The notes beneath the pieces were generated by a model. The model did not search any database. It was not told the origin of the DNA and was given only the letters and a program-made list of their open reading frames with translations. Of a stretch of 29,952 nt of DNA, positions 1 through 29,952 are shown in pieces (position 1 is the first letter of the stretch; every line of letters begins with the position of its first letter). The stretch comes from a virus. Taxonomy: Duplodnaviria; Caudoviricetes. Position numbers and translations under genes: made by a program. The stretch covers positions 1 to 29,952 of the IMG/VR virus record IMGVR_UViG_3300021085_000143. One strand, given 5' to 3'.

Positions 1-1
1 A

Positions 2-103
2 GATTACCAAACGCTGTTATCACACGAAGTAATACAGATGATAGAGATTAAGTACTTGAAAGACTTCGTGCTTTGGGAAAAGGCTTACGCAGTATACAAT
101 TAA
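2..103 (+). CDS. 3' end of a CDS cut by the window edge (DYQTLLSHEVIQMIEIKYLKDFVLWEKAYAVYN*); possibly a sulfotransferase-family C-terminus
   Basis: Open frame from base 2 to TAA at 101-103, just before the next ATG at 117. The I..KY.KDF.LW pattern resembles the C-terminal Y..DF.LF motif of Sulfotransfer_2 proteins. Only 33 aa are visible. Confidence 0.35.
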   Translation, partial: DYQTLLSHEVIQMIEIKYLKDFVLWEKAYAVYN

Positions 104-116
104 GTGAGAAGTAGCT

Positions 117-1301
117 ATGAGCCTAGTCGATTACGCAAAGACTGATCGTCATCGAGAAGCAATGCAAGTTTGGGAAGAGTGTGGACGCAATAGTGCAAGG
201 GCTGCTGGGATACTAGGTATCTCGCAGTCTACGATGCGTGACTATGTTTCTATCACTAAGAACACTGCGGCGGCGCAGGGCTATACAGAGCACTGGGACA
301 GCACCTCCCTGGTCGGACCAGGGGAAACAGTTATCGGTCGCAGTGTCTACAGTGCCGATCCAGATGGAAATAAAACCTGGTTAAAAACTAAAAGGACTGC
401 CGCAGAAGCTGAGAAGGCAGAAGCTTTTAATGCTTTCGTTGAGCAGCTCTGCAAGGGCGTTATACCGGCTAAGAAAAAAGCTAAGGGCAAGAAGGTCCGC
501 AAGGACGAACTCATGCCCAGCGTGATAATCGGGGATGCCCATATAGGGGCCCTCGCATTTAAGAAGGAGACAGGTGACCGAGAATTCAATGTAGGCAAGG
601 CAACCCGCGAGGTGGATGAGGCTATCTGCGCGCTCGTGGAGCAGATGCCGGAAGCCCGGAATGGGTTGCTAGTTTCTCTAGGAGACCTGGCGCACTCAGA
701 CAGAGCAAGCCCCTTTGCGACGACAAAGGGCACCCTGGTGGATATGTCTTGCTCCTATGAGGACCAATTAAGGGCGTGTGCCCAGGTCCTGATGAACGGC
801 GTCGAACTGATGCTAAGTAAGGTCGATAACGTGACCCTGGTGGTGGCTAGAGGCAATCACGACGATCACACTAGCCTAGCGGTCCAAGTTATTCTGGAGA
901 CCTACTTCTCCAAGGAGCCCAGGGTAAATGTGCTAAAATCGTCTCAGTACGTGCATTACGTAAGGTGGCACAAATGGCTTTTTGGCATCCACCACGGCGA
1001 TAAGATCAAGGCCGCTAAACTGGCCCAGGTCATGCCCAGGGATATGCCAAAAGATTGGGGTGAGACCACTCATAGGCAGTTTCTAGTGGGCCATTTCCAC
1101 CATGCGTCGGTGCAGGAATTTGAGGGAGTCACCGTGTCTAAGCACGGATGTCTCGCCCCACCAGACAGATGGCATTCCAGTATGGGCTATAATTCAGCTC
1201 ATACTATGGACCTTATTGTTTACAAGGCTGAGGGAGGTAAGCTCATGACTTGCACCTACGAGATCCCTCGAGAGTACGATCAAGCGAATGTGGTGATGTA
1301 A
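117..1301 (+). CDS. Calcineurin-like metallophosphoesterase with N-terminal HTH
   Basis: All five MPP motifs are present: GDAH, LGDLAH, RGNHD, HHGD, GHFH. N-terminal helix-turn-helix-like segment SARAAGILGISQSTMRDYV. Confidence 0.85.
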   Translation: MSLVDYAKTDRHREAMQVWEECGRNSARAAGILGISQSTMRDYVSITKNTAAAQGYTEHWDSTSLVGPGETVIGRSVYSADPDGNKTWLKTKRTAAEAEKAEAFNAFVEQLCKGVIPAKKKAKGKKVRKDELMPSVIIGDAHIGALAFKKETGDREFNVGKATREVDEAICALVEQMPEARNGLLVSLGDLAHSDRASPFATTKGTLVDMSCSYEDQLRACAQVLMNGVELMLSKVDNVTLVVARGNHDDHTSLAVQVILETYFSKEPRVNVLKSSQYVHYVRWHKWLFGIHHGDKIKAAKLAQVMPRDMPKDWGETTHRQFLVGHFHHASVQEFEGVTVSKHGCLAPPDRWHSSMGYNSAHTMDLIVYKAEGGKLMTCTYEIPREYDQANVVM

Positions 1302-1552
1302 TGGAAGACCGATTAAGCAGAGTAGAAAAGAAGATCGACACGCTCCAGGAGGCTATTGTTTCCTTGGCGCGTGTTGAAGAGCGTCTAGTTACTGTTTTTA
1401 ATCGGCAGTCCCATATAGAGAATAAAGTAGACGCGATGGATGAGAAAGTCGACCGCTTATCTGAAAGTGTTATTAAGGGTAAATCAGCTGAGCGAATAGT
1501 CTGGCTAGTCGTCGCAGCGGCAATCGGCGCAGCCGTTAGGTATATAGGATGA
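1301..1552 (+). CDS. XhlA/holin-like coiled-coil protein with C-terminal transmembrane helix
   Basis: Likely start is ATG 1301 (TAATG overlap with the upstream stop), not 1250. Heptad-rich MEDRLSRVEKKID... followed by hydrophobic IVWLVVAAAIGAAV; lies in the lysis region. Confidence 0.6.
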   Translation: MEDRLSRVEKKIDTLQEAIVSLARVEERLVTVFNRQSHIENKVDAMDEKVDRLSESVIKGKSAERIVWLVVAAAIGAAVRYIG

Positions 1553-1734
1553 CCACAATTGAGTTTCCAGACGTTAAGAATGACCGTTTAACTGAGGAAG
1601 CACTGGAAAAACTAAGCGAGTGGGTTGAGCATTATATTGATCTAGGCGTGAATCAAATCACCATTATCGGATTGTTAGATATCTATAAAACCTCCATATC
1701 ATATAATTTACTGGAAGACGTAGAAGATGATTAG
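1549..1734 (+). CDS. Hypothetical acidic protein (61 aa)
   Basis: ATGA overlap with the upstream gene and overlap with the next gene; no recognisable motif. Confidence 0.65.
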   Translation: MTTIEFPDVKNDRLTEEALEKLSEWVEHYIDLGVNQITIIGLLDIYKTSISYNLLEDVEDD

Positions 1735-1981
1735 GAAAGCAAAAGCGGCGTTTACTCTATTACAGAAAGGCAAGGCAGTATCAGACCCGGCCAAGTGGAA
1801 AAGCCGTCAGATAACAGTTACGGCCCTTACAGGCGCATTCTGGGCAGCTATTCAGGCAGCAGAGGCATTTGGTTATGCGATACCAGTGGATGAGGCTACC
1901 GTTGATGCTGTTGCTGTTGGGGCTCTTGCTTTCGTCAACTGGGTGTTCACACTATCAACATCTGAGAAGGTCGGGCTGTAG
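1727..1981 (+). CDS. Putative holin (two hydrophobic segments)
   Basis: Basic N-terminus, W.S.. motif, hydrophobic ITVTALTGAFWAAIQAA and AVAVGALAFVNWVFTL; upstream of the endolysin. Confidence 0.6.
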   Translation: MIRKAKAAFTLLQKGKAVSDPAKWKSRQITVTALTGAFWAAIQAAEAFGYAIPVDEATVDAVAVGALAFVNWVFTLSTSEKVGL

Positions 1982-2084
1982 CCTGGGCTTGAAACCTGTT
2001 ATAGTCAACCCGAATTGGGTACACGTTATTCCCAATATCTATGGCGTAGAAGCCATTTTGCTGACTATGGAGTGCAAAATATGA
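1890..2084 (+). CDS. Putative lipoprotein (o-spanin/Rz1-like) overprinted on the holin gene
   Basis: MRLPLMLLLLGLLLSSTG|C reads as a signal peptide with lipobox-like STGC; two more Cys; the stop overlaps the next ATG (ATGA at 2081-2084). Confidence 0.5.
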   Translation: MRLPLMLLLLGLLLSSTGCSHYQHLRRSGCSLGLKPVIVNPNWVHVIPNIYGVEAILLTMECKI

Positions 2085-2344
2085 ATATATTTACCTATTT
2101 AAGCTGGGTCAAAAAGCTTTGGTCCACTGTCGTAGAAATCGTAAAACTAATTGAAGAAACAATCCCTGATGATGGAGCCGGCAAGGAAAAGCTTGCTGCG
2201 TTTGACTTGATGTTGAAAGCCGCGTTAGAAAAGGCAGACGACATTGATGAGAGCTTTGATAAGCTCCAACCGGTAGCTCACGATATTGTAAGCGCAGTCG
2301 TTACTCTCTTTAACGCGACAGGGTTATTTAAGCGAGCAGAGTAA
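2081..2344 (+). CDS. Hypothetical lysis-region protein (G.GKEKL motif, amphipathic helices)
   Basis: Start ATG 2081 with upstream GGAG; GAGKEKLAAF motif of the kind seen in holin-like phage proteins; TAATG-coupled to the endolysin. Confidence 0.6.
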   Translation: MNIFTYLSWVKKLWSTVVEIVKLIEETIPDDGAGKEKLAAFDLMLKAALEKADDIDESFDKLQPVAHDIVSAVVTLFNATGLFKRAE

Positions 2345-2760
2345 TGAATAGGCTACAACGCCTGCTAATAAGGCATGAATCTCTCAGGAATAAGCCTTAC
2401 GAGGACACAACTGGGAATCTTACTATCGGGGTTGGTAGAAACCTTGAATCACTTGGACTGTCTCGTGACGAGTGCTTATATCTTCTTGATAATGATATAG
2501 CTCGCTGCGACCGAGAGCTCAGGCACAATTTTAAGTGGTATTTAGATCTGTGTAGGGTCCGGCAGGACGCTATGATAAACCTTTGCTTTAACCTAGGTAT
2601 AACTTCACTCCTCTCTTTTAAAAAAGCTCTTTCCGCGATGGCTGAGGGTGACTTTAGCAAGGGTGCTGACGAGTTTATTGATTCGAAATGGGCAACTCAA
2701 GTCGGGCCCACGCGCAGCAGCGATATAGATTATATGGTGCGGACCGGACGATACCCGTAA
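2344..2760 (+). CDS. Endolysin, T4-type lysozyme (GH24)
   Basis: Catalytic spacing E-x8-D-x5-T (HE12...D21...T27IGVG), plus RQDAMINLCFNLG and DSKWATQV. Confidence 0.92.
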   Translation: MNRLQRLLIRHESLRNKPYEDTTGNLTIGVGRNLESLGLSRDECLYLLDNDIARCDRELRHNFKWYLDLCRVRQDAMINLCFNLGITSLLSFKKALSAMAEGDFSKGADEFIDSKWATQVGPTRSSDIDYMVRTGRYP

Positions 2761-2798
2761 AAAAACCCCTAACCAGCGGGAGAACCAGTTAGGGGTTT
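2759..2798 (-). terminator. Rho-independent terminator (minus strand; may also weakly stop the lysis transcript)
   Basis: 11-bp perfect inverted repeat AAACCCCTAAC (2763-2773) / GTTAGGGGTTT (2788-2798). It extends to 14 bp with G.U pairs only on the minus strand and ends in U7. Confidence 0.8.
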
Positions 2799-2830
2799 GC
2801 GGTGGTAGCTGACGGAGATAACCACTCGAC
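2759..2830 (-). ncRNA. Candidate two-hairpin antisense sRNA with anti-RBS loops and intrinsic terminator
   Basis: Minus strand reads GUCGAGUGGU-UAUCUCCGUCAGCU-ACCACCGC-AAACCCCUAACUGG-UUCUCCCG-CUGGUUAGGGGUUUUUUU. A -10 TATACT lies at 2838-2833. Both loops are complementary to early-gene RBSs. Confidence 0.7.
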
Positions 2831-2858
2831 ATAGTATATCTGATTTTTCTTTTCTTAT

Positions 2859-2902
2859 TGTCACCCTTTTTGCTTGACAGAGGATACGTATCTCTTTACC
2901 AT
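2859..2902 (+). promoter_or_regulatory. sigma70 early promoter with overlapping TGTCA-N11-TGACA inverted repeat
   Basis: TTGACA (2874-2879), 17-bp spacer, TACCAT (2897-2902). TGTCA at 2859-2863. Palindrome GATACGTATC at 2883-2892 inside the spacer. Confidence 0.8.
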
Positions 2903-2934
2903 CGTCTACGCTATTAACTGACGGAGTAAAGAAA

Positions 2935-3579
2935 ATGACACAACGTACTATCTTCAAGGCGCTCAGCGCTGTCCAGTCCGATCTATCTAAAGTCGGAATC
3001 GCTAAAAATCAAAAGAACAGCCACCAAGGCTACAAGTTCCGTGGTATCGACGATGTGCTTAACACGCTCGCGCCGATTATTGCTGAGCATGGTGTGCTGA
3101 TTATCCCTAACGTTCTAAGCAAAGACATTAAGACAACAGCCACTAAGAATGGCGGTGTAGCGTCTCACGCAATCCTAGAGGTCGGGTTTGTGTTGTACGA
3201 CAGCGAGGGAGACTCGATCTGCCACACTGCCTACGGCGAAGCTCTAGACACCAGCGACAAAGCTGTCAATAAAGCTATGACCGCCGCTTATAAATACTTT
3301 CTTTTCCAGGCATTTTGTATCCCGGTTGACGGTGTTGATGATGCTGATTCGCAGCAGATTGAGCAAGAAACAGATGTGCCTCAATTAGTTAGCGCGGCCA
3401 CGTTAAAAGAAATTATTTCTTTATGTAATGAGACCGGGTATGAAATAATCGATTATGTAAAGTGGGCCAATGTTCACTCTACCGATCAAATCCCGCAGGC
3501 CAAAGCTGAAATTATTGTTAAGAATTTATTGAAGAAAAAAGCCAAAAAAGAAGAGTCAGAAAATGCAGGAATCTCATAG
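2935..3579 (+). CDS. erf: ERF-family single-strand annealing protein
   Basis: GYKFRGIDDV and GEALDTSDKAVNKAMTAAYKY...F.IP...DAD signatures; adjacent to an exonuclease. Confidence 0.88.
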   Translation: MTQRTIFKALSAVQSDLSKVGIAKNQKNSHQGYKFRGIDDVLNTLAPIIAEHGVLIIPNVLSKDIKTTATKNGGVASHAILEVGFVLYDSEGDSICHTAYGEALDTSDKAVNKAMTAAYKYFLFQAFCIPVDGVDDADSQQIEQETDVPQLVSAATLKEIISLCNETGYEIIDYVKWANVHSTDQIPQAKAEIIVKNLLKKKAKKEESENAGIS

Positions 3580-3760
3580 ATTTTGTGAATCTTGCCGGCA
3601 AAAGGGGGCGGGTAGAGAATACCTTTGCCCTAATTGCTGGAGTCAATTTAAACGTGCTCAAGAAATATGGCTAAAAGGAAATCCAAATGCCCAGGATAAT
3701 AGATTGTGTTCAAGGTGGCGACGAGTGGTTAAAACAACGCTGCGGAGTTCTGACAGCTAG
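3563..3760 (+). CDS. Small putative Zn-ribbon protein
   Basis: CESC...CPNC; fills the gap between erf and the exonuclease; 3' part overlaps the exonuclease gene. Confidence 0.55.
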   Translation: MQESHRFCESCRQKGAGREYLCPNCWSQFKRAQEIWLKGNPNAQDNRLCSRWRRVVKTTLRSSDS

Positions 3761-4286
3761 TCAGTTCTCTAAAGTGTTTACTGGCGCCGGCAAAGCTTCT
3801 ACTCAGTTAGACGGCTTAATCAATACCCTGGTTGCCGAAAGAATTACCGGCAAGCCGACAGAGACGTTTAAGTCGGAAGCAATGCAGCGAGGAAATGACT
3901 TGGAGCCCGAGGCCAGGCAAATGTTCGAGCTCGACATGGGGCTAAGAGCTAATGAGGTTGGTTTGATTAAGATGGACGATTACGAAATAGGTTGTTCACC
4001 TGATTCTCTTATAGGAGATGACTGTGGCTTAGAAATCAAATGCCCATCTGCGTCAACCATGGTAGCATACAAAAGATCCGGCAAACTGCCGTCGGCCTAC
4101 GTTCAACAGGTCCAGGGCTGTATGTTAGTGACGGGAGCAAAGTCTTGGTGGTTTTACGCTTACCACCCTGAGATGACGCCATTTGTATTAAACGTCAAGC
4201 GAGACGATAAATTGCTGGCTGCAGCGGAAGAGCTGCTAATTAAAACTGCAATTAAAATAAATGAACTGACGGAGACGTTAAAATGA
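3687..4286 (+). CDS. Lambda exonuclease/YqaJ-family 5'-3' exonuclease
   Basis: QG.DEWL..R.G.LTAS, RGN.LEP.AR, CSPD, LEIKCP, Y..QVQG.M motifs. Confidence 0.92.
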   Translation: MPRIIDCVQGGDEWLKQRCGVLTASQFSKVFTGAGKASTQLDGLINTLVAERITGKPTETFKSEAMQRGNDLEPEARQMFELDMGLRANEVGLIKMDDYEIGCSPDSLIGDDCGLEIKCPSASTMVAYKRSGKLPSAYVQQVQGCMLVTGAKSWWFYAYHPEMTPFVLNVKRDDKLLAAAEELLIKTAIKINELTETLK

Positions 4287-4588
4287 GTAACTTTACAACT
4301 GTTTTTGAGTTTGCATTATGGAAAGACGCCGAGCGCAAAAACGAACGAGCGCCACACACTACGGGCAGCGGCAGCTTCACTTGCCCTAAGTGCCAGTTCC
4401 ATATTCCCAAGATTAGGACTAGCGCTTACACTAATAAGCCTGATCCACAGAACCCTAAGCGGCCTCTGATCAAAGGAGACGCAAGCATAGGTTCAGATAA
4501 GCTGGCCGAGCTCCTAAACGGCCCAAGCACTGTACCAGTCCCTGCTTCGCCTGAGGCTGACACTTTCGAAGACGACATTCCGTTTTAA
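4283..4588 (+). CDS. Small SSB-like protein with acidic DDIPF tail
   Basis: C-terminal FEDDIPF (SSB interaction tail); directly after erf/exo; internal CPKC. Confidence 0.6.
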   Translation: MSNFTTVFEFALWKDAERKNERAPHTTGSGSFTCPKCQFHIPKIRTSAYTNKPDPQNPKRPLIKGDASIGSDKLAELLNGPSTVPVPASPEADTFEDDIPF

Positions 4589-4597
4589 GGATTACTT

Positions 4598-4807
4598 ATG
4601 AACTTTGGGAAAGCACTAAGAAAATCTCAAGAAATCACAGGGATTCGGTCAGCTCAGCTGGCCGAGTCAATGGGGGTACACCGTCAGCAAATACATAAAT
4701 GGCGGTACAAAGATGATGCCAGGTTATCTTTAGTAATAAAGGTTTGCAGAGAGTTAGGGATGCACCCAATAAGTTTTTTGGAGCTGGCTAATGACAACGA
4801 TTTCTAA
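4598..4807 (+). CDS. XRE/Cro-like HTH protein
   Basis: SAQLAESMGVHRQQIHKWR helix-turn-helix; 69 aa, no peptidase domain. Confidence 0.8.
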   Translation: MNFGKALRKSQEITGIRSAQLAESMGVHRQQIHKWRYKDDARLSLVIKVCRELGMHPISFLELANDNDF

Positions 4808-5039
4808 ATTTACTTATGCTCTCGGAGCAATAGAAGATGCAACGTGGCGTTCTCTAAAGTATCAGGAGCCGTACGCAGTTATCGAGCTTGAGGGTGATTT
4901 TGGCGTGTGCTCGTTTGACAACCTGGAGCCTTACGATAACATTTTGGAAATATGCACTCCGACCAAAAGCAAACTAACGGTGGAAAATGAATCATTTAAA
5001 GCGCCCGAGGCAGTACGCCGCAGAGATTATGATGATTAA
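4791..5039 (+). CDS. Hypothetical protein
   Basis: ATG with upstream GGAG; packed in the operon. Confidence 0.6.
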   Translation: MTTISKFTYALGAIEDATWRSLKYQEPYAVIELEGDFGVCSFDNLEPYDNILEICTPTKSKLTVENESFKAPEAVRRRDYDD

Positions 5040-5157
5040 AAACAGGGAGGAGCGCCGCGAGGCGCTTGATAAAGTACCCGAGGACATTCGGGACTGGGTA
5101 AAAAAATTGGTGGTAAACGCTTATGAAATTCGAGCAGCTAGAAGAAACAGCCCGTAA
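4987..5157 (+). CDS. Small phage protein (56 aa), not in the ORF track
   Basis: MNHLKRPRQYAAEIMMIKNREERREALDKVPEDIRDWVKKLVVNAYEIRAARRNSP; fills the 5040-5122 gap. The PRQYA...REERR.AL..VP pattern looks like a recurring small phage protein. Confidence 0.65.
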   Translation: MNHLKRPRQYAAEIMMIKNREERREALDKVPEDIRDWVKKLVVNAYEIRAARRNSP

Positions 5158-5440
5158 ATACGCTGAGGCTGAAGCAAGCCGGCAGTATTTAATGGAGTTT
5201 AGAAAGTCTAAGAAAGCTTTGCTGATGGGCGAGGCCGAACGCGATAACCCTAAAATGCCTATTGCAGCTCAGGAGCGTTATGCTTATTCTCATGCTGAGT
5301 ATCTTGAGCTTCTTGATGGGCTCAAGGTTGCGATAGAACAGGCCGTAGGGCTCAAGCACCAGCTTGCAGTCTGGCAAATGAAGTTTGAGACTTGGCGCAC
5401 TCAGGAATCAACTAAGCGCGCGGAGATGAATATAAGATGA
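5123..5440 (+). CDS. Conserved helical phage protein, possibly a UvsY-like recombination mediator
   Basis: All-helical; FRKSKKALLM and AAQERYAY...EY motifs. The functional call is inference. Confidence 0.55.
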   Translation: MKFEQLEETARKYAEAEASRQYLMEFRKSKKALLMGEAERDNPKMPIAAQERYAYSHAEYLELLDGLKVAIEQAVGLKHQLAVWQMKFETWRTQESTKRAEMNIR

Positions 5441-5625
5441 TAAATGAAAAAGGTGATTATATTCCGCCTGACGATGTTGAAAGGCTGGCCAAGGGATTTC
5501 CTGTAACGAGCGAAAAGTTCTCATTGGCTTTGCTGAGGTCACGCTCAAAAAAAATGGATCAAGAAACCTTTGACCGATGCATAAGGACTATGGATTCCCT
5601 AAAAGGCAAAAAGTATTTCCGATGA
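5437..5625 (+). CDS. Hypothetical protein
   Basis: ATGA overlaps at both ends. Confidence 0.6.
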   Translation: MINEKGDYIPPDDVERLAKGFPVTSEKFSLALLRSRSKKMDQETFDRCIRTMDSLKGKKYFR

Positions 5626-6197
5626 AGACAAGACGCTGCAAATTATGCCGCACCAAGATCCCTGAAAGCGAGGCGGTCATGGGCGGCATTTATTCTTTTT
5701 GCTCCTGGGATCATTTGTACGATTACACTAGGACAGATCAGGCAAAAAAGACTGTAAAATTGTCGTATGCGCGTGAGGCGAAAGCTGTCAAAGAATCTCT
5801 CAAGACTGCCTCAGATTACGTTAAAGAAGCACAAACTGCGTTTAACGCCTACATTCGCGCCAGGGACCGCAATAAGCCGTGCATAAGCTGCGGATGCCCC
5901 CAGGGAGAAACGGTCCAAGGCGGCAAATTTGACGCTGGTCATTACAGAAGCCGAGGCAGCGCAGGGCATTTAAGATTCAATGCTCTTAATTGTTGGGGCC
6001 AGTGCGTTAAATGTAACCGCTATCTTTCTGGCAATGTGGTGGAGTATCGCAAGGGTCTAATTCAAAAGATCGGAGCCGATAGAGCTCTACAGCTAGAAAA
6101 TGACAATTCACAGCTGAAATTTACAATAGATTATCTTAAACGAGTAAAAAAGATCTTTAATTCCCGGCGTAGGCTATATGAGAGTAAATTTAGATGA
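5622..6197 (+). CDS. ninG: NinG/Rap Holliday-junction endonuclease
   Basis: Start ATG 5622. CKLC...FCS, AQ.AFN.YIR.RD...PCISCG, DAGHYRSRG...LRF...N...QC..CN..LSGN...YR..L..KIG. Confidence 0.93.
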   Translation: MKTRRCKLCRTKIPESEAVMGGIYSFCSWDHLYDYTRTDQAKKTVKLSYAREAKAVKESLKTASDYVKEAQTAFNAYIRARDRNKPCISCGCPQGETVQGGKFDAGHYRSRGSAGHLRFNALNCWGQCVKCNRYLSGNVVEYRKGLIQKIGADRALQLENDNSQLKFTIDYLKRVKKIFNSRRRLYESKFR

Positions 6198-6400
6198 AAG
6201 ATACCCATATTATTGCAATGAGCCCTGAAGAGCTCGATTTGTTTATGGAAAATGATTTTAAAGATTTGACTGAACAGGCCCGGCGCGCAATCGGAACAAT
6301 GATGCTTCTTTGTACGGATTACGTTGATTTTATTTCTGATCATGATTTGTGGGATGAATTTATCAACCAGGTTGAATCAGACCAGTTTGAGGTGCATTAA
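6194..6400 (+). CDS. Hypothetical acidic protein
   Basis: ATGA-coupled to ninG; last gene before the non-coding region. Confidence 0.65.
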   Translation: MKDTHIIAMSPEELDLFMENDFKDLTEQARRAIGTMMLLCTDYVDFISDHDLWDEFINQVESDQFEVH

Positions 6401-6431
6401 ACGATAAGTTCAAATAAATAAAAAAATGAAC

Positions 6432-6460
6432 TTGCAGAATTATTTTTGCGAGATTATGAT
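6432..6460 (+). promoter_or_regulatory. sigma70 promoter driving the structured non-coding region
   Basis: TTGCAG (6432-6437), 17 bp, TATGAT (6455-6460). A-rich UP-like tract upstream, bracketed by the inverted repeat AAGTTCA (6406-6412) / TGAACTT (6427-6433). Confidence 0.7.
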
Positions 6461-6466
6461 GCTGGT

Positions 6467-6830
6467 TGTCGGTGGGCTGATCAAGCCCTAAATTCTGACA
6501 AGGAGAAAAGGAAAACAGAAACCCGACGCACTGATCTTATACTATATTTAGTGTTTGTCATAATTCCTTTTTCTAATCGACTGCGAAGGATATGTCACCC
6601 TCACGGGGTCTCTCACCGAGCGCAGTTTTAAGGCCCAAAAGAGTAGCGCGGGGCCACCGCAACTTGCTAAAAGTCTGAATGCGGCGCGGGGGGATGGAGC
6701 AGCATCCCTTGCAGACTTGCTTGTATCAACTGACTCATTGATACGGCCTCGCCATCCACACTGACGGCTCCGAAGGCAATGCAATGTCCCGAAACCTACT
6801 ACCCTGTGGGTTGGGGCTTGCTTGCTCGCA
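6467..6830 (+). ncRNA. Candidate long structured RNA (possible replication primer/origin or regulatory leader)
   Basis: Dense nested stems: GTCGG/CCGAC, GGGCT/AGCCC, TTCTG/CAGAA, ACTGCG/CGCAGT, AAGTCTG/CAGACTT, GGGATG/CATCCC, GTATCAA/TTGATAC, AACCTAC/GTGGGTT. No convincing ORF. The 3' boundary is approximate. Confidence 0.6.
6534..6561 (-). promoter_or_regulatory. Candidate counter-transcript promoter
   Basis: Minus strand ATGACA (6561-6556), 16 bp, TAAGAT (6539-6534). Predicted +1 near 6527. Confidence 0.45.
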
Positions 6831-6859
6831 AAACCTCCTAACTCACCAAAGGCAATACA

Positions 6860-7045
6860 ATGACAGACACTCAACAAGTAGACTTAAGTGAAAAGCCTTG
6901 CAGATGCGGTGATACAATGGGAGAGGTTATAGGATTTAGAGAGAGATCTACCGATAAAGAAAAAGTTATGCACAGGGTTTGTTGGTACTGCGCTAAATGC
7001 CACGCTACAGAGAAGGCAATAGGTAGAGAAACTTATGTAAATTAA
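6860..7045 (+). CDS. Small Zn-ribbon protein
   Basis: CRCG...CWYCAKCH; weak RBS. Confidence 0.6.
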   Translation: MTDTQQVDLSEKPCRCGDTMGEVIGFRERSTDKEKVMHRVCWYCAKCHATEKAIGRETYVN

Positions 7046-7080
7046 AACTGTTGACACTATTAATTCAAATAGATTAGTAT
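7036..7080 (+). promoter_or_regulatory. sigma70 early promoter with TGTAA-N11-TGACA repeat
   Basis: TTGACA (7051-7056), 18 bp, TAGTAT (7075-7080). Leader hairpin TGGTTGC-ACAAC-GCAGTCA at 7089-7107. Confidence 0.7.
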
Positions 7081-7105
7081 TTAATTACTGGTTGCACAAC
7101 GCAGT

Positions 7106-7126
7106 CACTCTTGACGGAGATAATTA
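7106..7126 (+). repeat. 21-bp intergenic direct repeat, copy 1 (CACTCTTGACGGAGATAATTA)
   Basis: 20/21 identical to 8261-8281. Confidence 0.9.
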
Positions 7127-7127
7127 G

Positions 7128-7424
7128 ATGCAAAATGTACCTGAAGGCCGTGTAGAAATTACCGGTGAAATCATTTACACAAAATGGTATGAAGGCGACT
7201 ACGGAGAAGTGCTGCAATGCACTATCCGCGACGATCGCGGTTTCAGAGTCTACGGATCAGTGCCTACTGTTATCGTAGATTACGCTAGTTCCGAGGACCT
7301 GGAATTAAAGGGCCAGAGAATCAGGCTTACTGGCACAGTAAAGCCCAGCCATGACGACCCTCAATTCGGCTATTACAAACGGCCGGCGAAATCGCAGCTT
7401 ATTCAAGAATCAGCCCTGCTATAA
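7128..7424 (+). CDS. Hypothetical protein, possibly OB-fold
   Basis: Beta-strand pattern RVEITGEII...GFRVYGSVP...GQRIRLTGTV...YKRP; strong RBS. Confidence 0.7.
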   Translation: MQNVPEGRVEITGEIIYTKWYEGDYGEVLQCTIRDDRGFRVYGSVPTVIVDYASSEDLELKGQRIRLTGTVKPSHDDPQFGYYKRPAKSQLIQESALL

Positions 7425-7443
7425 CTTCTCGGGAGATGAAGCT

Positions 7444-7647
7444 ATGAAAAAAGAATTGTATTTATTAACGCTCGCAATCATTGTCATTGCCGGGCTCAAT
7501 TATTCTGGCAAGCTTGAGAAACAAGATGCCGAAATCGAATCTGCTCAATACGCTTCCATGGTGTGCCTAGGCAGACAGACCGGTCAGCAATTTGGCTGGC
7601 CAAATTATCGCAACCTTGATATTGACTGTACGGAGATAAACCAATGA
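7444..7647 (+). CDS. Small membrane-anchored or periplasmic protein
   Basis: Likely start ATG 7444 (GGGAG upstream). MKKELYLLTLAIIVIAGL hydrophobic N-terminus, two Cys, GWPNY motif. Confidence 0.7.
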   Translation: MKKELYLLTLAIIVIAGLNYSGKLEKQDAEIESAQYASMVCLGRQTGQQFGWPNYRNLDIDCTEINQ

Positions 7648-7865
7648 GTTACCACGTTATCGAACGCGATGTTGAAATCCCTGAAATAAACCGCAAGAAA
7701 GGCGGAGTTTGGGCTGATCTTGCTGATAAAATGTGTGTAGGCGACAGCGTTGAGCTACAGAATACAAGTGAAGTTAGCGGCTTAGTGTCGGCCTTAAAAC
7801 AACGGAACTACAATGCAGCCCAACGTAAAAACCTTAACAAATACAGGGTCTGGAGAACCCAGTAA
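7644..7865 (+). CDS. Small putative DNA-binding protein
   Basis: IERDVEIP...W..L...M.VGDS...YRVWR pattern of a common small phage protein; RBS ACGGAG. Confidence 0.65.
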   Translation: MSYHVIERDVEIPEINRKKGGVWADLADKMCVGDSVELQNTSEVSGLVSALKQRNYNAAQRKNLNKYRVWRTQ

Positions 7866-7879
7866 AAATAATTAGTATT

Positions 7880-7922
7880 TGTCACCTAAAAGGGTTGACA
7901 CCCCCAGTGGTTTCTGTAGAAT
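7880..7922 (+). promoter_or_regulatory. sigma70 early promoter with TGTCA-N11-TGACA repeat
   Basis: TTGACA (7895-7900), 16 bp, TAGAAT (7917-7922). Leader hairpin GGAGGGGCG-CGG-TGCTCCTCC at 7933-7953. Confidence 0.75.
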
Positions 7923-7970
7923 GGGAACCATTGGAGGGGCGCGGTGCTCCTCCCAAACGGGAGAAACATT

Positions 7971-8240
7971 ATGAAATTTGAAAACATTGCAGAAATTGGC
8001 CAAAAGATCCGAGCTTATGATTTCCAACCTATGCCTAGCCGTGATGACCAGTTCATTGAAGGCGTTGTCGTTGACAAAGGCTGGGTTATCCACCCTGAGA
8101 CTGGTCGTCAATTTTTTAAGGGCTACACTATCAGCATCGATGCTGACAGCTCTGAAGGCAGCGACCGAATCGGGGATACTGGTTATGTTCCTTTCGAAAC
8201 TTCTTTTGACTTTGATGCCAGGGTAGAAATCCTAGCCTAA
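7971..8240 (+). CDS. Hypothetical beta-rich protein (SH3-like)
   Basis: Likely start ATG 7971 after CGGGAGAA. IGQKIRAYDF...FIEG.V pattern. Confidence 0.7.
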   Translation: MKFENIAEIGQKIRAYDFQPMPSRDDQFIEGVVVDKGWVIHPETGRQFFKGYTISIDADSSEGSDRIGDTGYVPFETSFDFDARVEILA

Positions 8241-8247
8241 ATCAACC

Positions 8248-8261
8248 GCCCCTTCGGGGGC
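8248..8261 (+). terminator. GC stem with C(UUCG)G tetraloop; weak terminator or RNA-stability hairpin
   Basis: GCCCC-TTCG-GGGGC followed by only a weak U tract (ACTCTT). Confidence 0.5.
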
Positions 8262-8281
8262 ACTCTTGACGGAGAAAATTA
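8261..8281 (+). repeat. 21-bp intergenic direct repeat, copy 2 (CACTCTTGACGGAGAAAATTA)
   Basis: 20/21 identical to 7106-7126. Confidence 0.9.
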
Positions 8282-8493
8282 TGGATCCAGTAATTGCAGA
8301 CCTTAACCGCTACCTCGACGAGTGCGATGCTTCTATCGATGAGCAGGAAGCAGCCGAGCTCCAATTGTATCGAGATCGCCTAGACTGGGCGACTCGTGTA
8401 GTGTCAAACGAAACATTGACTCTCACTGAGAAGGCCCGCCGAATTGTTGCCGGCATTGAGGAAGAGGTAGAAGAGGCCCTCAATGGAGCTTAG
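8281..8493 (+). CDS. Hypothetical acidic helical protein
   Basis: Likely start ATG 8281 (MDPVIADLNRYLD) after GGAG. Confidence 0.7.
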   Translation: MDPVIADLNRYLDECDASIDEQEAAELQLYRDRLDWATRVVSNETLTLTEKARRIVAGIEEEVEEALNGA

Positions 8494-9985
8494 ACCCCAC
8501 CAGCAAAAGGGAATCGACATGATTCGTCATTCCCTTCAAACAGGACACATGAGGCCGCTTTTGGCGGCTCCTTGCTCTTACGGAAAAACGTACGTCGCCC
8601 TAACAATGATGCTTGCTTACGCAGCCCAGGGGAAGCGCAGTGTCTTTTATGCAGACAGAGTAAAGCTCGTACAGCAAACTGCCGACACGCTGGACCAAAT
8701 GGGCATTGATTACTCTGTCATGCAGGCGGACGACCCCAGGTGGGACCCTCGAAAACTTATCCAAATCGCTTCAATACAGACTGCCGTCAAAAGACCAAAT
8801 CTTAATTTTAGTTTCGGCATTGTCGATGAGGCTCACACTGTCTACAAAGGTTTCAGGGAAAAGTACCTGGATCGCTATGACGCAATCCCTTTTGTTGCGC
8901 TCTCAGCCACGCCATTCAGCAAGGGCTTGGGAGAGATTTGGGACGATCTTTTGATCCCGATTACAAGCGAAGAGCTGACGGAACTTGGTTACCTGGCGCC
9001 GATTGATTATTACGTCGGGAGCTCGATTGATACCTCAAACATTCGAACCAAGCGCCTGCCAACGGGAGGGACAGAGTTTCACCCAGATGATCTTGGCGCT
9101 GCCATGGTAGAGGATGACCAGCTGAGCGGTGACATAGTGGAGAATTACCTTAAGCATTCGCCTGATGGAGCCAAGCGCGCGATTGCATTCTGCCCGACTA
9201 TCGACCATAGCAAGACACTGGTAGATAAGTTTAACGCGCACCCTAGCGGCATCAAGGCGCGTCACATTGACGGTTATACCGACCAGGAGCTCAGGACTGC
9301 ATTATACGAGGACCACCAGGCTGGCAGATTCTCGGTGCTATCATGTTCCCGCTTGCTCGGGACTGGATACGATGCGCCCTATGTCGAAATGTTGATTGAT
9401 TGTTATCCCTGCAAATCAAAAATTGATTTCGTGCAGCGTTGTGGCCGTATAGCCAGAATTTCTCCTGAGACCGGCAAGACCAGGGCAGTCTATCTGGACC
9501 ACGCCGGAAATATCTCCAGGCACGGACAGCTCCCAGATACAATTGTGCCCTATCAGCTAGACGACGGCACCAAGCGTTACAACGAGGACCGGTTGATAGA
9601 GCAAGAAGAGCGCCAGCCAGTGCTCAGGCCGTGCCCGGTCTGTACAACGCAAATGAGCGGCAGAAGGTGCAAAGCCTGTGGCTATGAGCTGCCAGTAGAT
9701 ACCGAGCTTTATACTGACAATGAAATCCTCAAGAAGATTCAACGAGAGGATATGCCGAAGCCCGAGAAGTATGACATCACCGACAAGCAGCGTTGGTTCT
9801 CTGAGCTCTCAGCTTATGCGGTTCTTCGCGGGTACAAACAAAACTGGGCTGTCTACAAATACTCAGAAAAATTTGGAGTGGCGCCGTCTGGTATTGAGAG
9901 AGTGACCGCGAGCTCGATATCTGTGGAAGTAAAAAACTGGATTAAATCAAGGAATATTGCAAATGCACATAGACGAGCTGGCTAA
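8483..9985 (+). CDS. Superfamily 2 (DEAH) helicase with C-terminal Zn ribbon, RadD/UvsW-like
   Basis: LRPHQ Q-motif, APCSYGKT, DEAH, LSATP, GTGYD, QRCGRIAR, DHAGN, CPVC...CKACG. Confidence 0.93.
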   Translation: MELRPHQQKGIDMIRHSLQTGHMRPLLAAPCSYGKTYVALTMMLAYAAQGKRSVFYADRVKLVQQTADTLDQMGIDYSVMQADDPRWDPRKLIQIASIQTAVKRPNLNFSFGIVDEAHTVYKGFREKYLDRYDAIPFVALSATPFSKGLGEIWDDLLIPITSEELTELGYLAPIDYYVGSSIDTSNIRTKRLPTGGTEFHPDDLGAAMVEDDQLSGDIVENYLKHSPDGAKRAIAFCPTIDHSKTLVDKFNAHPSGIKARHIDGYTDQELRTALYEDHQAGRFSVLSCSRLLGTGYDAPYVEMLIDCYPCKSKIDFVQRCGRIARISPETGKTRAVYLDHAGNISRHGQLPDTIVPYQLDDGTKRYNEDRLIEQEERQPVLRPCPVCTTQMSGRRCKACGYELPVDTELYTDNEILKKIQREDMPKPEKYDITDKQRWFSELSAYAVLRGYKQNWAVYKYSEKFGVAPSGIERVTASSISVEVKNWIKSRNIANAHRRAG

Positions 9986-10388
9986 TCTCTGTGAAAAGCC
10001 CAGGAAAAACGGTTTAGGCTGGACTGTATGTTGCCCGGTGCATGGAGAGAAAAACCCCAGCATGAGTATCAAGCTAGGCAGGAAAGGCGATATTATCGCT
10101 CACTGCTTTGCCTGCCACGCCAACGGAATGGACCTGGCAGATGCCTTGGGGATAAGTAAATCGGAACTCTTCGCGCAGCCCCTGGAAAGGCAGAACGACC
10201 AGAACTGGAAACTAAATTCCACCAGGGACTCTGACGACGGATACATTGTAATCCACGAGAGCGCCCTAAAGCGCGGCGAGAAGCCACGCTACGATGATAT
10301 GATGGAGTATAAGCGAGCAATGGCTAGAAGGGCTCAGAGAACAGCCCTGGGCCTTGAGCAAACAATAATCCCAACGGAAAAACTTTAA
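9963..10388 (+). CDS. CHC2-type primase Zn-finger protein without TOPRIM domain
   Basis: CCPVHGEKNPS...HCFAC; about 141 aa; no TOPRIM E/DxD motifs. Confidence 0.8.
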   Translation: MHIDELANLCEKPRKNGLGWTVCCPVHGEKNPSMSIKLGRKGDIIAHCFACHANGMDLADALGISKSELFAQPLERQNDQNWKLNSTRDSDDGYIVIHESALKRGEKPRYDDMMEYKRAMARRAQRTALGLEQTIIPTEKL

Positions 10389-10576
10389 TGGCTATAGAAG
10401 ATTTGGTGAAAGGAAAGCTTTTGGCACAATTGGCGCAGGATAAGGCTGCTTACTTTGCGGCCGGGGGCAAGGTAACTGTATTGCCGCGACAAGCTTACGC
10501 CGACGCAAACAACAAGAAAAACCATTTAAGCTTTGGTGAGATTAAAAATAAGGCTCTTCAAAAGAAGAATATCTAG
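10388..10576 (+). CDS. SutA RNAP-binding-domain-like small protein
   Basis: LAQDKAAYFAAGGKVTVLP resembles the L.....AFL..GGKI..V motif of SutA-like proteins. Confidence 0.5.
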   Translation: MAIEDLVKGKLLAQLAQDKAAYFAAGGKVTVLPRQAYADANNKKNHLSFGEIKNKALQKKNI

Positions 10577-10590
10577 TTTTGTCAAGTGCG

Positions 10591-10599
10591 TGGTATAAT
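10591..10599 (+). promoter_or_regulatory. Extended -10 promoter upstream of terS
   Basis: TGgTATAAT; no good -35. Confidence 0.65.
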
Positions 10600-10633
10600 T
10601 TAGCAATATGAAGCATTTACAGGGTCCCATCAA

Positions 10634-11005
10634 ATGAGCTCAGAAGGCCGGCCACCTAGGGTGTTCACACCTACCGAGATCGAAGAATGTCAGCGCCTGG
10701 CAGCGTCAATAACAAAGCGCCAGCTCGCTGATTATTTTGGTTGTAGTTTCAATACGTTACAGGCCGCAATGCAAAGGCAGCCTGAATTTAATGAAGCGTA
10801 TAGGAAGGGTAAAGCAATGGCTATCATACAGATGGCCGGCTCCTTGCAGATGAAGGGGCTAGACGGTGACGTCGGGGCAGCTAAGTTCTGGCTATCTCAC
10901 CAGGCCGGATGGTCCGAGACCAAGCGCACCGAGCTCTCTGGCCCTAACGGTGATGCCATTGAAATGGACGTAGACATGAAGTGGACCATTGAGGTGGTTG
11001 AATGA
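10634..11005 (+). CDS. terS: Terminase small subunit
   Basis: GRP start, HTH (KRQLADYFGCSFNTL), A.KFWL...AGW, ELSGPNG..I C-terminus; directly upstream of terL. Confidence 0.8.
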   Translation: MSSEGRPPRVFTPTEIEECQRLAASITKRQLADYFGCSFNTLQAAMQRQPEFNEAYRKGKAMAIIQMAGSLQMKGLDGDVGAAKFWLSHQAGWSETKRTELSGPNGDAIEMDVDMKWTIEVVE

Positions 11006-11019
11006 GCGCCTACGCATAA
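11002..11019 (+). other. 5-codon mini-ORF (MSAYA*) bridging the terS stop and the terL start
   Basis: SD GAGGTGG at 10991-10997; ATG 11002 overlaps the terS TGA; its TAA (11017-11019) overlaps the terL ATG at 11019. Confidence 0.45.
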
Positions 11020-12425
11020 TGCCTGCAATGCAGATTCCCAAGAAGCTCCAGCCGTTTCTGAAGCCTAAGCGCATAAAATGTGCTGTGGGCGGGAGAGGAA
11101 GTGGGAAAAGCATGAGCATCGCGGACCTATGCCTGATGGACGCAATGACCAAGGGCATCAAGACGCTTTGCTTTCGTGAGTTCCAGAACAGCATAGATGA
11201 TTCGGTTCTAAGCATCCTTCGCGCTGAGATAGAACGCTTAAACCTCGCCGGCTTTGATGTGCAGAAGTCTCAAATACTTTACAACGACGAGCCTGCGTTC
11301 CGCTTCAAGGGTATGGCCCGAGACCCTGTTGCAATTCAATCAGCGCACGGGTTCCAACGCTTCTGGGTGGAGGAAGCTCAGACAATCTCCTTTGACTCCC
11401 TTAAGGCTCTAACGCCTACACTGCGCGAGGAAGGCTCAGAACTCTGGTTCTCGGCTAACCCCAGGTCCTCGCTTGACGCATTCAGTCAGCGCTTTATCAA
11501 ACCGTTTGAGAAGGAGCTACTGCGCGACGGGTTCTATGAGGACGAAGACCATCTGATCATCATGATCAACATTGAGGACAACTCTCTAGCGCCTGACGTT
11601 CTCAAGCGTGAGATGGAGGGCGACAGGGGGCGCATGAGCCCTGCCCTCTTTGATCATGTATGGCGAGGCCATTTCCTGGATGATGTTGAAGACAGTATCA
11701 TCCCAGCAGAGTGGTTCGATGCAGCAATCGATGCGCACGTTAAGCTAGGCTTTGAGGGTACCGGCGCAATCATTGCCTCACACGACCCCTCAGATGAGGG
11801 CGGTGATTCCAAAGGGTTCGCCCTCCGTAAAGGCTCAGTGGTCCTAGACATTTGCGAGAAGGTCACAGGAGACGTTGCGGAGGGTATGGACTGGGCGCTA
11901 CGCAAGGCCCGTGAGGTTCAAGCAGACTGGTTTGTATGGGACTGCGACGGTATGGGTATCGCCCTAAAGCGCCAGGTAGATCAAGAGCTCGATTCTACTG
12001 CGATGCAGAAGCACCAGTTCAGGGGCTCAGAGTCACCTGATGATGCCAACATCCCCTACAGCGGCTCAGACTCTAAGACCAATCGCGACACGTTCCTGAA
12101 TAAGCGCGCTCAGTATTGGTGGAAGCTGCGAGACAGATTCGAGGCGACGCATCGCGCAGTGACTAAGGGTGAGTATGTGGACCCGGAGAACCTTATCTCT
12201 CTGTCGTCTGAAATCCCCGTATTGCAGCAGCTCAGATCCGAGGTGTGTCGTATACCACAAAAAAGGTCAAACAATGGTAAAATCGCCATAATGACAAAGA
12301 TAGACATGGCGAAGAAATATCAATTGCCCTCACCTAACATGGGCGACGCACTAATGATGGCGATGTTTTCGCCGAAGCAGATCGCCAAGCAGGCGGTCAA
12401 AATCAATTTTCAGGGCTGGGGCTAG
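11019..12425 (+). CDS. terL: Terminase large subunit (PBSX/Sf6-like)
   Basis: GGRGSGKS Walker A, REFQNSI.DSV, FWVEEAQ Walker B, ANP, nuclease HDPSDEGGD, SPNMGDAL. Likely start ATG 11019 (or 11028). Confidence 0.95.
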   Translation: MPAMQIPKKLQPFLKPKRIKCAVGGRGSGKSMSIADLCLMDAMTKGIKTLCFREFQNSIDDSVLSILRAEIERLNLAGFDVQKSQILYNDEPAFRFKGMARDPVAIQSAHGFQRFWVEEAQTISFDSLKALTPTLREEGSELWFSANPRSSLDAFSQRFIKPFEKELLRDGFYEDEDHLIIMINIEDNSLAPDVLKREMEGDRGRMSPALFDHVWRGHFLDDVEDSIIPAEWFDAAIDAHVKLGFEGTGAIIASHDPSDEGGDSKGFALRKGSVVLDICEKVTGDVAEGMDWALRKAREVQADWFVWDCDGMGIALKRQVDQELDSTAMQKHQFRGSESPDDANIPYSGSDSKTNRDTFLNKRAQYWWKLRDRFEATHRAVTKGEYVDPENLISLSSEIPVLQQLRSEVCRIPQKRSNNGKIAIMTKIDMAKKYQLPSPNMGDALMMAMFSPKQIAKQAVKINFQGWG

Positions 12426-12428
12426 ACT

Positions 12429-14669
12429 ATGGCTGAGTACGAGAACGGAACGGAAGAGAAGGAAGAGGATAAGGAGTCGGGCCAGTACACCGAGGACGAT
12501 CTCTCGTACAAGGCTGATTACGATGAGCATCAAGACGTAATCAACTTACTGTCTTCGTGCCAAGAGGCGGACCACGACAACCGCGAGAACGCTCGCGAGT
12601 CCCACTTGTTCATAGACAAAAGGGACGGTCAGTGGGAGCCCATGTTCTGGAATTCTAACGCTAATCGTCCGCGCTACCAGTTCGACTCAGTGAACCCAAT
12701 CATTGATCAGATCTCTAGCGGCATCGAGGATGCTGACTACGATATCAGGGTGAGCCCAGCCGGCGGCAATGCGACGAAGGACGTTGCAGCGACCTATGAC
12801 GGCATCATTCGCAACATTGAGAATCTATCTAACGCTAAGCAGATCTACTCTCAGTCAGCTCGTGGCATGGTCACCGGCGGCTTTGATGCGTGGCGTGTAT
12901 GCCATAAGTATGCAGACGACAACTCATTCGATCAGGACATCATGATCGAGAAGATTGCTAACCCGCTTGACCGAGTATGGTTTGATCCAGCAGCAGAGAA
13001 GCAGGACAAGAGCGACTCTCGCTATGCGTTCGTGCTGCATCCGGTAGCCGTAGACGAATACGAAAGCCGCTGGCCTGAGGGCTCTGGCGAGTCTGTCTCT
13101 GATGACCGTGACGGCGATGCTTACTTTGACAAAGCCGAGGTCATTGTTGTCGGCGAGTTCCTGTATGTAGAGTCAGAGGACCGCGAGCTCGTGCTTATGA
13201 GCAACGGCCAGACCCATGAGGTCAGTGACGACTTTGACAAGATCAAAGACGACCTTGAGGCTATCGGGGTGACCGAGGTTAAGCGCCGCAAGCGCAAGAT
13301 GCACAAGGTCTGCTCTAGGTTCTTTGATGGCAAGGACTGGTTAGAGGATGACCGCGAAACAGTATTTAACCGAATCCCTGTGGTGCCTGTATACGGCAAC
13401 TTTAAGATATTCGAGAACAAAACGATTTATTGGGGCGTGGTTGAGAAGCTACTAGATCCGCAGCGCGTCCTGAACTATGCGATGAGCCGTGAGATCGAAG
13501 AGGGAGCTCTGGCGCCACGGGCTAAGTACTGGATGACCCCTGCCCAAGCATTAGGGCACGAGGACCAGCTACGCACTCTAAACACAAACAATGATCCGGT
13601 GCAGTTCTTCAACGCTGACCCTGAGTTCCCATCGGTCCCACAGCAGAACGGCGGAGCCCAGATCAACGCAGGTCTGCGCACTGTTGCTCAGGCAATGCAG
13701 GGCATGATCAACGCCACGGCTGGTATGTTTGCAGCCAACATGGGCGACAACCCTAACGCTCAGTCAGGCGTCGCTATACGCCAGCTACAAGACAAAGGCG
13801 ATAACGGTACTCTCAAGTACAGCCGGTCAATGGAAATCGCTATACAGGCTACCGGGCAGCTTATTAAAGACGCTATCCCCAAAGTATACGATACCGAGCG
13901 GACTATTCGTGTTCTCAAGGAAGACGAGTCCTATGACATGGCGGACATTAACCAGAAAGCGGTTGATAACGCTACCGGTGAGATTGTGGTGATAAACGAC
14001 CTTAGTGTTGGCGTCTACGACGTAGTATGCAAGGCAGGCCCAAGCTACAAGAATCGCCAGCAAGAGACTGTAGAGGCAATCACTAATCTAGCGCAGATAG
14101 ACCCGTCGCTGATGCAGATCGCCGGCGACCTACTATTGCAAAGCGTAGCTACCCCAGCGGCAGGCCAGATCGCAGAACGCAAGCGGGCCCAGATGATTCA
14201 GCAGGGCTTGATCCCTATGAAGCAGCTAACCGAGGAAGAGATGGCCGAGCTCCAGCAAGCGCAGATGCAAGCGGCTCAAGGTCAGCAGCAGCCCGATGCG
14301 GCAATGGTTATGGCTCAGGCAGAAGGCATGAAGGCTCAAGCAGAAATGCTTAAGGCTCAGATAGACCAGGCAAAGCTTCAAAATGAGCAGATGAAGCTAC
14401 AGCTCGAAGCTCAGAAGCTACAGTCTCAGATTATGGGTGACCAGGCTGATAATCAAATCGACGCATTTAATGCGGAAACCAAACGCATTGATTCTGAGGT
14501 TAAAGCTCAGCAAGCCGGCGCAACCATTGACCGCACCGAAATCCAGTCATTTGGCGATCAGCTAGACAACCAGGCTAAGATGACGGACCTTATGGATGAG
14601 CAGGAACGCAAGGCCCGAATGAAGGCAATGGGTGTAAATGACTTAATGAGGATCGCTACCGGTGGCTAA
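12429..14669 (+). CDS. Portal protein, P22 gp1-like
   Basis: After terL; 746 aa; GQW, VWFDP.A...D.SD, IPVVPVYG, DPQR..NY, SGVAI, G.YDV....GPSY..RQ motifs; long Q-rich C-terminal barrel helix. Confidence 0.92.
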   Translation: MAEYENGTEEKEEDKESGQYTEDDLSYKADYDEHQDVINLLSSCQEADHDNRENARESHLFIDKRDGQWEPMFWNSNANRPRYQFDSVNPIIDQISSGIEDADYDIRVSPAGGNATKDVAATYDGIIRNIENLSNAKQIYSQSARGMVTGGFDAWRVCHKYADDNSFDQDIMIEKIANPLDRVWFDPAAEKQDKSDSRYAFVLHPVAVDEYESRWPEGSGESVSDDRDGDAYFDKAEVIVVGEFLYVESEDRELVLMSNGQTHEVSDDFDKIKDDLEAIGVTEVKRRKRKMHKVCSRFFDGKDWLEDDRETVFNRIPVVPVYGNFKIFENKTIYWGVVEKLLDPQRVLNYAMSREIEEGALAPRAKYWMTPAQALGHEDQLRTLNTNNDPVQFFNADPEFPSVPQQNGGAQINAGLRTVAQAMQGMINATAGMFAANMGDNPNAQSGVAIRQLQDKGDNGTLKYSRSMEIAIQATGQLIKDAIPKVYDTERTIRVLKEDESYDMADINQKAVDNATGEIVVINDLSVGVYDVVCKAGPSYKNRQQETVEAITNLAQIDPSLMQIAGDLLLQSVATPAAGQIAERKRAQMIQQGLIPMKQLTEEEMAELQQAQMQAAQGQQQPDAAMVMAQAEGMKAQAEMLKAQIDQAKLQNEQMKLQLEAQKLQSQIMGDQADNQIDAFNAETKRIDSEVKAQQAGATIDRTEIQSFGDQLDNQAKMTDLMDEQERKARMKAMGVNDLMRIATGG

Positions 14670-15948
14670 GACCAATCAGGAGCTCGCTCAGGAGCAGTTA
14701 GACTCCATGGGCATACCGTGGAAAGGCGCAGAGATGAAGCCCTTCTCGCCGTCTATCAACCCGTTTAACCCTAACTTCAGGGCCACGATAGGCAGCAAGC
14801 TGCGCGAGTGGATTGACGACAGCGGCATAGGCGGCGGCTACAGGCAAGGGCTTATCAACGCTGGAGAGGGCATTGAGACAGCTATAGACTTCACGCCGAT
14901 TATTGGTGACGCGGTAGGGGTTGGCGATATACGCACTTCGTACAACCAAGGCGACATGGTAGGCACTGGTATTAATACTGCTGCTGCGGCTGTTGGTGCG
15001 TTGCCTATCATTGGGGATTTTGCGGCTAAAGGTGTTAAGTCTGCGTTGCGTGGCTTAGAGATTGGCCCAGAAATAAGGATGAAAAGAGCCGAAGAACAAG
15101 GCTACGAGCCTATATATCACGGAAGCACTTATGATATTGAGCGGATAGATTTAAATGGAATGAATCCTGAAAGCCACTTCGGAAGAGGATTTTATAGCAC
15201 AACTTCGCCTAGAGATGCTTCTGACCATTACGCAGGCGAAGGGCCTGATTTAACTAATCGACTGCAAAGACGAGCAGAACAATTAGAGGGCGAAGGTGTT
15301 TCTCCAGACAAAGCAATGAATACTGCGAGAGAAGAGCTAAAAGGTGGTAATGAGGGTGTTGTTTATCCATTGATGGGCAGGACTACTAAAGCATTTGACA
15401 TATCTAACGATGGCGATACCTTCCTGCGGTACGAGCAGCCTGAGCTAAATCCAGAAGACTATCTGGACGAAGCTGATGGTGATATGGATGTGGCTTATGA
15501 GCTTGCTCAAGAAGCTGCGTATGACTTTGAGCCAGAAGGTGAGTTAGTGGACTTTTTAAAAAGCCTTCGTAGCAATTCATCGTTGAGCCAAGATGATTTT
15601 GCAACATTGCAAAGCAGCATTTTGGAAGAGGCGTATGATGGTGGAATTAGCGCAAATAGATTAGATGAGATTTTTAGGCAGGCAGAAATATACCCAGAAG
15701 ATGACGCAGGAAATCTCATATCTAATGACGTATTCAGACAAGCAATTCAAGATTCTGGATATGACACAATTATTCATGAAGCCGACATATTCCGTGGCAT
15801 GGATGTAGATAAAGGCACTAAGCATAAGATATTTTTAGACCCCACAAGAGTACGCTCAATCAACGCCGAGTTCGACCCAGCCAAGATGGACAGCGCAGAC
15901 CTACTCTCTAGCGTTGGCACTACCAGTGCGTTGCGAGGGATAGTCTAA
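14662..15948 (+). CDS. PT-TG-like domain plus ADP-ribosyltransferase-like (ART-PolyVal-type) protein
   Basis: DFTPIIGDAVG...ALPIIGDFAAKG (pre-toxin TG-like), then IYHGS, FGRGFYST, GVVYPL, GYDTII and DPTRVRSINAEFDP...DLL. GTG start overlaps the portal end. Confidence 0.7.
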   Translation: MAKTNQELAQEQLDSMGIPWKGAEMKPFSPSINPFNPNFRATIGSKLREWIDDSGIGGGYRQGLINAGEGIETAIDFTPIIGDAVGVGDIRTSYNQGDMVGTGINTAAAAVGALPIIGDFAAKGVKSALRGLEIGPEIRMKRAEEQGYEPIYHGSTYDIERIDLNGMNPESHFGRGFYSTTSPRDASDHYAGEGPDLTNRLQRRAEQLEGEGVSPDKAMNTAREELKGGNEGVVYPLMGRTTKAFDISNDGDTFLRYEQPELNPEDYLDEADGDMDVAYELAQEAAYDFEPEGELVDFLKSLRSNSSLSQDDFATLQSSILEEAYDGGISANRLDEIFRQAEIYPEDDAGNLISNDVFRQAIQDSGYDTIIHEADIFRGMDVDKGTKHKIFLDPTRVRSINAEFDPAKMDSADLLSSVGTTSALRGIV

Positions 15949-16118
15949 ACAGCCCCAACCAGCTCTGTAACCATATCATCTAGCTTATCCCACAACTCCT
16001 CAATGATAGGGCCATCTCCGGCCCTGTCAGCCTCTATTAGCTGCCCTATCACATCAAACAGAATGTCGTGCATCTGCTCTGGGTCATCTGTTTCAAATAC
16101 ATCATACAAGTCACTCAT
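15945..16118 (-). CDS. Small acidic protein (57 aa) convergent with the ART-like gene; not in the ORF track
   Basis: MSDLYDVFETDDPEQMHDILFDVIGQLIEADRAGDGPIIEELWDKLDDMVTELVGAV*. SD GGTG upstream; the two stop codons overlap (CTAA at 15945-15948). Confidence 0.75.
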   Translation of the reverse strand: MSDLYDVFETDDPEQMHDILFDVIGQLIEADRAGDGPIIEELWDKLDDMVTELVGAV

Positions 16119-16168
16119 AAATCACCAGCGGTTCAATTAACTTAATTTTGTTGATTTTAACCTCTTTA

Positions 16169-16177
16169 TGATATAAT
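16169..16177 (+). promoter_or_regulatory. Extended -10 promoter upstream of scaffold/coat
   Basis: TGaTATAAT in an AT-rich gap; possible -35 TTGTTG 18 bp upstream. Confidence 0.7.
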
Positions 16178-16230
16178 CACCAACAGGCCACCAGACCTTC
16201 TCTGGGCTATTTACCTTTAAAGGGCACAAT

Positions 16231-17061
16231 ATGAGCGAGCTGCAACCAGAAGACAACTACGAGTACGAATCCGAGGAAGACGTAACCACGGAGACGGAGG
16301 TAGAAGAAACTGAAGATTCTGTTGAGGAACAGAGTACCGATTCAGCACCGGAGGCGGGGAAGACCCCAGAGAAAGAAATCAAGTTCGATGAAGAGCAGCA
16401 GCGTGTATTTAACGATGCAGTCGGCAAGAAGGTTTTCAAGCTTCGAGAAAAGGAGCGCGAAGCCGAGTCGCTGAAAAAGCAGTTAGATGAGTTACAGGCC
16501 AAGCTTGGAGAACGTCAGGCGCCAAAGGTCCCCGACCTGCCAGATCCGTTTAGACTCTCAGATGAAGAGTATAGACAGAGCCTGGCAAGACGAGACCAGG
16601 CGCTGAGAGCCGCTGCGGAATACGATATGCAGCAGCAAGCCGTCCAGCAGCAACAGCAAGCGCTAAAGCAGCAGGAATGGCAAAAGCAGCAGGAGGAAAT
16701 GACCAGTAAGGTTAAGTCCTACTCTGACAGGGCAACTAAATTCGGCATAACGCCGGAGCAGTTACAGGAAGCAGGTAACGCGGTAGCGCAGTTTGGGATC
16801 GACGAATCTCTTGTGAATATAATTCTTGAAGAGAACGAAGGCCCCTTGATCACTAAGTATCTTGCTAAAAACCCGTTAGAGCTTGACTCGTTGCGATACT
16901 TGCCGCCAGCTCAAGCAGCAGTAAGGATAGCAACAGAAATTAAGCAGAAAGCTGCATCGCTTAAACCCAAGGTAAATAACGCTCCGGATCCCCTGGAGCA
17001 GCCCCATAGCGCTGGAAGTGCCCCCAAACCTAAGGGCCCTCAAGGCGCTACATTTGAATAG
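16231..17061 (+). CDS. Scaffolding protein
   Basis: Acidic N-terminus, coiled coil, GP.I..YL..NP motif, APDP near the C-terminus; directly upstream of the coat gene. Confidence 0.85.
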   Translation: MSELQPEDNYEYESEEDVTTETEVEETEDSVEEQSTDSAPEAGKTPEKEIKFDEEQQRVFNDAVGKKVFKLREKEREAESLKKQLDELQAKLGERQAPKVPDLPDPFRLSDEEYRQSLARRDQALRAAAEYDMQQQAVQQQQQALKQQEWQKQQEEMTSKVKSYSDRATKFGITPEQLQEAGNAVAQFGIDESLVNIILEENEGPLITKYLAKNPLELDSLRYLPPAQAAVRIATEIKQKAASLKPKVNNAPDPLEQPHSAGSAPKPKGPQGATFE

Positions 17062-17075
17062 GAAGGTGATCCAAG

Positions 17076-18338
17076 ATGGCTAATAATTTAAATAGTAACG
17101 TCACCCGGAAAGTCGCTCGCGTCTTTCTTGATGCTTTTGAAGCATCACGGGTAGTAACAAAGACAGTAAACACGCAGCTCCTGAGCGGCAAGTTCAACCC
17201 TTCAAGCGGTTCTAACGTCGACTTTAAGCGTCCGCACGACTATAACTCTATCCGTACTTCTGGTGGTGACATCTCTGGTGCAGATAAGTCGGACATCATT
17301 GCAGGTAAGGCAACTGGTACGGTCCAGGACTACTTCACAGCGGCCACTGAGTGGGGCAATGTTGAGGAAGCTCTTGAGCTAGACCAACTCGATCAGATCC
17401 TTGAGCCTATGGCCCGTCGCATTGTGACTGACCTGGAGCTGGACCTCGGTCGCTATATGCGTGAGAACGCAGCCTTGAACTACGGTGATCGCGGTACTGC
17501 GGTAGACGCATGGTCAGACGTAGCTGGTGCTGGTGCACTGATGGATTCTGTCGGCGTTCCAATGTCAGACGAGAAGTACTACCTGATGAACCCGTTCACG
17601 ACTACTGCGCTATCTTCAGCTCAGAACGGTCTGAACGCGTCTGACGGCCTTGTTCGTACAGCATGGGAAAAAGCGCAAATCAGCCAGAACTTTGGTGGCA
17701 TGATGGCTTTAACGTCTAACGCTCTAAGCAGCTACACTTCAGGTTCAACAACTGATCGTGCAGGTACTTTGAACGGTGCTCCTAACGCCACTTATGTTGC
17801 GGCAAAGGACACTATGCAGCAGACTCTTGTTCTGGCCGGTCTGGGTACTGGTACTATCAAAGCTGGCGACCAGGTAACTATTGCGGGCGTTAATCGTCTC
17901 AACGTAGCTACTCGTGAAGCGATCCTTGATAGCGCTGGCGCACAAGTGCCTTGGACAGGTACTGTAGTAGCGGATGTGACTATCTCTGGCAACGCTGCGA
18001 CTATTGTTGTCTCAGGTGCGGCTATCCACGAGACTAACGGTCAGTACAACAACGTAGACGCAGCTCCTGCTTCTGGCGCGGTTGTGACTATCCTTGGTGC
18101 TGCTTCAACTCTGTACCAGCCTAATATGTTCTTTACCAAGCAAGCGTTTGGTCTCGGAACTGTTAAGCTACCTAAGCTGTACTCTACAGATACAATTGCG
18201 ACTACCAGCGATGGCATGAGCATCCGTGTATCTAAGTACGCAGACGGTGACGCGAACACGCAAAAGATTCGTTTCGATCTCTTGCCGGCGTACGCGACCT
18301 TCAACCCGCTGTTTGCGGGCCAGGGTTACGGAAAGTAA
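17076..18338 (+). CDS. Major capsid protein, P22 gp5 family
   Basis: MANN start, 420 aa, I-domain with IKAGD.VTIAGV, C-terminal RFDLL; follows the scaffold. Confidence 0.93.
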   Translation: MANNLNSNVTRKVARVFLDAFEASRVVTKTVNTQLLSGKFNPSSGSNVDFKRPHDYNSIRTSGGDISGADKSDIIAGKATGTVQDYFTAATEWGNVEEALELDQLDQILEPMARRIVTDLELDLGRYMRENAALNYGDRGTAVDAWSDVAGAGALMDSVGVPMSDEKYYLMNPFTTTALSSAQNGLNASDGLVRTAWEKAQISQNFGGMMALTSNALSSYTSGSTTDRAGTLNGAPNATYVAAKDTMQQTLVLAGLGTGTIKAGDQVTIAGVNRLNVATREAILDSAGAQVPWTGTVVADVTISGNAATIVVSGAAIHETNGQYNNVDAAPASGAVVTILGAASTLYQPNMFFTKQAFGLGTVKLPKLYSTDTIATTSDGMSIRVSKYADGDANTQKIRFDLLPAYATFNPLFAGQGYGK

Positions 18339-18351
18339 CACTACGGAGGAT

Positions 18352-18376
18352 GGGGGCTCCGGCCCCCTGATTCTTT
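18352..18376 (+). terminator. Leaky intrinsic terminator after the coat gene
   Basis: GGGGGC-TCCG-GCCCCC followed by TGATTCTTT. Confidence 0.7.
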
Positions 18377-18634
18377 ATGGCAAAACCAAGTAAAGGCAAG
18401 GCTAAAGTAAAGGTCACCGCATCCGGCAAGAAGGTTTCTTATGGCCAGGCTGGAAAAGCAAAGGGTGGCGGTTCACGAGTAAAGCCAGGAACAAAGAAGG
18501 GCGACGCATATTGCGCCCGGTCAGCCGGCCAGATGAAAGATCATCCAAAGGCCGCAAAGAATCCCAACAGCCCGCTACGCCTGTCACGAAAGCGGTGGAA
18601 GTGTAAGGGCAAGAAGAGTGCTAAATATGAGTGA
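18377..18634 (+). CDS. Small highly basic protein (DUF6321-like)
   Basis: KKVSYGQ, YCARS.G, NS....SR.RWKC motifs; Lys-rich. Confidence 0.8.
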   Translation: MAKPSKGKAKVKVTASGKKVSYGQAGKAKGGGSRVKPGTKKGDAYCARSAGQMKDHPKAAKNPNSPLRLSRKRWKCKGKKSAKYE

Positions 18635-18800
18635 CGGTCTATACGCGAATATTCACAAAAAGAAAAAGCGCCAAAAGCGTCAAAAGGCCGAGGGACGTAC
18701 AGTGGAGAGAACTAGATCGCCTGGCGCCCCAGGAGCACCAACAGCAGGTGCATTTCGCGCAGCAGCAAAAACAGCAAATAAGAAACCTACATTTGAATGA
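18627..18800 (+). CDS. Small basic protein (GLYANIH...PGAPT..AF..AAKTA type)
   Basis: Likely start ATG 18627; the motif recurs in phage head regions. Confidence 0.75.
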   Translation: MSDGLYANIHKKKKRQKRQKAEGRTVERTRSPGAPGAPTAGAFRAAAKTANKKPTFE

Positions 18801-18808
18801 GGTGATTT

Positions 18809-18949
18809 ATGCCAGATATAGATGGAAAGAAATTCCCATACACCAAAACAGGCATGGCTGCGGCTGAAAAGGCCCGAAAGAAAAAGAACAAAAATAAATC
18901 TAAGCCCATGAATAGAAGCAGGAATACATACGGGAATACATACGAGTAA
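18809..18949 (+). CDS. Small basic protein (46 aa), not in the ORF track
   Basis: MPDIDGKKFPYTKTGMAAAEKARKKKNKNKSKPMNRSRNTYGNTYE*. SD GAGGTG; TAATG-coupled to the gp4-like gene; contains a 12-bp tandem duplication GGAATACATACG (18921-18944). Confidence 0.8.
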   Translation: MPDIDGKKFPYTKTGMAAAEKARKKKNKNKSKPMNRSRNTYGNTYE

Positions 18950-19428
18950 TGGCTACTGTCGCTCAGGTCGCAAAGGCATCACTACAGCGAATTTTGGTCC
19001 AGGCATCTGAGTCTCCTCTCGAGCCTGATGAGTACCAAGATTACATATTCGCTCTAAATAATTACATGACTCAGCTTGATGCTCAGGGCATCACGTTGGG
19101 CTATACCGAGGTCGATAGCCTTGCAGATGTAATAACCGTGCCCACCGGTGCGTTGCGCGGAATTATAGCCAACATGGCTATTGAAGTGTCTCCAGATTAT
19201 GGAGGAGTGGTTTCAGAGGGATTGGTTAAAGCGGCCCGTGAGGGCATGAATACCATGCGTACTATTGGTGGCCGTATGGGTCCAACCTCACTACCGTCAA
19301 CACTGCCTATAGGCGCAGGAAACGAAGACGACAGCTACGGGATTTCTGGTCATTTCTACCCAGAACAAGAAGCAGAAATACTAGCCGAATCTACTGGCGC
19401 AATTGGACTGGAGCTTAACACGAAATGA
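18949..19428 (+). CDS. Head-to-tail adaptor, P22 gp4 family
   Basis: AL..L...LGY, N.A....PDYG and P..LPIGAGN motifs; expected position. Confidence 0.85.
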   Translation: MATVAQVAKASLQRILVQASESPLEPDEYQDYIFALNNYMTQLDAQGITLGYTEVDSLADVITVPTGALRGIIANMAIEVSPDYGGVVSEGLVKAAREGMNTMRTIGGRMGPTSLPSTLPIGAGNEDDSYGISGHFYPEQEAEILAESTGAIGLELNTK

Positions 19429-20270
19429 CAATTAGAGCCGATGGTCGCAGGAAAAGCGAGTTTATAGCTAAAGGCACGGTTGAAGCTGGCGGCTATCTTG
19501 ATTACGTTGTCAACGGGACAAATTACAAAATCAGCTATGACAACTTTGTGGCTAACCTTGGCGTTACCGGGACGATCGTACAGGAAGGTGCTGCTACAGG
19601 CACAGCTATCCTTGACGTTGATGGCACTATCAATCAGATCCGCAACCTTGAGAACGGCCCAGGCATAGTGACCTCGGTATCTCCAGAAAACGGGGCCAAG
19701 ATTAGCCACAACTTCACGGCTAATACTGACGGGCTCCCTATCCTATTGAACACAACCGCAGCGTCTCCCACAATTGCAAGCATTGTTGCTGGCTCAGGTA
19801 TTAGCGTCCAAGCAGTGAATGATTCTGGTATTGAGATAACGTCCATTGCTGATGAAATAAACGCGCAAGTGTCTATGCACGGTAATTCAACTGCCACAAC
19901 AATCTCTACTCAAAATGTACCTGTAAAAGCAGCAGGTACATTTGTAGCGGGAACTTTTTCCAGTTTTACAGTAGATACGACGGGCAAGCTTACTTATACA
20001 GGCTCAACGACTACTACAGTTCGTTTGACGGCTTCTGTAACTATAGATGTGGTTGGGACAAATCAGGATCTAACTGTTCATTTGGCAAAAAATGGCACTG
20101 TTATTTCTGCCGCTAAAATCTCCAGATTAGTGTCCGCATCCAATACGGCAAATGTGGGAGTGTTTTATAACGTCTCCGTTTCTAACTCTGACTATCTTGA
20201 GGTATTTGTTTCCAACGGCACAAGCACAAATAATATAACCGTAACGGATTGTCTCTTCGGAGTATCTTAG
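19425..20270 (+). CDS. Virion structural protein (beta-rich, possible C1q/BclA-like C-terminal domain)
   Basis: Thr/Val/Gly-rich; KNG...DYLEVFV pattern; lies between the gp4-like and gp10-like genes. Confidence 0.6.
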   Translation: MTIRADGRRKSEFIAKGTVEAGGYLDYVVNGTNYKISYDNFVANLGVTGTIVQEGAATGTAILDVDGTINQIRNLENGPGIVTSVSPENGAKISHNFTANTDGLPILLNTTAASPTIASIVAGSGISVQAVNDSGIEITSIADEINAQVSMHGNSTATTISTQNVPVKAAGTFVAGTFSSFTVDTTGKLTYTGSTTTTVRLTASVTIDVVGTNQDLTVHLAKNGTVISAAKISRLVSASNTANVGVFYNVSVSNSDYLEVFVSNGTSTNNITVTDCLFGVS

Positions 20271-21707
20271 ATGCCAGTTACCCAACTGCCTATAGCAAAT
20301 GGTTTTTATGTTAGTGACTCTTTGCCTATCGCAGCCCAAGAGTGTACAAACTGGTATCCGAACATCGTTCAAGGGACTGGTTTATCTCAAGAGACTTTAT
20401 TCGGCACTGAAGGAATTAATGAGCTGGCTACGTCGGGAATACTTGATAACGCAAACCGTGGCTCTCATGAGATGGCTGGCAAGCCGTACTTCGTGAATGG
20501 CGAACGCTTATATCGACTAGATAAGTCTGGCGATGATTACAATTTAACCTTTATCGGCGACGTTGCTGGTGTTACTCGCGTCTCCATGGCCGATAACGGA
20601 ACGCAGCTAATGGTGCTCGTGCCTGGCGGAAACGGTTATATCTATAATCACGTTACAGATGCGTTTGCTCAGATTACGGATTCTGACTTTACAGCGAATG
20701 GAGCCCCTCAGTTCGTTGTATTTATTGATGGCTACTTCTTAATCACCACAGACTCTAAGAAGTTCATAGTAAGCTCCATTAATAACGGCTTGAGCTATAA
20801 CGCTCTCGACTTCGGTACAGCCGAGTCAGACCCCGATGACATTGTTGCTCCAGTAGTCTATAAGAATCAGCTATTTATTTCAGGAGGCCAAACCTTTGAG
20901 GCTTTCCAGAACATTGGCGGAGCTGACTTTCCTTTTCAGCGGACCGGGCTATTTTTGCAAAAAGGATGCTATGCGCCCTACTCTCTCGTAAACGCACAAG
21001 ATACCTTTATGTGGGTCGGCGGTGGAGAGAACGAGGGGCCGGCTATCTGGGCTCTTAACGGTAACAGTACAGTCAAAGTATCTACGACTGCAATTGACTC
21101 TCTTTTATCAAAACTGTCAGATACTCAGGTCTCAGGCATTTATTCATGGGCATACGCCAGTAAGGGAGCATACTTTATAGGCTTCTCACTACCCTCTACA
21201 ACGCTTGTATACGATACGACATCTCAGAGGTGGCATGAGAGGAAGTCGCTCTTAGATGGCTCCCTAGGAGCTTTTAGGGTGTCCTCGATCGTTAAGGCGT
21301 ACAATAATATTCTCTGCGGCGACATCATTGACGGCCGTATCGGCCAGTTTGACCAAAACGTTTACACCGAATACGGCAATACCATTGTTCGCAGGGTGGC
21401 CACTCAGCCTTTTCAAAACAATATGCAGTCGGTATTTTTCCCGAGCTTAGAGCTCACGGTAGAATCTGGAGTAGGTAATGCTGCGGTTGTGGACCCTCAG
21501 ATAACACTGGAGAGGAGCAGCGACGGCAAAACCTGGAGCGGACCAATAGCGCGTAGCATAGGCAAAATCGGCGAGTATGCCCGTCGTGCTATATGGCGCA
21601 GGAACGGCAGGGCGTCCAGGTTTGAGATATTCCGATTTACTTTAACTGATGCGGTTAAGCCGGTTATCATACAACTTACTGCAAACATTATTGGTGGTGA
21701 TAAGTGA
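20271..21707 (+). CDS. Tail hub / packaged DNA stabilization protein, P22 gp10 family
   Basis: VSMADNG, DGYF, AESDPD.IV, T.VYD....WHER, S.DG.TWS, G..GEY..R..WRR.G motifs. Confidence 0.9.
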   Translation: MPVTQLPIANGFYVSDSLPIAAQECTNWYPNIVQGTGLSQETLFGTEGINELATSGILDNANRGSHEMAGKPYFVNGERLYRLDKSGDDYNLTFIGDVAGVTRVSMADNGTQLMVLVPGGNGYIYNHVTDAFAQITDSDFTANGAPQFVVFIDGYFLITTDSKKFIVSSINNGLSYNALDFGTAESDPDDIVAPVVYKNQLFISGGQTFEAFQNIGGADFPFQRTGLFLQKGCYAPYSLVNAQDTFMWVGGGENEGPAIWALNGNSTVKVSTTAIDSLLSKLSDTQVSGIYSWAYASKGAYFIGFSLPSTTLVYDTTSQRWHERKSLLDGSLGAFRVSSIVKAYNNILCGDIIDGRIGQFDQNVYTEYGNTIVRRVATQPFQNNMQSVFFPSLELTVESGVGNAAVVDPQITLERSSDGKTWSGPIARSIGKIGEYARRAIWRRNGRASRFEIFRFTLTDAVKPVIIQLTANIIGGDK

Positions 21708-21958
21708 CCGGCCCTAGGCTTAATCAGGCGCAGCCTATCGTTCAACCTGATGGCACAATGGCTCAGCCGTTTAGACAGTTCACCCAGGACGCAAGCCTAA
21801 GCATCCCTATTGTGGGTGCTGGCTCGCCAGAGGGAGTTATAGAGGCCAGGCAGTACAGTCTTTACATAAACTCTACCGGCAGTAGCGGATCAATAGAATA
21901 TAGGAAAATGCTTCCGTCAATTGGTGGCGACGTAACACAAGGTTGGATAGCGGTCTAA
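21704..21958 (+). CDS. Small tail protein (gp26 position)
   Basis: GSPEGVI.A...SLY.....G....Y.K......GW motif seen in phage tail appendage domains. Confidence 0.65.
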   Translation: MTGPRLNQAQPIVQPDGTMAQPFRQFTQDASLSIPIVGAGSPEGVIEARQYSLYINSTGSSGSIEYRKMLPSIGGDVTQGWIAV

Positions 21959-21969
21959 CCAGCAAAATG

Positions 21970-21978
21970 TGGTAAAAT
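21970..21978 (+). promoter_or_regulatory. Extended -10 promoter upstream of the ejection-protein genes
   Basis: TGTGgTAAAAT in a short intergenic gap. Confidence 0.55.
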
Positions 21979-22006
21979 TCAATAAATTAAGTAGGCAGGA
22001 ATCAAA

Positions 22007-22786
22007 ATGTCAATAACTGGCGCATTAATAGGCGGAGCCGCAAGCTTAGGTGGTTCTTATTTGCAGAACAAAGCAAATGAGAAATTGGCCGATCAATCTG
22101 CGGAGAATCGAGCTAATGAAATTGCCATGATCAAGCAGTACGGCCAGCGCGCCACGGAGTCTATGCTCCCTGCCTATCAAGCGGCTCAAGACATCCGCCA
22201 GCAAGGCATGAATCAAAACCTTGCTCTTGCCGGCCAGACTTTCCGACCTATGGTAGATGCCACTCAGACTGGCGACTACATGGCGCAGCAGGCGCTTCTA
22301 GCGGGCCTCATGGGGCAGCGCAACGCAATCCTTGGTGATCCTATTAATTACGGCAACTTGCAAGCTCAGAGCGTCCCCATGGACTACTCGCAGCTAACAG
22401 GGCTAACCGATCCTCAGCCTTTAGATTTTAAAGGGTTTGAGCAAATCGAATACTCAAACTCTGGTGTAATGGACTGGGATGCCAACACGGCTCAAGGGTA
22501 TCTGAGAGCCAACCCAGACGTTCTCGCTGATTACAACGCAAATAAAGCACAGCTTCTTGAAGGTGGCGACCCTCAGTTTACAACTGCGGAAGGATACGCT
22601 AAGTGGCATTGGGATAATTACGGTCAAGCAGAAGGCAGGCCATTAAAGCCAGGCGAAGCATCTACCCCGGGGGCAGGAGTAGCCACCCCGGCGGCAGCAA
22701 ACACCCCGGAGGCAGCAGCACAGAATACTTTTACCAGTATCCAAATAGAACAGATGCTAGACTTGATTGGAGGTGAGCTGCCATGA
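22007..22786 (+). CDS. Ejection/DNA transfer protein (gp7-like N-terminus) with YL..NPDV...H...YG..EGR module
   Basis: Gly/Ala-rich N-terminus MSITGALIGGAASLGG; Q/A-rich helices; expected position. Confidence 0.65.
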   Translation: MSITGALIGGAASLGGSYLQNKANEKLADQSAENRANEIAMIKQYGQRATESMLPAYQAAQDIRQQGMNQNLALAGQTFRPMVDATQTGDYMAQQALLAGLMGQRNAILGDPINYGNLQAQSVPMDYSQLTGLTDPQPLDFKGFEQIEYSNSGVMDWDANTAQGYLRANPDVLADYNANKAQLLEGGDPQFTTAEGYAKWHWDNYGQAEGRPLKPGEASTPGAGVATPAAANTPEAAAQNTFTSIQIEQMLDLIGGELP

Positions 22787-24432
22787 GCATTGCAAACCTG
22801 AAAGGCCTGCCTAAAAGCAAAAATTATTCGGTAGAGACAGTAGATCGAGTTAAGGATCTATTAAACGCCGGAGACATTGATGTTAATGATGTTTCCGAAT
22901 ATTTTGACGTTCCTAAAAAATTAATTATTCAAAGCCTGACAGATATTTCTCCTGATGTTTACACCAAAGGGACTTTGACTGCGCCTCAAGTAGAAACAGT
23001 TCAAGATTTAATTAGAAAGGGCGTGGCAAGCACTGGAGATATTTCCGAGTATTTTAATGCGCCTCCAGAAATCGTAGAGCGCAACCTCACGCAAGAGTTA
23101 GGTTTTAATCCTGCGCAGATAGCAGAGGCTCAAGCAGGACTACCTATATCTGCATCTTCAGCGCCTCCGCCGGCAGCTATTCCGACGCCTGACCCGACGC
23201 CTGACCCGACGCCTACCCCGACGCCTCTCCCGACGCCTCTTCCGACGCCTCCGCCGGCAGCTACCCCAAGCGGTGTAAACGATCTTGATGCCCTGGCTGG
23301 TAGAAGCTACAACCTGGCTCCAGTAGCTACCACTCAATATCAAACTGGCAGCGCGATACCTACGGGCCTGCGTGGCTCTGAAATGGCTCTAAAGGGTGGG
23401 GCAACCGGCGCGATTGATATGCTGGATATGCTCGCCCGAGCCAGCAGGCAAGAGCTTTCAAACCAATACAACTTAGGGCTTGAGCAGGCAGGAGCGAGAG
23501 CTGCGGATGCCAGCGGATTTATCCAGCCTTATCAGCAAGCAGGCGAGACAGCCTTACAGCAGCAGATGGCATTGTCAGGAGCTCTAGGACAAGAAGCATT
23601 TGACCAGGCTTACCAAGAGTCACCGCAGATGGCGTTTTTGCGCGAGCAGGGCATGAGGGCTAACCTGGCCGGTGCAGGCGCTACAGGCGGGCTCGGTGGC
23701 GGTAATATTCAGAAAGAGCTACAGCGCTTTGGGCAGGGCCTTGCATCACAAGGCTTGCAAAATCAAATATCCAACCTCAGCGGATTGTCTACAATGGGCC
23801 AGAACGCTGCGGGCACGATGGCCAACATCCAAACGGGTCTTGGGTCTCAGCAGCTACAGGGCCAGCAAGCTCTCGGTAACCAGCTAAGCAATCAATTAAC
23901 AACCTACGGATTACCAGCAGCCCAGCAGATTGGGAATCTGGGAATTAATCTTGCTACCGGTAGAACAGTGGCAGGGCAGCAATTAGCCAACCAGTATGGC
24001 AGCGCAGCGGCAAACCTTGCAGATATCTACTCTAGCCAAGGTAGCAACCTGGCAAATATGCTTGGCGGTCAGCGCAACTTGTTGATGGACCAGTACAGTA
24101 ATGCGGCACTAAACGAGGCTAGGGCCCAGCAAGGCTACGGCGCGGATATGTCTAACATTCAAAGCGGTATTGGTGGCAGTATTGCCGGAGTCCCGCAGGC
24201 TCAGATCAACGTGCCTGATTATCAAGGCGGAGTGCAAAACGCATTGTATGCTGCCGGCGCAGGTTATAATCTATTTAACCAGCCAACTCAGCAAAATACG
24301 TTTACTCCTACAAATCCAAATCAAAAATTTACTCCGGCGCAAACCTACGCGTTTGGCCAGTTCATGAAACCGCACGGCATTATGCCTGCGCCCACCACTG
24401 CAGGAATGCCTGCTAATGGAATAGTTACTTAG
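22783..24432 (+). CDS. Ejection/DNA transfer protein, gp7-like core with N-terminal repeat extension
   Basis: QPYQQAG..AL and SP...F..EQG......A.ATGGLGGGN....L..FGQ.LA motifs; G/Q/N/A-rich. Confidence 0.7.
   Translation: MSIANLKGLPKSKNYSVETVDRVKDLLNAGDIDVNDVSEYFDVPKKLIIQSLTDISPDVYTKGTLTAPQVETVQDLIRKGVASTGDISEYFNAPPEIVERNLTQELGFNPAQIAEAQAGLPISASSAPPPAAIPTPDPTPDPTPTPTPLPTPLPTPPPAATPSGVNDLDALAGRSYNLAPVATTQYQTGSAIPTGLRGSEMALKGGATGAIDMLDMLARASRQELSNQYNLGLEQAGARAADASGFIQPYQQAGETALQQQMALSGALGQEAFDQAYQESPQMAFLREQGMRANLAGAGATGGLGGGNIQKELQRFGQGLASQGLQNQISNLSGLSTMGQNAAGTMANIQTGLGSQQLQGQQALGNQLSNQLTTYGLPAAQQIGNLGINLATGRTVAGQQLANQYGSAAANLADIYSSQGSNLANMLGGQRNLLMDQYSNAALNEARAQQGYGADMSNIQSGIGGSIAGVPQAQINVPDYQGGVQNALYAAGAGYNLFNQPTQQNTFTPTNPNQKFTPAQTYAFGQFMKPHGIMPAPTTAGMPANGIVT
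23162..23263 (+). repeat. In-frame 12-bp tandem repeat (CCGACGCCTnnn x6) flanked by 18-bp direct repeats
   Basis: Units start at 23182, 23194, 23206, 23218, 23230, 23242. CGCCTCCGCCGGCAGCTA at 23162-23179 and 23246-23263. Encodes a Pro/Thr linker. Confidence 0.9.
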
Positions 24433-24441
24433 AGGTTTACC

Positions 24442-25707
24442 ATGGCGGTAGATGTTGGAAGGGCCCTGATGGGATTAGGAGCAGCGGTAGGCGGACAAGC
24501 CCCGCAGTTCCGTCAACAGATGATGCAAGAAGACGAGCTCGCTCGCAAGCGCGGCTTAGAAGATGAGCAGGCGGCAGAGAAGCGCAAGCAGACTTTATTT
24601 GCGGACGCATCTGCGGCTAGTAATCTTTTGGATCAAGGTGACGTTGGCGGTGTTCTTGGATTAATGCAGGACCGCTTTCAGATACTCAGCCAGATTCCCA
24701 ACGTGGATACCAGTCATACGAAACGCTATTTGCAGCTCGCGCAAGCGGCAGCGGCTGGCGATATGGAGGCTAAGGATCGTCTTAAGACTGAGATGAATAA
24801 CGCCGTTACCGTTGGTAAGGCTTACAACCAGATCTCTGGAAGCAGGGATGCTCCTTCATCTTTTCGCTCTTTGCAGCTACAAGCTCAGGCAGCAGGGCTT
24901 CAACCAGGAAGTAAAGCCTATCAAGAGTTTATGCGCTACGGCGGCGCGTCTGGCCAGATGGGCGCAGCGAAAACAATTACATATAATAACGGCACAGTAG
25001 TTAAGATTACTCGCACCGGCGCCCCAGAAGTCTACGGGCCCAATGGACAGCTAGTAACTGATGAGACTCAAAAAGAAAGTGTTCTCACAGAGGCTAGAAA
25101 GGAAGGTATTGCTTACGAGGGCGACGTTGCTACAGCTAGGGCTCGAGGCACGGCTGAGGAAGGATTTGGTCAAGAAGTGCTTGAAAACGGTATCAGGCAA
25201 GCTAGAAACATTGGCAGGCTAAGAGATGCTCTTAAAATTCTTGAAAGAGTAGATACTGGTGGTTTTGCAGCAATCGGCTTAAAAGCAAGAAGAGCGCTGG
25301 GTCTGACAGATAAAGACGAAGCAAGGCTTGCATATATACTAAGAAAAAATGTATTGCAGCAATTAAAGCCGACATTTGGAGCCGCGTTTACAGCTCGTGA
25401 AGGCGATTTGCTTGCATCGATCGAGGCGAATGAAGATCAAAGCACTGCCGCTAACATAGCTTTGCTAGAAGATATGATTCGTGAAATGGAGCTCGATATA
25501 GACAGGGCTGAGCTATATGCCGCCGATATGGGCAAAGGCGGAGAACGAGCGCTTACAACCATGGAAGGATTTCAAAACAGAAATTTCTACACTGGTTTAG
25601 ATGGCGAGACACAAGGCGGGGGAGCAGGAGCTGGTGAACCAGAACCCAATCCTATTCCGGAAGGTCCTAGAGTAATAAGGTATGATGCCCAAGGAAACAG
25701 AATCTGA
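24442..25707 (+). CDS. Ejection/DNA transfer protein (gp20 position)
   Basis: Helical, A/Q-rich; LKPTFGA..T..EG motif; C-terminal RYDAQGN; synteny. Confidence 0.65.
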   Translation: MAVDVGRALMGLGAAVGGQAPQFRQQMMQEDELARKRGLEDEQAAEKRKQTLFADASAASNLLDQGDVGGVLGLMQDRFQILSQIPNVDTSHTKRYLQLAQAAAAGDMEAKDRLKTEMNNAVTVGKAYNQISGSRDAPSSFRSLQLQAQAAGLQPGSKAYQEFMRYGGASGQMGAAKTITYNNGTVVKITRTGAPEVYGPNGQLVTDETQKESVLTEARKEGIAYEGDVATARARGTAEEGFGQEVLENGIRQARNIGRLRDALKILERVDTGGFAAIGLKARRALGLTDKDEARLAYILRKNVLQQLKPTFGAAFTAREGDLLASIEANEDQSTAANIALLEDMIREMELDIDRAELYAADMGKGGERALTTMEGFQNRNFYTGLDGETQGGGAGAGEPEPNPIPEGPRVIRYDAQGNRI

Positions 25708-27527
25708 TGGATGAGATTAAAGTAATACTGGCCGATGGGACTGAGTTATATTTCCCGCTGGGCACAGATGACGCGATAATTGATGCCAAAGTAAAAGAGG
25801 TCGTTTCTGGGCAGTCTCAAGATCCTGTGGCTACAGAGAGGCGGGAGCCTATCGGTCTTGGCGCCCAAGCAGCGCTTGGTGCAACTCAGGCAGGCTTTGA
25901 TGCTCTCGGCGGCGAATCTACTCGAGCTCAGAAGGCAAACGAAATATTCGCATCTACTCTGAAAGGCGATCAATCTGTTTCAGAAGGTGTAACGCAGGCT
26001 TATGGCCAAGGCTTCGCTAGTCTTGGCGACCTAATAGGTAAAGGCGTAGGTCTCATTGGTGAAGGGGTCTCTAGCATGACCCCTGACGTTATTGAAGACG
26101 AGGTAATCAATCAGCTCGGCATTTTCTTTGATCAGCCTTTGATGCAGGCAGGAAAAGAAGCCATAGCAGCCGGCGGTGAGGCATGGGACCAGTTCTCACA
26201 AGAGAACCCGCGAGCAGCTCGCAACATTGAAGCAGTCGTCAATATTTCTGGCGCTACTGGCCTTGGCGGCCTTGGGAAGCAAAGCGCTGGTCGCTACGCA
26301 CGAACTTACGAGCCCACTAAGGCTAGAGAAGCTAGGCAGCTTATTGAGGGCGGTGAATCAACAGCTACACGGAATGTGACAGCCCCTTATCGCTTAGAGC
26401 AGGTTGAAGGCGCAGAGCCCACCATTGTTAGCGAGAGAGGGCCTCTGCCTAAGCCGGAAGTGCCGACTAGAGCGGTTAAGAACCCAACTCAGCAAGCTGC
26501 TATCAAGCAGGGATTCGATGAGGGCTTGGTCGCTATGATCCGAGAGGCTAGCCCTGCCGATCGCAGAAATATGCTAAGATCTCTCGAGATAATGAAGGAC
26601 GCCACCGAAGACAAAAGATTCAGCATGACCAATAGAACGACGGACATAGCTGGCGAATCCATACTTGATCGGTACAAACTGATTCGTGACGTAAACGAGC
26701 AAGCTGGCGCAGGCATAGATGATTATGCTGAAAAGAATCTAAAAGGACGCGCAGTAGATTTTGCAGAGCCTGTGCAAAATTTTGAGGAATCCTTGCAGAA
26801 ATTGGGCGTTAAGTTCAACGACGATCTAACTTTGGATTTTGAGTTATCGGCAATCGAGGACGTTGCTCCGGCAGAAAGAATACTTAATCAAATAGTTAAG
26901 CGTATGAGAGCCCCTAGGCAAGTTACTGCTTATGACGTTCACAACCTTAAGCGCTTTATTGACGAGCAAGTTAGCTACGGCAAAGCGACAGAGGGATTGA
27001 CCGGAAGAACTATCAATGTGATTAAGAATCTTCGCCGCGAACTAGACGGAATTCTGGATAACAAGTTCCCTGAGTATGACAAGCTCAACACTACCTACGC
27101 CGAGACAATTCAGGCGATGGATGATTTTAGCACAGCAATAGGCAGGACCATTGACCCTGACAGCCCTAGCGCAGCAACAGCTATCGGCACCTCTCTAAGA
27201 GGCTTGGGGTCCAACAGGCAAACTCGCGGCAGGCTTGTTGATTCAGTGTCAGAGTTAAACTCTCTGGGTAACAGGTATGGCAGCTTTGATGACGACGTGA
27301 TTACTCAAACCGCTTTTACTATTGACCTTGATAGAATATTTGGGACTAAAGCCGATACTAGCTTATCAGGGGTTCTAGGTGAGGCGGCAGCAACAATGCC
27401 TACAAGCACGGGCCAATTCGTCGGTGCGGCGGCGCGAGCAGCAGGAAATAAGCTCCGAGGCGTTAATCAAGAAAAGCAGTTTGAGGCGATGAGAAATCTT
27501 CTTAAAAGCTTTGAGCCCTCAAATTAG
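25707..27527 (+). CDS. Ejection/DNA transfer protein (gp16 position)
   Basis: Start ..LADGT.L.FP..T; 606 aa helical; NLKRFID...YG and LR..LD..L....PEY..LN motifs; synteny. Confidence 0.65.
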   Translation: MDEIKVILADGTELYFPLGTDDAIIDAKVKEVVSGQSQDPVATERREPIGLGAQAALGATQAGFDALGGESTRAQKANEIFASTLKGDQSVSEGVTQAYGQGFASLGDLIGKGVGLIGEGVSSMTPDVIEDEVINQLGIFFDQPLMQAGKEAIAAGGEAWDQFSQENPRAARNIEAVVNISGATGLGGLGKQSAGRYARTYEPTKAREARQLIEGGESTATRNVTAPYRLEQVEGAEPTIVSERGPLPKPEVPTRAVKNPTQQAAIKQGFDEGLVAMIREASPADRRNMLRSLEIMKDATEDKRFSMTNRTTDIAGESILDRYKLIRDVNEQAGAGIDDYAEKNLKGRAVDFAEPVQNFEESLQKLGVKFNDDLTLDFELSAIEDVAPAERILNQIVKRMRAPRQVTAYDVHNLKRFIDEQVSYGKATEGLTGRTINVIKNLRRELDGILDNKFPEYDKLNTTYAETIQAMDDFSTAIGRTIDPDSPSAATAIGTSLRGLGSNRQTRGRLVDSVSELNSLGNRYGSFDDDVITQTAFTIDLDRIFGTKADTSLSGVLGEAAATMPTSTGQFVGAAARAAGNKLRGVNQEKQFEAMRNLLKSFEPSN

Positions 27528-27543
27528 ATTATAGGAAACTACG

Positions 27544-29484
27544 ATGGCACGTTTCGGCGATTTTGACCAATACCTAGACAACGCTGGCGAACCTTTAGTA
27601 GAAGGCAAGCTTTACTTTTACGAGTCCGGCACTACGACTCCTAAGACGACTTTTGCGGATATCAATAACTCTATCCCGAACACTAATCCCGTTCTACTGT
27701 CTGCTGCCGGTCGCCAGCCCAACATCTTCTTTGACGGTGTTGCTAAGTGCATCCTTGCTAGCAATTCCGACGTTCAGATTGCGGTCCGAGATCCTGTAGG
27801 TGAAACAGATACGGACTTTGGAGACCAGTGGGTAGCCACCAAGATTTACAGCGCCACTGATGTGGTTTTAGGTTCAAACGGAATATTTTACCGATCACTA
27901 ATTAACGGCAACCAAAACAACGACCCGGTGACAAGCTCTGGATTTTGGACGCTTCTTTACTCTGTCGAATGGAGTGCTGGGATCACATACGACATTGGCG
28001 CGGTGGTTACATACGATAACCAGCAATACCAATCTCTCCAGGCAAGCAATACGAATAACCAGCCAGACACTGCTACAAACTTCTGGGTCCCTCTTAACTT
28101 CGCCTGGGTAGCAACTGCGACCTACGCAGAGGACCAGAACGTAGTCGGTACTGATGGCATTCTCTATACCTCACTGCAAGCAGCTAACATTGGTAATGAC
28201 CCTGCAACGTCACCTACTTACTGGGTAGGTACTTCAGCGGCGGCAGCGGCAAGTGCAGTAGCAGCAGCGGCAAGTGCAACTGCTTCAGCCTCAAGTGCAA
28301 CTGACAGCGCGAATAGTGCAACTGATTCAGCGAATAGTGCAACAGCATCCGCAGGAAGTGCAACTGCAAGTGCTTCAAGTGCAACTGACTCAGCCAACTC
28401 AGCCACGGCGAGTGCCAGTTCTGCCACGGATTCTGCCAATTCGGCTACGGCGAGTGCGTCATCTGCAACAGCGGCAGCAACCTCTGAGACTAATGCAGCC
28501 AACAGCGCCACGGCAAGCGCCACAAGCGCCACAGCCAGCGCAAACAGCGCAACAGCAGCAGCGGCTTCGGAAACGGCGGCAGCAGCTTCTGAGAGTGCGG
28601 CAGCAACATCTGCATCTAATGCAGCTACTTCAGAAACCAATGCGGCTAACTCGGCTACAGCAGCGGCTACCAGTGCTACTAACAGTTCTAACTCAGCCAC
28701 GGCAAGTGCGACCTCAGCATCCGAAAGTGCAACAAGTGCAACAGCATCTGCTGGATCAGCAACAGCAGCAGCAGGAAGTGCTACAGCGGCAGCAAGCTCA
28801 GCTACAGATGCAGCCAATTCGGCTACAGCAGCGGCAGGATCAGCCACAGCAGCTAGTGACAAGTTCGACGAGTTTGATGCTATTTACCTTGGCGAGAAGG
28901 CGTCCGATCCGACCCTGGACAATCAAGGCGCAGCCCTGCAAACAGGAGCGACTTACTTTAATACCACCAGCGATACCATGAAGGTATATGACGGTGCAGC
29001 CTGGCAGAACGTGGCTCCTACAGCCACTAGCGTCACAGTCGCTCAGATCAGCGACCTCGATGCTAATCTGGATAGCTTCTTGAAGCAGGACGGGACATCG
29101 GCAGAAGTTATATCGTTTGATTCTAGTCAGTATTTTGCAGGCACATTTTCTGACAAAGTAGTCGTCATAGGCAATACAGGTACGGCTCAAACCATTAATT
29201 GCAATGCAGGGACGGTGTATACTGCGACTTTAACTGGTAACTGCACGTTTACATTGGCTACGCCTAACCCGGACTCAAACAGGGCAACATCGTTTACACT
29301 AGTGCTTACGAACGACGCCACGGCCTCTAGGACAGTCGTTTTAGCGGGCGGGACATTTAAATATCCGGGCGGATCAATTAGTAGAAGCACGGGCGCTAAT
29401 GACGTAGACATTTGGTTTTTCTTTTCCCCCGACGGTGGGACAACGTGGTATGTAACAATACCGGCTAAAGATTTAACTACTTAA
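27544..29484 (+). CDS. Tail fibre/tailspike
   Basis: N-terminal virion-binding domain (D..G.PL..GKLYFY.SGTTTP...NTNPV.L...GR), three W...Y....V......Y.SL...N...P.....W repeats, an Ala/Ser/Thr heptad stalk and a beta-rich C-terminal domain. Confidence 0.85.
   Translation: MARFGDFDQYLDNAGEPLVEGKLYFYESGTTTPKTTFADINNSIPNTNPVLLSAAGRQPNIFFDGVAKCILASNSDVQIAVRDPVGETDTDFGDQWVATKIYSATDVVLGSNGIFYRSLINGNQNNDPVTSSGFWTLLYSVEWSAGITYDIGAVVTYDNQQYQSLQASNTNNQPDTATNFWVPLNFAWVATATYAEDQNVVGTDGILYTSLQAANIGNDPATSPTYWVGTSAAAAASAVAAAASATASASSATDSANSATDSANSATASAGSATASASSATDSANSATASASSATDSANSATASASSATAAATSETNAANSATASATSATASANSATAAAASETAAAASESAAATSASNAATSETNAANSATAAATSATNSSNSATASATSASESATSATASAGSATAAAGSATAAASSATDAANSATAAAGSATAASDKFDEFDAIYLGEKASDPTLDNQGAALQTGATYFNTTSDTMKVYDGAAWQNVAPTATSVTVAQISDLDANLDSFLKQDGTSAEVISFDSSQYFAGTFSDKVVVIGNTGTAQTINCNAGTVYTATLTGNCTFTLATPNPDSNRATSFTLVLTNDATASRTVVLAGGTFKYPGGSISRSTGANDVDIWFFFSPDGGTTWYVTIPAKDLTT
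28231..28857 (+). repeat. Low-complexity heptad repeats (SATDSAN/SATASAS/SETNAAN)
   Basis: Degenerate 21-bp periodicity encoding an Ala/Ser/Thr coiled coil. Confidence 0.9.
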
Positions 29485-29511
29485 TTTAAGAAAGCCTAGG
29501 AGGCTACTAAC

Positions 29512-29742
29512 ATGGCACTACCAGAAGAGTTGCAAAACCAAGTTGATTACCACGCAACTATAGACAATAACCGAATGGCTAACCAGAATGCGTCGGATTC
29601 CAAACGCGCTAAACTAGAAGTATTGCGGATGGCAAAAGAAATTGTTATGGAAAACCATCGCACAGCGGCGGCGGGGTCTGTTATTGGGGCTACCGATATA
29701 ACTGCTATGGCGACTACGCTCGAAGATTTTGTAAATAGTTAA
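29512..29742 (+). CDS. Hypothetical protein downstream of the tail fibre
   Basis: Strong SD AGGAGG; helical KLEVLRMAKEI...A..L..FV. Confidence 0.75.
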   Translation: MALPEELQNQVDYHATIDNNRMANQNASDSKRAKLEVLRMAKEIVMENHRTAAAGSVIGATDITAMATTLEDFVNS

Positions 29743-29952
29743 TGGAATCGTATGCGTATTTCTCAACGCCTATATACCGTGAAGAGCGGCCAGAGTGGGT
29801 GGGAGAAACGCTAAAGCATACCCATAAATACTATGAACAAATGGAGCCATCGGTAGTTAAACAGACTACGCACATGGCGAATGACCCTGACCTTGGGTAC
29901 TTAGCGTCCTACTTTCGAGACAAGGGCGTTAGTATTCTAAAGGATCAGGGTT
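29742..29952 (+). CDS. 5' part of a probable 2OG-Fe(II) oxygenase (TIGR02466-like), cut by the window edge
   Basis: TAATG-coupled; MESYAYFSTPIYREERPEW...DPDL..L..YF......IL.DQG; the frame is open to the window end. The catalytic HxH part is not visible. Confidence 0.5.
   Translation, partial: MESYAYFSTPIYREERPEWVGETLKHTHKYYEQMEPSVVKQTTHMANDPDLGYLASYFRDKGVSILKDQG

Follow-up and report, generated by a model that had tools for sequence, protein, structure and literature searches.

Bacterial small RNAs that pair over a Shine-Dalgarno sequence are established repressors of translation, and trans-acting examples such as CyaR and RNAIII have their own promoter, an intrinsic terminator and a C/U-rich unpaired seed directed at several ribosome-binding sites (RBSs). 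Sponges of the CsrB/RsmY type carry several ANGGA loops on the transcribed strand, the CsrA motif being ANGGA or ACGGA. In phages, the antisense RNAs directed against the phage's own genes act on one target or one operon each, as far as the available text of the sources goes (PMC12197685, PMC5320573, PMC4825925). C4 of phages P1 and P7 is an RNA of ~77 nt in which two exposed loops pair in trans with the target mRNA, one of them occluding an RBS; it is built of three stem-loops, is released from a longer precursor by RNase P, and owes its specificity to a few base changes in RNA and target (PMC5320573). The CI RNA of P4 is processed from the transcript that it controls and terminates it via seqA and seqC (PMC4825925). 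Likewise, pairing by P22 sar, lambda OOP and aQ, and STnc6030 of BTP1 lowers phage gene expression, with one target each in the available text, and STnc6030 gives superinfection exclusion (PMC12197685). A literature search, conducted mostly outside subscription journals, returned no description of an RNA such as the one presented here.

The window, by which the whole stretch of 29,952 nt that was analysed is meant, covers ~30 kb of the genome of a marine phage whose head and connector genes are P22-like; its complete relatives measure 35-36 kb. Comparison of the window with named phages by blastn gave no match, and the best capsid match of this phage, at 55%, is to Pseudoalteromonas phage H6/1. 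The main genes are all encoded on the plus strand, with the lysis genes first, followed by erf, a YqaJ exonuclease gene, an SSB-like gene, a Cro-like HTH gene, ninG, small variable genes, helicase, primase and, last, the virion genes. The SSB-like gene was named from its position and C-terminus and has no Pfam or PHROG match. The end of gene 8281 and the helicase start (8483) overlap, and 460 nt of the early region (6400-6860) hold several short hairpins and no called gene, a stretch that is possibly an origin or another RNA. Eight TTGACA sites are found on the plus strand, and exactly three of them, the early promoters of Table 1, have an upstream TGT(C/A)A-N11 half-site. The palindrome TGT(C/A)A-N11-TGACA occurs at three places only, against 0.06 expected, and spans the -35 of all three early promoters; it is likely to serve as an operator, perhaps bound by the product of the Cro-like HTH gene. 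The latter is the only repressor-type gene that was found, and a classical repressor is lacking. For the erf transcript, a start near 2909 is predicted.

The minus strand between the endolysin gene and the first early promoter holds an element that is real and conserved, and that would specify a short RNA of two stem-loops. Hairpin 1 consists of 5 bp and a 14-nt loop; hairpin 2 is long, is followed by a U run, and contains G·U pairs that form on the minus strand. The minus-strand fold has a z score of -3.3, with 0 of 200 shuffles as good, and a predicted energy of -26.6 kcal/mol as compared with -24.0 kcal/mol for the plus strand. Both the TATACT -10 box and the U-tract that had been reported for this strand are present. 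The -10 box is situated ~6 nt ahead of the fold, a position that hints at a primary transcript. The RNA promoter itself is a guess because a good -35 is lacking, the candidates being ACAATA at a spacing of 17 nt and GTGACA at one of 20 nt, and a promoter and terminator scan of the window picked up neither the -10 of the RNA nor its terminator. Since the endolysin stop overlaps the U run, hairpin 2 may also end late transcription. Contigs from 8 of the 11 sequencing runs listed, in which neither strand nor short RNAs can be seen, have a depth of ~2-6, and none spans 2767-2847. Two coding candidates were rejected: a minus-strand ORF of 75 codons from 2832, the ATG of which most relatives have lost, and a short GTG ORF on the plus strand that is not kept in relatives. 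A check for novelty against Rfam matched no family, with 0 matches at gathering score in the window, no C4-type family among the 4 window matches at E up to 10, and 0 matches in 10 related loci; the plasmid ctRNA model (RF00236) reached 22.5 bits against a gathering score of 45, from the terminator only, and the CyaR model 16.1 bits against a cut-off of 47.

Table 1. Features of the element, its surroundings and its predicted targets in the window
Feature	Position	Strand	Remarks
Endolysin gene	2344..2760	+	Stop codon 2758-2760 overlaps U run of the candidate RNA
Candidate small RNA, ~69 nt	2759..2828	-	Predicted 5' end 2826-2828; in 12/12 close relatives
Hairpin 2 and U7 run	2759..2798	-	Predicted intrinsic terminator; stem 2763-2798; U7 at 2759-2765
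Hairpin 2 loop	2777-2784	-	UUCUCCCG, second seed; invariant core CUCCCGC
Hairpin 1	2802..2825	-	Stem 2802-2806/2821-2825; loop 2807-2820 UAUCUCCGUCAGCU, main seed; invariant core UCUCCGUC
-10-like hexamer TATACT of predicted RNA promoter	2833..2838	-	Poor -35
Early promoter 1	2859..2902	+	TTGACA 2874-2879; TACCAT 2897-2902; palindrome TGTCA-N11-TGACA 2859-2879
Loop-1 target, erf RBS	2918..2926	+	9 nt
Loop-1 target, SSB-like gene RBS	4266..4275	+	10 nt; inside 3' end of exonuclease gene
Cro-like HTH gene	4598..4807	+	HTH_26 E 2e-4, HTH_3 E 3e-4; not a target
Early promoter 2	7036..7080	+	With TGTAA-N11-TGACA (7036-7056)
Loop-1 target, gene 7128 RBS	7112..7123	+	12 nt, 13 with G·U
Loop-2 target, gene 7444 RBS	7430..7436	+	7 nt
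Loop-1 target, gene 7644 RBS	7630..7639	+	10 nt
Early promoter 3	7880..7922	+	With TGTCA-N11-TGACA (7880-7900)
Loop-2 target, gene 7971 RBS	7958..7965	+	8 nt
Loop-1 target, gene 8281 RBS	8267..8275	+	9 nt

The two loops are complementary to RBSs of early genes, and among the curated RBSs of the window this complementarity is restricted to them. The seven loop-RBS matches listed in the first-pass annotation were all recovered with the same positions and lengths, and the top ranking predicted for them was observed. When the whole RNA, including the opening cost, was scored against 44 curated RBSs, the seven took ranks 1-7 (early 7/18, late 0/26; P = 8e-4, with a rank cut-off picked once the ranks were known), and the predicted loop-RBS pairing energies are -10 to -16 kcal/mol after opening. 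Complementarity to late RBSs is not equal to this, none of them (0/26) being among the seven, and RNAs with randomised loops that keep the UCUCC cores reach seven targets in 0 of 400 trials, the maximum being 6, in two trials. Outside the locus, loop 1 has six plus-strand matches of at least 9 nt, five at RBSs and one inside the helicase gene (8973), and none of that length on the minus strand. Loop 2 is weak, as only 2 of its 5 plus-strand matches of at least 7 nt are RBSs, and loop 1 carries most of the signal. GGAGA is present at 7/18 early as compared with 0/24 late RBSs, TGACGGAG occurs five times on one strand against 0.55 expected, and a longer cassette, ACTCTTGACGGAGA, is common to early genes (7112 and 8267). 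At four early RBSs the loop match reaches 4-5 nt past GGAG, as opposed to no more than 3 nt at the 107 GGAG sites that are not RBSs. The RNA (2759-2828) is encoded on the strand opposite its predicted targets, upstream of the erf promoter; it overlaps none of the seven, which lie at distances of 90 nt to 5.5 kb. At each of the three early promoters, the first gene downstream is a target, as had been proposed for TTGACA promoters, the three that were meant being those with the palindrome half-site. The description of the targets as a whole early regulon is too strong, since direct targets make up 7 of the 18 early genes; among the 11 that are not direct targets are those for the exonuclease, the Cro-like protein, NinG, helicase and primase.

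As in C4, loops exposed in a phage RNA are complementary to target sites that include an RBS, the complementarity being observed here and the pairing predicted. In contrast to C4, the RNA has two stem-loops, the second of which is its own predicted terminator, and the loops are aimed at separate genes behind three promoters; furthermore, C4 operates beside a protein repressor in lysogeny immunity, whereas neither a cI peptidase nor an integrase was found here, only the Cro-like HTH. The P4 CI RNA provides a precedent for an RNA, rather than a protein, restraining the phage's own replication functions, but it resides within the controlled transcript between two target sites, whereas the present RNA would be a separate unit on the opposite strand with RBSs as targets. 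Unlike the cis-antisense RNAs, it overlaps no target and would use seeds of 7-13 nt. A conserved unpaired seed complementary to several RBSs is shared with CyaR and RNAIII, and the candidate promoter and terminator consist of a conserved -10, a poor -35 and a hairpin with a U run; the difference is that the RNA is encoded by a phage, its predicted targets being early genes of that phage.

The fold and its polarity are conserved among close relatives (lineage A), in which the element was present at 12/12 loci examined, the window among them. A pattern scan for the element returned 113 stretches, and among the matches listed a handful are relatives already known. An alignment of nine copies shows no change in the loop cores UCUCCGUC and CUCCCGC but varying stems, and 90.7% of the stem cells are paired with 8 double changes, 0 of 500 shuffles reaching either value, in a count for which stem 1 of two rows was misaligned. 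The minus strand folds better than the plus strand in 9/9 copies, via G·U pairs, and a -10-like hexamer (TATACT, TAGACT, TATTAT or TAGTAT) is equally placed in 9/9. The ranking of targets is similar in relatives: early RBSs occupy ranks 1-5 of 50 in G001 and ranks 1-8 of 45 in G009, and in G002 early genes hold ranks 1-6 and 8 of 45, a late gene being at rank 7. The top-ranked early genes of complete relatives include some that have no homologue in the window. The 10 nt of the ssb-like target are unchanged in 14/14 sequences, with variation in the flanking codons, and 3/3 codons at this site are synonymously invariant as compared with 21/106 elsewhere, a constraint that is weak because two of the three are explained by the Shine-Dalgarno sequence itself.

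More distant loci were added through alignment of the exonuclease and through a second family of erf. In a fixed zone upstream of erf, a match of at least 8 nt to the erf RBS was found in 40/67 loci, with control means of ~5-7 nt; several lineages showed no such match in this zone, and an element upstream of erf was not found in several relatives (e.g. L232, L264, L266, L378 and L383). Four further marine phage lineages (B-E) contain candidate RNAs of like layout with different seeds and different folds. That of lineage B is ~120-130 nt long, lies on the erf strand and has a terminator, and that of lineage C (~58 nt) is on the strand opposite erf, with a TATAAT hexamer and a cUUCGg terminator loop. 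The lineage D element has a three-loop fold on the erf strand and is matched to targets reading AUGGGAG and ACGGGA; it might act in cis, as it has no clear U run. The lineage E RNA (~57 nt) is located 1.5 kb downstream of erf, its hairpin facing the end of ssb, and was found by the blind detector described below; over 20 sequences, its stems are 98% paired with 33 double changes. Lineages A, B, C and E have the -10 box and U-tract on the anti-RBS strand, whether this strand is opposite erf (A, C, E) or the same as erf (B). The orientation of the RBS-like copy is direct in lineages A, C and E but inverted in B and D, and in A, B, C and E the strand on which the copy lies renders it antisense. 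Seed-RBS pairs across the lineages include CUCCGUCAG with CUGACGGAG, CUCCUUUAGA with UCUAAAGGAG, CCUUGAGU with ACUCAAGG, CCUCCAUGU with ACAUGGAGG, CUCCCAUC with GAUGGGAG, and CCCGUCA with UGACGGG. In lineage B1, erf reaches only ranks 4, 7 and 10 of 43-47 RBSs, and a late gene stands at rank 3 or better in two genomes and at rank 4 in the third.

Several other features of these lineages were observed. G003 (L408-L409), of lineage B, has a lambda gpA-type terminase and other virion genes, with the early and lysis module and the RNA unchanged; consequently, the RNA appears to travel with the early module. Also in lineage B (L172, L176, L187, L193, L206), a variable, iteron-like array of short direct repeats, e.g. 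GTAATTACGATT and CTACGACAAA, separates the RNA from the erf promoter and is probably a replication origin. In lineage C (L281, L298, L324, L325), a second A-run and hairpin are found 150-250 nt upstream of erf, directly behind the endolysin stop and followed by a GGAG-bearing stretch, possibly representing a second, tandem RNA.

Seed and erf RBS co-vary both between and within lineages, as had been anticipated for related phages. In a cross matrix of 50 loci, in which the 30 loci of lineages A-D were picked by eye, the assignment of RNAs to the erf RBSs of their own lineage ranks first of 120 permutations over the five lineages, and with one random locus per lineage the lineage match ranks first in 4857 of 5000 draws. 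Permutation within lineages over 31 RBS types gave a median p of 0.004 and a maximum of 0.016, values that, like those of the detector, are optimistic because the loci are related and not independent. The RNA of the same phage outperforms all RNAs of other lineages in 35 of the 50 loci (A 6/6, B 9/13, C 1/5, D 5/6, E 14/20); in the other 15, an RNA from another lineage pairs at least equally (C 4/5, B 4/13, E 6/20, D 1/6). Two tests for a G·U-compatible bias among the mismatches were negative (55/126 vs 39/91, p = 0.51; 2/53 vs 5/58, p = 0.93).

A blind detector was applied to 94 orphan elements, each a hairpin with a U run, from 140 loci, which were paired with the RBSs of their own and of unrelated phages. 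Strong pairing was seen for 84/2240 combinations with own RBSs as opposed to 58/8874 with unrelated ones (40 higher, 13 lower), whereas 48 ordinary gene terminators displayed no clear excess (17/1198 own vs 35/4352, p = 0.19). The detector gave no candidate with at least two targets in H6/1, ZP9 or EBPR podovirus 1. Further orphan terminator RNAs, with C-rich segments that pair with 2-8 own RBSs, were noted at L227:544-618, L279:2645-2719, L305:9034-9108, L369:2975-3049 and L401:5483-5557.

Because the element is conserved and folded, and its loops mirror seven early RBSs and co-vary with such sites, it is likely a small RNA that lowers early translation; we put the probability of a trans-acting anti-RBS RNA with this effect at about 0.75. 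The proposal of a trans-acting minus-strand RNA on several early RBSs is thereby strengthened by conservation, strand polarity, target ranking and co-variation, while the wider claims attached to it are conjectural. It is unlikely that hairpin 2 is merely a bidirectional terminator separating the lysis genes from the early promoter, with the likeness of loops and RBSs due to duplication or gene conversion of an RBS cassette. The overlap of the U run with the endolysin stop in lineage A and the position of the lineage E hairpin facing the end of ssb would suit such a terminator, the early RBSs lie partly in a repeated intergenic cassette with the longer common form ACTCTTGACGGAGA (7112, 8267), and shared ancestry alone would yield co-variation. 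However, the invariance of hairpin 1 and of both loop cores against varying stems speaks against it, the ssb target lies within coding sequence and not in a cassette, the copy is direct in some lineages and inverted in others with the antisense strand retained in A, B, C and E, and ordinary terminators show no excess pairing.

It is more improbable still that a phage repressor binds the common motif as a DNA site, similar to a stoperator, with TGACG as a half-site of TGTCA-N11-TGACA and the hairpin copy as one more site. The palindrome at all three early promoters and the presence of a Cro-like gene are consistent with this, and a second palindrome, TGTCA-N10/11-TGACG, overlaps the erf leader in 4/12 relatives, for which reason the TGACG in the erf leader may double as an operator half-site (CGTCT-N11-TGACG at 2903-2923 in the window). 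Conversely, a partner half-site is found neither for the loop copy nor for any of the other four loop-1 targets, and a DNA site leaves unexplained the compensation in the stems, the G·U pairs on one strand, loop 2, and the seeds of some lineages, which contain no TGAC. Very little probability attaches to the opposite strand being the active one, such that the 3' end of the late lysis transcript presents GGA loops and soaks up a CsrA/RsmA-like regulator with further binding sites in the ACGGA of early RBSs. Read on the plus strand, each loop contains GGA, loop 1 holding ACGGA as do five early RBSs, and the plus strand folds as well (see above). Nevertheless, the minus strand is indicated by its -10 box, by the U run and by the G·U pairs, loop 2 has no ANGGA, the lineage D targets AUGGGAG and ACGGGA also lack it, and in lineage C the cUUCGg terminator loop is on the anti-RBS strand; a CsrB/RsmY sponge would have several ANGGA loops on the transcribed strand, whereas here a single ACGGA loop lies on the strand opposite the -10 box and U run. 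Finally, an RNA aimed mainly at host mRNAs, or a general anti-Shine-Dalgarno decoy with secondary phage matches, is scarcely credible: every seed includes plain anti-Shine-Dalgarno sequence and the UCUCC and CUCCC cores are able to pair with many GGAG sites, but the match extends past GGAG at four early RBSs further than at the 107 non-RBS sites, and the seeds track the RBS variants of their own phage.

For the anti-RBS small RNA, the following course may be envisaged. Host polymerase would make the short RNA leftward from its own predicted promoter, ending at the U-tract terminator, and the two C/U-rich loops would pair over the extended Shine-Dalgarno sequences of the seven early genes, blocking ribosome loading; overlapping downstream genes, e.g. 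that of the helicase, would fall by translational coupling. The strong early promoter would act first, and the stable RNA would accumulate from the weaker back-to-back promoter, with recombination and early accessory proteins being lowered later in infection by the accumulated RNA. Provided that the element is such a small RNA, a role as delayed negative feedback on early translation is modestly favoured, as the genomes have no lysogeny genes and the RNA promoter looks weaker than the early promoter. Seed diversification fits the exclusion of phages with the same seed, which is a rather doubtful second use of the RNA. Immunity or a carrier state, as suggested in the first-pass annotation, found no direct support, since tyrosine integrase, resolvase, cI-type peptidase and ParA (PF00589, PF00239, PF00717 and PF13614) were each found in 0 of 5 complete genomes, four of close relatives and one of lineage D. 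A search of genome contigs for prophage forms gave 9 loci only, at 32-45% identity. The divergent position normally held by cI, also claimed for the RNA, does not apply to the window, where the RNA diverges from erf and not from the cro-like gene; by eye, it applies in lineage E only. There (L332:7497-7800), the RNA lies between ssb and a small HTH-like ORF, identified by eye, from which it is divergent, and occupies relative to this ORF the place of cI relative to cro.

If the reading is correct, one short RNA that recognizes a common RBS tag over several early operons would time or silence the phage programme without a protein repressor, and natural matched and mismatched RNA-leader pairs are on hand for reporter tests. 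We tentatively consider a broader version, with less confidence than in its alternatives taken together, in which many phages use a private extended Shine-Dalgarno code on early genes that is read by a small RNA, i.e. an RNA-only master repressor of swappable specificity that would stand in for cI in repressor-less marine phages and define exclusion groups, and in which the same logic would apply to the start-associated sequence (SAS) of Cluster K mycobacteriophages. SAS is an asymmetric extended Shine-Dalgarno tag ahead of many non-structural genes, conserved beyond its pairing with 16S; its role was left open, and no partner RNA is described in the available text of the sources (PMC3203893, PMC11373665). 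The tag in the window is likewise asymmetric, located just ahead of the starts of non-structural genes and conserved past what pairing with 16S requires, but sequence and host are unrelated, and the tags here share only GGAG with the 13-bp consensus of Cluster K.

One reversed SAS was reported by Pope et al. in four K1 mycobacteriophages (PMC3203893). In Anaya, Angelica, Adephagia and Amelie, we observed a long hairpin on the plus strand whose loop, of 10-11 nt, is formed by the reversed SAS; the loop sequence is shared by Shaobing, for which another fold is predicted, and Amohnition and Unicorn have a variant of the loop. The region had 147 matching records, and the loop loci are L433:1385 (Adephagia 58,684-58,693), L423:29870, L425:28634, L431 and L432. 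The loop is absent in Yuna, Keshu and Pixie, though Pixie has many SAS, and none was found in the TM4 stretch examined. In Adephagia it is positioned between genes 92 and 93, the interval in which late transcription is reported to start (PMC11373665). The hairpin is a lead and not a result; it offers a direct test of the role of SAS in Cluster K, in a cultured phage with a laboratory host.

Two further observations concern the early region of the window phage. A repeated hairpin-plus-RBS cassette is located ahead of several variable early genes (window 8245-8275; G002, L406:366-388 and 688-710), and may mediate the shuffling of these genes. The last early gene before terS (window 10388-10576) is a candidate late regulator, as its homologue at L406:2817-3014 has a weak match to a SutA RNAP-binding domain (E 2.5e-4, below the cut-off).

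Follow-up and report, generated by a model that had tools for sequence, protein, structure and literature searches.

A phage genome without a recognised initiator

How does a tailed phage begin to copy its DNA if it carries no recognisable initiator gene? The question is raised by a 29,952-nt stretch of an IMG/VR virus record (IMGVR_UViG_3300021085_000143, 84% complete), here called the window, whose gene set includes a P22-like portal and coat, Erf, an exonuclease, an HTH protein, NinG, a superfamily 2 helicase and a CHC2 zinc-finger protein. The original prediction, made from the sequence alone, had noted that the window lacks an initiator, a polymerase and a catalytic primase. We likewise found none among its 30 proteins with PHROGs or, with Pfam, among 65 proteins selected from the window and from four complete relatives; remote initiators might escape these searches. 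No integrase or ParA was found among the proteins scanned from the four complete relatives, and no ParA or ParB among the scanned window and relative proteins (PHROGs, Pfam). No Xer/dif-like site matching the consensus was found in the window or in these four genomes, and GC skew does not switch in the window.

The helicase (8483–9985, + strand) is RadD/YejH-like, shares about 31–33% identity with the nearest helicases of cultured phages and is the constant partner of the element described below. The CHC2 protein (9957–10388, + strand) has a primase-type finger, with PF01807 alone matched and no recognised catalytic domain; its 11 homologues, from a search that spanned lengths 78–251 only, are of similar or shorter length.

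Upstream of these genes, positions 6401–6859 had been described as the only long ORF-poor stretch of a tightly packed genome. With overlapping ORFs allowed for, it is the sole ORF-free gap of at least 200 nt in the window; the other listed gap (7424–7644) is occupied by a gene at 7444–7647. All the motifs named in that description are present at the positions given. The open frames 6446–6631 and 6548–6877 are lost in relatives through frame-shifting indels, and the minus-strand frame is open in one of 23 copies of the same RNA type (type A, below), that copy being identical to the window. A protein-coding reading was therefore rejected, neither frame being conserved. All of 100 shuffles of the + strand fold less well than the strand itself (z = −3.3); the − strand does not stand out from its own shuffles (z = −0.9), and the conserved core alone gives a weaker signal (z = −1.7). 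Fold, covariation and promoter together predict a long structured RNA of about 390 nt on the + strand (6466–6860); no + strand terminator was found for it.

Compensatory changes support a conserved RNA body

The 3' part of the predicted RNA, which we call the body (type A; 6577–6857, + strand), is modelled with 12 helices and 63 pairs. Among relatives gathered through helicase and NinG, it is 90–96% identical in all nine compared; in the flanks, NinG DNA is 71–81% and full-length helicase DNA 76–80% identical. Stems were assessed in 23 of the 24 type A copies (one truncated copy omitted; 21 distinct rows) against a null in which the same substitutions were re-dealt on the tree. L559, which looks chimeric, was omitted from the alignments.

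Four of the five stems proposed from the window alone hold in these copies: ACTGCG 6580/CGCAGT 6621, AAGTCTG 6671/CAGACTT 6712, GGGATG/CATCCC and GTATCAA 6723/TTGATAC 6738. Over their 26 pairs, both-sided changes numbered 11.6 (null, 0.2) and breaks 0.7 (null, 18.1). Compensatory changes occur in three of the four; AAGTCTG/CAGACTT is invariant in type A and varies only in distant homologues. The fifth stem, AGGCC 6631/GGCCT 6745, is broken in 12 of the 23 copies and was rejected; in its place, 6632–6636 pairs with 6651–6655, with compensation.

Across the type A copies pairing is kept: the corrected 63-pair model shows 0.4 breaks against 42.7 in the null and 17.7 compensatory events against 0.5, with both-sided change at 10 separate pairs and event counts that phage recombination can inflate. 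Watson-Crick pairs drifted to G-U in 11 events and to A-C in none, a bias that speaks for RNA of the + strand rather than for DNA hairpins or a − strand product. Covariation and fold thus bear out the folded + strand RNA of the original prediction.

A pseudoknot is predicted at 6657–6718 (+ strand), where 6657–6661/6680–6684 is crossed by 6671–6677/6712–6718. It encloses a hairpin (6691–6708) and the G6 run at 6688–6693, which had been singled out earlier and is invariant in type A. Both helices still pair with different sequences in three distant homologues (L303, L655 and L643; four sequences in all). The long hairpin expected near 6776–6825 was found at 6775–6826 (+ strand) and holds a second G run (6813–6816); it is invariant or G-U variant in the 23 type A copies and is retained with changes in L303, L655 and L643.

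A 5' control module with a predicted antisense RNA

The long RNA had been credited with its own promoter. A sigma-70-type site lies at 6432–6460 on the + strand (−35 TTGCAG 6432–6437, 17-nt spacer, −10 TATGAT 6455–6460), with a predicted start near 6466–6468. The window copy falls below the threshold of the consensus scanner; a promoter-like site scoring at least 8 occurs at the matching place in 82 of 92 homologues, against 6.6% of random places. On the − strand the scanner did find a promoter, at 6561–6534 (−35 ATGACA 6561–6556, −10 TAAGAT 6539–6534). This site, about 65–95 nt inside the transcript, scores at least 8 in 79 of the 92 homologues (random places, 6.6%), with −10 variants TATAAT, TATACT, TAGAAT and TACAAT. 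A minus-strand hairpin of −6 kcal/mol or lower followed by at least five U residues overlaps the sense promoter in 84 of the 92; the corresponding predicted terminator in the window (6420–6452, − strand), which overlaps the sense −35, is weak, with a score of −1.0. All these counts refer to 92 distinct copies with enough flank and are not independent, since the module copies are related. The conserved antisense promoter and terminator pattern agree with the ColE1/MRB-like antisense control that had been proposed.

Promoter and terminator together predict an antisense RNA of about 105–110 nt (6420–6527, − strand), mostly 115–150 nt in relatives and 101–176 nt overall. It would pair with the initial ~60 nt of the long RNA and is predicted to fold as a two-loop 5' domain plus terminator. 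The control module itself (6468–6527, + strand) has GTCGG..CCGAC stems and a variable hairpin loop (6474–6488) that we infer to be the specificity loop. Pattern scans recovered the module at 209 loci, in 93 distinct copies, with 18 alleles of the recognition loop, several common to more than one body type. A scan with a loose pattern gave 97 of 120 loci without a module match, and the 5' module was absent from all 71 loci recovered with a type B pattern. Among 185,579 species genomes there were 90 pattern matches, the best scoring 19.6 bits on the 5' profile; we regarded them as chance, and no prophage or host was assigned. In the complete genome G005 (L002/L023), both hairpins of the module (window 6473–6517) are absent, so that the loop is gone while both promoters are kept.

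Long-range pairing is predicted across the antisense promoter (6491–6574, + strand: 6491–6501 with 6555–6565 and 6504–6514 with 6564–6574). Variants of it can be read in other body types, and of 91 copies only 31 beat composition-matched shuffles (P ≤ 0.05). The minimum-energy fold predicted for the body does not change when the 5' 62 nt are blocked, so this modelling does not support refolding of the body upon antisense binding; termination is the likelier mode of action.

Behind the antisense start lies a tract in which C exceeds G in 90 of 93 copies (12 C and 11 G in the window, which is not C-rich there). It points to termination, and its resemblance to a Rho loading site favours an alternative to an origin, for which we take P4 CI and P1 c4 as the models: an antisense-controlled leader, that is, an immunity or attenuation switch gating the downstream early and replication genes, with a body that acts in cis, for example as an antiterminator, and an origin elsewhere. 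We consider this unlikely on the evidence given in the following sections.

Transcription and the downstream gene

Metatranscriptome contigs from seven RNA runs of six studies cover the element, without strand or ends; the runs were picked using this very stretch, depth is low and DNA may be present, and a want of contigs in other runs carries no weight. Transcription of the cassette (module plus body) is weakly supported. The RNA contigs continue into the downstream gene, which typically begins 2–53 nt past the body; both points are as expected of a leader. In the window this gene (6860–7045, + strand) encodes a Cys-rich protein of 61 aa without a family, which differs between relatives.

Other aspects of the arrangement speak against a leader. 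The first ORFs 3' of the cassette (n = 83) belong to 14 families, 42 of the 83 to that of the window's 61-aa gene, and beyond some bodies comes a new promoter, as in L328, or a terminator-like hairpin. Four sister phages carry the cassette downstream of the helicase. Between cassette and helicase in the window are two near-consensus promoter-like sites (7051–7080 and 7895–7922), and we count these sites for the helicase operon, together with the varied downstream gene, in favour of an origin.

One control module, several RNA bodies

Four body types were found behind one 5' module: A (24 copies), B (60), C (3) and D (5). Type C is homologous to type A (E = 8e-8), and the A/C profiles do not match B or D. 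Different bodies can share a loop allele, and L323 and L341 show no difference as far as the junction of module and body. The cassette was found on phage-like contigs only, in a lambda-like siphovirus (G004) and in P22-like podoviruses, and lies on the helicase strand, pointing towards the helicase whether the recombination genes are in line or divergent. Its presence with two unrelated virion modules links it to the helicase module, not to virion genes, and on the same ground we rejected a packaging-RNA reading. The erf-exo-HTH-ninG block is inverted relative to the window in L033, L233, L235, L223 and most type B loci, with the breakpoint immediately 5' of the cassette.

Two G runs, one internal and one preceding an A run, stand 100–110 nt apart in 56 of 59 type B copies. 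They repeat each other and co-vary in three variant classes, as expected if the internal run pairs with the template of the other; this could equally be explained by an RNA switch. The repeat is less clear in type A. A tree-aware G-test on 58 type B copies gave no pair at E < 0.05, six of the top 10 pairs being canonical. Type A also lacks the G5-A5 end and the 3' motif of the other bodies (0 of 23): types B, D, E, F and G (the last three described below) share a motif of about 20 nt just ahead of the next gene, in many of the E, F and G copies.

More distant loci were taken from a helicase alignment search (the best 80 of 500 matches; phages at 43–52% identity). Among 47 such loci (L611–L658, with L657, a known type D, omitted), 37 carry a cassette by motif or by profiles that were built partly from the loci they scored: 17 of type F, 10 of type G, five of type E and five with a different, same-strand switch. 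Two others have a DUF1376 gene, and eight were left uncalled, six of these with at most 1004 nt upstream of the helicase. Profiles matched between F and D (E = 2e-12), between G and E (E = 1e-15) and between E and the window's 5' module (E = 2e-7). Unannotated bodies behind related 5' modules lie 340–1350 nt upstream of the helicase, with type F at L624, L630, L632, L637 and L651, type G at L615, L620, L639, L640, L647 and L656, and type E at L648, L650 and L653. L639 and L640 differ mainly in the recognition loop. A promoter-led non-coding stretch of about 550 nt, L617:3040-3600, matches no cassette profile and is possibly a further body type.

The same-strand switch (L655:5725-5870, L643:3612-3770, L638:10262-10420, L645:7305-7465 and L611:1175-1330) has an upstream loop complementary to the loop of a long downstream hairpin that ends in a U-run. 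Both loops differ together between L655 and L643. We take this design to resemble c4/CI, and it is a further point for a leader. The bodies of L638 and L645 look like type A in their motifs, a similarity that is not significant (E = 0.3–0.55), and the RNAalifold consensus of their alignment is poor.

HNH endonuclease genes lie directly 3' of type C bodies and of the L655 body (L303:1540-2112 on the − strand, L337, L526 and L655:6108-6770), and could drive body exchange. These genes, the precise body swaps behind one module, the pseudoknots and the invariant unpaired bases would all suit a trans-acting or selfish RNA (an unknown ribozyme, a protein-binding RNA or a passenger carried by an HNH homing endonuclease), with the antisense switch controlling its level. 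We regard this as the least probable of the readings considered: most copies, including that of the window, have no HNH gene, no Rfam ribozyme or intron model matched, and the cassette's presence at 37 of the 47 distant loci, with DUF1376 at the two clear exceptions, suggests an essential, substitutable function.

An RNA body and a DUF1376 gene exchange in one slot

The bodies of L655 and L643, behind the same-strand switch, are homologous to type A/C (E = 5e-14 and 7e-4). Their sister L646 matches L643 at 87% and 93% in the left flank and at 86% and 90% in the right flank, and is 75–92% identical to L655 and L638 on both sides. Between the same two genes the sisters have switch and RNA; L646 has in their place a DUF1376 gene together with inverted repeats and an AT-rich tract. 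A second case is L614, a complete P22-like genome with DUF1376 ahead of the helicase and no cassette match. DUF1376 occurs in two of 33 records, neither with a cassette match; the other 12 records that are at least 90% complete all carry the cassette, but were chosen for that. The exchange was seen in one sister group, plus L614, and not in the window's own clade.

The two DUF1376 genes are short (L646:6100-6660, 122 aa; L614:7370-7910, 110 aa), less than half the 255–309 aa of the proteins in two cultured phages, and both have a structured leader over the ribosome site, 3' repeats and an AT-rich tract. PHROGs labels the family 'primosomal protein'. The gene lies immediately upstream of a DnaB helicase in Vibrio phage 1.137.O and follows cI/cro in Acinetobacter phage AbTJ, which we take to be the position of lambda O. 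No solved structure of DUF1376 was found, and two literature passages on DUF1376/ydaU give no function. From annotation and position, DUF1376 proteins are putative initiators.

The swap of an RNA body for an initiator-like gene in one slot suggests that the RNA likely starts DNA copying in place of a protein. The structured leader of the DUF1376 genes means that the slot may instead be regulatory, as a leader would have it; yet it is the whole body, not the switch, that is replaced by DUF1376 and repeats, and a leader would also leave the missing initiator unexplained.

The same slot and gene-content evidence would fit an origin whose RNA does not prime: transcription or the folded RNA would open the DNA or recruit helicase and CHC2 finger, and host DnaG would prime. 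Helicase and CHC2 finger are constant neighbours of the cassette, and the 3' motif of types B, D, E, F and G could be a protein site. That motif is absent from type A, however, no CHC2 match was found next to the helicase in the sister group with A-type bodies, and the dense tertiary-type conservation suits a primer RNA equally; we think this variant quite unlikely, a little more so than a leader.

Relationship to known RNAs and replicons

At gathering score, no Rfam family matched the window or 12 distant loci, two tRNAs aside. At E ≤ 1 there was none for 10 loci and elsewhere only chance matches (E = 0.1–10), and models of group I/II introns, known ribozymes, ROOL, GOLLD, OLE, HEARO and ARRPOF in Rfam 15 found nothing. 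Blastn against cultured phages and against 72,556 plasmid records gave chance matches or none, and four cassette profiles reached at best E = 0.75 against the ColE1 record.

ColE1 uses a folded primer RNA II, an antisense RNA I and no initiator protein (PMC5043065). The cassette resembles it in the absence of an initiator gene, in a long structured RNA predicted from its own promoter, in a predicted ~110-nt antisense RNA over the 5' end of that RNA and in G runs both internal and near the 3' end. It differs in having no sequence, profile or Rfam match, a shorter RNA (390–500 nt), an antisense RNA with two loops and a terminator that covers only ~60 nt of the long RNA, several unrelated bodies and a setting in a tailed phage with its own helicase.

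MRB plasmids of Vibrionaceae (such as pB1067) have an ORF-free origin of about 500 bp with opposed RNAs and a 68-nt RNA I with two stem-loops; their control core is short and conserved, has variable loops and may stand before another long RNA, as in pES213 (PMC3035462). The cassette likewise combines one such core with several long RNAs, whereas its predicted antisense RNA is 101–176 nt, a two-loop domain plus terminator, and lies on phage-like contigs. MRB origins share a conserved RNA I core of ~110 bp; the cassette had no blastn match in the 72,556 plasmid records, and pB1067 was compared by description only.

A phage precedent comes from cluster A mycobacteriophage prophages, whose origin expresses a non-coding RNA as an alternative to a RepA gene among related phages (PMC7157519). 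In both cases a phage RNA alternates with an initiator or initiator-like gene among relatives; theirs lies beside parABS and serves a plasmid prophage, whereas the cassette has no parAB found, neighbours a helicase and a CHC2 finger and has an evident antisense unit. ARRPOF, GEBRO and PAGEV are moderately long structured RNA motifs of plasmids, tied to replication regions by context (PMC5737381); they differ in being plasmid motifs, and the cassette has no Rfam match to any family.

The literature we searched holds no description of the cassette. One study lists more than 10,000 candidate RNAs from IMG/VR (PMC10690425); six cassette motifs were absent from three of its supplements, and parts of the cassette may be among its candidates.

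The c4 RNA of P1 and P7 and the CI RNA of P4 are antisense immunity RNAs with variable recognition loops, processed from the same strand. The cassette shares the variable loops and, in L655, L643, L638, L645 and L611, the same-strand switch of complementary loops and U-run. The window's antisense RNA is on the opposite strand, though, and what it would control is a large RNA; the c4/CI Rfam models matched neither the window nor L655.

Our verdict is that the cassette is a real, undescribed family of antisense-controlled large phage RNAs. It is likely a replication origin that works like ColE1 or MRB replicons, with no sequence match to either family in the records searched. The proposed likeness to an RNA-based phage replicon is supported for the layout of antisense control and, indirectly through the exchange of body and DUF1376, for an origin; by sequence, the searches give no sign of membership of ColE1 or MRB.

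A proposed model of an RNA-primed origin

We consider the chances somewhat better than even that the cassette is an antisense-controlled, RNA-primed replication origin of the phage. Host RNA polymerase would make the ~390-nt RNA, and the folded body would hold it on its template near the 3' end as an R-loop, with G-rich segments acting as in ColE1. The RNA would thereby do the work of an initiator protein, opening the origin and priming it. Host RNase H and Pol I, aided by the phage helicase and the CHC2 finger, may then turn the R-loop into a fork that runs towards the helicase gene, and Erf, exonuclease and NinG would serve later recombination-dependent replication. The ~110-nt antisense RNA would bind through its variable loop and stop the body from being made or folded, giving copy control and exclusion between phages with a common loop allele. 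The need for copy control is left unexplained by the lack of partition genes or a Xer site among our findings; a multicopy carrier state and the exclusion of co-infecting phages are candidate reasons for negative control.

More tentatively, and with rather more doubt than belief, we suggest a generalisation: a widespread clade of marine tailed phages without integrase or partition genes may start replication from interchangeable 'RNA initiator genes', in which at least two unrelated fold families and two antisense switch designs are reshuffled, swapped one for one with a protein initiator and iterons, and sorted by loop alleles into exclusion groups.

Known RNA-initiated replicons comprise ColE1, MRB plasmids and some mycobacterial plasmid prophages, the last being the precedent for an RNA-based phage origin (PMC7157519). 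If the cassette is an origin, a large group of marine tailed phages joins this list, several large RNA folds are new, and replication is accounted for in genomes that lack an initiator, a polymerase and a catalytic primase. Phages that are almost identical but fill one slot with RNA or with protein would then be a natural experiment on RNA replacing an initiator. At 500 bp and with allele-specific control, the cassette lends itself to testing and might be developed into compatible vectors for use in marine bacteria. Even without an origin function, the antisense-controlled RNAs would form a new family of large, structured phage RNAs.

Variable genes near the cassette and the virion module

Small proteins near helicase and CHC2 in relatives match the SutA RNA-polymerase-binding domain (L577:2817-3017, L581:4113-4337 and L614:6745-7074); the window protein in that neighbourhood (10388–10576) has no SutA match. 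A variable slot lies between the portal and scaffold genes (window 14662–15948; L577:7616-10915; L580:3056-4645; L583:17767-18966). It has a weak ADP-ribosyltransferase-like match in the window and SAM-lyase-like and zeta-toxin-like domains in relatives, and looks like a site for counter-defence cargo.
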